A stretch of DNA of 53,219 bases from a virus. Its lineage: Duplodnaviria > Caudoviricetes. The notes under the pieces are model-generated. The model searched no databases. It was not told the origin of the DNA and worked only from the letters and a program-made list of their open reading frames with translations. Every line of letters starts with the position of its first letter. The first letter of the stretch is position 1. Both the position numbers and the translations under genes were made by a program. This document shows positions 1-53,219 of the stretch, piece after piece. The stretch lies in the IMG/VR virus record IMGVR_UViG_3300023109_001857, positions 1 through 53,219 of that record, one strand, 5' to 3'.

Positions 1-1335
1 GTTAAAGACATACGCACAGTACAAATTCCTGCGCTTAAAGAACGTGAGCTTACAATGCTGGGCAAGATTGACGAAGTGCGTCAAACTGAATCCCCTATCA
101 TTACTACAGCAAGAGATGAAATACAACGCCTACGTGAAAGTGCTGAACAACAAGTAGCACAGAGCCAAACACTAATTGAAAGACTACGTAGCCAACTAGG
201 CGACAAAGACAATGCACAACAATTAGAAGCAGACATCGACGAACAACAGATACGTGTTAGGAATGCCAACACAGAAATTGACACACTCACAGAAGAACGC
301 ATTGCACTAGAAGCAGAATACCGCAAACTAGAAGCAGAAGTAGGACCTATCAAATACATTGCTGAATTTGTATACGGTGAAAACGCAGACAACAATATGC
401 TTGAAGAAGCTGTACGTTGGGTAATTATGATTATTATCTTTGTGTTTGATCCACTAGCAGTCTTACTATTAATAGCCGCACAATATACCTTTGACTTCAA
501 TCGGAAGCGCAAAGATGACAACGGTGAGCGTCTTCGGCTCGAGAGAGAAGAATACGAACGAGCAAGAGCACAACGTATAATTGACAACCCTGTTTTTAAT
601 ATTGACACTCCTGCGCCATCTGCGGAACAAAAGGAAGAACTAAACGATGACGGAGACAACACCGGATCACAGCCAAAAGTTGAAGGACTTGATGGGGAAC
701 CTGCCATTGGAGCCGGAGAATCTAGAGGAACCATTGCCGACGGAATGGCTATGGCCAAAGAAGACGACAGTGGAGAAGTACTACCAGTCCAAGGAGAAGT
801 AAATGAACGAGTGGATCAAACTACAGACAGCGATATACAAGATGGTGATGTGGAACATAATGAACGAGATCGAGAAGCCGATGATGCGGAAAGTCTATCA
901 AGACGGAGCGATGTGGAATCTACAGAAGAACAAGTTCCTGACAGTGACCAAACCCAAGAAGGAACTAGTACCGAGCAGGACACCAGAGGAAGTACTGGAG
1001 AGATACCGGACACCGCAAACAGGATCTTCTATCCAGAAGAAATAGAACAACCTAAAAAAAAAGTAAAATTAAAGTCACAGGAAGAATTAAACCTAGACGC
1101 TGATTACGAAGCAAAAGAAAAAGATGATGCTTGGGTAACTGCTCGTGCTATATGGGAAACAAACAATCCAGACCAAGACAGAGACGCTTGGAAGAACGCA
1201 TATTCAAAGAGCGAAATAGATTCACTTCCTTGGGAAATTACTACAGATGCCGATAACTATAATATACAAGAAGGTTATCAGCAGAATGCAGAACAGAGCG
1301 AAAATACACTTTTTAACAAACTATCCAAAAAATAG
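1..1335 (+). CDS. Coiled-coil membrane-anchored phage protein with acidic disordered C-terminus (5' truncated)
   Basis: Frame is open from base 1; heptad-rich N-part, EVGPIKYIAE motif followed by a TM segment (WVIMIIIFVFDPLAVLLLIAA), then D/E-rich tail. Confidence 0.75.
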   Translation, partial: VKDIRTVQIPALKERELTMLGKIDEVRQTESPIITTARDEIQRLRESAEQQVAQSQTLIERLRSQLGDKDNAQQLEADIDEQQIRVRNANTEIDTLTEERIALEAEYRKLEAEVGPIKYIAEFVYGENADNNMLEEAVRWVIMIIIFVFDPLAVLLLIAAQYTFDFNRKRKDDNGERLRLEREEYERARAQRIIDNPVFNIDTPAPSAEQKEELNDDGDNTGSQPKVEGLDGEPAIGAGESRGTIADGMAMAKEDDSGEVLPVQGEVNERVDQTTDSDIQDGDVEHNERDREADDAESLSRRSDVESTEEQVPDSDQTQEGTSTEQDTRGSTGEIPDTANRIFYPEEIEQPKKKVKLKSQEELNLDADYEAKEKDDAWVTARAIWETNNPDQDRDAWKNAYSKSEIDSLPWEITTDADNYNIQEGYQQNAEQSENTLFNKLSKK

Positions 1336-1342
1336 GTTTTAA

Positions 1343-1759
1343 TTGAAAAAAATTAATATAGTTACGCCGCCGGATATGTTATTCAATGACAGTTTTCAAC
1401 TGTTATTATTGTATCCTAGCAAACAAATACAAGATGAACTCCAAGATAAATTTCTAGCTAGCATCGACGCTGATGTTAATGTGTATGTATACGACAAGCC
1501 TACACAAGTTGAAGAAGAAATTAACTGGATGTTAAATGTATTCAAACAATGCGACATTGCAATAATTGATGTTGACAATACATCAACATGGTGCCGAGAC
1601 CTTTCTAGCTATATGATAGCTAAAAACAAAACTTATTGGTTGACAAACAGCCAAAATTCAGTGTATAATAGTTTAAGTAATAACAAAGTTTATAACTTAG
1701 ACTTTTTATCTAATATAGGAGATAATTTTGAGAATGAGACACAACAACAAAGCACCTGA
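1343..1759 (+). CDS. Hypothetical protein
   Basis: 138 aa ORF with TTG start, tightly packed between neighbours. Confidence 0.7.
   Translation: MKKINIVTPPDMLFNDSFQLLLLYPSKQIQDELQDKFLASIDADVNVYVYDKPTQVEEEINWMLNVFKQCDIAIIDVDNTSTWCRDLSSYMIAKNKTYWLTNSQNSVYNSLSNNKVYNLDFLSNIGDNFENETQQQST
1640..1669 (+). promoter_or_regulatory. sigma70-type promoter upstream of rpsU
   Basis: TTGACA-N18-TATAAT. Confidence 0.6.
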
Positions 1760-2006
1760 ACAAAAAGGACTAACTGTTCAAGTTCGTAATGGTGATTTTG
1801 CATTTGCATTACGTAAATTTAAGAAGAAAGTAGCTGAAGACGGCGTACTGCAACAATTGCGTGAGCGTGAGTTTTATACAAAACCTAGCGAAAAACGTGC
1901 CAAAGCAAAAAAAGCAGGAATTGCTAGATGGAAGAAAAAACAAGCACTTAGTGATGAATTTGCACCAGCATCACCAAGAACAAATAAAAAAACTAAGAAA
2001 AGGTAG
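1728..2006 (+). CDS. rpsU: Ribosomal protein bS21 (phage-encoded)
   Basis: V.VRNGDFAFALRKFKKKVAEDGVLQQLREREFYTKPSEKR matches the S21 signature; SD AGGAGA at 1717; start may be ATG 1734. Confidence 0.9.
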   Translation: MRMRHNNKAPEQKGLTVQVRNGDFAFALRKFKKKVAEDGVLQQLREREFYTKPSEKRAKAKKAGIARWKKKQALSDEFAPASPRTNKKTKKR

Positions 2007-2012
2007 TATGAA

Positions 2013-3143
2013 ATGCGCATCGATCAAGATGTTAAGTTAGATTATAAAGATGTTCTTATACGTCCTAAACGTAGCACTCTCAAAAGTCGTAAACAAGTAA
2101 GACTTGAACGCAGATTTCAATTTAGAAACTATGCTACTGAGATAGCTGAAAATGAAGAACACTATTACGGTGTTCCTATTATGGCTTCTAACATGGATGG
2201 TGTTGGTACATTTGAAATGGCAGACGCATTAGCACAACAAGGGATCTTTACATGTCTTGTTAAAACATATACCGATAATGAACTAATTGAGTTCTTTAAT
2301 ACAGATGACTATCTACGCACTAATAATGTAGCAATGAGCATTGGTACTAGTGAAGAAGATTTTGACAAATTACAAAATGTAATGGAAATGGCTGACGGCA
2401 ATCTAAAATACATATGTATGGACATTGCTAACGGATATTCAGAACATTTTGCACATCATGTTAAAAAAGTACGATCTGTATTTCCACATATTGTAATTAT
2501 AGCAGGTAACGTAGTTACCGGAGAAATGACGGAGGAACTTATTCTTGCTGGAGCTGATATTGTTAAAGTGGGCATTGGCCCTGGGAGTGTATGCACTACT
2601 CGTATACAGACTGGTGTGGGTTATCCTCAACTCTCCGCAGTTATCGAATGTGCGGACGCTGCCCATGGTCTTGGAGGTCATATCATTGCTGATGGCGGCT
2701 GCACTTGTCCTGGTGATGTCGCAAAAGCATTTGCCGCCGGTGCCGATTTTGTGATGTTAGGTGGAATGCTTGCTGGACACGACGAAGGCGGCGGTGAAGT
2801 AATTACCAAACACTTTGAAAACGGCGAAGCTACATTATTATCTAATGGTACTTATGTGCCACACTTTGAACAAAAACAGTTTGTGCAATTCTACGGTATG
2901 AGTAGTGATGCAGCAAACACAAAACATTTTGGTGGACTAAAAGACTATCGTTCATCAGAAGGCAGGGAAGTTCTAGTACCGTACAGGGGCTCTGTTGGTA
3001 TAACCATACAAGATTTAACCGGCGGTATTAGATCTACCTGTACATACGCAGGCGCTTTGAAGCTAAAGCAACTAAGCAAATGCACAACCTTTGTTCGTTG
3101 TACTCAGCAATTTAACGCTGTGTATGCATCGAGCAATAAATAA
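2013..3143 (+). CDS. guaC: GMP reductase
   Basis: [20 protein letters not shown]-terminus, [13 protein letters not shown] catalytic Cys loop, FYGMSS, YRSSEG. Confidence 0.95.
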
Positions 3144-3200
3144 ACTTGAGATGCTGAAAAGGTCTCAAATTAAAAAAATCTTGCTTAAAAGGAGAAAAAT
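3137..3200 (+). promoter_or_regulatory. Late promoter plus ROSE-like RNA thermometer 5'UTR of groES
   Basis: TAAATA, hairpin TTGAGA-TGCTGAAAAGG-TCTCAA, then TCTTGCTT able to pair with SD AAGGAGA. Confidence 0.65.
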
Positions 3201-5115
<1,915 letters not shown>

Positions 5116-5124
5116 ATAATCGGT

Positions 5125-5189
5125 GATAAATAGTTATGTGATGCCGAAAGGGTCACATAACTTAATCTTGCTTAATAAAGGAGAAAATA
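5125..5189 (+). promoter_or_regulatory. Late promoter plus ROSE-like RNA thermometer 5'UTR of hsp20
   Basis: GATAAATA, 10-bp stem AGTTATGTGA/TCACATAACT enclosing TGCCGAAAGGG, then TCTTGCTT...AAGGAGA. Confidence 0.7.
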
Positions 5190-5657
5190 ATGACAAGACT
5201 AGACACACTAAACCTACCTCAGTTCCATAAAGCTACTATTGGCTTTGACAGACTGTTTAACGAACTTGAGTTTGTAAACAGATCAAACACAAATGGACAA
5301 GGTTATCCCCCATATAACATAGCCCAGATAAACGAAGACGAGTTTATGATCTCAGTCGCTGTTGCTGGCTTTGGTATGGACAATCTTGAGATTACCAAAG
5401 ACGGTAATCAATTAAAGATTGAAGGAACTGCTCCTAAAGGAGATGAAGAAGTCAACTACCTACACAAAGGCATTGGCGGACGCAATTTCCGTAGAGAGTT
5501 CACACTTGCTGAACATGTAGATGTAGCGAACGCAGGCTTAGAATTAGGCATGCTGAACATTCATCTAGTGCGAGAAGTACCAGAAGCACTAAAGCCTAAG
5601 AAAATCGCTATTAACGATTTCTCAGGTGCAGTACACGAAGCAATTGACAGCGAATAA
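5190..5657 (+). CDS. ibpA: Small heat-shock protein Hsp20 (IbpA-like)
   Basis: IGFDRLF, YPPYNI, AVAGF, YLHKGIGGRNFRREFTLAEHV, PEALKPKKIAI. Confidence 0.93.
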   Translation: MTRLDTLNLPQFHKATIGFDRLFNELEFVNRSNTNGQGYPPYNIAQINEDEFMISVAVAGFGMDNLEITKDGNQLKIEGTAPKGDEEVNYLHKGIGGRNFRREFTLAEHVDVANAGLELGMLNIHLVREVPEALKPKKIAINDFSGAVHEAIDSE

Positions 5658-5663
5658 GCAGTC

Positions 5664-5690
5664 GGGGGAGTGAAATATCTCCCCCATTTT
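5664..5690 (+). terminator. Rho-independent terminator after hsp20
   Basis: GGGGGAG-TGAAATAT-CTCCCCC followed by ATTTT. Confidence 0.65.
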
Positions 5691-5704
5691 ATTAGGAGCA
5701 ATAA

Positions 5705-6013
5705 ATGACTACTGAATGTGACATCAATATCGATGAAAAAATTAAACTTGATATAGTCGAACCAAAAGATTATAATGTAATCATGCTTAATGACGATGCT
5801 ACTCCAATGGAGTGGGTTATGGGCGTATTAAAAGAAATATTTAAACACAGTGACACAGCGTCAGAATCACTCACAATGACTATTCATAATGAAGGGTCTG
5901 CTGTAGTAGGTACTTATAAGTACGAGATAGCAGAACAAAAGAGTGTCGAAGCTGTTAATGCAAGTCGCAATCACGGGTTCCCTCTGCAATTGAAAGTCGA
6001 AGAGGCAGAATGA
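5705..6013 (+). CDS. clpS: ATP-dependent Clp protease adaptor ClpS
   Basis: YNVIMLNDDATPMEWV, IHNEGSAVVG, EIAEQK, GFPL. Confidence 0.92.
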   Translation: MTTECDINIDEKIKLDIVEPKDYNVIMLNDDATPMEWVMGVLKEIFKHSDTASESLTMTIHNEGSAVVGTYKYEIAEQKSVEAVNASRNHGFPLQLKVEEAE

Positions 6014-6567
6014 GCAATTTAAAAGAATTAACTTGGGAACATCATAAAAATGCAGAGCGTCAAGCATTTGTAAAAGAGATGTTTGCAAAAGAACCACAAA
6101 TATCTAAAGAAAGATACGCATGTTATCTTTTTAATCAGCATCCACAATATAACATGTTAGAAATGCTGAGTATGATGCATGGTCTATTTGACGGCATGCC
6201 TGAACTGCGCAGAGCCCCTGCAATACACGAAGACTATCAAGAAATGTGGGGAGAAGCAAATCCTAATCAACCTCCACTAATGCCAGTAGTAAAAGAATAC
6301 ATGGATCATTTAATGTCAATACAAGATGATGCTGACAAACTTATGGCACATGTGTATGTAAGACACATGGGAGATCTAAGTGGCGGACAAATGATTGCGA
6401 AACGTGTTCCAGGCGAAGGACGCATGTACAAGTTTGACAAAAGCCATGATGAACTCAAAGAACTAGTACGTGCAAGACTAAATGACAGTATGGCAGACGA
6501 AGCAAAACTATGTTTTGACTTTGCAACTAAGATGTTTGTACAATTAGGAGAATCTAAAAATGATTAG
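6010..6567 (+). CDS. Heme oxygenase (HemO/Ho1 family)
   Basis: LKELTWEHHKNAE (proximal His), AHVYVRHMGDLSGGQMI distal helix, EAKLCFDF. Confidence 0.92.
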   Translation: MSNLKELTWEHHKNAERQAFVKEMFAKEPQISKERYACYLFNQHPQYNMLEMLSMMHGLFDGMPELRRAPAIHEDYQEMWGEANPNQPPLMPVVKEYMDHLMSIQDDADKLMAHVYVRHMGDLSGGQMIAKRVPGEGRMYKFDKSHDELKELVRARLNDSMADEAKLCFDFATKMFVQLGESKND

Positions 6568-7357
6568 AATTGGCGGAGCTCAGATACCAGTAACTAAAAA
6601 TATAAATCTTAATGTAGAACAACTTAAGAAAGCAATTGACTGGGCATCAGAAAACAAAGTAGACTATTTGCTTACTCCCGAAGGTGCTCTAAGTGGATAT
6701 ATGAATTCATATGATTTCTTAAAAGAAAATGATTTAGAAATCATAACAAGAAGTTTAATTCAATATGCAGCCGAACGTAATATAGGTATGGCATTAGGTA
6801 CAGAATATATAGAACGTGTAGGATTTGGAGAAGTAAAACGCAGTCAGATTCGTTACTACAATGAAACTGGAGTGGAGTTAGGTTTTTACAACAAACAAAT
6901 GACAATACCAGGAGAACAATCTTATCCTGGTGATGGTCCTACTTTAATTGATATTGAAAATTGGAATTCTACAGGACGAAGCGAATTTAAAATAGGATCA
7001 TTTATTTGTAACGATGCCTGGGGCCAACGTGATAACCAACAAATTATAATCAACGATCTATTTTATTACGAATCTCAAAATACAAACGTACTTTTTCATG
7101 CAAGTAACGGATTCAGAGGACCAGATGCTGGCACAGAACAAGACAATGTAAATTTAAGATTATTTTCTGACATGCATTTATGGATGATGTCTAGGTATCA
7201 TATGCCAATAGTAACTGTTGATAATTGTTATACGTTAAACGGAGAGTTTTATGATGGTCCTACTAGTAGTACTAGCGGAGTTATACACAACGGTGAATGG
7301 TTGGTAAAAGCAGCGCCAACAGGAACAGATTATTTTTATCACGACTTTAACTTTTAG
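6560..7357 (+). CDS. Carbon-nitrogen hydrolase (nitrilase superfamily), paralog 1
   Basis: Glu-Lys-Cys triad motifs TPEGALSGY, YNKQ, ICND. Confidence 0.8.
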   Translation: MIRIGGAQIPVTKNINLNVEQLKKAIDWASENKVDYLLTPEGALSGYMNSYDFLKENDLEIITRSLIQYAAERNIGMALGTEYIERVGFGEVKRSQIRYYNETGVELGFYNKQMTIPGEQSYPGDGPTLIDIENWNSTGRSEFKIGSFICNDAWGQRDNQQIIINDLFYYESQNTNVLFHASNGFRGPDAGTEQDNVNLRLFSDMHLWMMSRYHMPIVTVDNCYTLNGEFYDGPTSSTSGVIHNGEWLVKAAPTGTDYFYHDFNF

Positions 7358-7364
7358 GTGAACA

Positions 7365-8051
7365 ATGAGTATTATTTGGGATAGACTAATAGAATGCAAA
7401 GATGAAATTATTAATATCTTTAACGCAAGTGCAACAGAGTTTGAAGAACCAGGGCTTGACCATTTTAATAATGATCTCTGGGTTAATCGCGTTTGGCGCA
7501 ATGATGATGTTAGGCGGGCTCACATTGATGTTGTAGATGCACGTGACTCTAAAGGCTTGTGGATGATGCACGTATGCGTGTTTCCTGTGCTTAACAATGA
7601 TGGTCCTATTTACGGCTTTGATGTTATCGCGGGCAAAAACAAAATGACAGGTGCATTCCACGACTTCTCAGCAAGTAGTGACCCTGACCATCCTATGATT
7701 GAAGGATACAAAGAAGCAGTTGCGGACTTTATTCCTAAAAAACAACGACAGCTACCAGAGTGGGCAACTAACATCTTTACAGATAAAATGCTTGCCGCAG
7801 GCAATGTAAACACAATAGAAGAAGCAGTTGCTATTATTGAACTTGCACAAGATAATCTACGTGCATACTTTGACGAGATCGGCGAGTTTACTGGATGCGG
7901 CGACCGCGACTTAGTAACAGCATCGCAAAACTATTACTGTCATAATCAGCAACAAAATCCACATACTCCGCGCACTATGAAAAGTCTTGGACTAGATGAA
8001 GCAGACGTAGACAAGTTCTGCACAGACATGTTGTTTCCTAAAATCGTATAA
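7365..8051 (+). CDS. Ferredoxin-dependent bilin reductase (PcyA/PcyX-like)
   Basis: RRAHIDV, MMHVCVFP, PIYGFDVIAG, AFHDFS, LPEWA.IF, QNYYC.NQQQNPHT; next to heme oxygenase. Confidence 0.88.
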   Translation: MSIIWDRLIECKDEIINIFNASATEFEEPGLDHFNNDLWVNRVWRNDDVRRAHIDVVDARDSKGLWMMHVCVFPVLNNDGPIYGFDVIAGKNKMTGAFHDFSASSDPDHPMIEGYKEAVADFIPKKQRQLPEWATNIFTDKMLAAGNVNTIEEAVAIIELAQDNLRAYFDEIGEFTGCGDRDLVTASQNYYCHNQQQNPHTPRTMKSLGLDEADVDKFCTDMLFPKIV

Positions 8052-8054
8052 ATA
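8047..8054 (+). promoter_or_regulatory. T4-type late promoter
   Basis: TATAAATA upstream of the 8078 ORF. Confidence 0.6.
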
Positions 8055-8077
8055 TTAAAAAGAAATAGGAAAAAAAC

Positions 8078-9475
8078 ATGCGCTATACCGAAATCTTAGT
8101 CGAACGAGGACTCAACGCCAATGATCTTGTCAAGCATGGCGATGATCGTTTAAACTTGCTATTACAAAAAATTTCTAACGGAAATGATTTTGTACGTAGA
8201 GGTAATGCAGGCACTGTAAAAATTGCCCCAGATGAAGTAGACAAAATTGAAACTGCTATACGTTCAGGAAACACTAGAACTTTAAAATTTTTATCAACTG
8301 AAGGTGAAACACTTTCATTGTCTAAATTAGAAAAAACTGGCGAGTTTGGTTCAACAGGAGAAGACGAAGCCGGCGAACGTAAAATGGCTAACAGAGGCAA
8401 TACCATGGAAGGTGTGCTTGGTGCTGCTACAATTGCAAGACTATCGGCTCGCCCAGGTAAAGACATTACAGTAGATGATATCAAAACAGTTGTTAACAAC
8501 TTTTCGTCTAAAAAAGCACCTGACCTAACTACAAAATCAGGCGGCGGTTCGATTGTATTTCCAGCTGTTGCTAACGACATTACAGACAATTTTAAACTTA
8601 CTGTTAAACTTCCTACAAAAAATTATATTGATTTTGTAGACTGGCAGTTTATGGTAGACGATGCAGAAATGTACGGATACATCAATAGTTGTCTTAACTA
8701 TGTAAACGATGCAACTATTGTAGACAGATTTGCAAAATTCTTTGAAAATAATAATCGACCTGATACTGTACACGTTATTGCAGACGGAGTTTCTGATATG
8801 ACAGGTCGAAAAACTGACATTTTTATGGTTTATATAGATGAAAACGGCAAAGAGAAAGAACAACGATTTGATCTAAGTTTAAAAGCAGGAACAACACCAC
8901 AATTTGGTCAGGCAGCAGCCGGTGGTACGAAAGATTCCAGTAAAAAAAGTGCAAAGGGCGAATACGGTTGGAATGCATACAAACAAATATTTGGAGACTT
9001 TGGAGTAGATGTATCTACAATAGGTAATGAATATCTGGGTGCAGAATCACTGAGAGATGCTGTAGTGGCAGTGTATACAAAAGCTGGCAATGAATTTCAT
9101 AAACAGCTTGCTGGTTCTGATGATGATGCAGAGAAGGTATGGCTAAAGCAGTTTGTAAACAATATTAAAGAACATGGCACATATAACAATCCCAAAGTAC
9201 AGTTAGCACAGTTTGAAAAGAACAGGTATTACGTATTAGATTTTCAGAGACTAGATAGATTGTTGGATAAAGATATACTTGATCTCGATGTAAAAATGAC
9301 AGTTAGCAAACCTCGAGATGGCGGACCAGGTTGGCCTAGTCTTATATTTTATAACAAACAAAATCCAAAAGAAGTTCTTGTGCGTATAAGATCAAAATAT
9401 GGTGCAGACAAGATGAACAATCTTATAGAAAAAGGTTCGTTACTTAAAAAGTTAACTAAAGTCCGCGGAAATTAA
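8078..9475 (+). CDS. Hypothetical late protein, possible PD-(D/E)xK nuclease-like fold
   Basis: 465 aa; N-terminal MRYTEILVE; possible motifs NRGNTMEG...KTDIFMV...LSLK. Confidence 0.65.
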   Translation: MRYTEILVERGLNANDLVKHGDDRLNLLLQKISNGNDFVRRGNAGTVKIAPDEVDKIETAIRSGNTRTLKFLSTEGETLSLSKLEKTGEFGSTGEDEAGERKMANRGNTMEGVLGAATIARLSARPGKDITVDDIKTVVNNFSSKKAPDLTTKSGGGSIVFPAVANDITDNFKLTVKLPTKNYIDFVDWQFMVDDAEMYGYINSCLNYVNDATIVDRFAKFFENNNRPDTVHVIADGVSDMTGRKTDIFMVYIDENGKEKEQRFDLSLKAGTTPQFGQAAAGGTKDSSKKSAKGEYGWNAYKQIFGDFGVDVSTIGNEYLGAESLRDAVVAVYTKAGNEFHKQLAGSDDDAEKVWLKQFVNNIKEHGTYNNPKVQLAQFEKNRYYVLDFQRLDRLLDKDILDLDVKMTVSKPRDGGPGWPSLIFYNKQNPKEVLVRIRSKYGADKMNNLIEKGSLLKKLTKVRGN

Positions 9476-9541
9476 CAGCTAAATCGATAAATACTAGAGT
9501 AGAGTGTGAGGGCACTCTCTATCATATTAGAAAGGGCAAGT

Positions 9542-10024
9542 ATGATAGATCCGGTATCCGCCATTGGTTTGGCAGCAGCCGCGTATCGCGGAATTAAGTC
9601 AGCAATAGACACAGGAAAAGAACTGCACGATATGGCAGGCACACTATCGCAGTGGGCCGGCGCAATGAGTGATTTAGACTTTTCACACAAACAAGCACAA
9701 AATCCACCAATGTTCAAGAAACTGTTTGGCTCAAGTCAAATAGAGCAAAACGCTCTAGAAATTTGGGGACACAAACAAAAAGCAAAAGAGATGCGCGAAG
9801 AAATGAAAACGCATATCAGCTTTTATTATGGCCCTTCAGCTTGGGATGAAATTGTACGCATTGAAGGTGATATGCGGAAGAAACGTGCGGCAGAAGTTTA
9901 TGCAGCCGAAGAACGCAAACAAGCAATCATAGAATGGATAGTTGGGTTGACTATAGCAGTAGTAGGTGTAGCTGTATTAGCTTTTGTTTTTTGGTTAATA
10001 GGTGTAGGAACAGGGAAATGGTAA
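9542..10024 (+). CDS. Conserved phage membrane protein
   Basis: MIDPVSAIGLA start (ATG 9542 preferred over GTG 9506), C-terminal TM helix; GATAAATA at ~9486. Confidence 0.75.
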   Translation: MIDPVSAIGLAAAAYRGIKSAIDTGKELHDMAGTLSQWAGAMSDLDFSHKQAQNPPMFKKLFGSSQIEQNALEIWGHKQKAKEMREEMKTHISFYYGPSAWDEIVRIEGDMRKKRAAEVYAAEERKQAIIEWIVGLTIAVVGVAVLAFVFWLIGVGTGKW

Positions 10025-10025
10025 T

Positions 10026-10196
10026 ATGTGGTTATTAATATGGTTTGTATTTGTACCTGATCAAGGCGTAAGGTATCATCATTTGAATACTTACACAGCT
10101 GAAACGCTATGTACAGTTAACTTAAAAAAAGCATCAGTTATGGTAAATGACAAATCTGAAACAATAGAATGCGTTTTTGTAGATATTAAACAGTAA
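10026..10196 (+). CDS. Small hypothetical protein (56 aa)
   Basis: MWLLIWFVFVPDQGVRYHHLNTY...ECVFVDIKQ, starts 1 nt after the upstream stop; not in the ORF track. Confidence 0.6.
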   Translation: MWLLIWFVFVPDQGVRYHHLNTYTAETLCTVNLKKASVMVNDKSETIECVFVDIKQ

Positions 10197-10428
10197 AAAT
10201 ATTTAACTTCTTGCATTTAGCAATTAATGTAGTGCGCTTAATACCTAAGCGTTCACTTGCTTTTGTTTGATTACCATTATGCTCTATTAATGCTTCTTTT
10301 ATCTTATCAATAATAAAATCATCGACATCAGTATCTAAACAGTAGTCTTCTGGTACAGGCAATGCTTCTGTCCAGGTGTCAAACATTTCAAAAAATGTTT
10401 CTTGTTCTTCAATTAATTGTGCGTTCAT
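10186..10428 (-). CDS. Stand-alone Fis-type (HTH_8) DNA-binding protein, FleQ/NtrC C-terminus-like
   Basis: IKEALIEHNGNQTKASERLGIKRTTLIAKCKKLNI; minus-strand TATAAATA at 10434-10441. Confidence 0.85.
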   Translation of the reverse strand: MNAQLIEEQETFFEMFDTWTEALPVPEDYCLDTDVDDFIIDKIKEALIEHNGNQTKASERLGIKRTTLIAKCKKLNIFTV

Positions 10429-10443
10429 AAAACTATTTATACA

Positions 10444-10470
10444 CAGTTAACTGGTGTTAAAATTTTAACA
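10444..10470. promoter_or_regulatory. Palindromic operator-like sites between divergent late promoters
   Basis: CAGTTAACTG (10444-10453) and perfect 16-bp palindrome TGTTAAAATTTTAACA (10455-10470). Confidence 0.55.
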
Positions 10471-10525
10471 TCTAATCGATAAATACTGATGTAAGATGCG
10501 AATGTTTCCAAAGGTAAGAGGGTAA

Positions 10526-11710
10526 ATGAAAAATATATTTAAGACAGTTCTAGTGTTAGGTTTGCTGATGCCCGCAATTTCAATTGCGCAGGTAGCAAAC
10601 GATGCTGACGGTAATTTTGATGAAACAAGTTACGTAGAAACAGACAGCACAACCAACAGCACCAGTACTGTGAATAGTACTAATGCAAATACCAATACGA
10701 ATAACAATACCAGTACTAGTACAAATACCAACACAAACAATAACACCAACACAAATGCCAATACGAATAACAATACTACCGTATATACTGGAACCAATAC
10801 AAATACAAACAACAACACTAATGTTAATACTAGTACCAATACCAATACAAACACCAATACAAACAACAACATTATTAGTGGCGGCACTACAAACACCAAC
10901 AATAACGTATTAAGTGGCGGCACTACAAACACCAACACCAATAACAATACAAATACCAACAACAGTACAGTAAACAGCACTAGTAACAATACCAATACAA
11001 ATAACAACACTAGCACGTCTACGAATACAAACAACAATGTAATGAGTGGCGGAACAAACAATACCAATACCAATACAAATAACAACACAAGCAACAGTAC
11101 AGTAGACCAAACTGTGAACAGCACTAGCAATAGTACTGTAGACCAAACTGTGAACAGTACTAGTAATAATACAAACACCAATACTAATACAAACACCAAC
11201 AACAACACAAACAACAATAATACTACAGTTGATAGCACTAGTCAAAACGAGAACACTAACAATAATAACAATAACAGCACTATCACTCAGAAAGTAATTG
11301 CACCACCTCCTAGTGCTATTGCTCCTACAGTTAATGCAGGTGGCAATGACACTTGTACAACCAGCGTAAGTGGTGCAGTGCAAACACAAATTGTAGGTAT
11401 CGCAGGCGGCACACATGTAAGAGATATGAATTGCGAAAGATTAAAACTTAGCAAGACATTGTATAACATGGGTATGAAGGTTGCAGCAGTTAGTCTACTC
11501 TGTCAAGACGAACGTGTTTATCGTTCAATGGAAATGGCAGGAACACCTTGCCCATTCGATGGCAGCATCGGCGCAGAAGCAAAAGACAAATGGGCAGCTA
11601 ATCCAGAAATGCAACCTGTAGCAGTACAGGCTGAGGAGGACAAAGAACGTGCAACTAACAATATGCTCAAGGGTGCTGGCGGCGCTCTGCTTCTTCTTTT
11701 ATTGCTGTAA
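10526..11710 (+). CDS. Secreted Asn/Thr-repeat protein with Cys-containing C-terminal domain
   Basis: Signal peptide, ~210 aa of N/T repeats, then PPPSAIAP...C...NCERLKLS...LLCQD...AGTPCP, hydrophobic C-terminus. Confidence 0.8.
   Translation: MKNIFKTVLVLGLLMPAISIAQVANDADGNFDETSYVETDSTTNSTSTVNSTNANTNTNNNTSTSTNTNTNNNTNTNANTNNNTTVYTGTNTNTNNNTNVNTSTNTNTNTNTNNNIISGGTTNTNNNVLSGGTTNTNTNNNTNTNNSTVNSTSNNTNTNNNTSTSTNTNNNVMSGGTNNTNTNTNNNTSNSTVDQTVNSTSNSTVDQTVNSTSNNTNTNTNTNTNNNTNNNNTTVDSTSQNENTNNNNNNSTITQKVIAPPPSAIAPTVNAGGNDTCTTSVSGAVQTQIVGIAGGTHVRDMNCERLKLSKTLYNMGMKVAAVSLLCQDERVYRSMEMAGTPCPFDGSIGAEAKDKWAANPEMQPVAVQAEEDKERATNNMLKGAGGALLLLLLL
10650..11282 (+). repeat. Low-complexity AAY/ACN codon repeats (NTNTNNN; STVDQTVNSTSN x2; SGGTTNTN x2)
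   Basis: Directly visible tandem coding repeats. Confidence 0.85.
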
Positions 11711-14700
11711 TACAGCATTAGCAAATCCTACTCCAGCAGAAAATTGTGCTGTAACAACTTTCACAGGCACCGGCAGCGGCTCAGCAATGATACAAAACCG
11801 CGACGGCAGAAAATATCAAAACACAGAAACTGATACATTAGAATGTACAACACTTGATCTAGACGGCAATGTGGGATATATTATTGATCGAACCATGGGC
11901 TATGATGAAACTGGTGCTCCTGTAGCAGTATATTCTGAAACAGATGGTTCTTATACTTTTGCACAAAATACTATAACCAACAAAATTATATCATCTACTC
12001 TTGCTATCAACGAAGCACTACAACAAGCTGGCGTTGGTATACAGTTTAGAGGATGGGGCTACGAATGGGAAGTTAAGAAGCCTGATGCTACTAGTAGTTT
12101 AAAACTTTCAGTTAAAATAATTGGACCAAGCAACAATGGCGGGATATCAGGATATGGTGAAAACGTAATATACAGTGCAGAATACGATTACGCTAACCAA
12201 TCATTTGCAGATTGGACATCGTTTGATGTAGATCATCCACCACCAGGATTCTTTACAGTTGAAGATGATTGGTATGTAGAAATGTCTATGGAAGGCAACG
12301 GCCAAGGTAGTGGTGTGCGTGGAATGAAAATGACATTTGCGTATGCAATTAGAGAAGGCGCAGATCCGTTTGATCCTAACTACGACTATGGCTCAGGACA
12401 GGCATTTACAGACGCATGTAATGCAGATCCAATGTACGATACACAATGCCCAGGATATCAAGAAGCATACACACAGCAACAATGTTCAGCAGATGCGCTG
12501 TATGACCCTAGTTGTAGCGGATACGAAGCTGCCTACTACGATCAACAATGTTCACAAGATGCGTTGTATGACAGTGGCTGTCAAGGATATGAAGCAGCAT
12601 ACACAGCACAGCAATGTGACACAGATCAATCATATGATTCTAGTTGTCCTTACTACAATCAGTCACAAGCTAAATCAACAACCCCAGGCATGAATGTAAG
12701 CGGACAGGGCAGTGATTATATATTCATCTTTAGAGGAAACAATCCAGAAGTATTTGCAACACTACAAGCAAACTTAGATAATATGATGGGCTGGATGTGG
12801 GAATGTACAAGCGGCGATGACTGTGGCGACAATCAAGTCGGATATATCAAAGACGCAGTACAGCAAGGAGATGATTACATATTCTTGTATACAGAAGACA
12901 TAGACGGTAATGTAATAATTCCACAAAGCGGCAAGTGGTATGAGTTTATTGAAATAGATACAGCATGTTCAGCAGATGGCACTTACACACAAAGATGTAC
13001 TGGCTATGAAGACACAATAGCAGAACAACAGTTTGAAGATGACTGTAATGCAAATCCACAAAGTGACATGATGTGTCCCGGTTACACTGAGCCAAAGTAC
13101 GAAGAAGACTATGAAGACTATGACGGACAAGACGATGGCAGCTACGATGGCAGCTATGATGGACAGTTTGATCCTAACATGCCATTTGATCCTAACATGC
13201 CATTTGATGGAGACCTAACAGGACTTGACATACAAGCAACAACAGGTATTGATATACAAGCATCGACAGGTATTGATCTAGAAGCGTCAACAGGTATTGA
13301 CCAAGAACTAGCAACTGGTATTGATGATTCAGCAGCAAGAGGTGAAATAGAAGTTGACATGCAAGGTGTGTTAGACTTAATGGGACCAGATGAGAATGGT
13401 GACCCGTTTGACTTAGAAGGATTTGAAAAAGGTCCAACAGATATGCCAAGTGAAGAAGATATTGCTAGAGAGCAAGCAGAGTTTGAACAGTTTTTTGAAG
13501 AGACAGATAGTTTTGGCGGAGCGGGTTTATCAGACTTCCAAAATGAAGCGTTCCCTGATGCATTTGAAGAACTTCCTATACCTGATGCATTTGAAGAAAT
13601 GCCAACAGAAGATATATTTGCCGAGCGTCCACTAGACATACTTGAACCGCTCAGTGAAGAAAAGTTTGAAGCAATACCAGAATTACTTGAAGAAGCATTT
13701 GAAGAAGCAGTTGAAGAACAAATGATAGCCGAAGAACTGGCAGTTGAAGAACAAATGATAGCCGAAGAAATGGCTGTAAAAGAAGCCGAGATTAGAGAAG
13801 AACTAGCAGAAGCTATTGAAGAAGAATTATCTGAAGCAGTTGAAGAACTTGCACCAGTTGAAGAACTAGCAGCCACTGAAGAAGTTGCTGGACCTAGTAC
13901 TACACCAAATGCTCCAAGAACTAGCAAAACAACTAGTGTTCAAAGACGTGCATTAGATATTGCATCTGAAGCAACTACGGCAGCAGAAAACACAGCAAGT
14001 TCACAAGCGTCATCTAGTGCATCATCTAGTACTGACATGGGTAGTAGTAGCGGCGATGATGGTAGTGCAAACAACAGCGGCAATAGCGGCAGCAGCAATG
14101 ACGGAAGCGGCAACAGCAGTAGCAACAGTGGCAGTGATATGGGAATGGGCAACAACAGCAACAGTGGTAGTGATATGGGAACAGGCAATTCCGACAGCAG
14201 TTCTTCAGGGCAAGTAGACTACAGTGGTAACAGCAATACAGGTAGTAGTAACACAGGCGGATTTAGCAGCCAAAACTTTAACTCTGCAACAGGGCAACCT
14301 GCACTACAGTCGGGTGATGCAGGCATAGGTGCAATGACTGGTGGCAACGATACACAGTTATTAGCAAGCCAAGGATTAAGCACACAAGAACTAACCGGCG
14401 AAGTACCAGATTTAGGCTCATCAACAATATCTTACACATTTGGAAATATAGATGCTACAGTAGCAAATGAAATATCAAGTATAATTGTAGCAGAAATAAA
14501 TCAGTTGATAATAGATATAACCAAACGTACATTAGAAGAAGCAAATGAAATGGGCGAACCTTTGGATGAAGTAAGTGAAGAAGAACTAGAGGCACAACAA
14601 AAACTAGAAGACGATCTAGTACAAAAGGCAATAGACGGTGATACATCAGAAGATGCAACATCGGCACTATTAGGGTACAACCCTAATTTTAGAGAGTACG

Positions 14701-14855
14701 TACAACCACAGATGAAAGTACAAGCACAATGGTACACATCAGATGGTATATACGAACTACAACAGAATTATGATAACCCGTCATCGAGGTTCTTTAGTGG
14801 AGCAAGTGACGAAACGCATCGCAAAATGGTGCGTCAGCAGTATGAGGAGAATTAA
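11649..14855 (+). CDS. Large secreted acidic protein with Cys-rich C..D..YD..C.GY repeats
   Basis: GTG start after GAGGAGGA, signal peptide, ~6 Cys repeats, tandem FDPNMP, GID..A.T and AVEEQMIAEE repeats, S/N/G-rich linker. Confidence 0.8.
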   Translation: MQLTICSRVLAALCFFFYCCNTALANPTPAENCAVTTFTGTGSGSAMIQNRDGRKYQNTETDTLECTTLDLDGNVGYIIDRTMGYDETGAPVAVYSETDGSYTFAQNTITNKIISSTLAINEALQQAGVGIQFRGWGYEWEVKKPDATSSLKLSVKIIGPSNNGGISGYGENVIYSAEYDYANQSFADWTSFDVDHPPPGFFTVEDDWYVEMSMEGNGQGSGVRGMKMTFAYAIREGADPFDPNYDYGSGQAFTDACNADPMYDTQCPGYQEAYTQQQCSADALYDPSCSGYEAAYYDQQCSQDALYDSGCQGYEAAYTAQQCDTDQSYDSSCPYYNQSQAKSTTPGMNVSGQGSDYIFIFRGNNPEVFATLQANLDNMMGWMWECTSGDDCGDNQVGYIKDAVQQGDDYIFLYTEDIDGNVIIPQSGKWYEFIEIDTACSADGTYTQRCTGYEDTIAEQQFEDDCNANPQSDMMCPGYTEPKYEEDYEDYDGQDDGSYDGSYDGQFDPNMPFDPNMPFDGDLTGLDIQATTGIDIQASTGIDLEASTGIDQELATGIDDSAARGEIEVDMQGVLDLMGPDENGDPFDLEGFEKGPTDMPSEEDIAREQAEFEQFFEETDSFGGAGLSDFQNEAFPDAFEELPIPDAFEEMPTEDIFAERPLDILEPLSEEKFEAIPELLEEAFEEAVEEQMIAEELAVEEQMIAEEMAVKEAEIREELAEAIEEELSEAVEELAPVEELAATEEVAGPSTTPNAPRTSKTTSVQRRALDIASEATTAAENTASSQASSSASSSTDMGSSSGDDGSANNSGNSGSSNDGSGNSSSNSGSDMGMGNNSNSGSDMGTGNSDSSSSGQVDYSGNSNTGSSNTGGFSSQNFNSATGQPALQSGDAGIGAMTGGNDTQLLASQGLSTQELTGEVPDLGSSTISYTFGNIDATVANEISSIIVAEINQLIIDITKRTLEEANEMGEPLDEVSEEELEAQQKLEDDLVQKAIDGDTSEDATSALLGYNPNFREYVQPQMKVQAQWYTSDGIYELQQNYDNPSSRFFSGASDETHRKMVRQQYEEN

Positions 14856-15404
14856 ATGGCTGAAGTAGAAGTAGGTGGCGTTAAGTTCACCGGGGGCAAG
14901 ATGTTTGCTGTAATAACTGCACTTAGTACACTAGGTGGAGTAGCATGGGGAGGCTTTGAGTTCTATAACGATTATAGAAATATGAAAGCACAAATACAAG
15001 AATACGTTGCCCCAGACCTTAGTGGTATGCAAGAAGAAATAAGCGTGTTAACAGAACGCCTTGCAGCGGCAGAATCAAACATAGATACTAAATTAAAAGC
15101 AACTGATGAATCAGTAATTGCAGCATTAGATTATACAAGAGATATTAAGATTGATCTCAAAGCTGATGTGCAAACAATCGAAGTACAAGTAGACAGAGTT
15201 GAACAGACTGTTAAGGATACACAAGACAGCATTGATGCTACACTACGTGAAGTTGAAATTGTTAGTCGTGAAAGTGAAAAAGATACTAGAGATCGCATGC
15301 GTGAAACTGAAGAACGTATTGAAGCTGCTATGGATAAACTCGAAACTAAACTAAAACAGCAAGTTGAAGAAGCATTAGATAATCCCCTAAACGATATGAA
15401 ATAA
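14856..15404 (+). CDS. Membrane-anchored coiled-coil protein
   Basis: N-terminal TM, YVAPDLS, long coiled coil ending ALDNPL. Confidence 0.75.
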   Translation: MAEVEVGGVKFTGGKMFAVITALSTLGGVAWGGFEFYNDYRNMKAQIQEYVAPDLSGMQEEISVLTERLAAAESNIDTKLKATDESVIAALDYTRDIKIDLKADVQTIEVQVDRVEQTVKDTQDSIDATLREVEIVSRESEKDTRDRMRETEERIEAAMDKLETKLKQQVEEALDNPLNDMK

Positions 15405-15462
15405 AAGTAGACAAATATATCAAACTGTGTTATAGTATAACATAACAATTAGGGAGATAGAT

Positions 15463-15531
15463 ATGACTACATTTGAAAAGATTGAATTTGTTGTCGGTTT
15501 ATCGTGTTTAGGACTTCTCCTATCACTTTAA
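15463..15531 (+). CDS. Putative 22-aa hydrophobic micro-protein
   Basis: MTTFEKIEFVVGLSCLGLLLSL with SD GGGAG and upstream TAGACA-N17-TATAGT (15408-15436). Confidence 0.45.
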   Translation: MTTFEKIEFVVGLSCLGLLLSL

Positions 15532-15660
15532 AAGAATAATAACAAACTTGGTTTGTTTGCTATACTTCTATGCAATAGAAGAAGATCTAGAGCTATGTAG
15601 ACTAAAGAAGCGTGGTGAACAAACCTCTGTTATTGAAATAGAAATAGAACTTTAATTAGG

Positions 15661-15689
15661 TTGACAAGCTTGGTAGTTGATGCTATTAT
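15661..15689 (+). promoter_or_regulatory. sigma70-type promoter
   Basis: TTGACA-N17-TATTAT with TG extended -10. Confidence 0.7.
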
Positions 15690-15719
15690 AAGTATATCAT
15701 GAATTACTAGGAGTATCAT

Positions 15720-16607
15720 ATGTCAAATATAAGATTTGCAGGCGCCCAGCTTCCTGCATCTGACAATCTAGATAAAAATGTCCAAGACATTAAAGATGCT
15801 ATAACATGGGCACATCAAAATAATGTTGACTATTTGTTAACTCCCGAAGGTAGTCTTTCTGGATATTTTCCAGGATTTGATACTTATAATGGTAGATCAG
15901 TAGAAGATCTGTATGCTGCTGAAAAACAAGTTGTCGAGTTTGCAACCAAAAACTCTGTTGGATTGTGCTTAGGAACAATGTGGTGTGAAGATGACTCTAG
16001 GTTTACAGAGGGCTATCGCAAAGAGAATCAAATTAGATTCTACTCAAACATTGGTAAATTTTTAGGAAGTACAAATAAGACGTATGTTATACCAGAGTAT
16101 GATCAAACAGTAATTTCAGAAGAACTTAACATTATTGACATGGATTACGACACACAAGGTTTCTATGCAGCTGGATTAATTTGCAATGACTTTTGGGGAG
16201 GGCCACTAAGCAGTAAAAAATCACTGCCAGTTTATGTCACAGAAGAACGCAATGCGCAAGTTATATTTCATGCAACCAACGGTTTTAAAGGAGAACTTCC
16301 TAACTATGATAAAATTACTGATGCATGGCACGAAGGCAATTTGCGTATGATGAGTTTCGTAACCAGTGTGCCTATTATCACCGTGGACAGTTGTTACAAA
16401 ATGAATGGCAAAGAATACGATGGTAAAACCAGTAGTCAAAGCGGAATTTTATCAAACGGTATTTGGAAAGTAAAAGCTCCTAGACATGGAATTCAGTACT
16501 TTTATTATGATTTTGATATAAATCAAATAATTAACTTTGGTTTCGAAGAACACCCAGACCAAACAATATTAGACTCTAACCCTCTTATAAAAGGATCAAT
16601 AGCATGA
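15720..16607 (+). CDS. Carbon-nitrogen hydrolase (nitrilase superfamily), paralog 2
   Basis: YLLTPEGSLSGY, NKT, ICNDFWG, FHATNGF; colinear with 6560-7357. Confidence 0.8.
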   Translation: MSNIRFAGAQLPASDNLDKNVQDIKDAITWAHQNNVDYLLTPEGSLSGYFPGFDTYNGRSVEDLYAAEKQVVEFATKNSVGLCLGTMWCEDDSRFTEGYRKENQIRFYSNIGKFLGSTNKTYVIPEYDQTVISEELNIIDMDYDTQGFYAAGLICNDFWGGPLSSKKSLPVYVTEERNAQVIFHATNGFKGELPNYDKITDAWHEGNLRMMSFVTSVPIITVDSCYKMNGKEYDGKTSSQSGILSNGIWKVKAPRHGIQYFYYDFDINQIINFGFEEHPDQTILDSNPLIKGSIA

Positions 16608-17338
16608 GCAATTATTCATCAGAAGAAAATCAAGAACTAGTAGAAACACTCAAAGGCCCACGTTTCTATAATATCCAACTAAACGGATACGGCGGCGAAA
16701 GTGCGTACATGAGTATTAGCAAGGAAGCACACGACTTTTGGCATCCTATTTGTGAAGAACATGGCGACTATGATTTAACTACCTACATGAACAGTGATGG
16801 CGAAGAAGAAGACGAGTGGGAAAACATCGAAAGTGTGCCGCCGGAAGCACAGTTCTTGCATGATCCAGATCACGACAACTACAAGCGTCCTTGGTATGAG
16901 TCGCACACAGAGTTTGAACACTCATATGGTGTTGAATGGGGTAGTGCATACGTAGTAGTAGACGAAGTTGATTCAATGGAGTACAGTGCAGGTCATGTTG
17001 CTAGTGTTATCGAAGGTGAGAACTTGCAAGACATGTTAAACGAACTTGATGAAGCAAGTGGTTATGAACTTGAACCAGTTGTCATGGGTTGTGAAGACGA
17101 AGCACCAGAAGGTACAGACTATATTGCACAGTTATACTCGAGCGAAAAAGGACAGTTCTTTGATGGCGTTATTGAAACTGTAGGCGAGTTTGATCCAAAG
17201 AAATTAAAAGTCTATACTACAGAATACATGAACGGTGAAGACACTGTTACATCAATTGAGTACGATGGAGTTGAAATTGATAACAATGGTGGAGATACTA
17301 ACGGAAAAGGTTACTCTGCGAGTGTTTGGAAGTGTTAA
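16604..17338 (+). CDS. Acidic hypothetical protein
   Basis: 244 aa ORF, ATGA overlap; GYGGE, SEKG and DTNGKG motifs. Confidence 0.75.
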   Translation: MSNYSSEENQELVETLKGPRFYNIQLNGYGGESAYMSISKEAHDFWHPICEEHGDYDLTTYMNSDGEEEDEWENIESVPPEAQFLHDPDHDNYKRPWYESHTEFEHSYGVEWGSAYVVVDEVDSMEYSAGHVASVIEGENLQDMLNELDEASGYELEPVVMGCEDEAPEGTDYIAQLYSSEKGQFFDGVIETVGEFDPKKLKVYTTEYMNGEDTVTSIEYDGVEIDNNGGDTNGKGYSASVWKC

Positions 17339-17720
17339 CAGTAACTTCTATAAAACTACTTAAAAAATTAAAATGCCTAGAAAGTACAGGAAATAGATCA
17401 CTGTTCATATCGCTCGCCATTTCGTAAGAAGTAGAACCAATATCTTGATAGTATCTACGACTGAGTCCTTTGCGAGTACCCATAGTAGGAAATACACCTG
17501 CCACAAACAGACAAGTATCTCCAAGCTCTTTTGCTTCAGTGGTTGTTTTAATTGTTAGGAAAGATTCTGCAAATGTTTCAGGAAGAAAATCAGTTTTGTC
17601 AACATAGCTGGCTAGCAACATGACTACATATGCTTCAATTGGTTCAGGCAAATCGTATCCGTGTGTTATGGATGTCTCTTTTACAACATCAAATAACGCT
17701 AAGGTATATGCATCATTCAT
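17298..17720 (-). CDS. Hypothetical protein (probably leaderless)
   Basis: MNDAYTLALF... start 5 nt after a minus-strand TAAATA; KELGDTCLFVAGVFP motif. Confidence 0.7.
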   Translation of the reverse strand: MNDAYTLALFDVVKETSITHGYDLPEPIEAYVVMLLASYVDKTDFLPETFAESFLTIKTTTEAKELGDTCLFVAGVFPTMGTRKGLSRRYYQDIGSTSYEMASDMNSDLFPVLSRHFNFLSSFIEVTVNTSKHSQSNLFR

Positions 17721-17744
17721 ATATATATTTATGTAAGGAATATT

Positions 17745-18539
17745 ATGACAGCGCAAAGATTATTTACAGTAGGATGCTCGTTAACAAGATACCATTGGCC
17801 GACTTGGGCAGACATACTTGGGCAAAGTTACGAAAAATTTGAAAATTGGGGTAATCGCGGAGCGGGCAACAAACAAATATTTGAAAGATTTTCTGAATTA
17901 GTTGTTAAAAACAAATTAACAACAAATGATACTATCATTGTTCAATGGACAAATTATCATAGATTTGATCAGCACCAATGGGACAATACTCTTACTGAAA
18001 GTTGGTTTCCAGCAGGGCATGTGTTCCAAGAAAGCAGAAACGATCCAAGAAGTATGGCTATTCGCAATATGTGGAATGAACAAAGTTATATCATGCACAC
18101 TTGGAACTACATTCATGCTGCTGTTGGAATAGCTAATACAGTTGATGCAAAAGTATTATTTGTATTTGGCGATGACCTAAGATTAGATTTAGACAATCAA
18201 GACTTTAGTTGTTATAAAAAAATAATAGATGATACATATTTTGTAGAACAGGATTTATTTAATTGGACTTGTAAAAACTTTGATAATCGATTATCATTTT
18301 ATAACGCCGACCCTAATAATAATGTTAATACCAAAACACTTGATTATCATCCTACACCAATAATGTATTACAATTGGTTAAATAGATTTATTGGACCAAA
18401 ACTTAATATTAATATAGATGTTGAGTTTGCAAATAAAATGCAAACAGCAGTAGAAAGTATTGATGATTATGATAAAATTGGAACTGTAATAAATCAAATA
18501 GGTTACGACACAAACAAACATTGGAAAAGAGGTTATTAG
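17745..18539 (+). CDS. SGNH-hydrolase-like phage protein
   Basis: GCSLT..WPTW, NWG..GAGN, VQWT...RFD, DYHPTP. Confidence 0.65.
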   Translation: MTAQRLFTVGCSLTRYHWPTWADILGQSYEKFENWGNRGAGNKQIFERFSELVVKNKLTTNDTIIVQWTNYHRFDQHQWDNTLTESWFPAGHVFQESRNDPRSMAIRNMWNEQSYIMHTWNYIHAAVGIANTVDAKVLFVFGDDLRLDLDNQDFSCYKKIIDDTYFVEQDLFNWTCKNFDNRLSFYNADPNNNVNTKTLDYHPTPIMYYNWLNRFIGPKLNINIDVEFANKMQTAVESIDDYDKIGTVINQIGYDTNKHWKRGY

Positions 18540-18541
18540 AC

Positions 18542-18730
18542 ATGAGCAAAGTGATTACATATAAAGTAGAAGATATTTTTGAAGACATTGAGGGCGATGA
18601 CAAAAATGTACTAATGAATATTCCTCCCGAAGTAAGTGAACGTATGGGTTGGGAACCAGGAGATGTTCTCAAAATTACTGTTGAAAATGGAGTAATATCA
18701 ATTGCTAAAAAGGTTGACACCGAAGACTAG
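18542..18730 (+). CDS. AbrB/MazE-like small DNA-binding protein
   Basis: IPPEVSERMGWEPGDVLKITVENGVISI. Confidence 0.7.
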   Translation: MSKVITYKVEDIFEDIEGDDKNVLMNIPPEVSERMGWEPGDVLKITVENGVISIAKKVDTED

Positions 18731-18742
18731 ATGTAGTATAAT
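18714..18742 (+). promoter_or_regulatory. sigma70-type promoter
   Basis: TTGACA-N17-TATAAT. Confidence 0.75.
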
Positions 18743-18773
18743 AGTAGCTCATTCACACAAATAAGGAAGGACT

Positions 18774-19166
18774 ATGTTAAACAACTCAGCAGTAGAATAT
18801 TGGAGCAAACAACCTACAGATCAACCATGGTTACTAAATGGCTTTACAGGAACATTTGCTTACTCAGATCACCGTAAAATTCCTGAAGGAATACTAGAAT
18901 TTTTGCTCGAATACTTTTACAAACGTTTGGGCGATGCACGTAAGCATCATATCAAATCAATAGAACTTGACGAGATCAATGCACTTATGAACGATGTATG
19001 GGATGGGCCCGGCAGTATGTTTAAAATAGCTAAAATGACACAAGATATGCGTATGTCAAGACTAGATATAGTAATAGATGACGCAAAAGACCCACTAAAA
19101 GGCTACGATACACCTACAATTGAGTCAGATTTGGGCGCAAATGTGGTTGACAAGCTGGAAAAATAG
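18774..19166 (+). CDS. Hypothetical protein
   Basis: 130 aa ORF with SD AAGGA. Confidence 0.7.
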   Translation: MLNNSAVEYWSKQPTDQPWLLNGFTGTFAYSDHRKIPEGILEFLLEYFYKRLGDARKHHIKSIELDEINALMNDVWDGPGSMFKIAKMTQDMRMSRLDIVIDDAKDPLKGYDTPTIESDLGANVVDKLEK

Positions 19167-19175
19167 TGCTATAAT
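19147..19175 (+). promoter_or_regulatory. sigma70-type promoter
   Basis: TTGACA-N17-TATAAT with TG. Confidence 0.75.
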
Positions 19176-19207
19176 ATATACATATTAAGGCAATTAGGGC
19201 AGACAGC

Positions 19208-19645
19208 ATGACTATTAGAATTACTGGCGGTACTAAAACACAAAAGAAGCATGTAAGAAGCATGGTTAAGTTTTGTATTAAAACACTTATGCCTCGTATG
19301 TACACTCTTGATATTACTGTTAACCTAACTACGCCCAAAGGCGCTATGGGTTACTGTTTAGAGTTAGATAACAAACGAGAGTTTGAAATCGAAGCTGATC
19401 GAAGGTTGCGTTTGCGTAAATTGTTAGAAACTATTGCACACGAAATGGTGCATGTCAAACAGTATGCTCGTAGAGAGTTGCACCCTGTAAACGATACATG
19501 GTGCGGCAAAACTTATAATCCTAAAAAAGTAAGCTACTGGGATCTTCCTTGGGAGATAGAAGCACACGGACGTGAAGTAGGATTGTTTATCCGCTGGGCA
19601 GAACAACAAAAACTTGGACATATGAAGTGGACACAAGATGCCTAA
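19208..19645 (+). CDS. Zinc metallopeptidase-like protein
   Basis: TIAHEMVHVKQY and YWDLPWEIEAH. Confidence 0.8.
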   Translation: MTIRITGGTKTQKKHVRSMVKFCIKTLMPRMYTLDITVNLTTPKGAMGYCLELDNKREFEIEADRRLRLRKLLETIAHEMVHVKQYARRELHPVNDTWCGKTYNPKKVSYWDLPWEIEAHGREVGLFIRWAEQQKLGHMKWTQDA

Positions 19646-19895
19646 ACATACACAAAAATTCTTTAAGCCAACTGACTTGTTTGACTTTAAAACACACTGG
19701 GCAGTAGGACTTGAATATCCTATCGAAGGCAGCAAGGGTAATAGTTACACAGTTACTATTGCTGACAAAGGCTTTACTTGTGACTGCCCTGGATTTACAT
19801 TCCGCGGCAAGTGCAAGCACACAGAAGGAGTAGCACAGAAGTGGAGAGACATTTTTTCAGATGATTTTGAAGAAAAGTTCTTGACATCTGCCTAA
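19638..19895 (+). CDS. SWIM zinc-finger protein
   Basis: YTV...FTCDCPGFTFRGKCKH. Confidence 0.8.
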   Translation: MPKHTQKFFKPTDLFDFKTHWAVGLEYPIEGSKGNSYTVTIADKGFTCDCPGFTFRGKCKHTEGVAQKWRDIFSDDFEEKFLTSA

Positions 19896-19909
19896 AACAA
19901 TGCTATATT
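19881..19909 (+). promoter_or_regulatory. sigma70-type promoter
   Basis: TTGACA-N17-TATATT with TG. Confidence 0.65.
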
Positions 19910-19979
19910 AGTATAGTAAGCAATAAAGTTTACAACTTAAAAAACCCAGGACGAGTATGTCCGCATAAAGGAAACTAAG

Positions 19980-21140
19980 ATGAACAACCACGCACAAAAG
20001 ATTAACGACCTCTATGATGTATCAGAGAGCAACTTCGTAACACTGCAAGAACGCTTGGAAAAAGCAATTGCAAAATCCCCACAATTTAAAGCACAGCTAG
20101 AAGCAGTGGTAGACGAGTTCCGTCGTCGCAACTGTATGCCGCCTTGCGAACGTGGTTGGACACAATTTACAGATATTAAACTATGTACAGCAATTCAAGT
20201 TAGCATGGATTGTATCTTAATTGACGAGACCATGCAACGTGAACTTAACATGCGTCACATACTAAAAATCCTATCATACTTTAGCGAAAGCATGGTAATG
20301 GCAGTACAGGTATACGAAGATCCATCGCGCCCAGGAAAGTACATTGCATGGGATGGCCAACATACTAGTATTGCACTGTTTATTATTCTTACCTTAGTAT
20401 TTGGCGAACGTGTAGCAAAGGCAATGGTTCCTGTTGTTGTATATAGCTCACATCAGAAACTAGAAATTCGCAGAAACTTTATTTTGCTGAACGGTGATGC
20501 AAAAGAAAGCCTAGACTTTATCGACACATACAAGCAGATGGTATACGGTGTTAAGGTTGACGGATCAACAGATCAAGAATGGTTGGACACTGCACTAAAG
20601 AACGATTACTTTAAAGCAGCAGGTCTATTTGCTACTAATTCAAAGTTTGGTGATGAAGATGAACCAGGTGCGTTTACATTGTTGGCTGACACGCTGATGA
20701 GCAAAAGCCTCAAGACACGCAAGCACCCAGAAGTAACACGTATGTTTGCAGAATATTGGGCATACCTAAACGAAGAGCGTCCAGTACGTGCTAAAGAAGC
20801 AAGACAGTTGTACGAGTACTTTAACTTGTGCTATGAGCAAGGCATTACTGTAGACAAGCAGTACTTGCTGGAAATGGTAGCATTTACCAAAGAGTACTTT
20901 GAAGCTAACTTTGGTGAAAATGGCAGTTTCTGGGCCAAAGTAAAGATGAGCTACACTCGGTGGTATGCTCATGCTAACCCAGATAGCTATCAAGAGTTTG
21001 GACTTAAAGGGTTCAGCACAGAGATGCGCACAGGTATTCCTTTCTTAATTGCACAAATGAAAGCAAGCACAAACTTGAAAACTCCTGTGTATACGCCTAA
21101 CAATGGTTATACAGTTACCAAGCAGGACTTGTGGAAATGA
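19980..21140 (+). CDS. ParB/Srx-like N-terminal domain protein
   Basis: IDETMQR...YIAWDGQHT...FILLN pattern of the ParB/DUF262/DndB-like fold. Confidence 0.65.
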   Translation: MNNHAQKINDLYDVSESNFVTLQERLEKAIAKSPQFKAQLEAVVDEFRRRNCMPPCERGWTQFTDIKLCTAIQVSMDCILIDETMQRELNMRHILKILSYFSESMVMAVQVYEDPSRPGKYIAWDGQHTSIALFIILTLVFGERVAKAMVPVVVYSSHQKLEIRRNFILLNGDAKESLDFIDTYKQMVYGVKVDGSTDQEWLDTALKNDYFKAAGLFATNSKFGDEDEPGAFTLLADTLMSKSLKTRKHPEVTRMFAEYWAYLNEERPVRAKEARQLYEYFNLCYEQGITVDKQYLLEMVAFTKEYFEANFGENGSFWAKVKMSYTRWYAHANPDSYQEFGLKGFSTEMRTGIPFLIAQMKASTNLKTPVYTPNNGYTVTKQDLWK

Positions 21141-21598
21141 AAACTTTACGAGATCCACGCAGCGATAAGCTAAAGAGCAATGCGATACTAAAGGAGCAGC
21201 ATCGCGCTGCTCCAACTTGTATGCTAGAAGATTGCTGTAATACAATCAGCATCTATGATGGCCCAGGCAGCAATATACTGTGTAGAGAACATCAACTTGA
21301 ATGCAGCGAATATGGCGGAATGGGCAAACCTGAACGTCCACACACGTTCTACCGAGGTTGGGAATGTACCAATTGCGGATATGATCCTCGCACTGACGAA
21401 GTACGTTTTGGCCATGTTGAAGATCCGTTTATTAGAAACAGAGCAATGCGAGGTGTAATGCACGGAGACCATATTCATTTAAAAAGCCAAGGCGGAAAAG
21501 ACACACAAGATAATATCAATACGTTGTGTGTGTTGTGTCACATGGCCAAGACATACATTGAAGGGGATTTCAAAGGTAATAAAGGAGCTGGACAATGA
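21137..21598 (+). CDS. HNH endonuclease with Zn-binding Cys pairs
   Basis: CTNC...HGDHIHLKSQGGKDTQDNINTLCVLCHMAKT. Confidence 0.85.
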   Translation: MKTLRDPRSDKLKSNAILKEQHRAAPTCMLEDCCNTISIYDGPGSNILCREHQLECSEYGGMGKPERPHTFYRGWECTNCGYDPRTDEVRFGHVEDPFIRNRAMRGVMHGDHIHLKSQGGKDTQDNINTLCVLCHMAKTYIEGDFKGNKGAGQ

Positions 21599-21774
21599 CA
21601 GCGAAATGGGTTAAGATCAAGTTAGACAAAGGACGGGTGAGAGAGGTTACAGAAACTCTAATGGACATCCGAGAAGTTTTAGCTGTAGTGTATGCGCAAG
21701 ATGACTTCAAAGGTCTAGTCAACCGAGACGAGCTCGCGTCAGCTCTAGTCATGGCCTACAAACAAAAAGGTTGA
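21595..21774 (+). CDS. Hypothetical protein (59 aa)
   Basis: MTAKWVKIKLDKG...AYKQKG, ATGA overlap, SD AAGGAG; not in the ORF track. Confidence 0.6.
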   Translation: MTAKWVKIKLDKGRVREVTETLMDIREVLAVVYAQDDFKGLVNRDELASALVMAYKQKG

Positions 21775-21816
21775 CAACTGCTGTAAACATGCTATAATAG
21801 TTATATTAATTAGGCA
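21771..21816 (+). promoter_or_regulatory. sigma70 promoter with repeated leader motif
   Basis: TTGACA-N16-TATAATAGTTATATTAATTAGGCA. Confidence 0.7.
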
Positions 21817-21834
21817 AACACACAGAGGCAAACA

Positions 21835-22569
21835 ATGTTCACAGAAGTTAAAAATGGCTATGTAAACAAAGATGCAGTTCCACTTAAAACTGTATCAATT
21901 ACTGAAGCACTAGCTGTAGCATATGCGGCATATCGCATCAACAATAACACTTATACCAAAGACACTCGCCGTTTTAGTTGCGAAGAAAACAAGACACAGT
22001 TTGACAACAAAAGTCTTGTGCGCTATTACTGGGAAAGCAAGCAAGACTCACAGTATCTTCCAGAAGACTTTGAAATGTTTGAACCTACAGAAGCAGACTA
22101 TGCTAGCGTAGAACAAGCTCGCAAATGGATGAAGCGTTATGTGATGCTTGGCTTAGGCGAACTAGACGGCTTCAAAGCTGATATGATTCGAGAACTGTCG
22201 CAAGACGAAGTTAGGGTTACGTCTGTGGGGCGCATTGCATTTGCTCCAGAGTTTATCAAACGTGATATGCACGAGACAAGTCTTACAAAAACTATCCGTA
22301 TCGAGTATCGTGACAGTCGTCATATTAATCCTGTTGGTGCAACTGTAGAAGGTATAATCGAGATACTGGACAAGCGTTACAGTAACCAGTGGGAGAGCTA
22401 TAACTACATAGGTGTAATCGAAGGCAACCTAGTTAGTTTTATGAATAAATATGAACACGAAGTAGGCACTCGCAAGCGTATTAAAGCGAAAGTAAAGTCA
22501 CATACAAAAAATCGTATGTTCAGCGCAGATGAAACACGTCTTAACTACGTAAAATTATATAAGGTATAA
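21835..22569 (+). CDS. Hypothetical protein (possible C-terminal OB-fold)
   Basis: 244 aa ending ETRLNYVK. Confidence 0.7.
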   Translation: MFTEVKNGYVNKDAVPLKTVSITEALAVAYAAYRINNNTYTKDTRRFSCEENKTQFDNKSLVRYYWESKQDSQYLPEDFEMFEPTEADYASVEQARKWMKRYVMLGLGELDGFKADMIRELSQDEVRVTSVGRIAFAPEFIKRDMHETSLTKTIRIEYRDSRHINPVGATVEGIIEILDKRYSNQWESYNYIGVIEGNLVSFMNKYEHEVGTRKRIKAKVKSHTKNRMFSADETRLNYVKLYKV

Positions 22570-22581
22570 GGAGAGAGCATA

Positions 22582-22749
22582 ATGGGTAGTGATTTAGAAT
22601 TAGCTTGGTATGCACTACAACCTTTGCTTATAGCTGGATTTACAATAGGTGTAGTATTAGCAGTAGTATTTGGGGCAATTAGATTAGGCTGGAAATTTGC
22701 GCCTTATATAGTTTTATTTGCTTTTTTAGTTTGGGTTTTTGGAGGATAA
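22582..22749 (+). CDS. Small membrane protein (55 aa)
   Basis: SD AAGGAG; two hydrophobic stretches; not in the ORF track. Confidence 0.65.
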   Translation: MGSDLELAWYALQPLLIAGFTIGVVLAVVFGAIRLGWKFAPYIVLFAFLVWVFGG

Positions 22750-22750
22750 A

Positions 22751-22951
22751 ATGTTTACAGAGAACTTAATGTGGTTATTCGGAGCGTACCTAGCAGGCAC
22801 TGTTGCAACATACTTTTTGTTTCTTAAACAAAACTTTAAAAATGCAACTGAAGCAACAATTGATGCATTAATTGATAAAGGCTTTTTACGTCATAAAAAG
22901 CTAGACGATGGTGAGATTGAAATCTTAAAATGGAATGCCAACGATGACTGA
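22751..22951 (+). CDS. Small membrane-anchored protein
   Basis: ATG after GGAGG, N-terminal TM, TIDALIDKGFL. Confidence 0.7.
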   Translation: MFTENLMWLFGAYLAGTVATYFLFLKQNFKNATEATIDALIDKGFLRHKKLDDGEIEILKWNANDD

Positions 22952-23042
22952 AGATGAACATGATGAAGGTAAAGCAATCTTTGGAATTATAACACTCATT
23001 TTAATTCCTATTTGTTTGATCATTTATTCGTTAATTCAATGA
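22944..23042 (+). CDS. 32-aa single-TM peptide
   Basis: MTEDEHDEGKAIFGIITLILIPICLIIYSLIQ; stop overlaps the tilS ATG. Confidence 0.5.
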   Translation: MTEDEHDEGKAIFGIITLILIPICLIIYSLIQ

Positions 23043-23647
23043 TTAAATTACAAGGTAAAGTGCCACGCAAAATTTATATTGCGTGTAGCGGCGGAGTTGA
23101 CAGTATGGCAGCAGTTGACTTCTTATCTAGGAATCATGATGTATTTGTATTACACTTCAATCACGGAACACCGCACGGCTTTGAAGCAATGCAATTTGTT
23201 GAACAATGGTGTGCAAAGAAAGATATTGGATTCTTAACCAATGTTACAACAACCACAAGAGAAAAACGAACAAATGAAAGCCAAGAAGAATACTGGCGCG
23301 ATGTACGTTATGATTGGTTAGAACGCTGTACTGAAAGAGAAATTGTCACAGGACATCATTTAGATGACTGTGTGGAAACATGGGTATGGAGCAGTATGCA
23401 TGGCACAGGAAAGATTGTTCCTTACAGTCGTAATGACAGAGTGTATCGTCCATTTCGTCTTACTCGCAAACGTGACCTAGAACTTTGGGCAAGCTTAAAC
23501 AATGTTCCATATATTGAGGATGGCAGCAACAAAGATACACGATATACACGTAATTATATTAGACACACTATGATGCCTAATGTACTAAAAGTAAACCCAG
23601 GTATCTACAAAACCATTGCAAAAAAAGTAAGGGAAGATGTAAGTTGA
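23039..23647 (+). CDS. tilS: tRNA(Ile)-lysidine synthetase-like PP-loop ATPase (catalytic domain only)
   Basis: SGGVDS, HFNHG, R..RY, TGHHLDD..ET, RPF, DGSN...YTRNYIRH. Confidence 0.85.
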   Translation: MIKLQGKVPRKIYIACSGGVDSMAAVDFLSRNHDVFVLHFNHGTPHGFEAMQFVEQWCAKKDIGFLTNVTTTTREKRTNESQEEYWRDVRYDWLERCTEREIVTGHHLDDCVETWVWSSMHGTGKIVPYSRNDRVYRPFRLTRKRDLELWASLNNVPYIEDGSNKDTRYTRNYIRHTMMPNVLKVNPGIYKTIAKKVREDVS

Positions 23648-23748
23648 TGGTAAATACTATTACTATAGACGTATTTAAGATCCAAGACGGAGAGTTTGTA
23701 CAATACGAATACTCCGAGTAAAGCAATTATTACAACTAGGAGAATACC

Positions 23749-23952
23749 ATGAGTCATAAACAATTAGAATTTAAAGAAGCCTTAGATACAACTGACTACG
23801 GGTTAATTGTAGGGAAACACGGAGAACTTAAAGGAATTTGGGTTCCTGAAGGGAGACAAGATGCGGATATTCCATATGCAATTGTAAGTTTATGTATTGC
23901 AAAATTTGGTATTGATCCAAACGGGCACGGCGAATCGGCAGTACTTCAGTAA
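23749..23952 (+). CDS. Hypothetical protein
   Basis: SD AGGAGA, 67 aa. Confidence 0.65.
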   Translation: MSHKQLEFKEALDTTDYGLIVGKHGELKGIWVPEGRQDADIPYAIVSLCIAKFGIDPNGHGESAVLQ

Positions 23953-24215
23953 TGGTTAAGCAGGAAGATGTGGACTTTTTAGTAGACTTAGCAATGGAGT
24001 GTGAACTTTCTGATCCTATTGATTGGGGCATGCTTCACATTACAGAAAAGCAAGCTTATCAAATGATGGCTTCGCAACTACTAGAACAATTTGGTAATGT
24101 TAATAAAGAAGACCTAATGCCAGTTATTTTAGCAACTGCAACCAAACTGTTGGTTGAAAACTTGGTTCTTAACTTGCAACTCAAAGGTGCAGAAAACGTA
24201 TTAAAAGGCGTTTAA
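23952..24215 (+). CDS. Hypothetical protein
   Basis: TAATG overlap, 87 aa. Confidence 0.65.
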   Translation: MVKQEDVDFLVDLAMECELSDPIDWGMLHITEKQAYQMMASQLLEQFGNVNKEDLMPVILATATKLLVENLVLNLQLKGAENVLKGV

Positions 24216-24878
24216 ATGTTGGACTTTCCATTATCACTTGCTATATATCGAGATAGTAATTCTCAAATAGTAACTACTGCTAAATTAGGTACTAGGACTT
24301 TACAAGGTATTACTAGCCTAACATACCAGCAGCATATAGATTTAGTGGAAGACTCCTTATATCTTTTAATAAGGCATCCTTTTGAAAGGTATGTTAGTGG
24401 TCTAATAACTCATAGGCACTTTTCTATGCTTAACGCATTATTAGGTCCTCAGGAAGATAGTCGTTTTTCAGATCATGTATTGTATGATCAGCTTACAAAT
24501 CTTTTAATATTAGAAAACACTGATTATTGGAACTATTTTATTGAAAAATACGTTGTTCATAATTTTGGAAACTTTGTGGGACTAAACGATGTGCATACTT
24601 CTAATTGGCTAGTTCAACTTGATACCGCAATAGATTTCAAAGTGGTTCATTTAAAGCAGTTAGACAATTTAATAACACATTTAGGACATTTGCCTATTGA
24701 AAAAAGAAATGTAAGCAATCAGAAGATTACAGATGCTGTTACAACAGCAATATTAGACAACAAGCACTTTAAAGAAACGCTATTAAGATATCTAAAACCT
24801 GAAATTAACGTTTACAGAACACTTAAAAACAAAATGGAATTTAATTGGAAATATCCAAAAGATATTATTGACATATAG
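24216..24878 (+). CDS. Sulfotransferase-family-like protein
   Basis: AKLGTRT and IRHPFERYVSG (PAPS-binding-like motifs). Confidence 0.55.
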   Translation: MLDFPLSLAIYRDSNSQIVTTAKLGTRTLQGITSLTYQQHIDLVEDSLYLLIRHPFERYVSGLITHRHFSMLNALLGPQEDSRFSDHVLYDQLTNLLILENTDYWNYFIEKYVVHNFGNFVGLNDVHTSNWLVQLDTAIDFKVVHLKQLDNLITHLGHLPIEKRNVSNQKITDAVTTAILDNKHFKETLLRYLKPEINVYRTLKNKMEFNWKYPKDIIDI

Positions 24879-24896
24879 TAAAAAGTTTGCTATAAT
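24868..24896 (+). promoter_or_regulatory. sigma70-type promoter
   Basis: TTGACA-N17-TATAAT with TG. Confidence 0.75.
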
Positions 24897-24927
24897 AAGT
24901 TAAATTAATAACAAACTTGAGGTAGAT

Positions 24928-25155
24928 ATGGATAGTTATTACGGCAAGACAGCAATATTAACCAACACTCGCAACGAACAAGAAGTCGAGTGCGAAGTTG
25001 ACAATGTTAGAGTTAACGAATCATTAGATGCATTTGTTGCCAACAACAAGATACACATGCGTTGGAATGGTAAAGTATATGTGGGCAATGCTCATGGTAT
25101 GGAATTTACCACCCTTGGTCCAGTAGAATTTAACACAAAAAAAGGAAGATATTAA
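24928..25155 (+). CDS. Hypothetical protein
   Basis: SD GAGGT, 75 aa. Confidence 0.7.
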
Positions 25156-25156
25156 T

Positions 25157-25774
25157 ATGCCACTAGTACCTATGGTAGTAGAACAAACTGCGGGCGGCGA
25201 ACGCTCATACGATATATACAGTCGTTTGATGAAGGACCGTATTATCATGTTAAACGGTCCAGTAGAAGACAATATGGCTAACTTGATTGTAGCACAAATG
25301 TTGTTCTTAGAAAGTGAAGAACCTGGCAAGGATATTAACTTGTACATCAATAGTCCAGGTGGCGCTGTAACAGCAGGATTGGCTATCTATGACACCATGC
25401 AGTACATCAAATGCGATGTGCGTACAATCGTAATGGGTCAAGCATGTAGTATGGGCTCGTTCCTAGCACAAGCAGGCACAGCAGGCAAGCGTGTGGTGTT
25501 GCCAGAAAGTCGCACAATGATTCATAGAGTGTCAAGTGGCACACGCGGCACCAGCGGCAGCGTACACGTACAAGAGCTACAGTTTGAAGATGCTCAACGT
25601 GCATTTGAAGAGTCAAAGAAAGTCAACAAGCGTCTTACAGAGCTTTATGTGCGCCATAATACAGCAGGCAAAACATACGAAGAACTGTTTGAAACTATGA
25701 AGTTTGATACATTCCTTACAGCACAAGAAGCAGTTGAGCACGGACTTGCCGACATGGTTGTAGAGAAACGATGA
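25157..25774 (+). CDS. clpP: ATP-dependent Clp protease proteolytic subunit
   Basis: [33 protein letters not shown] (Ser), MIH (His). Confidence 0.95.
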
Positions 25775-26103
25775 TGTCAGAAGTAAGTGATACAGTAGCA
25801 AATCTCAAAGGCATTCCAACTAAGCAAGATCTAAAGTTGCAACTAGAACAAAATGTAGTGGTAGTTGACTTTACTAAGTTAAACGGTGACAAACGTGTAA
25901 TGACTTGCACACTACGTGAAGATATTAAACCACCTGCAACTAAAACTGACACTATGAGTCAAAAGAAAGTTCGTGAAATATCAGACGCTGTTGTAAGTGT
26001 CTGGGATGTCAATGCCAAGGGATGGCGCAGCTTTCGTTATGATCGTATTAATGCTGTAGATATTGTTGAAGAATACGAGCAGGAATGGTACAATAAAGGT
26101 TGA
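25771..26103 (+). CDS. WYL-like/SH3 beta-barrel phage protein
   Basis: [15 protein letters not shown]...[13 protein letters not shown]. Confidence 0.75.
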
Positions 26104-26128
26104 CAATACTAAATATCAGTGCTATTAT
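26100..26128 (+). promoter_or_regulatory. sigma70-type promoter
   Basis: TTGACA-N17-TATTAT with TG. Confidence 0.7.
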
Positions 26129-26159
26129 ATACTAGTAAGTTAATTTTATGGAGAAGACA

Positions 26160-26675
26160 ATGAATAAATTGTTAGCAACTGTAGCAGCAATTGGAGCAAT
26201 AGGATTTGCTACCTCAGTAAGTGCAGAAGAATATGCGACAGTTACAAATGTAAAACCAAACTATCAAACCGTTCAAGTTCCGCGTTACAGAACAGATTGT
26301 CGAGTAAATCAAGTGCCTATCTATGGTACTGTACAAGGTGGTCAGGCAAGCACAGGCGATACTATTGTAGGTGCAATCATTGGCGGAGCAATTGGTAATC
26401 AAGTAGGCGGCGGCAGCGGCAAAGATGCTGCAACTGTACTAGGTGCTATTATTGGCGCAGATGTTGTAAACAAACGTGCAACTAGGCAACAACAAATTAT
26501 TGGCTATCGTGAAGAACAAACCTGTAATAATGTAACATTCTATGAAACGCAGGAAGAAATTAAAAACTACACTATTCGTTATACATGGAATAACATCACA
26601 GGAAGTACACGCACCTACAACAACTATCGTGTTGGTGACCGTATTCCTGTAGAAATTACAATACGGGCAAAATAA
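26160..26675 (+). CDS. Glycine-zipper 2TM secreted protein (YcfJ-like)
   Basis: Signal peptide; GAIIGGAIGNQVGGGSGKDAATVLGAIIGA. Confidence 0.85.
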   Translation: MNKLLATVAAIGAIGFATSVSAEEYATVTNVKPNYQTVQVPRYRTDCRVNQVPIYGTVQGGQASTGDTIVGAIIGGAIGNQVGGGSGKDAATVLGAIIGADVVNKRATRQQQIIGYREEQTCNNVTFYETQEEIKNYTIRYTWNNITGSTRTYNNYRVGDRIPVEITIRAK

Positions 26676-26676
26676 G

Positions 26677-26892
26677 ATGAGTGATGATTTTAACAAACGA
26701 TTCGATGGCATGGTGTTCAACACAAGTTGGACACAGCCATACTTGCCAACCAGCTACAATCCTTTCTATCAGCCCAGTCCAGAACATGCGGCTACTGAAG
26801 AAATGATTCGTATCAATGCAGTAGACAAAATTGTCGACAGTATGGATTCTTATCCAGACGCTGACGCTATCATAAAAAAGATAAAAGGATAG
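26677..26892 (+). CDS. Hypothetical protein
   Basis: 71 aa ORF in operon. Confidence 0.6.
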   Translation: MSDDFNKRFDGMVFNTSWTQPYLPTSYNPFYQPSPEHAATEEMIRINAVDKIVDSMDSYPDADAIIKKIKG

Positions 26893-26896
26893 ATTA

Positions 26897-27478
26897 TTGT
26901 TTAATTACTGTGCTATAGATAATCTCGCGGCACCAAAAATGGCTCTTGGCATTGAAAATCGAGTAATGACAGGAGCCCATTGGGAATATATAGAATCTAC
27001 CGTAGATACTTCTAGCTTTGACAAAGGCGACAGTAATATTATAAACTCGCAACAATTTGTACATTTAATATATGGCGATAACGGTCCATGTAGTATGTTG
27101 TATGGAGAAGTTGTTAATCCTATTTTATGGAGTTTACAAGACAAGACTGGATTAGAAATAACAAGTTTACAACGTGTTAAAGCAAATCTATTAACTCCTA
27201 ATGGTTCTACTGTTGATAATTACAATCCGCCACACATAGATATTAATAAGCAGGAATATTTAAGTATGGTGTATTATGTCAACGACAGTGATGGTGATAC
27301 AAGAATCTTCGATGACAACATGACAATGTTACATTCTAATACTCCAGCACAAGGCAATGCTATTATATTTCCAAGTAATAGATTCCATTGTAGTAGCAAC
27401 CCTATACAATCAAATGTGCGGTGTATCATAAATTTTGTGTTTACTGTGAAGGATATATCAGTTTTAAGCAAGAATTAA
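26897..27478 (+). CDS. 2OG-Fe(II) oxygenase
   Basis: RVKANL, PHID, YYVNDSDGDT, FHCS..P, R..IN. Confidence 0.8.
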   Translation: MFNYCAIDNLAAPKMALGIENRVMTGAHWEYIESTVDTSSFDKGDSNIINSQQFVHLIYGDNGPCSMLYGEVVNPILWSLQDKTGLEITSLQRVKANLLTPNGSTVDNYNPPHIDINKQEYLSMVYYVNDSDGDTRIFDDNMTMLHSNTPAQGNAIIFPSNRFHCSSNPIQSNVRCIINFVFTVKDISVLSKN

Positions 27479-27484
27479 ACATTT

Positions 27485-27572
27485 GGAGAGGTGGCTGAGT
27501 GGCCGAAAGCAGCGGATTACTAATCCGCCGAACCGAAAGGTTCCCAGGGTTCGAATCCCTGTCTCTCTGCCA
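27485..27572 (+). tRNA. tRNA-Ser with ACT anticodon
   Basis: Acceptor GGAGAGG/TCTCTCT, G discriminator, CCA, long variable arm GAACC-GAAA-GGTTC, anticodon arm GCGGA-TTACTAA-TCCGC. Confidence 0.88.
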
Positions 27573-27577
27573 AAGAC

Positions 27578-27743
27578 GTGTTGAGGTTGCTCCTCGACTA
27601 GTATGGGTTAGCAAGTCCCATATGATAAGAAGTGATGTCGCAATCACAACAAAAGGCTCGATGCAAGTATGCCGGCAGTGTATGTCGTTAGTGCGAAGGG
27701 GCGGAGCAGGCATAGTCTGCGTTGAAACCGTTAGCACGTACAC
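27578..27743 (+). ncRNA. Candidate structured RNA between tRNA-Ser and tRNA-Gly
   Basis: GC-richer spacer with consecutive hairpins and an 8-bp closing stem GTGTATGT/ACGTACAC. Confidence 0.4.
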
Positions 27744-27752
27744 AAACTAATT

Positions 27753-27826
27753 GCGGGTGTTGTGTAATGGTAAGACCTTAGCCTTCCAAGCTAATGATAG
27801 GGGTTCGATTCCCCTCACCCGCTCCA
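27753..27826 (+). tRNA. tRNA-Gly(TCC)
   Basis: GCGGGTG/CACCCGC, TTAGC-CTTCCAA-GCTAA, ends TCCA. Confidence 0.93.
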
Positions 27827-27856
27827 TAACAACAAGTAACATGAAAGGTTACAATA

Positions 27857-28096
27857 ATGGGTCGAGTCTTTATTGAAGAAGCAATGGATGTTACAGGCAT
27901 CAATCGAACTGACTTAGTTGCAGTATGTGCTTATCTAAAACGTTCAGGGCAAGCATCAAGTGCAGCAGATGCACTTCGTTTGCTTGAAACTGGAACTATT
28001 GATAAACACATTATCGAAGAACAAATGATTAACTCTTTTATGGTTGAGAAGACTGACACTCCAAAAGTTGAGGAAGAAGAAGACTCTATAGAATAA
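27857..28096 (+). CDS. Hypothetical protein within tRNA cluster
   Basis: 79 aa, SD AAGG. Confidence 0.65.
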   Translation: MGRVFIEEAMDVTGINRTDLVAVCAYLKRSGQASSAADALRLLETGTIDKHIIEEQMINSFMVEKTDTPKVEEEEDSIE

Positions 28097-28103
28097 GTAC
28101 TGT

Positions 28104-28181
28104 ATGATAAACAAATGTCCTGAATGTAAATTTGAATTGGATCATAATGATTTTTGTCCAATTTGTAGAGTAAAAAGATAA
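28104..28181 (+). CDS. 25-aa zinc-ribbon micro-protein
   Basis: MINKCPECKFELDHNDFCPICRVKR (two CPxC); TAAGTA 4 nt before ATG. Confidence 0.55.
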   Translation: MINKCPECKFELDHNDFCPICRVKR

Positions 28182-28182
28182 T

Positions 28183-28258
28183 GCCGCAATAGCTCAGTTG
28201 GTAGAGCAACTGATTTGTAATCAGTAGGTCCCGGGTTCAAATCCTGGTTGCGGCACCA
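28183..28258 (+). tRNA. tRNA-Thr(TGT)
   Basis: GCCGCAA/TTGCGGC, ACTGA-TTTGTAA-TCAGT, ACCA. Confidence 0.95.
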
Positions 28259-28372
28259 TATAACAACACCTTCCAGGCTTAACATAGTTAGCTCAATACC
28301 GGAAGGTTACTTATGACCCAAGGTCACTGTACTGGTCTTGTCACCTGTATACACCTGGGTCTTCCTAACAAT

Positions 28373-28457
28373 GCGCCTGTGGTGAAATTGGTAGACACGC
28401 TAGATTTAGGTTCTAGTGCTTTACGGCGTGGGGGTTCAAGTCCCTCCAGGCGCACCA
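28373..28457 (+). tRNA. tRNA-Leu(TAG)
   Basis: GCGCCTG/CAGGCGC, CTAGA-TTTAGGT-TCTAG, long variable arm, ACCA. Confidence 0.95.
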
Positions 28458-28477
28458 AATAAAAGTTAACTTAATGG

Positions 28478-28511
28478 TTGACAACAATAAATAAAGAGTG
28501 TATTATAAATA
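28478..28511 (+). promoter_or_regulatory. Dual promoter (sigma70 plus late) for the leader/tRNA unit
   Basis: TTGACA-N17-TATTAT overlapping TATAAATA (28504-28511). Confidence 0.7.
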
Positions 28512-28537
28512 CATAATAAGAAATAAGGAATACTAAC

Positions 28538-28606
28538 GTGTTAAGAACAGTACAACAATCGTCATCACAGAATTGGTGCCCACCAAAAGGTAGGGGTATG
28601 TCTTAA
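28538..28606 (+). CDS. Putative attenuator leader peptide MLRTVQQSSSQNWCPPKGRGMS
   Basis: GTG start 8 nt after SD AAGGA; its 3' end is complementary to the 5' arm of the downstream terminator. Confidence 0.7.
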   Translation: MLRTVQQSSSQNWCPPKGRGMS

Positions 28607-28635
28607 CGCGACTTTGTAGAAAAGTTATATTAAGC

Positions 28636-28671
28636 AAGCCCCTAGCACTAATAATGTTAGGGGCTTTTTTT
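28636..28671 (+). terminator. Rho-independent terminator (attenuator 3:4 hairpin) upstream of tRNA-Trp/Pro/Gln
   Basis: AAGCCCCTAGCA-CTAATAA-TGTTAGGGGCTT followed by T-run. Confidence 0.88.
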
Positions 28672-28692
28672 GTGGAGGAATAAAAAGTTTAA

Positions 28693-28776
28693 GTCGGGTC
28701 GGTACAGTTGGAGTGGTACACTGGTCTCCAAAACCAGGACGAGAGTCAGGGGGTTCGAATCCCTCACCCGATGCCA
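28693..28776 (+). tRNA. tRNA-Trp(CCA) with extended variable arm
   Basis: GTCGGGT/ACCCGAT, CTGGT-CTCCAAA-ACCAG, variable GAC-GAGA-GTC-A, GCCA end. Confidence 0.88.
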
Positions 28777-28781
28777 AATAA

Positions 28782-28858
28782 CTCGATGTAGCACAGTCTG
28801 GCAGTGCGTTCGCTTTGGGAGCGAAAGGTCGTAGGTTCGAATCCTACCATCGAGACCA
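28782..28858 (+). tRNA. tRNA-Pro(TGG)
   Basis: CTCGATG/CATCGAG, TTCGC-TTTGGGA-GCGAA, ACCA. Confidence 0.95.
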
Positions 28859-28863
28859 AGTTT

Positions 28864-28938
28864 TGGGGAGTAGCCAAGCGGTAAGGCAACAGGTTTTGAT
28901 CCTGTGTACCGAAGGTTCGAATCCTTCCTCCCCAGCCA
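28864..28938 (+). tRNA. tRNA-Gln(TTG)
   Basis: TGGGGAG/CTCCCCA, ACAGG-TTTTGAT-CCTGT, GCCA. Confidence 0.95.
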
Positions 28939-28948
28939 ATTTAAATGG

Positions 28949-28995
28949 TTGACAAACGGTACTAATTATCGTATAATAGTTATATTAATTAGGCA
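28949..28995 (+). promoter_or_regulatory. sigma70 promoter with repeated leader motif
   Basis: TTGACA-N17-TATAATAGTTATATTAATTAGGCA (24 bp identical to 21793-21816). Confidence 0.75.
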
Positions 28996-29012
28996 CACAA
29001 GGGTACAAGGCA

Positions 29013-29534
29013 ATGACAACATTTGTAATTAGTGATACACACTTTAACCATGCGGGCATCCTTGAGTTTAAAGATTACATTGGCAAACCTGTAAGAGGTT
29101 TTGATTCTGTTCAACAGATGAACGAAGCAATGATGGACAACTGGGTAAGTGTTGTAGGTCCAAAAGATACTGTTATCCACTGTGGTGACGTTCTTTTTGG
29201 TATGGACAAAGCTGACTGGATGGCTGCAAACTTTGCAAAGTTACCTGGTAAGAAAAGGCTTGTTGTTGGTAACCACGACAACTTGAAAATACTTGCTCCG
29301 TTCTTTAAGGATATGCAGTTGTGGATTGATATGAGCGACAAAGGTTTGTTGTTTAGTCACACTCCACAGCATCCAAGTACACTTGCTGAAAGTCATAGGT
29401 TTGGTGATAAGCCGTTATTAAACGTTCACGGACACATCCACACTAACCCTTCACCAGAAGGACCATACAAGTGTGTTTGTGTTGAGCAAATCAACTACAC
29501 TCCAATTAACATTGAGGAATTAAGGATTGTATAA
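29013..29534 (+). CDS. Calcineurin-like metallophosphoesterase
   Basis: SDTHFNH, HCGD, GNHD, SH.P, NVHGHIH. Confidence 0.9.
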   Translation: MTTFVISDTHFNHAGILEFKDYIGKPVRGFDSVQQMNEAMMDNWVSVVGPKDTVIHCGDVLFGMDKADWMAANFAKLPGKKRLVVGNHDNLKILAPFFKDMQLWIDMSDKGLLFSHTPQHPSTLAESHRFGDKPLLNVHGHIHTNPSPEGPYKCVCVEQINYTPINIEELRIV

Positions 29535-29689
29535 TGTCCAAAAGCATCAGACGTCCTCAAGCGCCCAAGCGGCGCAACTTTGAAGCAAAGGCGGTAAGGG
29601 ATCCACAAGGTCCCTTCCGTCCAAAGAAGTTCAAAGATAAAACTAAGAATAAAAGGCCCAAGCACAATAAGATAGATTGGGAAGAATAA
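29534..29689 (+). CDS. Basic 51-aa peptide, ArfA-like
   Basis: KRRNFEAKAVRDPQGPFRPKKFKDKTKNKRPKH; TAATG overlap, SD AAGGA; not in the ORF track. Confidence 0.55.
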   Translation: MSKSIRRPQAPKRRNFEAKAVRDPQGPFRPKKFKDKTKNKRPKHNKIDWEE

Positions 29690-29692
29690 TGG

Positions 29693-29721
29693 TTGACATA
29701 ATAGTATTTCGGTGCTATTAT
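29693..29721 (+). promoter_or_regulatory. sigma70-type promoter
   Basis: TTGACA-N17-TATTAT with TG. Confidence 0.7.
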
Positions 29722-29754
29722 GTATATAACAATTAGGCAAACAAAGAGGCAAAA

Positions 29755-31062
29755 ATGAGAACACAACCGCAAGATATTATCGCACAACTAGAAGCTGACA
29801 ACAGCAAACTAGCTAAACAAGCAATCCTAAAAACAGCACACGAAGAAGGACTTCCAGAGTTTTTTGAAGGTCTAAAAATGGCCCTTGACCCACTTGTAAC
29901 ATTTGGTGTTAAGAAAGTTCCAGAGCGTTCAGACGTACTTACAGGACAAGGTCTACCGTGGGAAACATTTGTTGAACTTGCAATGAATCTTGCAGGACGT
30001 AAACTTACAGGACATGCGGCACGTGATGCAATTGAACTTGCAATGAGTGTTGCTACTACAGAACAATGGAACGGATTTTATAGACGTATCTTAATTAAAG
30101 ATTTACGTTGCGGCATGAGTGAAAAAACTGTAAACAAAGTAGTACCAGGCACTGTGCCTGTGTTTACTTGTAGCCTTGCACATGACAGTGCCAATCATGA
30201 AAAAAAGATGGTTGGCGAAAAGCAAATTGAAATTAAGCTCGATGGTGTAAGAGTTATTACTATTATACGTGGTGACAAAGTTGAGATGTTCAGTCGTAAT
30301 GGTAAACAGTTTCATAACTTTGGACATATTATTTCTGAGATTGAAGCTGTAATCAAAGACCATCCTGTACCATATCCACTTGTGTTAGATGGTGAAGTAA
30401 TGAGTGCTAACTTCCAAGATCTTATGAAGCAAGTACATCGCAAAGATGGTAAACAATCAACTGATGCTGTACTGCATTTGTTTGATACTATTCCTTTAGG
30501 ATGCTTTATGAATGGTAGCTGGGACAAGCCACAAAGCTTTAGAAGTGCAATTACCAAAGCATGGGTAGAACAGCACGAGAGCGTACTTCAGCACGTATCA
30601 GCACTGGATTGGGAAACAGTCAACTTAGACTCAAAAGAAGGGCAAGAACGCTTTGTAGAGCTGAATAAGCAAGCCGTAGACGGCGGTTATGAAGGTGTAA
30701 TGATCAAAGACGTTGATGCGCCATATGAATGCAAGCGTACACACGCTTGGCTCAAGGCAAAACCGTTTATTGAAGTAACATTGGAGGTAAAAGAAATTGA
30801 AGAAGGCACTGGTAGGAATGAAGGCCGTCTTGGTGCATTCGTTTGTGAAGGGATCGACGATGGAAAAAATATTTGCGTCAATGTGGGTAGCGGTTTTACT
30901 GATGTCCATCGCGATGATTATTGGACTCATCGTAGCAATATTATCGGCAATCTAGTGGAAGTACGTGCAGACGCTGTAACACAGAATCAAGACGGTACTT
31001 ACAGTCTACGTTTCCCACGCTTTAAAACATTCCGCGGGTTTGAAATTGGCGAAAAACTCTAA
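29755..31062 (+). CDS. ATP-dependent DNA ligase
   Basis: EIKLDGVR (motif I), LDGEV, EGVMIK, WLKAK, VGSGF, SLRFPRF. Confidence 0.95.
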   Translation: MRTQPQDIIAQLEADNSKLAKQAILKTAHEEGLPEFFEGLKMALDPLVTFGVKKVPERSDVLTGQGLPWETFVELAMNLAGRKLTGHAARDAIELAMSVATTEQWNGFYRRILIKDLRCGMSEKTVNKVVPGTVPVFTCSLAHDSANHEKKMVGEKQIEIKLDGVRVITIIRGDKVEMFSRNGKQFHNFGHIISEIEAVIKDHPVPYPLVLDGEVMSANFQDLMKQVHRKDGKQSTDAVLHLFDTIPLGCFMNGSWDKPQSFRSAITKAWVEQHESVLQHVSALDWETVNLDSKEGQERFVELNKQAVDGGYEGVMIKDVDAPYECKRTHAWLKAKPFIEVTLEVKEIEEGTGRNEGRLGAFVCEGIDDGKNICVNVGSGFTDVHRDDYWTHRSNIIGNLVEVRADAVTQNQDGTYSLRFPRFKTFRGFEIGEKL

Positions 31063-31067
31063 ATAAG

Positions 31068-31096
31068 TTGACTTTCGGGTTATCTGGCTATATAAT
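31068..31096 (+). promoter_or_regulatory. sigma70-type promoter
   Basis: TTGACT-N17-TATAAT. Confidence 0.7.
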
Positions 31097-31125
31097 ATAC
31101 TGACAACACAGAATTAAGGACTATC

Positions 31126-32916
31126 ATGACTGATAACTTCAAACTATTATCGGATAAAGAACATATCCGTAAACGTTTTTCAATGTACGGCGGCAGTCAA
31201 GTCGTACAACAAGAACAAGCGTTTATTAATGCAGAGTTTACAAAGGTAAACATCGTAAGTGGACTGCTCAAAATTATCAATGAGATTATTGATAACAGTG
31301 TAGACGAACATGTTCGTACTAAAGGTGAGTATGCTACACGCATTGATGTAGATATTGAAGCTGACGGTACTATTGTAGTAAGCGACAACGGTCGTGGTAT
31401 TCCTAGTGTAGAAATTGACACACCAGATGGTAAAGAATATCAGATGGTGAGTGCGTTTACAAGAGCTAGAGCAGGTAGTAACTTTGATGATGACAATCGT
31501 GAAAGCATTGGCATGAACGGTGTTGGCTCAATGATTACATTTGTTACATCCAGTGTGTTTGATGCTAAGAGTAGCGATGGCAAACTGCAAGTACAGATGG
31601 TAGGCAAGAACGGACAGATTGATCGAATCCGTACTAAAGAAACTGCACTCAAAGGCACAACTGTTAAGTTCCGTCCTGACTATGAATTCTTTGGTATGGA
31701 GAACATTAACGAAGCACACAGTGCAATGATTGAAGAACGTGTGCGCTCGCTTGCACTAGCATTTGATAGTGTGCGTTTCCGCTTTAATAAAAAGATTGTT
31801 AGACTAAAGTTTGCAGACTACTTTGGTGACTGTGATATTTTCCAAACAGAGAAAGCAGTGTTTGGTATTGCTAAGTCAGATGGATCGCATCAGTCGCACA
31901 GTCTAGTAAATGGACTGAGTGTAAAGAGCGGCACACACATTGACCACTTCCTATCAACTATTATGCAAGAGTTGCGTGACACACTAAAGCGCCGCAAGAA
32001 AGTAGACATTACGGCAGCACGTTTAAAGCAACACTTGCGAGTACATGCTATTGTAAACGGCTTTCCTGCACTAAAGTTTGATAGCCAGACAAAAGAACGT
32101 GTAACTAACAGTGCAGCAGAATGTCGTGAAGCAATCGGTGAGATTGACACAAAGAAGATTGTTGCCAAGTTGATGAAGAACGAAGACTTGATCAACGAGA
32201 TTTGTGCATACACTAAAATGCAAGAAGACTTGGCTGCTAAGAAAGACTTAGGTAAACTTGAAAAGTCTAAGAAAGTAAAGTCGGACAAGTACTTTGCGGC
32301 AATCGGACATCGCACAGATAGAATTTTTGTAGTAGAAGGTGATTCAGCAAGTGGTGGCTTGATCAAATGCTTGGGACGCAAAGGTAATGCGTTTTATGCA
32401 CTTAAAGGTGTTCCGCTTAATGTGCTAGAAGTATCGCATCAAAAGTTTATGGCGAACAAAGAGCTTAGTGAACTGTACACAATTATTACTACATTTCCAG
32501 AAGCAGAAATTTGTTTAGCAACTGATGCTGACGCAGATGGCATGCGTATTACAGGACTAGTATCGCTGTTTATGTACAAGTACTTTCCGGAGCACCTAAA
32601 CAACGGCAAGATGAAGATACTACGTACTCCTATTGCAATTGGTAAAAAGAACAACGAAGTAAAAGAATGGGCATATACGTTTAGTGATGTAAACAAAATT
32701 GACCACAAGCTAGACGTAAGCTACGTAAAAGGATTAGGTAGCTGGAGTGAAAAAGATTTAAGACATATCATTGACGCAGACACAATGGATGAAATGTTGC
32801 CAACAGTAAGCATTGCTGACACAGACCTATTTACAAATTGGTTTAGTAGCGGCACAATTGATTACCGCAAAGAGCAACTCCTACAGAGTGCGCCATTTGA
32901 TATTATGAAGGTATAA
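31126..32916 (+). CDS. Type II DNA topoisomerase ATPase/TOPRIM subunit (T4 gp39+60-like)
   Basis: EIIDNSVDE, DNGRGIP, AGSNF, GMNGVG, VEGDSA, TDADADG, YVKGLGS. Confidence 0.95.
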   Translation: MTDNFKLLSDKEHIRKRFSMYGGSQVVQQEQAFINAEFTKVNIVSGLLKIINEIIDNSVDEHVRTKGEYATRIDVDIEADGTIVVSDNGRGIPSVEIDTPDGKEYQMVSAFTRARAGSNFDDDNRESIGMNGVGSMITFVTSSVFDAKSSDGKLQVQMVGKNGQIDRIRTKETALKGTTVKFRPDYEFFGMENINEAHSAMIEERVRSLALAFDSVRFRFNKKIVRLKFADYFGDCDIFQTEKAVFGIAKSDGSHQSHSLVNGLSVKSGTHIDHFLSTIMQELRDTLKRRKKVDITAARLKQHLRVHAIVNGFPALKFDSQTKERVTNSAAECREAIGEIDTKKIVAKLMKNEDLINEICAYTKMQEDLAAKKDLGKLEKSKKVKSDKYFAAIGHRTDRIFVVEGDSASGGLIKCLGRKGNAFYALKGVPLNVLEVSHQKFMANKELSELYTIITTFPEAEICLATDADADGMRITGLVSLFMYKYFPEHLNNGKMKILRTPIAIGKKNNEVKEWAYTFSDVNKIDHKLDVSYVKGLGSWSEKDLRHIIDADTMDEMLPTVSIADTDLFTNWFSSGTIDYRKEQLLQSAPFDIMKV

Positions 32917-32919
32917 GAT

Positions 32920-34248
32920 ATGACAAAACAAATACCATTAGAAGGCTTTTTTAAGAACGAATACATTGACTTCTCAGTGTATGACAACGTTCGTAAACTG
33001 GCAAACTATATTGACGGACAAAAGAACGCAAGTCGTAAGATTGTACACACAGTCCTGCAACAGAACATTGACAAGTTTGTTAAAGTAAGCAACTTAGGTC
33101 CTAAGGTACAAGACTATGCACAATACTTGCATGGTAGCTTAGAAGGCACTATCGTTAACATGACTGCAAACTATGTAGGCAGCGGCAACAATGTTCCATT
33201 GCTCCAAGGTGATGGTAACTTTGGTAGTGCGTTTATTAATGATGCGGCTGCTACACGTTATATCTTTGCACGTATGAATCCAATCTTAAAGCAACTGTAC
33301 AACAAGGATGACTTTGTTAATTTAGAGCATCAGGATTTTGAAGGTGCTAAGATCGAGCCGCGCTTCTATGTACCAGTACTGCCTATGCTTGCTATCAACG
33401 GCAGTGAAGGTGTGAGTATTGGATTTGCACAAAAGATCCTTCCGCGCAAGCCTAAAGAGATTGTCAAGTGGGTAAAGCAACGTGCCGCAGGAGAGCGCAT
33501 TACTGCTAACCTTACTCCGCATTGGGAAGGTATGAGCTGTGTTGTTAACAAAGGTGAAAGCAAAGTTCAGTGGGAGATTACAGGTAGCTTTACACGCAAG
33601 ACCAAGCACCGTATAACCATTGATTCGTTGCCTATCGGATACACGCTCAAGCAATATCAATCAGTGCTAGAACGTTTGGTTGACGACAAGGTTATCAAAG
33701 ATTATGATGACTTGAGCGACAATGATGTGTTCAAGTTTGAGATCCAAGTAGATAGAGCTTTTGGTGAGCGCACAGACGAATGGATTATGACCAAGCTCAA
33801 ACTGATTAAGAAGGTTACAGAAAACTTTACTTGTATCGACGAGAACAATAAGATTGTTATTTTTAACAGTCTTAAAGAACTGCTAGAAGCGTGGTATGTA
33901 AAGCGTATAGAGTACAACGACAAGCGCAAACAGCACCTACTAGCTAGTATGCAAGAGGAAATGGATTACACAAACGCTAGGGCCAAGTTTATACAAGGCG
34001 TTGTAGACGGTGCCATAGAGCTTCGAAATGCTAAGGAAACAGCAGTCATTACACAAGCTGAAGCATATGACGCTATACTACAAGGGCGTGTTAAAGGTTT
34101 CTTAGGACTTCCCATGCGTAGTTTGACAACAGAAGAAATAGCAAAGCTCAAAGCCAAATCCAAAGCACTTAAAACACAAATTTTAGACTACAAAAAGAAA
34201 ACTTTTGAGGAAATTTTAGTAGCTGATTTGGATACTGTTGTATTTTAA
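32920..34248 (+). CDS. Type II DNA topoisomerase breakage-reunion subunit (T4 gp52-like)
   Basis: IDGQKNASRKI, YLHG, GNFGS, AAATRYI (catalytic Tyr), EP.FY.PVLP, NGSEG.SIGF. Confidence 0.95.
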   Translation: MTKQIPLEGFFKNEYIDFSVYDNVRKLANYIDGQKNASRKIVHTVLQQNIDKFVKVSNLGPKVQDYAQYLHGSLEGTIVNMTANYVGSGNNVPLLQGDGNFGSAFINDAAATRYIFARMNPILKQLYNKDDFVNLEHQDFEGAKIEPRFYVPVLPMLAINGSEGVSIGFAQKILPRKPKEIVKWVKQRAAGERITANLTPHWEGMSCVVNKGESKVQWEITGSFTRKTKHRITIDSLPIGYTLKQYQSVLERLVDDKVIKDYDDLSDNDVFKFEIQVDRAFGERTDEWIMTKLKLIKKVTENFTCIDENNKIVIFNSLKELLEAWYVKRIEYNDKRKQHLLASMQEEMDYTNARAKFIQGVVDGAIELRNAKETAVITQAEAYDAILQGRVKGFLGLPMRSLTTEEIAKLKAKSKALKTQILDYKKKTFEEILVADLDTVVF

Positions 34249-34258
34249 TAAATACAGT

Positions 34259-35134
34259 ATGACACAAATTAACACATCTGAACTCGACGATGCAATTCAG
34301 CAATTAGGTACTTCGCTTAGTAGCATTGTTAATAGAGCCCTTACAGTCGACGACATGCGTATGGAGTCGCTAACTTCTGTAGCATTCCAAGCAGACGATA
34401 ACGGTGTGTACGGCAAAGGCTTGCAGTGGAGAGGACAAGGTCCTACCAAACAATTAGTATATAGAGCAAATCCAGATCGCATTTGGACTGATGAAAGTAT
34501 TGATATAGGTCAAGAATCTGCTTATATGATTGGCAATACGCCTGTTTTGCGTCAAACAGAATTAGGATCTGCTGTAAGAACCAGTAGTTTGGTAACAGTA
34601 GGTACACTACAAAATTTAAGAACAAATGGCAATTTAAATATTGATGATTTTGTGTTTTACAACACAGACTCAGAAAATTTTGCTATCGGCACAGAATCAC
34701 CAAATGGTAAATTTGCAGTAGCAACATTAGATGCAGAGTTTATTATTGACACAAGTCCAGGCACTGTAAAATTAGGCACCTGGACTTCAGATGATCTAAG
34801 ACTGATCACAGATGATACTACTAGAATAGTTGTTCGTGCCAATGGACAAATTGACTTAGGCGATCCTGACGGAGCAGACACAAAGGTTACAGTTCATGGA
34901 AAACTTGGAATTGGTGTTAATAGTATTGATTCTGATGTGACACTTAGCACTAGCGGACCAGTTAAATTTGAAAACAAGAAATTTATGAATGGCACTGAGA
35001 TACCTACATCAGGAACATTTAGACAGGGTGATATTGTGTGGAACGAAAATACTATGCAATCAGGTTATGTTGGCTGGGTTTGTGTAAGATCAGGAACTCC
35101 TGGCGAATGGCGTCCATTTGGACAAATAGGATAA
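34259..35134 (+). CDS. Virion/tail-fibre-like protein, paralog A
   Basis: TAAATA 4 nt before ATG 34259; beta-rich; C-terminal GDIVWN...GYVGWVCVRSGTPGEW. Confidence 0.7.
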   Translation: MTQINTSELDDAIQQLGTSLSSIVNRALTVDDMRMESLTSVAFQADDNGVYGKGLQWRGQGPTKQLVYRANPDRIWTDESIDIGQESAYMIGNTPVLRQTELGSAVRTSSLVTVGTLQNLRTNGNLNIDDFVFYNTDSENFAIGTESPNGKFAVATLDAEFIIDTSPGTVKLGTWTSDDLRLITDDTTRIVVRANGQIDLGDPDGADTKVTVHGKLGIGVNSIDSDVTLSTSGPVKFENKKFMNGTEIPTSGTFRQGDIVWNENTMQSGYVGWVCVRSGTPGEWRPFGQIG

Positions 35135-35138
35135 CGGC

Positions 35139-36263
35139 ATGATAGAAAATGTTAACGACACAGTCAATAAGATTAGAATAGGATTAGCACAGGTAGCAGA
35201 TGCACTGGAAACTGTAGCAACAACGCCAGCGCCAACACCCGAATTTCTTAATAATGAAATTAGTGGTGACAAAGTCCATGGCGGCGTAATAAGCAGGTTT
35301 AGTAGTATTGGTATTGAAGATACTGCTACTGAACGTGCGATACTAGTTACCGACGATGGTACTGTAATTGATAACTTAGTCACTGATCATATCAGTAGCA
35401 GTCCGACAGTGTATGGTGATTTAACTGTACAAGGATTAATTACTGCACAAAGACTTCATGTAGATGAACTAACTGCTGATGTACGCAATGAGCGTTCAAC
35501 ACCTTTGGAATTTATTGCAGATGACAACGGCATTTATGGCAAAGGATTGCAGTGGCGTGGTCACGGTCCTACCAAACAATTAGTATATAGAGCAAATCCT
35601 GACAGACTTTATTCTACAGAATCAATTGATATACAAGCCGGCGAAGGTTATTCAATTGATAACAATGTGGTACTAAGTGGCAATGAATTAGGCAGTAGTA
35701 TTAGAACAAGTAGTTTGGTAACAGTTGGAACACTACAGGACTTGCGTACAAATGGCAACTTAACCATCGACGACTTTATTATATATGACAGTGACAGTCA
35801 GCGACTGGGCTTTGGCACAGAATCACCTAATGGTAGCATCAGTATTACTAGTTTAGAATCAGAATTTGTAATCGATGTAGAAGGCGAATCAACTAAAATT
35901 GGTAACTGGACAACAGACGACTTAACTATTGTTACTGACAATACTACAAGAATTACAGTTCGTGCAAACGGCAAAGTTGAGTTTGGCAGAAGCGGAAGAT
36001 CTGATGCACAAGTTAGTGTTCATGGTAAACTAGGAGTTGGGGTTAACAACGTGTCCAACGATGTTTCAATTGCAACATCATCTGCTATACAAATAGCAGG
36101 TAAGAAAATATCAACTGGATCAGAGATCCCAACATCAGGTACTTTTAGACAAGGTGACATAGTATACAACGATAATGCAGTTGCAACAGGATATGTTGGT
36201 TGGGTGTGTGTACGAGAAGGCACTCCAGGTGAATGGAAGTCCTTTGGTCAAATTAGTTCATAA
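35139..36263 (+). CDS. Virion/tail-fibre-like protein, paralog B
   Basis: Colinear with paralog A (YGKGLQWRG.GPTKQLVYRANPDR; GYVGWVCVREGTPGEW). Confidence 0.7.
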   Translation: MIENVNDTVNKIRIGLAQVADALETVATTPAPTPEFLNNEISGDKVHGGVISRFSSIGIEDTATERAILVTDDGTVIDNLVTDHISSSPTVYGDLTVQGLITAQRLHVDELTADVRNERSTPLEFIADDNGIYGKGLQWRGHGPTKQLVYRANPDRLYSTESIDIQAGEGYSIDNNVVLSGNELGSSIRTSSLVTVGTLQDLRTNGNLTIDDFIIYDSDSQRLGFGTESPNGSISITSLESEFVIDVEGESTKIGNWTTDDLTIVTDNTTRITVRANGKVEFGRSGRSDAQVSVHGKLGVGVNNVSNDVSIATSSAIQIAGKKISTGSEIPTSGTFRQGDIVYNDNAVATGYVGWVCVREGTPGEWKSFGQISS

Positions 36264-36304
36264 ACGTGTTACTTTAAGTAACGGCTCCTCTCCATAAATA
36301 TACT

Positions 36305-36616
36305 GTGGACAAAGATAAGAACTATAAAATAACCCAACAAGTAGAACGATGGGACCTATATGCTAGGTTAACTCCCACTGCTTTCCTGGTGTTTGGCGCA
36401 TTGTTACTAATATTTGATATTGCTAGTCAACAAACTGTAATATATATAGGTTTAGTTGGATTTTCATTTACGGCAGTAGTATGGTGGTGGTGGGCAATTT
36501 TCACTATTAAATACCTTGTAACTACACTAAATAGAGCTAGTAAGGGATTAGAAGAAGTTACACAGGAAGTAAAATCTGTAACATCGGATTTACAGGATTT
36601 AAAAAATGACATCTAA
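36305..36616 (+). CDS. Two-TM membrane protein with C-terminal coiled coil (holin-like topology)
   Basis: GTG 4 nt after TAAATA; two hydrophobic helices, VVWWWW. Confidence 0.65.
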   Translation: MDKDKNYKITQQVERWDLYARLTPTAFLVFGALLLIFDIASQQTVIYIGLVGFSFTAVVWWWWAIFTIKYLVTTLNRASKGLEEVTQEVKSVTSDLQDLKNDI

Positions 36617-37094
36617 AAAATATATTCTAATAAAAGCAGCTACTAATGTTATTAGCAGTTTGAGTATGGTTACGATTATATGCTTAGGTATTGCTTATAT
36701 GAGCTTTGACAATGCATTTGTATTTACAGATACAGAAATTAGCGTTACAAACAATCCAGTAACAGCAGAAAAAGACATAGAGTTCTATATGGTTGGCTCA
36801 AAGAAGTATCAGTGTAACAGCACAGCCGCATATGGCGTAGCACACGCAACAGACGGCTCGCACTCATATGAACTAGACACATTTACAAAACGCTATGTGC
36901 AAAACACAGCACCAGGTGAACGAGTAGAGAATGGTTGGCATATGGCTGTACCTGAACATATGAAAAAAGGTGGCGAGTATCGTGTTAGCATGACAGGCGA
37001 ATTTGAGTGCGTACACTTGATATTCAAAACACAAAAAGTACAAGAGTTTGATAACATCTATTTAAAAGTAGAACCGCGCATCGCCGCTAAATAA
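36606..37094 (+). CDS. Membrane-anchored hypothetical protein
   Basis: N-terminal TM then beta-rich domain with two Cys. Confidence 0.65.
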   Translation: MTSKKYILIKAATNVISSLSMVTIICLGIAYMSFDNAFVFTDTEISVTNNPVTAEKDIEFYMVGSKKYQCNSTAAYGVAHATDGSHSYELDTFTKRYVQNTAPGERVENGWHMAVPEHMKKGGEYRVSMTGEFECVHLIFKTQKVQEFDNIYLKVEPRIAAK

Positions 37095-37098
37095 TTTT

Positions 37099-37677
37099 AT
37101 GTTAGTAATCGGCAACGGTGAAAGTCGCACCTCTGTAAACATCAATAAATTAAACTACACTAAAATAGGATGCAATGCAATTCTTCGCGACTTCAAGGTT
37201 GACCATCTTGTATGCGTAGATCGTCCGATGCTATACGAAGCATTTAATAGTTCATATCATAAAAAAGCAGATATTTTTACCCGTCAAAATCATTGGGTAC
37301 AGTATAGACTTGAACCAAACATAAGGGCAGTTCCGAAACTACCATATGAAGGCAATCAACGTCCTGATAAAGCTATACATTGGGGGTCAGGACCATATGC
37401 TGTATTATTGGCAGCAACAATGACACAAGATGACATACATTTGCTAGGTTTTGATTTGTATGGCATAAACAACAAGGTCAACAATATATACAAAGATACA
37501 GCAAACTATGCACTTGCACAAAAGAGTCCAGTTGATCCTAGATATTGGATATACCAAATAGGCAAAGTGTTTGAATGTTTTCCCAGCACTCGCTTTATTG
37601 TACACAACGACGATTTTGAATTACCAAAAGCCTGGAATCAGTCTAATGTTTCACTTGACACGATAAGTAATTTGTAG
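37099..37677 (+). CDS. DUF115/MptE-like (glycosyltransferase-associated Rossmann) protein
   Basis: LVIGNGESR, GCNA..RD, CVD, WGSGP.A, LLGFD. Confidence 0.65.
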   Translation: MLVIGNGESRTSVNINKLNYTKIGCNAILRDFKVDHLVCVDRPMLYEAFNSSYHKKADIFTRQNHWVQYRLEPNIRAVPKLPYEGNQRPDKAIHWGSGPYAVLLAATMTQDDIHLLGFDLYGINNKVNNIYKDTANYALAQKSPVDPRYWIYQIGKVFECFPSTRFIVHNDDFELPKAWNQSNVSLDTISNL

Positions 37678-37747
37678 TATACTATACGTAAGGACTTAGC
37701 GTCAACCCTTCTAATTCTGCCGCTACATATTTAACTAGGAGAGATAT
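37655..37747 (+). promoter_or_regulatory. Promoter plus pseudoknotted 5'UTR of queD
   Basis: TTGACA-N17-TATACT; AAGG/CCTT stem whose loop TAGCG pairs with downstream CGCTA. Confidence 0.5.
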
Positions 37748-38194
37748 ATGGCATATTATAGTACTAAGCATTACGGACACAACATTGGATTATCAGCAGT
37801 TTTTAGACAGCCCAACGCAGATCATTCACATTGTCATTTGCTACACGGATATAGTTTAGCATTTACATTTACATTTGGATGCACAGAACTAGACAATAAA
37901 AATTGGGCTGTAGACTTTGGTGGACTAAAACCGCTTAAAGCATGGCTAGAAGATCATTTCGATCATAAGGTAGCAGTAGACGCAAATGACCCAGAGATGG
38001 AAACTATGCTAATGTTACAAAACTTAGGACTAGCAGAAATTAGAGTATTTGAAGGCGTGGGTGCAGAGAAATTTGCAGAACATGCATGGCGCTTTGCAGA
38101 CACACTTATACGTGAAGCAACAGACAATCGTTGCTATTGTGTGCGAGCAGAGTGTGCAGAGCATGGTGCCAACTCAGCTATATATGAAGCATAG
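37748..38194 (+). CDS. queD: 6-carboxy-5,6,7,8-tetrahydropterin synthase / PTPS family
   Basis: SHCHLLHGY, VDFGGLK, FDHK, GAEKFAE, EHGANSA. Confidence 0.85.
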   Translation: MAYYSTKHYGHNIGLSAVFRQPNADHSHCHLLHGYSLAFTFTFGCTELDNKNWAVDFGGLKPLKAWLEDHFDHKVAVDANDPEMETMLMLQNLGLAEIRVFEGVGAEKFAEHAWRFADTLIREATDNRCYCVRAECAEHGANSAIYEA

Positions 38195-38206
38195 AAAGGA
38201 AATTAG

Positions 38207-38767
38207 ATGAGAGAAGAATGGTTTTGGGAAGAAGTTAACGAAGCCCGTGCTAAAGGTGAAAGTCGTTTATGGAAAAATGCATTTCCAGAAGCTAATGTAT
38301 TGGATATGAATTGTCTAGTCGAGGTCAATCAATATCTAGCCACAGTTAGTGGAGCCAACCCTTTAGCATATCAACATCAAACAATGATGTCACCGGTACA
38401 TTGGGATGAAAGAGTAAAACCATTTTATTCAGAATTTTTATCTAATTTTGAACGACAGGGCACAGAAACAGATTGGAATAGTTTTTTCTTTTTTAGTACA
38501 TCAGACGAACATCAGTCTTTAAACTTACACGGAGACACAGAAAGTGTACTTTTAATACAAGGCTATGGCGATGTAGGCATGGTAACATATCACCAAGACA
38601 AACCAGGAAAAATAATTCATCATATGGAAACAGGCGATGCTCTTTTACTTCCTCCTTTGTATATACACAAGCCAGTGCCGATCGGGCCTAGAGTAACGTT
38701 GAGTTTAGGTGCTATACCCAAACATTATTCAGCGGGTGCGCCGCAAATGAATCCAAATAGACACTGA
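38207..38767 (+). CDS. JmjC/cupin-like oxygenase
   Basis: NLHGD, LIQGYG, GDALLLPP..IH, RVTLS. Confidence 0.65.
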   Translation: MREEWFWEEVNEARAKGESRLWKNAFPEANVLDMNCLVEVNQYLATVSGANPLAYQHQTMMSPVHWDERVKPFYSEFLSNFERQGTETDWNSFFFFSTSDEHQSLNLHGDTESVLLIQGYGDVGMVTYHQDKPGKIIHHMETGDALLLPPLYIHKPVPIGPRVTLSLGAIPKHYSAGAPQMNPNRH

Positions 38768-38772
38768 TAATT

Positions 38773-39477
38773 ATGAACTACGTTGTTTGTTTAAAATACG
38801 GAAACAAATACTCAGCGGAATATGTTAATAAACTTTACTCAATGGTAAAGCGTAACTTAACAGTTCCGTTTGAGTTTGTATGTTATACTGAAGATCCGTC
38901 TGATATAGATACCGATATTAGAGTAGAACCTATACAGATAATTCCAGGAGTTAGCGGTTGGTGGTATAAACCAATGTTTTTTAATCCTAAACTTGGATTA
39001 AAAGGTACAATATTGTTTTTTGATTTAGATGTAATAGTTTTTGACAATATAGATAATCTGTTCAGTTATGAAGCTGGAAAGTTTTGTATTATAAGAGATT
39101 TTAATAGACACGTAATAAAAAATTATAACAAGTTTAACAGCAGTATTTTTAGGTTAACTACGAATATGCATCAACATGTGTATACTGACTTTATTAAAAA
39201 TCCAAATAGTCAAATAAAACGTTTCCAAGGAGATCAAGATTGGTTACGTGCTTCTATTAAAGAAGGCACATATGCTTATTGGCCCGATGAATGGATACAA
39301 AGTTATAAATGGGAAATGCGCAGTAAACCAAAATTTGACAATGCTCCAAGAGGACAAAGAGATTTCGAAACTACTGGTGATCCTGTGATAAAGAACGAAA
39401 CAAGTGTAGCAGTATTTCACGGCGATCCTAATCCGCATAACTGCAAAGATCAGTGGGTTATTGACAATTGGTCTTGA
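38773..39477 (+). CDS. Glycosyltransferase (GT-A, DxD)
   Basis: CLKYGNKY, GWWYK, FFDLDVIV, NSS, GDQDW, VFHGDPNP. Confidence 0.8.
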   Translation: MNYVVCLKYGNKYSAEYVNKLYSMVKRNLTVPFEFVCYTEDPSDIDTDIRVEPIQIIPGVSGWWYKPMFFNPKLGLKGTILFFDLDVIVFDNIDNLFSYEAGKFCIIRDFNRHVIKNYNKFNSSIFRLTTNMHQHVYTDFIKNPNSQIKRFQGDQDWLRASIKEGTYAYWPDEWIQSYKWEMRSKPKFDNAPRGQRDFETTGDPVIKNETSVAVFHGDPNPHNCKDQWVIDNWS

Positions 39478-39623
39478 CACGTATTAAGAAACGTGTTATA
39501 CTTGCTATACAATGGTACAAACAACTCAGGCAACATCCACACTATGCATGGTACAACTGTATCGCATGGGCGTGGTCCAACTCAGGCACACACGAACTTG
39601 ACGGTTCTTATAGGAAATTTTAA
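39474..39623 (+). CDS. Small Trp-rich hypothetical protein (49 aa)
   Basis: TTG start overlapping the upstream TGA; MTRIKKRVILAIQWYKQLRQHPHYAWYNCIAWAW...; ends 1 nt before the uvsE ATG. Confidence 0.5.
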   Translation: MTRIKKRVILAIQWYKQLRQHPHYAWYNCIAWAWSNSGTHELDGSYRKF

Positions 39624-39624
39624 T

Positions 39625-40755
39625 ATGCAAGATCTTAAATTTACAACATGCGGCGATTATATGCAACAAGAAATACAACGTATTGGCTTTGCTTGCAAGT
39701 ACTTACATCCAGATCAAACACAGAAGAAGAAAGTTCTTGAAGAAATCCAACGTCCACTTACTGAAAAGTGTACAACAGTACAATGGCTAAATAGACAAAC
39801 AAAGGATGTTGCAGAACAAAGATTGTGGGACATTATGGTACACAATGCAGCAGCCGCAAAGAGGTTAGTAGAGTATGTGGGAAGCCTTCCTCCAGAACTT
39901 AGAATGGTCCGACTTGGTAGTAATCAGCTTCCTGTTTATACCCAGCGGGATTGGAGTTATTATTGGCAGCGTCCTGATGTTATTGCCTACCTCGAAAAAC
40001 ACTACGGTGCAGTCGGTGAAGCGGCAAGAGCCCTCGATGTCCGACTATCGATGCACCCAGGCCAATTTACTGTACTTGCAAGCGACAACGAAGAAATAGT
40101 AGAACGGAGCATAGAAGAATTTGAATATCACGCCACTCTCATCCGGTACATGGGTTACGGGAAACAATTCCAAGACTTTAAATGCAATGTCCATATATCG
40201 GGTCGAAAAGGTCCACAAGGCATTAGGGACGCACTTAAACGACTCTCGCCTGAAGCAAGAAACACTATTACAATCGAGAATGACGAAAACAAGTGGGGAC
40301 TCGAACACAGCCTCGAACTTGTCGACGACTGCGCACTTGTACTCGACATACACCATCACTGGTGCCGTGAAGGCGAATACATACGTCCCACCGACGATAG
40401 ATTTGCTCGCGTAATTGACAGCTGGCGTGGTGTGCGTCCTGCAATACATTATTCATACAGTCGCAACGAACACCTACCCGAAGGCTTTGCACACGACACT
40501 ATGCCCGATATGCCAGCACTACTAGAAGCAGGCTACAAGAAAGGCAAACTACGAGGACACAGCGATTACTATCCTAATCAACTTGTTAATGACTGGGCAT
40601 TGAGCTTCTTGCCTTACACAGATATTATGTGCGAGAGCAAGTGTAAGAACCTAGCAAGCATTGCGCTATATAAATACAGTACGGAGAAAAACAATGAGCA
40701 ACTATTTGAGCAACATGTACGGTCGTCAATCCAAGAACACTGCACAGCCTACTAA
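39625..40755 (+). CDS. uvsE: UV damage endonuclease
   Basis: RIGFAC, RLSMHPGQF.VLAS, NVH, TIENDE, LDIHHH, HYS, HSDY, MCESK.K; start ATG 39625 or 39661 rather than 39493. Confidence 0.92.
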   Translation: MQDLKFTTCGDYMQQEIQRIGFACKYLHPDQTQKKKVLEEIQRPLTEKCTTVQWLNRQTKDVAEQRLWDIMVHNAAAAKRLVEYVGSLPPELRMVRLGSNQLPVYTQRDWSYYWQRPDVIAYLEKHYGAVGEAARALDVRLSMHPGQFTVLASDNEEIVERSIEEFEYHATLIRYMGYGKQFQDFKCNVHISGRKGPQGIRDALKRLSPEARNTITIENDENKWGLEHSLELVDDCALVLDIHHHWCREGEYIRPTDDRFARVIDSWRGVRPAIHYSYSRNEHLPEGFAHDTMPDMPALLEAGYKKGKLRGHSDYYPNQLVNDWALSFLPYTDIMCESKCKNLASIALYKYSTEKNNEQLFEQHVRSSIQEHCTAY

Positions 40756-40981
40756 CAAAAACCCTAATCGTGTAGCAGGTGGATTACGTGCGCAAGGCGC
40801 TGACATGTTTGAAATGTTAGGTGAAGACGGTAGCGTACAAAAGATTCCTACAGAAGCATATGTACGTTCATTGGAGGATCAGTCACGAAAGCAGCGAGCG
40901 GCTATCACTGTATTAGAGCGTAAGCTAACTCGCTGTGAAACTTCAATTGAACAATTAAAGAATGCTATTTCGCGTTCTTAG
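40694..40981 (+). CDS. Hypothetical late coiled-coil protein
   Basis: TATAAATA at ~40668, SD GGAG, ATG 40694; KNPNRVAGGLRAQG. Confidence 0.7.
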   Translation: MSNYLSNMYGRQSKNTAQPTNKNPNRVAGGLRAQGADMFEMLGEDGSVQKIPTEAYVRSLEDQSRKQRAAITVLERKLTRCETSIEQLKNAISRS

Positions 40982-41249
40982 CAAGCTTCAATACTTCAGC
41001 TACTAGGTCTGCTTTTTTCTTTCTTTTGTCAATGTCTACTTTATAGTTCGCTTTAGCAAAATCTTCTAAGCCTTGTTTGGTAAGTTTTGATAAACTTGCC
41101 TTTGTTGCTTTAACAGATTTTACTTCAACTTCTACAATCTTTTCAATCTTCGGTGGTGTTACTGCTTTAGGAACAATATCAGACAATTTCTGTGCCGGTA
41201 TCGCTACGTCTTCGGCGGTAACAAATAAATTTTTAAACCATTTTATCAT
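40965..41249 (-). CDS. Basic protein with Rho-N/HeH-like C-terminal motif
   Basis: LSKLTKQGLEDFAKANYKVDIDKRKKKADLVAEV; SD AAGGAGG. Confidence 0.7.
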   Translation of the reverse strand: MIKWFKNLFVTAEDVAIPAQKLSDIVPKAVTPPKIEKIVEVEVKSVKATKASLSKLTKQGLEDFAKANYKVDIDKRKKKADLVAEVLKLAKNAK

Positions 41250-41271
41250 AATTTCCTCCTTAAGGAACTAT

Positions 41272-41283
41272 TATTTATAAATA
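41272..41283. promoter_or_regulatory. Bidirectional late promoter
   Basis: Palindrome TATTTATAAATA gives TATAAATA on both strands between divergent genes. Confidence 0.65.
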
Positions 41284-41305
41284 TTTGTCACAAGGAGATT
41301 TAAAT

Positions 41306-41470
41306 ATGATTAAAACATGGATTAAGAAAAGATTAGAAGAAAGAACAACAATGGACGGTGCAGTATTAATTGGTGCTGGAATTGTGTTTCTTATCTTTAA
41401 ACCACTAGCAAGCATTGTTGCATACGGTGCTATTGCTTACGGAGCATGGACAATTTGGAAAGCAGAATAA
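41306..41470 (+). CDS. Small two-TM membrane protein
   Basis: SD AAGGAG; MIKTWIKKRLEERTTMDGAVLIG... Confidence 0.7.
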   Translation: MIKTWIKKRLEERTTMDGAVLIGAGIVFLIFKPLASIVAYGAIAYGAWTIWKAE

Positions 41471-41558
41471 TCAAGATGCAACAAATTGTAACAATCACCT
41501 GAAATAGGTTGCTTTTCTGTTGTAATATGTTTAAATATTAATTCCAGGAGAATTATAT

Positions 41559-42842
41559 ATGAAATATATTACAGCAGCATTAGCAGCTTTATTCCCACTC
41601 GTACTATCAGCACAAACATACACTAACGAAGTAGCAGCTATCATCAACGATAACTGTGTAGTATGCCATCGTGCGGGTGGTATTGGGCCAATGAGCTTTG
41701 AAACATACGAGCAAGTACGCCCTTGGGCACCATTAATATCACTTAAAGTAATGAAAAGAGAAATGCCGCCATATGCGTATGACCATGGCATTGGAATTCA
41801 AGACCTACAAGGTGATTGGCGCTTATCACAAAAAGATATAGACACAGTGGTTGAGTGGGTAGATAACGGAGCAAGTTATGGAGATCCAGACAGAGTAGTA
41901 CAGCCGGCAAATTTACGTGATCCAGAAGCATGGAACTTTGAAGGAGACTTTGGCGCACCGGATGCAATTATTGCAAGCGTAGCAATAGATATTCCTGCAA
42001 ATGGCAATGACTTGTGGCATAAGCACAATGTTCCAACAGGACTAAGTGAAGACCGTTGTATTAAAGCAGTACAAGTTAAACCACGAGGCAATGCCAAATC
42101 AGTAGTACACCATGCCAACTCAAGTATTATAACTGAGGGAGGCAGACAAGGTATGCTAACTGAGTATGCTATGGGAAAGTGGGGAGAGATAGTTCCAGAA
42201 GGAGTATGCAGAACTATCCCAGCAAACGCAGAAGTAGCATGGGACATTCATATGTTCCCCGGTGGACTTGGAGCAATGGCACCAGGATCAGTTATTCGAG
42301 ACAACGTGGTAGAGATTGGTCTTTGGTTATACACCGAAGAGGAAAGCGAACAACTGAAATACAAACAAGATTTGAGTTTGTATCGCTTAGGCGACCAGGA
42401 CGATATTACTATCCCACCACACGGCTATTACATGACACAAGGCTTCCACAGTTTTGACCATCCAGTTAGACTAGATAGTTTTCAACCACACGGACACCTG
42501 CGTATGAACGCAGCAAGTTTGGAAATATTCTATCCAGAGACAGGACGCACAGAACAGATTAGCCAAGTAAGCAATTGGAGTGCAACATGGCATCACAGTC
42601 ATTTGTACGATCCAGACGTAGCACCACTTTTACCAGCAGGAGCAGTTATTGTTCTAAAGCAATGGTATGACAACACAGCAGAAAATCCAAATAATCCAGA
42701 TCCAGATATGTGGGTAATGGGCGGTTCAAGAACAGGTGACGAAATGACTCACGCTTGGCTTGCTATTACACACTTAGACGAAGAAGGATACAATAAACTA
42801 AAAGAGGAAAGAGATGAAAAATTTAATATTGCTAGTAAGTAG
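41559..42842 (+). CDS. Secreted c-type heme (CXXCH) plus copper type II monooxygenase-like protein
   Basis: Signal peptide, CVVCH...MPP, VVHH, QPHGH, DEM: PHM/DBH-like CuH/CuM ligand pattern. Confidence 0.75.
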   Translation: MKYITAALAALFPLVLSAQTYTNEVAAIINDNCVVCHRAGGIGPMSFETYEQVRPWAPLISLKVMKREMPPYAYDHGIGIQDLQGDWRLSQKDIDTVVEWVDNGASYGDPDRVVQPANLRDPEAWNFEGDFGAPDAIIASVAIDIPANGNDLWHKHNVPTGLSEDRCIKAVQVKPRGNAKSVVHHANSSIITEGGRQGMLTEYAMGKWGEIVPEGVCRTIPANAEVAWDIHMFPGGLGAMAPGSVIRDNVVEIGLWLYTEEESEQLKYKQDLSLYRLGDQDDITIPPHGYYMTQGFHSFDHPVRLDSFQPHGHLRMNAASLEIFYPETGRTEQISQVSNWSATWHHSHLYDPDVAPLLPAGAVIVLKQWYDNTAENPNNPDPDMWVMGGSRTGDEMTHAWLAITHLDEEGYNKLKEERDEKFNIASK

Positions 42843-42987
42843 TATTATTATAACAGGATGCACTAGTTCAGGTTACAATGGCCCGCATGATTTTAATTGG
42901 AACCCTGAACTAGTAGTCTGGGAGCAAAATATTAGAAACTGTAGGAGTGCGGACGTTTGTAGAGCAGAAACACTGTTTAGACGATGA
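42814..42987 (+). CDS. Small lipoprotein (57 aa)
   Basis: MKNLILLVSSIIITGC lipobox; SD GAGGA; not in the ORF track. Confidence 0.65.
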   Translation: MKNLILLVSSIIITGCTSSGYNGPHDFNWNPELVVWEQNIRNCRSADVCRAETLFRR

Positions 42988-42995
42988 AAGTTAAA

Positions 42996-43283
42996 CTATA
43001 GTTTACCAATAGGCGTAGAGCTACTAGCACTCATGTTCCAAACTTGTTTGCGCTCTACGCCTTTCTTTTGAGCAAAAACCTTACTATCACAGTTCTTACA
43101 TACGTGAAAGTAGTTATTGCTTAAACGCTTTGGATCCATACTACCTCTTGTGCGTTCAAACTCTGCGTCACAATTATCACACCTAAATACACAATGTGTT
43201 TGTTCACGCTTATAGGCATGTTCTTTGCCTGTTTTGCTAGTGCGCACATGCCGGGTTTGTTTTTTAAATTCTCTTATGTACAT
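42996..43283 (-). CDS. Zn-finger-like hypothetical protein (probably leaderless)
   Basis: CDNC...HVCKNC; ATG 5 nt after a minus-strand TAAATA. Confidence 0.7.
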   Translation of the reverse strand: MYIREFKKQTRHVRTSKTGKEHAYKREQTHCVFRCDNCDAEFERTRGSMDPKRLSNNYFHVCKNCDSKVFAQKKGVERKQVWNMSASSSTPIGKL

Positions 43284-43346
43284 AAGTATATTTAACATTA
43301 AGATTATAAAACGCAACGATAAATACTATCATAAGAAGGATCATTC

Positions 43347-43709
43347 ATGAGTATAGTTACACTAACAGACACAGCAAAAGCACAAATTGATATCATTTGC
43401 GAAGAAAATGAGTGCTATGCAGTGTCTTTAAACCTTAAAGGCGGTGGATGTGCTGGTTTTGAATACGATTGGGCTACTGTAGCAACAGAAGCAGATCTAG
43501 AAGCAAACGATATAGTTATTGACTCAAATACAGGTAAATTTGTAATCGGAACAACAGCAGTAATGTACATGATAGGTACAGAGATAAACTACAAAAAAGA
43601 TATAATGGGTGCAACTTTTGAAGTTAACAACCCTAATGCACAATCAGCGTGTGGTTGCGGCATAAGTGTAAATTTTGATATGAACAAACTGGCAACCCCA
43701 GCAATATAA
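43347..43709 (+). CDS. iscA: A-type Fe-S cluster carrier (IscA/ErpA/HesB)
   Basis: GGGCAGFEY, NPNAQSACGCG.S. Confidence 0.88.
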   Translation: MSIVTLTDTAKAQIDIICEENECYAVSLNLKGGGCAGFEYDWATVATEADLEANDIVIDSNTGKFVIGTTAVMYMIGTEINYKKDIMGATFEVNNPNAQSACGCGISVNFDMNKLATPAI

Positions 43710-43723
43710 ACGGAGCAATATAA

Positions 43724-46700
43724 ATGGCAAAGCAACAAATTGATATCGGCATTGAAGGTAATGACGGCACAGGCGATAGTATTCGCGAGTCATTTCGTAA
43801 AGTAAACGAAAACTTTCAAGAACTGTATGCAGTTTTTGGTATTGGAGGACAGATATCATTTACTGATCTTAATGATACTCCTAATACTTATGAAGGCAAT
43901 GAAAATAAAGTTCCATTAGTTAAATCAGATGGTAGTGGTATTGACTTACTTGAACTTGCTTCAGATAATAGTTTAGATGGCACACCAGATACTATTGGAT
44001 TTGACTTTACTGTAGATGGTAAAGTTATTATCAAACAGCTAGTATCAAAAGTTTCAAACGATCCAGAGCCAATCTTAGGTGGTCCTATGGATGCTGCTAC
44101 ACAGCCTATTGCAAACGTAAGTGTTACACAGGCTGCTATTGATACATTTAACTCCGTTCATGGTACAAACTTAACAACAGGTGCTCTTGTTATTGACAAA
44201 GCATTTGCTGACAGAAATTATCAAGCTAAAGAAGTTGCTGGGGGCGGATTGCGTTTAGGTAACGAACCAGCAGATGAATCAAACTATATCTTCAGCACTA
44301 CAAATATTAGTTTAGGATATTTAAATATTCCAGCGCATGGTTTAACTACTGCATATAATGGTGCAGGATTTAAATTTGTTTCTTCAGGAACTGATCCGTT
44401 TGGTGTCACAACTAATGGCACTTATTATGTTAGAATAATCGACACTGACAATATTGCACTATACAATAGTGAAAGCGATGCAATTAACGCAACCGGACGT
44501 ATTGCACTAGCTGGAGGATCAGGAACATTTACAATTACTGATGCAGCATATGATGCAAACCTAGAAGGTTATTGGTTAGAAAATGTTGCTATACCACGTA
44601 AGAGTATTGTAAGACGTCAAGGCGATGACATGACAGGTGCGCTTAACTTGTTTGACCATCCAGGCGAATTATCAGGTACAGGTTTACCAAACGGTCCAGA
44701 TGATTTACAAGCAGCAACAAAATTGTATGTTGACAATGCTGCATCTGTTACAAATGTAAATTTATTTGTAAGTACATCTGGTTCAGATCAACAAACATTC
44801 ACGCCAGACGGCAAAGAAGGCAGAGCTCCAGCGTATGCCTTCCGCACTATTAACGCAGCAGCACGTAAAGCAGAAGAATTAATTATTGCTGCTCCTCCAG
44901 AGCCAGGTCCGTATATGCAGACTATGACGTATGCAACTGGTGGCAATACAGCATTAACAAATACAGTTGGAATTACAAGTCCGATTGCTGATCGTGCAAA
45001 TGCAAGAGCAATTATTGTTGCTAACAAAGAATTTATTGCTAAAGAAGTTACAGGGTATGTTGATGCAACATTCCCAGACTTTGCAGGAACATATGATTTA
45101 GAAATTTGTCAACGTGATGTTGGATTTATTCTAGACAGTGTAAGTTTAGATGCGCTACTAGGTAACAATGCTAACTATCTTTCACGTTGGGCTGGCATAC
45201 GTTACTACTCAAATGTTAGTGCGCAGAAAGCAATTGGCTCACAGCGAGTAGAAACTATTGCAGGTATTGAATATGCTAAGAGTATTGTTACACAGTATAT
45301 TTTAACAAATACACCTGTGCCTACAACATATCAAACTAGAGTACCGCAAGTAACTAATTTAGCATTACCTGATTCAAGTGCAGATGAAACAATCGGTGCA
45401 AAAATGGATATTGTTCTCGATGTTATTAACAACGGTGTTCTCGATGCTCCTCAAATTGTTGACGGACAAACAACTTATAAAATTAACATAAACAATGGCG
45501 GGCTTGGATTTATAAATCAAGCAAATCCAGAAAACACAGATATTATTCCAGGTAAAGTTGTACGTGGCAAAAACTCAGGCGCTACTGCACGTATTGTTGA
45601 TTACAAATACGAAGCAGGACCAAGAGCAGTTAGTGTTAGCGGTACTGACGAGATAGAAGTCCAGCTGTTAGAGCCAGTTGAGTTTGTTGCTGGTGAACCA
45701 TTAGAGTATGGTAACTACGTAAGAGAAACACAAATTTCAATTAGAGTTGAATCGGGCATTTACGAAGAAGATTATCCAATTCGTATTCCTGCTAACGTAA
45801 GTGTTAAAGGCGATGAATTTAGACGTTGTATTGTACGTCCAAAGAAACGTGTTTCGCAATCACGTTGGGCAAATACATTCTTCTATCGTGATGCAGAGTT
45901 TGACGGACTTGTATTAGGTAAGTCAAATATTGAAACAGTTGCATTTGATCCACAAACTGATGCATCTAGAACAGCTGGCACATATGCAGTAAGCACATGG
46001 ACTACAGATAAATTAGGTGTAGATGCAGAGTTTAGTATTGTTGTAGATGGAAATGGTACTATTACAAGTATTACTGTTACCAATAGTGGAGACCAGTTTC
46101 AACATGGTGAACGATTAACTGTTTTAGACGATCAGTTAGGTGGCGGCGGCGCTGGTAGTATTACATTTACAATTGCTAGCGTTCCAAACGGTATTGAATA
46201 TATAAACCCATTAACTGGAAAAGCCGATGGATATTTTGGTTACCATTATCTAACACAGCCTGAACTATTGAAAAATACAGGTGCTGGTTATGAGAACGTA
46301 GGTAAATGGGAAACCAATGCGCTTACACTTATCGACAACAAAGAATTTATACAAGAACAGGTTGTTAACTATATTGAAACAACATACCCTGCACTAGTTG
46401 GCTCCTATAGTAGACAAAAATGTTTTAGAGACACAGGATTAATTGTTGATGCTCTTGTAAAAGATTTACGTAATGGCGGAAACGAGTTTGCACTCGAAGC
46501 ACAAGGCGAATACTATGCAGGTGCTGTTGAAGTAGGAACAGAAGACGAAACAGTTGCAGGTATACAACACATCTATACAATGGCTAGTAAACTTATACTT
46601 GGTCAATCACCAACAACGCTTTATAATCAAGCAGGCGGTGATGCAAGTGACAGGCTGTACGCAGAAGATTTGTTTAATGGATCAGGTGAGCCTGATGCAT

Positions 46701-49700
46701 GGTCAACTGGAAAAGTTTATAGACTGGGTAATGTAGTTAAATTTACAACTGGTCTGAATGTAACCACATATTACACACCGATCAAAGAGCACACCAGTCG
46801 CACAACATTTGATGCAGCAGAAATTGCAGAATACTGGAGAGTAATCGACGGTCCATCAACTGTAATACAGAATTTGCTTAACACAGTTAAATTTGCATTC
46901 AACAGTGAGTATAATCCTCCTTTGCGCAATGATCAAATAGATGTATTTTTGATGAACGATGCAACAATTGTTCGTAACTTAACTGTACAAGGGCATGGCG
47001 GGTTTATGTGTGTGCTTGATCCTGAAGGACAGGTACTAACTAAATCACCGTATATCCAAACTGGTTCAAGTTTCTCTCAATCACTTAACACGCAAGCGTT
47101 TAGAGGTGGACTGTTTGTTGATGCGTTTGTTGGTAATTCAGCAGTACAAGTTATTGAAAAAGTAGACGGCAGTGCGTTTAGATTAAAAATTCAAAGTTTA
47201 GGTTCGCCATCTGCACCACAAGGTTTGTTTGTAAGACGTCCTGAAACACCAAGTGCATTCTATATTGACGGCAGACGTTTCCAAGTTAATGCTGTTACAG
47301 CATACGATAAGACTTTGGGCACAGCAGAACTTATTCTATCACCTAACTCAAACAGCGGCGCAGGATTTACTGGTATTACGAGTGCATTAGCAACTGGAGT
47401 CGATTTAGACTCAATTGGCACATTTGAATTTGATAGTGTAAAGTGTGCTAGAGATACTGGATACATTTTAGACGGTATTACATTTGATGTTGCACTTGGT
47501 ACGAACTATAATAGTGTATACAACGGACTTGCTTATCAAAGAGCAACAGGCTCGTATGTACAAAATAATCAACAGACACAAACTGTACAAGCCATTACAA
47601 AAGGTAAAACTGAAGTAGCAGCACTTACAGAAATAGCAGATAGTGCAACAGCACTAGCAAGATCAAATGCAGGCTTTGATGAAGTTATTGATATTATCAA
47701 TAACGGTACACAGAGTGTAAGTGAGCCAGGAGACGGTGTTGCTGATGCACTTGCTTTTCCTAGCCCAGCAACACTTCCAACAACAGACGCAGATGACGCT
47801 GCTTCAAGACTACAAAACAACAGAGCATTTTTAGCAGCTGAAGTTGTTGCATTTGTAAACAACAATACTCCTCCAGCAGGATACAATCAAACTAAATGTG
47901 CTAGAGATGTAAGATACATTGTTGATGCATTAACATATGATATTCTTTATGGTGGTAACAGTGGTACAGTAACTAACGCTATGGCATACTTAGACGGTGC
48001 AGCAGCTCAGTTACCAGAAGCACAGAGACTTGCTACAGCAGCAGCATATGATCACCTAGCAACAGTAGTTGCAGCAGTTGTTACAGACGCAACAGGTGTC
48101 GCTACTACAACTCCACAAGTAGGAAATGCAGAAGTACAAGTTACAACAGGAGACGCAGCAACAGCAACAGAAGGTAATGCACTAGATGCACTATTGCAAA
48201 TTATTGAAAATGTTGTTACAGCAGGTAACTTAAACAGCTTGCCATTAGTTGTAACCCCAGATCTAACAACACTTGCAGTGAGTGCAGAGCTAACAGATGC
48301 AGCAAATGATGTTATTTCTAATAGAGCATTAATTATTAATCGTGTTCTACAGAGCATAGACGCACCATTGCCAATCACACTACAAACAGCTGGTAACAGA
48401 AGTATACTAGGCAACGACTTTACACAAGTTAATGACTTGGGTTACGGACTAGTTGCTGCCAACGGCGCACTAAGTGAAATGGTTAGTATGTTTACGTACT
48501 ACTGTCATGCTAGTTACTATTCAAAGAATGGTGCTGAGATTAGATCACTAACGGGTTCGAGCTGTTATGGTGAATTTGGTCTAGTTGCAGAAGGCAGTGA
48601 TCCAAACGAAATTCCAGATGCAGTTGAATTGTATCAAGATATGACACAGCCAATAAAGACATTTGATGCTGAGGCTATATTATTTACTACTGGATTTTTA
48701 ACACTTACAGCTGGTGAAACTTTGACGCAAGCAAGTTCAGGTGCAACAGGAGATGTAGCAGTTGCAACAAGTCAAACTGGCGGATCAAATGTAATTTATC
48801 TAACAAATCTCGGATCAGCTTTTGATACAACAAATACTATTACTGGCAGTGTAAGTGGCGCACTAGGTGCAGACAGTGTTCCTGTTACAATTGATGGAAA
48901 CGGATATGATAATGCCAAAGAAAGTCTATTTTTGTATGCCTACGATATGCAAGATCCACCATCAAACAGATCAGAAGTTAACATATATCATCCATCTCGT
49001 CCAGCATTTGCACGTTACGAAGTTGCAAACGCAGAACTAGTACAGCACATAGTCGGCGAATATCCATTGCTTGCAGAAACAACTGATTATACTGCAACTA
49101 AAGCAAATGGTACAGCTACAGGATTTGTATTTAATTTATACAAAACAATTGATGTAGGATATACTGCAACCTTCGCAGCAGCGAATGATGGTACAAACTA
49201 CACATTAGGTGATCAGTTTGTAGTAACTGGTGACAAACTAGGTGGTGCAACGCCTGCAAACGATTGTACAGTTACAGTTGCTACTGTCGACGGTACCGGA
49301 GCAATACTTACAGTTACGGTAGCAGGCACAATTGCAGTTGAAGCAAGTACTCCAATGTACAGTGGAAAAGTTTACAAACTAAACTTTAGTACCAGTGATA
49401 CACAATTTAGTGCAAATGGTTTGTTGGAGCCAGTGCCATTTAATACTAGTGTGGTATACTATCGTAACCAAACACACATTATTAGTGATTTGGCTCGACC
49501 AGATGTATTAACAATTCGTCCAAGTACAGCACTAACATTTGATGAAAATCCAGATCAAGTTTATAGAAGTATTAGTTTCTTGACCAGCGACAGTTTAGGT
49601 GATGAGTTACCTGTTAATACATCACAAGCAGGTCTTGATAGCACTTACGACTTTATTAGACTTACTGTTGATACGGCTAAAGCACAGGAAACTCCACTAT

Positions 49701-52465
49701 CAAGCACAGGTACTACCAAAGGTAATACTGCTGGAGACGTTGTACTAGCTGTTAAAATTTGCGATACTAACGAAATCTTCAGACTTAATAACAACGCAAG
49801 AACTCCAGCAAACAATAGACCTGCTGGATGGACAGCAGCCAGCTTAACGATTGAAGCTCCGATTATTACATGGGCTGGCAAAAAGCATTATGTGTTTAAC
49901 TATCGTGGTGTTGGCGCTGGAGATGTAATTGAAGAGCCAGGTGAAGATAACGTATACGCTATTGTTGATCTAGTTGATTATGATACTATTAATCAAACAG
50001 ATGCTACTGGTATTGCTAGTACAACAGTACTAGGTTCAGAAGTTGTTACAATTAGAGCAGGTCTTAAAGCAGGAGCAACAGGAAAAGTTACAGTTAATAT
50101 TAGTACTTGTCGTGCAACAGGTCATGACTTCCTAGATATCGGTACTGGTGGATTTAATACGTCAAACTATCCAAATGTTATTTTTGGTGAACCAGGCGAG
50201 AAGAAAGAAGCCAACGAAGTTGTTGAAAAAGGCAAGGGTCGTGTGTTCTATGTAAGTACAGACCAAAATGGTATCTTTAGAGTTGGTAGATTCTTTAGTG
50301 TGGACCAAGGTACTGGTACAGTTACATTCAGTGCAAGTCTTGCACTTAGTGATGTAGACGGACTGGGCTTTAAACGTGGTGTTGTTATTACTGAATTTAG
50401 TACAGACACAGCAATGGTTGACAACGCTTCAGATACAGTACCTACAGAAAGTGCTGTACGTGGCTATGTAAATAGACGCTTAGGCTATGATGTAACAGGT
50501 GCTCCTGTTGCTAACAAACTAGGGCCAGGTGTGCTTGCTCCAAACGGTGCTGTTCCAATGACAGATGATTTGAACGCAGCAGGTAGCACAATTACTAACT
50601 TGGCAGTTCCTGTTAATGATGCTGATGCGGCTACTAAGGCATATGTCGACAGCGGACGTGGCGACCTTGACGAAATTAAAAATTTACGCAGTGTCGAATA
50701 TAATAATATTGCAGCTAACCAATTACTAGTTTCAACAGGCAAAAAGAAATTAATACTTGAGGCAGGTAGTATATTAGGCGGCGGCTTTGCAGCAGGCGAT
50801 GTAATTACAGGATCTATATCTGGAGCAACTGGTACAGTTGTTGATGTTATTGACGGACTTGTTGGCATTGAAGGCAATATTGTAGAAATTACATATGATG
50901 TACTAACTGGTGTGTTCAGTGACGGCAAGCCTGCAGATGGTCTTGCAGCTGATGTACTTACAGCACCAGGTGGAAAACAAGGTAATGTAATTGATGGTCC
51001 GGTAGATGAATGGGCCAACGGAGTTGCATCACCAACTAGTGATGTTACTATTACTGCTACTAGAACAGCAGGCGCTGGTAGAGAAGTTGAACTTAACCTA
51101 GCTGTTACAGCAGGAGCTGTTGTTAATGCAGATGTATCAGGAACAGCACAAATTGCGCAAAGTAAACTAAACATGCTTGCTGCAACTACAAGAGCGGATG
51201 CCACAGGTATTTCACAATCTGATAGAGGACTTGCAAGTTTTGACGATGCTAAATTTGAAGTTACAGATGGTTGGGTAACTGTTAAAGCAGGAAGTGTTGA
51301 CCTAGCAGACCTAGAAAATATTGCAACAGATACAGTCCTTGGACGCAGTGCAGCTGGATCAGGAGCAGTAAGTGCAATACCATTTAGTACAGTAGTTGAT
51401 GAAGGTTTAGGTTTATTAGATGCAGACTTTATTACAGAAGTACTGCCAGCAAATGATCCAGGCGAAGCACTAATTAAAACAGGTGCAGGTACATATGGCA
51501 TTAGTAACGTAACCAAAACAGGTGAAGTTAACAGTATTGTTAAAACAGATGCTAACGGCACAATCCAAGCTAACTCACTAATACTTGGCGGTGATAGCAG
51601 CTATGAAGTATTAAGTTTGGATAGCTTGACACTACAAGTAAAAACACCATCACAAGGTTTGATATTTACAGCAGTTGGCGGAACGGGCGGCGGATCACCA
51701 ACATATCCAGATATGTTGGTACAAGGTAGTGTAGGCGTTGGCGGAACTACTATTAGTGAAAGTATTCTACAAAGTACATCAAACTTTACAGGTGAAAAGG
51801 TATTAGGCGTTGATTGGATATATTCAAGCTTTATTGAAGCTCCAGGCGAAAAAGGAGCAGCGTCTACAGCTATATCAATTGGTGCTAACACTGGTAAAAC
51901 AACAGCTGGTCAAGTAGGCATTGTTACTGCTGATACAGGATCAAGTTCAAGTGTTGTACCAGCTGTGTTTAGTTCATCTGGCATGCTGCCAGATACTGAC
52001 GATACATACGATATTGGTAGTGCAACTAAAAAATATGCAAATGTTTATGCAACATTGTTCCGTGGTACTGCTACTGAATCATACTACGCTGACTTGGCAG
52101 AGAATTACTTAGCTGATGCAGAGTATGCTCCAGGAACAGTTATCGAGTTTGGCGGAGATGCAGAAGTTACACAAAGCACAACACACGGTACACATCGTGT
52201 AGCAGGAGTTGTATCTACTAATCCAGCACACTTAATGAATTCACAATGTGAAGGAGACAATGTTGTTGCAATAGCACTACAAGGGCGTGTACCTTGTAAC
52301 GTAATTGGTAAAGTTGCCAAAGGCGATATGCTGGTAGCAAGTAATGTTCCAGGATATGCAGTTGTTAACAACACTCCAGCAGTTGGCAGTGTAATCGGTA
52401 AAGCACTTGAAGCTAAACTAGACGGTGAGCGCGGCACAGTTGAAGTTGTGGTAGGTAAACACTAA
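43724..52465 (+). CDS. Giant virion structural protein (baseplate/tail fibre, 2913 aa)
   Basis: N-terminal IGIEGNDGTGDSIRESFRKVNENF (T4 gp9/gp10-like), AATK.YVD motifs, four C.RD.G.I.D-type helical repeats, C-terminal ADLAENY...GRVPC..KGD.LV chaperone-like domain. Confidence 0.85.
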   Translation: MAKQQIDIGIEGNDGTGDSIRESFRKVNENFQELYAVFGIGGQISFTDLNDTPNTYEGNENKVPLVKSDGSGIDLLELASDNSLDGTPDTIGFDFTVDGKVIIKQLVSKVSNDPEPILGGPMDAATQPIANVSVTQAAIDTFNSVHGTNLTTGALVIDKAFADRNYQAKEVAGGGLRLGNEPADESNYIFSTTNISLGYLNIPAHGLTTAYNGAGFKFVSSGTDPFGVTTNGTYYVRIIDTDNIALYNSESDAINATGRIALAGGSGTFTITDAAYDANLEGYWLENVAIPRKSIVRRQGDDMTGALNLFDHPGELSGTGLPNGPDDLQAATKLYVDNAASVTNVNLFVSTSGSDQQTFTPDGKEGRAPAYAFRTINAAARKAEELIIAAPPEPGPYMQTMTYATGGNTALTNTVGITSPIADRANARAIIVANKEFIAKEVTGYVDATFPDFAGTYDLEICQRDVGFILDSVSLDALLGNNANYLSRWAGIRYYSNVSAQKAIGSQRVETIAGIEYAKSIVTQYILTNTPVPTTYQTRVPQVTNLALPDSSADETIGAKMDIVLDVINNGVLDAPQIVDGQTTYKININNGGLGFINQANPENTDIIPGKVVRGKNSGATARIVDYKYEAGPRAVSVSGTDEIEVQLLEPVEFVAGEPLEYGNYVRETQISIRVESGIYEEDYPIRIPANVSVKGDEFRRCIVRPKKRVSQSRWANTFFYRDAEFDGLVLGKSNIETVAFDPQTDASRTAGTYAVSTWTTDKLGVDAEFSIVVDGNGTITSITVTNSGDQFQHGERLTVLDDQLGGGGAGSITFTIASVPNGIEYINPLTGKADGYFGYHYLTQPELLKNTGAGYENVGKWETNALTLIDNKEFIQEQVVNYIETTYPALVGSYSRQKCFRDTGLIVDALVKDLRNGGNEFALEAQGEYYAGAVEVGTEDETVAGIQHIYTMASKLILGQSPTTLYNQAGGDASDRLYAEDLFNGSGEPDAWSTGKVYRLGNVVKFTTGLNVTTYYTPIKEHTSRTTFDAAEIAEYWRVIDGPSTVIQNLLNTVKFAFNSEYNPPLRNDQIDVFLMNDATIVRNLTVQGHGGFMCVLDPEGQVLTKSPYIQTGSSFSQSLNTQAFRGGLFVDAFVGNSAVQVIEKVDGSAFRLKIQSLGSPSAPQGLFVRRPETPSAFYIDGRRFQVNAVTAYDKTLGTAELILSPNSNSGAGFTGITSALATGVDLDSIGTFEFDSVKCARDTGYILDGITFDVALGTNYNSVYNGLAYQRATGSYVQNNQQTQTVQAITKGKTEVAALTEIADSATALARSNAGFDEVIDIINNGTQSVSEPGDGVADALAFPSPATLPTTDADDAASRLQNNRAFLAAEVVAFVNNNTPPAGYNQTKCARDVRYIVDALTYDILYGGNSGTVTNAMAYLDGAAAQLPEAQRLATAAAYDHLATVVAAVVTDATGVATTTPQVGNAEVQVTTGDAATATEGNALDALLQIIENVVTAGNLNSLPLVVTPDLTTLAVSAELTDAANDVISNRALIINRVLQSIDAPLPITLQTAGNRSILGNDFTQVNDLGYGLVAANGALSEMVSMFTYYCHASYYSKNGAEIRSLTGSSCYGEFGLVAEGSDPNEIPDAVELYQDMTQPIKTFDAEAILFTTGFLTLTAGETLTQASSGATGDVAVATSQTGGSNVIYLTNLGSAFDTTNTITGSVSGALGADSVPVTIDGNGYDNAKESLFLYAYDMQDPPSNRSEVNIYHPSRPAFARYEVANAELVQHIVGEYPLLAETTDYTATKANGTATGFVFNLYKTIDVGYTATFAAANDGTNYTLGDQFVVTGDKLGGATPANDCTVTVATVDGTGAILTVTVAGTIAVEASTPMYSGKVYKLNFSTSDTQFSANGLLEPVPFNTSVVYYRNQTHIISDLARPDVLTIRPSTALTFDENPDQVYRSISFLTSDSLGDELPVNTSQAGLDSTYDFIRLTVDTAKAQETPLSSTGTTKGNTAGDVVLAVKICDTNEIFRLNNNARTPANNRPAGWTAASLTIEAPIITWAGKKHYVFNYRGVGAGDVIEEPGEDNVYAIVDLVDYDTINQTDATGIASTTVLGSEVVTIRAGLKAGATGKVTVNISTCRATGHDFLDIGTGGFNTSNYPNVIFGEPGEKKEANEVVEKGKGRVFYVSTDQNGIFRVGRFFSVDQGTGTVTFSASLALSDVDGLGFKRGVVITEFSTDTAMVDNASDTVPTESAVRGYVNRRLGYDVTGAPVANKLGPGVLAPNGAVPMTDDLNAAGSTITNLAVPVNDADAATKAYVDSGRGDLDEIKNLRSVEYNNIAANQLLVSTGKKKLILEAGSILGGGFAAGDVITGSISGATGTVVDVIDGLVGIEGNIVEITYDVLTGVFSDGKPADGLAADVLTAPGGKQGNVIDGPVDEWANGVASPTSDVTITATRTAGAGREVELNLAVTAGAVVNADVSGTAQIAQSKLNMLAATTRADATGISQSDRGLASFDDAKFEVTDGWVTVKAGSVDLADLENIATDTVLGRSAAGSGAVSAIPFSTVVDEGLGLLDADFITEVLPANDPGEALIKTGAGTYGISNVTKTGEVNSIVKTDANGTIQANSLILGGDSSYEVLSLDSLTLQVKTPSQGLIFTAVGGTGGGSPTYPDMLVQGSVGVGGTTISESILQSTSNFTGEKVLGVDWIYSSFIEAPGEKGAASTAISIGANTGKTTAGQVGIVTADTGSSSSVVPAVFSSSGMLPDTDDTYDIGSATKKYANVYATLFRGTATESYYADLAENYLADAEYAPGTVIEFGGDAEVTQSTTHGTHRVAGVVSTNPAHLMNSQCEGDNVVAIALQGRVPCNVIGKVAKGDMLVASNVPGYAVVNNTPAVGSVIGKALEAKLDGERGTVEVVVGKH

Positions 52466-52617
52466 TGGACAAGAAAGCAGTAGACAAACTAATTAAGGCT
52501 GGTGTAAAAGCCAGCAATGACACTAAAAATCCGCAGGGTAGGCAAGTTGTCCACACTGCGGGTAAACTAAGAATACAAGTAAACAAGGGAGCAGACCGTG
52601 GCCAAACAAACCGTTAA
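52465..52617 (+). CDS. Small basic hypothetical protein (50 aa)
   Basis: TAATG overlap with the giant gene; MDKKAVDKLIKAG... Confidence 0.45.
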   Translation: MDKKAVDKLIKAGVKASNDTKNPQGRQVVHTAGKLRIQVNKGADRGQTNR

Positions 52618-53219
52618 TTTAGGGACTAGTGCAAACAAAGGTGACGGTGATCCGTTGCGCACAGCATTTGATAAGGTAAATGATAACTTTACAGAAGTAT
52701 ATAGTTTACTGGGTGCAGAAGGTGGAGATGTCGACGATGTCGTTGCACCAATGCTCGTACACAGTGATCACACAAACGTTACTGTAACAAGAGACGATGC
52801 TGCTAATAAAATAATTTTTAGTGTAGATCCATATGACGGAGACATTACAGGTAGTGTGTTTGGTGATGATAGTACAGTACTTGTAGATGGTGTTAACAAC
52901 ACAATACCTAAAGCAAACATTGAAGATAGTGCAAATTGGGATGCAGCATTTGGTTGGGGCAATCACACAGCTGGTGGATACGCTCCACAAACAACAACAT
53001 ATACAAAGACAGAAGTTGATTCAGCAATATCTGCTGTTTCGCTAGACGGTGATTTTACAGGCAGTGTGTTTGGTGATGATAGTACTGCACTTGTAGATGG
53101 AGTTAGCAATAAGATTGTTGGTCCAGTAGATACAGCAAGTGTAGATGCAGTAAGTTTAAGAACAAGTGCGACAAGTATAGCACTTGGTAGAGATGCAGGT
53201 AAAACTAATCAAGCAAACC
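52598..53219 (+). CDS. Virion structural protein (3' truncated)
   Basis: GTG start after AAGGGAG; AKQTVNLGTSANKGDGDPLRTAFDKVNDNFTEVY; repeated GSVFGDDST.LVDG. Confidence 0.8.
   Translation, partial: MAKQTVNLGTSANKGDGDPLRTAFDKVNDNFTEVYSLLGAEGGDVDDVVAPMLVHSDHTNVTVTRDDAANKIIFSVDPYDGDITGSVFGDDSTVLVDGVNNTIPKANIEDSANWDAAFGWGNHTAGGYAPQTTTYTKTEVDSAISAVSLDGDFTGSVFGDDSTALVDGVSNKIVGPVDTASVDAVSLRTSATSIALGRDAGKTNQAN

What the first reader, a model, noticed from the sequence alone, without database searches (positions are those of the whole stretch)
28478..28938. Leader-peptide attenuator that senses the very codons read by the phage tRNAs it controls (Trp, Pro, Gln)
Seen in sequence: promoter (28478-28511), SD AAGGA, a 22-codon ORF (28538-28606; GTG TTA AGA ACA GTA CAA CAA TCG TCA TCA CAG AAT TGG TGC CCA CCA AAA GGT AGG GGT ATG TCT TAA), a strong terminator (28636-28671), then tRNA-Trp(CCA), tRNA-Pro(TGG) and tRNA-Gln(TTG). 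The leader holds CAA CAA and CAG, TGG, and CCA CCA, so 6 of 22 codons are cognate to these three tRNAs. Mutually exclusive pairings exist: 1:2 TGCCC-ACC-AAAA-GGT-AG-GGGTA (28577-28598); 2:3 antiterminator TAGGGGTATGTCTTAA (28591-28606) with TTAAGCAAGCCCCTA (28630-28644); 3:4 terminator. Established: this is the architecture of trp/his/pheST-type ribosome-mediated attenuators, which control biosynthesis or synthetase genes. Inference: a ribosome reaching the stop masks segment 2 and transcription terminates. Stalling at Gln/Trp (perhaps Pro) codons, for example after host anticodon-nuclease defence or tRNA depletion, frees the antiterminator and induces replacement tRNAs. I know of no described phage tRNA operon regulated this way, but a literature check is needed. 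The Ser run (TCG TCA TCA) has no matching tRNA in this unit.
Basis: partly seen in the sequence, partly recalled or inferred. Interest (0 to 1): 0.95.

Follow-up and report, generated by a model that had tools for sequence, protein, structure and literature searches.

The report
Codon-matched attenuator gating phage tRNA genes
An uncultured marine phage puts a tiny translated test gene and a switchable transcription stop directly in front of its tRNA-Trp, tRNA-Pro and tRNA-Gln genes, and in related phages the test gene's codons change with the tRNA genes behind it, so the phage probably makes these tRNAs only when ribosomes read those codons slowly.

Summary
At 28478-28938 lie a near-consensus promoter, SD AAGGA, a 22-codon ORF, a strong terminator, then tRNA-Trp/Pro/Gln with no room for a promoter of their own.

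The unit is conserved in 64 distinct versions from related viral contigs. The ORF is intact in all 63 without an N (18-22 codons), and a Trp codon is present in every one. tRNA-Trp(CCA) is always the first gene behind the terminator.

Of 107 non-Trp downstream tRNA occurrences, 88 have a cognate codon within W-3..W+4 in frame. The other two frames give 15 and 11, and tRNAs upstream of the leader give 17 of 107. Label permutation gives p about 1e-4. Independent sister pairs give 14 concordant and 0 discordant changes.

Folding with a ribosome placed along the ORF frees an antiterminator up to the Trp codon. A ribosome at the stop codon abolishes it.

Weak points: the antiterminator has little covariation, it is also predicted with no ribosome, and there is no direct expression assay.

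Six literature searches found no such control of tRNA genes. This scan has noted the same device before on other DNA, including relatives.

Verdict: a leader-peptide attenuator of phage tRNA genes, confidence about 0.75.

The parts
28478..28506 (+). Sigma-70-type promoter (TTGACA, 17 nt, TATTAT); transcription start inferred near 28513
   Evidence: 11 of 12 matches. GTTGAC is invariant in 25 of 25 aligned relatives. A strict promoter pattern is found in 48 of 62 relatives.
28525..28529 (+). Shine-Dalgarno AAGGA, 8 nt before the start codon
   Evidence: An SD-like motif is present in 63 of 63 leaders, and it is AAGGA in 49.
28538..28606 (+). Leader ORF, 22 codons plus TAA (MLRTVQQSSSQNWCPPKGRGMS)
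   Evidence: The ORF is open in 63 of 63 relatives, against 24 and 16 of 63 for the other two frames. All length changes keep the frame; peptides are 18-22 codons long.
28574..28576 (+). Invariant Trp codon TGG, the proposed main sensor codon. It is flanked by AAT, TGC, CCA CCA.
   Evidence: TGG is present in all 64 leaders. It is the last A-site position that leaves segment 2 fully free.
28537..28546 (+). 5' strand of the closing helix. It contains the GTG start codon and pairs with 28601-28610.
   Evidence: Start base 1 with its partner: A:T 38, G:C 14, mismatched 0, unpaired 10, out of 62.
28579..28584 (+). Segment 1 (CCCACC). It pairs with GGTAGGG at 28589-28595, forming the 1:2 protector hairpin.
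   Evidence: fold; 4 pairs kept in 17-24 of 25 as the commonest pair. helix 3: 75% of cells paired.
28591..28610 (+). Segment 2 (TAGGGGTATGTCTTAACGCG). It covers the end of the ORF and the stop codon. It pairs either with segment 1 plus the start region, or with segment 3.
   Evidence: GG at codon positions 2-3 of AGG/TGG/GGG/CGG is fixed while the amino acid varies (R/W/G), which points to an RNA-level constraint.
28610..28626 (+). Small A/U hairpin (GACTTT GTAGA AAAGTT) at the tip of the antiterminator
   Evidence: helix 4: 95.5% of cells paired.
28630..28647 (+). Segment 3: TTAAGC plus the 5' arm of the terminator (AAGCCCCTAGCA)
28636..28671 (+). Intrinsic terminator: 12-bp stem, 7-nt loop, and a T-run that ends at 28671
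   Evidence: Hairpin energy about -16 to -18 kcal/mol. It is conserved in 24-25 of 25, with compensatory changes at one pair.
28693..28776 (+). tRNA-Trp(CCA), 84 nt with a long variable arm; first gene behind the terminator
   Evidence: tRNA-Trp is first in 62 of 64 relatives by ARAGORN and in the other 2 by eye.
28782..28858 (+). tRNA-Pro(TGG)
28864..28938 (+). tRNA-Gln(TTG), last gene of the unit. The next promoter starts at 28949.

Best explanation
This is a ribosome-mediated (leader-peptide) transcription attenuator that gates the phage's own tRNA genes.

Proposed sequence of events (inferred):
1. Transcription starts at the promoter, and a ribosome loads on the nascent leader.
2. If the ribosome reads through to the stop codon, it covers segment 2 (28591-28610). 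The terminator (28636-28671) then folds and transcription ends before tRNA-Trp.
3. If the ribosome waits with TGG or a neighbouring codon in its A site because the matching charged tRNA is scarce, segment 1 is covered but segment 2 is free.
4. Segment 2 then pairs with the 5' arm of the terminator, and RNA polymerase runs on into tRNA-Trp, tRNA-Pro and tRNA-Gln.
5. The new tRNAs relieve the stall, which gives negative feedback.

In related phages the codons around TGG are rewritten as the tRNA cargo changes. The leader therefore acts as an OR gate for shortage of any tRNA in its own operon.

Shown here: the anatomy, its conservation, the open frame, the codon-tRNA matching, and the thermodynamic feasibility of the switch.

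Inferred: that ribosomes stall there, that read-through responds to stalling, and the direction of the response.
For: Anatomy:
- Promoter, SD, ORF, terminator and tRNAs are as described.

Conservation (64 distinct leaders, from 122 instances):
- The ORF is open in 63 of 63 N-free leaders, against 24 and 16 of 63 for the other frames.
- An SD-like motif is present in 63 of 63.
- tRNA-Trp is always first behind the terminator. The gap is 0-11 nt in 40 of 62.

Codon-tRNA matching (57 leaders with enough flank):
- 88 of 107 non-Trp downstream tRNA occurrences have a cognate codon at W-3..W+4 in frame, against 15 and 11 of 107 out of frame.
- Relabelling the tRNA types, which keeps phylogeny intact, gives p = 8e-5 in frame and 0.63 and 0.29 out of frame.
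- Per type, codon present when the tRNA is present versus absent: Cys 31/32 vs 14/25, Ile(TAT) 6/6 vs 6/51, Ser(TGA) 9/10 vs 8/47, Tyr 7/8 vs 9/49, Gln 5/6 vs 9/51, Pro 27/27 vs 24/30.
- Control with tRNAs upstream of the leader, on 44 leaders: 17 of 107, p = 0.88. Downstream tRNAs on the same 44 leaders: 60 of 69, p = 2e-5.
- 26 non-overlapping nearest pairs with different cargo: 14 concordant, 0 discordant, 39 uninformative; sign test p = 6e-5.
- Cognate codons peak at W-1 and W+1..W+3.

Switch:
- With a footprint of -15..+12 nt around the A-site codon, a ribosome on W-3..W leaves the terminator's 5' arm paired to segment 2 in 61-62 of 62 leaders (mean stabilisation -8 to -10 kcal/mol).
- At W+3 this holds in 3 of 62, and at the stop codon in 0 of 62.
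- The GGGG of segment 2 is fixed at the RNA level while its amino acid varies.
- A diverged group keeps 2:3 complementarity with different letters.
- The protector helices covary: 44 cells changed on both sides, against 17.9 +/- 3.2 in shuffles, 0 of 500 reaching the observed value.

Transcripts:
- Contigs from four RNA libraries of three studies run from the ORF across the terminator into tRNA-Trp.
Against: - The antiterminator has almost no covariation: 5 cells changed on both sides against 2.4 +/- 1.3, with 28 of 500 shuffles reaching that. Its high pairing (89%) partly reflects that I derived it from one of the sequences.
- In equilibrium folding of the nascent RNA, the antiterminator also forms with no ribosome in 53 of 62 leaders (-5.2 kcal/mol). 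It also forms with an early stall. So 'off by default' and Trp specificity are not shown.
- 19 of 107 downstream tRNA occurrences have no cognate codon in the window: Met(CAT) 0/5, Arg(GCG) 0/4, Gly(TCC) 0/2, Glu 1/3.
- Codons occur without their tRNA. The window itself has TGC and a Ser run but no tRNA-Cys or tRNA-Ser behind the terminator.
- There is only one Trp codon, not a tandem run.
- The TGG, Cys and Pro codons lie inside RNA helices, so part of their conservation may be structural.
- A short A/T-rich frame is often open by chance: 24 and 16 of 63 in the other frames.
- RNA-library contigs can contain carried-over DNA, and they show neither transcript ends nor levels.
- The host is unknown and nothing was measured.
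Confidence: 0.75

Rival explanations
1. This is a stand-alone small gene (a micropeptide or a structured small RNA) with its own promoter and terminator. It merely sits in the tRNA region, and the tRNAs are made by constitutive leakage through the terminator or from upstream promoters.
For: The RNA is highly structured, with z = -4.0. Covarying helices enclose the ORF and sequester its start codon. Four relatives lack an obvious promoter of their own. Short ORFs in A/T-rich DNA are often open by chance.
Against: This does not explain why codons around TGG track the tRNA genes behind the terminator in frame only, and not the tRNAs in front. It does not explain why tRNA-Trp always abuts the terminator. 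It does not explain why segment 2 mimics the terminator's 3' arm. The peptide itself is poorly conserved apart from W. Its conserved ends are explained by RNA helices.
Confidence: 0.1
2. This is an arrest-peptide switch. The nascent chain (…C-W-P-P…) stalls the ribosome by itself, as Pro-Pro motifs do without EF-P. Read-through would then report EF-P activity or general translation state, not the supply of particular tRNAs.
For: W followed by P or CP(P) is common. By recall, not from any call, W-P-P resembles selected E. coli stalling motifs. A stall there would sit at the right place for antitermination.
Against: Pro is not universal: three leaders (…WCLH…, …WCLY…, …WCLS…) have none after W, and none of the three has tRNA-Pro behind it (one has only 254 nt of flank). 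The flanking residues vary freely and follow the tRNA cargo, including the synonymous choice ATA with tRNA-Ile(TAT). That is a codon-level pattern, not a peptide-level one.
Confidence: 0.1
3. This is a direct tRNA-binding RNA switch (T-box-like), in which uncharged tRNA-Trp pairs with the UGG of the leader without any translation.
For: UGG is invariant and tRNA-Trp is always the first gene. A terminator/antiterminator pair is present.
Against: No T-box match appears among the Rfam hits up to E = 1. The SD, the start codon and the open frame are conserved. The match to cargo is in frame and covers several different codons next to UGG. The leader is only about 160 nt and lacks a recognisable Stem I.
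Confidence: 0.03

Closest known systems
trp operon leader (trpL) attenuator of Escherichia coli, and the class of leader-peptide attenuators (his, phe, leu, pheST)
   Same: Promoter, short translated ORF with sensor codons, segments 1:2 / 2:3 / 3:4, and an intrinsic terminator before the regulated genes. A ribosome at the stop codon masks segment 2.
   Different: The regulated genes are tRNAs, not biosynthetic or synthetase genes, so the sensed molecule is the operon's own product. There is one Trp codon instead of a tandem pair. An extra helix pairs the start and stop regions. The element lies in a phage. It is not a sequence member: Rfam Trp_leader scores 19.7 bits against a gathering score of 41.
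Multivalent attenuators (thr leader: Thr/Ile; ilvGMEDA leader: Ile/Leu/Val); named from my own knowledge
   Same: Several different sensor codons in one leader, any of which can cause read-through.
   Different: Here the codon set is rewritten between close relatives as tRNA genes are gained or lost. Rfam Thr_leader scores 21.8 bits against a gathering score of 55.
Anabaena sp. PCC 7120 trn operon, a tRNA array induced by translational stress (PMC8421152, passages read; PMC10272220, abstract read)
   Same: An accessory tRNA array is kept silent and switched on when translation is impaired.
   Different: Control there is at the promoter, through direct repeats bound by the repressor TrcR. The words attenuat-, leader and terminator do not occur in the main text of PMC8421152. 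There is no leader ORF and no codon matching.
T-box riboswitches
   Same: A terminator/antiterminator switch that reads tRNA status through a codon-like triplet.
   Different: T-boxes act without translation, are longer and carry conserved Stem I and T-box motifs. None of these was found here.

Membership tests
Leader-peptide (ribosome-mediated) transcription attenuators | Short ORF with ribosome-binding site in the 5' leader, kept open in relatives | tested here: met
   The ORF is open in 63 of 63 leaders, and an SD-like motif is present in 63 of 63. All length changes are in frame.
Leader-peptide (ribosome-mediated) transcription attenuators | Sensor codons that correspond to what the regulated genes supply | tested here: met
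   TGG is in 64 of 64 leaders, with tRNA-Trp always first. For the other tRNAs, 88 of 107 are matched in frame against 15 and 11 out of frame and 17 of 107 for upstream tRNAs. Sister pairs give 14 concordant and 0 discordant.
Leader-peptide (ribosome-mediated) transcription attenuators | Intrinsic terminator between the ORF and the regulated genes, with no promoter after it | tested here: met
   The gap from the T-run to tRNA-Trp is 0-11 nt in 40 of 62. No promoter-like site lies in 28672-28692.
Leader-peptide (ribosome-mediated) transcription attenuators | Antiterminator that excludes the terminator and can be masked by a ribosome at the end of the ORF | tested here: inconclusive
   It is thermodynamically present in 61-62 of 62 leaders with a ribosome at W-3..W, and in 0 of 62 with a ribosome at the stop codon. 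89% of cells are paired, but covariation is weak, with 28 of 500 shuffles reaching the observed value. It also forms without a ribosome in 53 of 62.
Leader-peptide (ribosome-mediated) transcription attenuators | Read-through rises when the cognate charged tRNA is limiting | not testable with these tools
   Needs reporter, Term-seq or in vitro assays. RNA-library contigs bridge the terminator, but they show no regulation.
Rfam RF00513 Trp_leader / RF00506 Thr_leader | Score at or above the family's gathering threshold | tested here: not met
   Trp_leader scores 19.7 bits (threshold 41, E 0.92). Thr_leader scores 21.8 bits (threshold 55, E 0.44).
T-box riboswitch | Match to the T-box covariance model (Stem I, specifier loop, T-box sequence) | tested here: not met
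   One search lists no T-box hit up to E = 1 in 27000-29500.

The most novel reading that the evidence does not exclude
Phages carry a self-referential, multivalent tRNA-supply sensor. A leader ORF is written in the codons read by the tRNA genes behind it. It turns those genes on only when one of those codons is decoded slowly, for example after host shut-off or after cleavage of host tRNAs by anticodon nucleases. The sensor codons are rewritten in evolution each time the tRNA cargo changes. That would make phage tRNA arrays inducible, feedback-controlled repair kits rather than constitutive codon-usage aids.
Probability: 0.6. Interest if true: 0.9.

Novelty: new variant of a known kind. Interest (0 to 1): 0.85.

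Why it matters
Phage tRNA genes are usually discussed as constitutive aids for codon usage, or as replacements for tRNAs destroyed by host defences. How they are regulated is largely unknown.

A leader-peptide attenuator whose analyte is the operon's own product would be a new use of a textbook mechanism. It would give phage tRNA arrays demand-driven, feedback-controlled expression.

The rewriting of codons with cargo gives a rare natural 'mutagenesis series' for attenuator design. The idea is directly testable with simple reporters.

It also gives a practical annotation rule: a short ORF plus a terminator in front of a phage tRNA block predicts which tRNAs belong to one regulated unit.

Tried and rejected
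- Close cultured relatives: none. blastn of 28300-29100 against 50,697 phage records matched only tRNA pieces, at most 22% of the query. The ligase and topoisomerase reach only 35-39% identity.
- RNAalifold on 25 leaders recovered only the 1:2 hairpin, a short hairpin and the terminator. It missed the closing helix because of alignment register.
- My first measure of terminator-arm sequestration counted any upstream partner. It did not discriminate between states (0.71 with no ribosome), so I replaced it (then).
- In one search the terminator helix was mis-registered by my column mapping (51% of cells paired). That row says nothing about the terminator, for which stands.
- Rfam found no family for the leader, nor for the roughly 90-nt insert that some relatives carry.
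- RNA evidence: the runs hold at most 0.32 of the sampled words and are kept as contigs. Depth, transcript ends and uncovered parts were not used.
- Complex prediction, structure prediction and protein searches were not used, because the peptide is 22 residues long and the question is about RNA.
- Paper supplements are closed and were not consulted. They might hold tRNA-operon leader data that I could not see.
- None of the listed titles or abstracts describes it. led to the Anabaena papers.
Full report
**What is there.** The window is a 53-kb fragment of an uncultured virus record, which CheckV estimates at 14% complete. It has no close cultured relative: ligase and topoisomerase reach at most 39% identity to known phages.

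- TTGACA-17-TATTAT at 28478-28506, 11 of 12 matches;
- AAGGA at 28525-28529;
- GTG at 28538 opening a 22-codon ORF that ends with TAA at 28604-28606;
- a 12-bp G+C-rich hairpin at 28636-28666, followed by a T-run that ends at 28671;
- 21 nt later, tRNA-Trp(CCA), tRNA-Pro(TGG) and tRNA-Gln(TTG);
- then a perfect promoter at 28949 for the next gene.

Four further tRNAs (Ser, Gly, Thr, Leu) lie upstream of the unit. The leader folds far better than shuffles, at -46.4 kcal/mol and z = -4.0. Rfam gives only sub-threshold hits to Thr_leader and Trp_leader.

**Relatives.** The neighbouring phosphoesterase gene retrieved 80 viral loci, and 38 of them hold the leader. A DNA pattern from its most conserved part retrieved 71 more stretches.

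A profile search plus a pattern for a diverged group gave 122 instances, 119 of them complete, and 64 distinct leaders.
- The ORF is open in 63 of 63 leaders without an N. The other two frames are open over the same span in 24 and 16 of 63.
- An SD-like motif precedes the start in 63 of 63.
- Peptides are 18-22 residues long, and every length change keeps the frame.
- The only invariant residue is Trp.
- tRNA-Trp(CCA) is the first gene after the terminator in 62 of 64 by ARAGORN. The other two are recognisable by eye: one is cut by the contig end, and one has a mismatch in its anticodon stem.
- The T-run is 0-11 nt from the tRNA in 40 of 62, so there is no room for a separate promoter. In 17 others a 70-131-nt insert intervenes. 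In the one I folded (L006) it forms a cloverleaf and I saw no promoter consensus in it.

**RNA constraints.** The conserved ends of the peptide are explained by RNA, not protein.
- The start region pairs with the stop region in all leaders, on average 10.7 pairs and -11.9 kcal/mol.
- ATG pairs with T (38 leaders) and GTG with C (14). None is mismatched, and 10 are unpaired in a shifted register.
- The middle base of the stop codon pairs C:G (44), T:A (17) or T:G (1).
- On the 59-sequence alignment, the 'off' structure has 44 cells changed on both sides, against 17.9 +/- 3.2 in shuffles, with 0 of 500 shuffles reaching the observed value.
- The GGGG of segment 2 sits in codons AGG/TGG/GGG/CGG followed by GGT. 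The amino acid varies (R/W/G) while GG stays fixed.

**The switch.** I placed a ribosome footprint of -15..+12 nt around the A-site codon on the nascent RNA, cut before the terminator's 3' arm.

| A-site position | Leaders (of 62) with terminator 5' arm paired to segment 2 | Mean gain (kcal/mol) |
|---|---|---|
| W-3 to W | 61-62 | -8 to -10 |
| W+1 | 45 | -5.7 |
| W+2 | 26 | -3.3 |
| W+3 | 3 | -1.3 |
| stop codon | 0 | -1.5 |
| no ribosome | 53 | -5.2 |

So TGG is the last codon at which a waiting ribosome leaves the antiterminator fully free, and a ribosome that reaches the end abolishes it. The diverged group keeps the logic with other letters: CCGGGGGT pairs with ACCCCCGG.

There are three cautions.
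- The antiterminator is also predicted with no ribosome in 53 of 62 leaders and with early stalls.
- Its 89% pairing comes with little covariation, because most of its columns never vary.
- The footprint edge is uncertain by about one codon.

In 57 leaders with enough flank, 88 of 107 non-Trp downstream tRNA occurrences have a cognate codon within W-3..W+4 in frame. The other frames give 15 and 11. I scrambled which codon set belongs to which tRNA type, which leaves all relatedness untouched. This gives p = 8e-5 in frame and 0.63 and 0.29 out of frame.

The signal comes from several types. Each pair of fractions is codon present when the tRNA is present, then when it is absent:
- Cys 31/32 vs 14/25
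- Ile(TAT) with ATA 6/6 vs 6/51
- Ser(TGA) 9/10 vs 8/47
- Tyr 7/8 vs 9/49
- Gln 5/6 vs 9/51
- Pro 27/27 vs 24/30

tRNAs that lie upstream of the leader, outside its reach, show no match: 17 of 107, p = 0.88. Downstream tRNAs on the same 44 leaders give 60 of 69, p = 2e-5. This argues against a mere genome-wide codon-usage effect.

Among 26 non-overlapping nearest pairs that differ in cargo, 14 tRNA differences go with the matching codon difference and none goes against it. Another 39 are uninformative. The sign test gives p = 6e-5.

Three examples:
- …ATA ATA TGT TGG… with Trp-Pro-Cys-Ser-Ile, against …ATA ATA GGT TGG… with Trp-Pro-Gly-Ser-Met-Ile.
- …TGT TGG TGC CCA TCA… with Trp-Pro-Ser-Cys, against …CGT TGG TGC CCG GAA… with Trp-Pro-Cys-Glu-Arg(ACG).
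- TAT TGG with tRNA-Tyr, against CGT TGG with tRNA-Arg(ACG).

Cognate codons peak at W-1 and W+1..W+3. The N-terminal part matches 24 of 110 and the C-terminal part 10 of 110.

**What does not fit.**
- Met(CAT), Arg(GCG), Gly(TCC) and most Glu tRNAs have no cognate codon in the window. These are often distal genes behind a 42-47-nt spacer.
- Codons persist without their tRNA. In this window, TGC and the Ser run have no tRNA-Cys or tRNA-Ser behind the terminator.
- The CAA CAA and CAG codons lie 6, 7 and 2 codons before TGG. My folding allows early stalls to act, but this is not specific.

**Expression.** Contigs from four metatranscriptome libraries of three studies run from the ORF across the terminator to the 3' end of tRNA-Trp. 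One, from a relative, runs on into tRNA-Gln (records 5, 13, 23, 30). This is compatible with read-through RNA, but DNA carry-over cannot be excluded, and contigs show no ends.

**Comparison with what is known.** The architecture and logic are those of the trp/his/phe/pheST and multivalent thr/ilv leaders. It is not a sequence member of the Rfam leader families.

Six full-text searches found no leader-peptide attenuator of tRNA genes. The nearest printed case is the Anabaena trn array, which is induced by translational stress through a promoter-bound repressor.

Earlier notes of this scan describe the same device on other genomes, including look-alikes of this leader. I re-derived the codon-cargo result independently here.

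**Verdict.** This is a real, conserved, translated leader with a terminator. It most probably acts as a codon-matched attenuator of the phage's tRNA genes (0.75). It is a new variant of a known kind, of high interest, and awaits a simple reporter test.

Noticed in passing
window 28693-28776; relatives in L024, L025, L029-L031, L065-L067, L079, L080: tRNA-Trp(CCA) is 84 nt long with a long, stem-forming variable arm. In relatives the same gene is either 74-76 nt or 84-88 nt long, so the extra arm comes and goes within the family.
   Followed up: partly
L006:3690-3770, and 16 other relatives (gap of 70-131 nt between terminator and tRNA-Trp): A 70-131-nt insert sits between the terminator and tRNA-Trp. 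In L006, the only one folded, it forms a cloverleaf with a 10-bp closing stem and three hairpins. ARAGORN does not call it, and Rfam does not match it at gathering score. It may be a degenerate or tRNA-like RNA.
   Followed up: partly
window 27485-27572: ARAGORN calls tRNA-Ser with anticodon ACT (A34). Relatives carry either ACT or GCT at this position in the array.
   Followed up: no
relatives, e.g. L026, L010, L012, L087, L109: Arg(ACG), Arg(GCG) and Glu(TTC) genes at the far end of the arrays are regularly preceded by a 42-47-nt spacer. They mostly lack a cognate codon in the leader. They may be a separate sub-unit.
   Followed up: no
relatives L096, L134, L141, L059, L124: Five arrays carry a tRNA with anticodon CAT behind the leader. 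Two of these leaders have ATA at W-3, so the gene could be a lysidine-type tRNA-Ile2 rather than tRNA-Met. Not tested.
   Followed up: no
L117 (minus strand), just after the terminator: ARAGORN misses a tRNA-Trp-like gene that has a mismatch in its anticodon stem. It was seen by eye.
   Followed up: partly
window 28949-28977: A perfect 12-of-12 promoter (TTGACA-17-TATAAT) starts 11 nt after tRNA-Gln and drives the phosphoesterase gene at 29013-29534. The tRNA unit has no terminator of its own at its 3' end.
   Followed up: no
window 28551-28576, and relatives: The conserved letters ACAACA are read as Gln-Gln in some leaders and as Thr-Thr in others, in different frames. They pair with the TGTTGG that contains the Trp codon, and compensatory changes keep this hairpin (helix 2).
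   Followed up: partly
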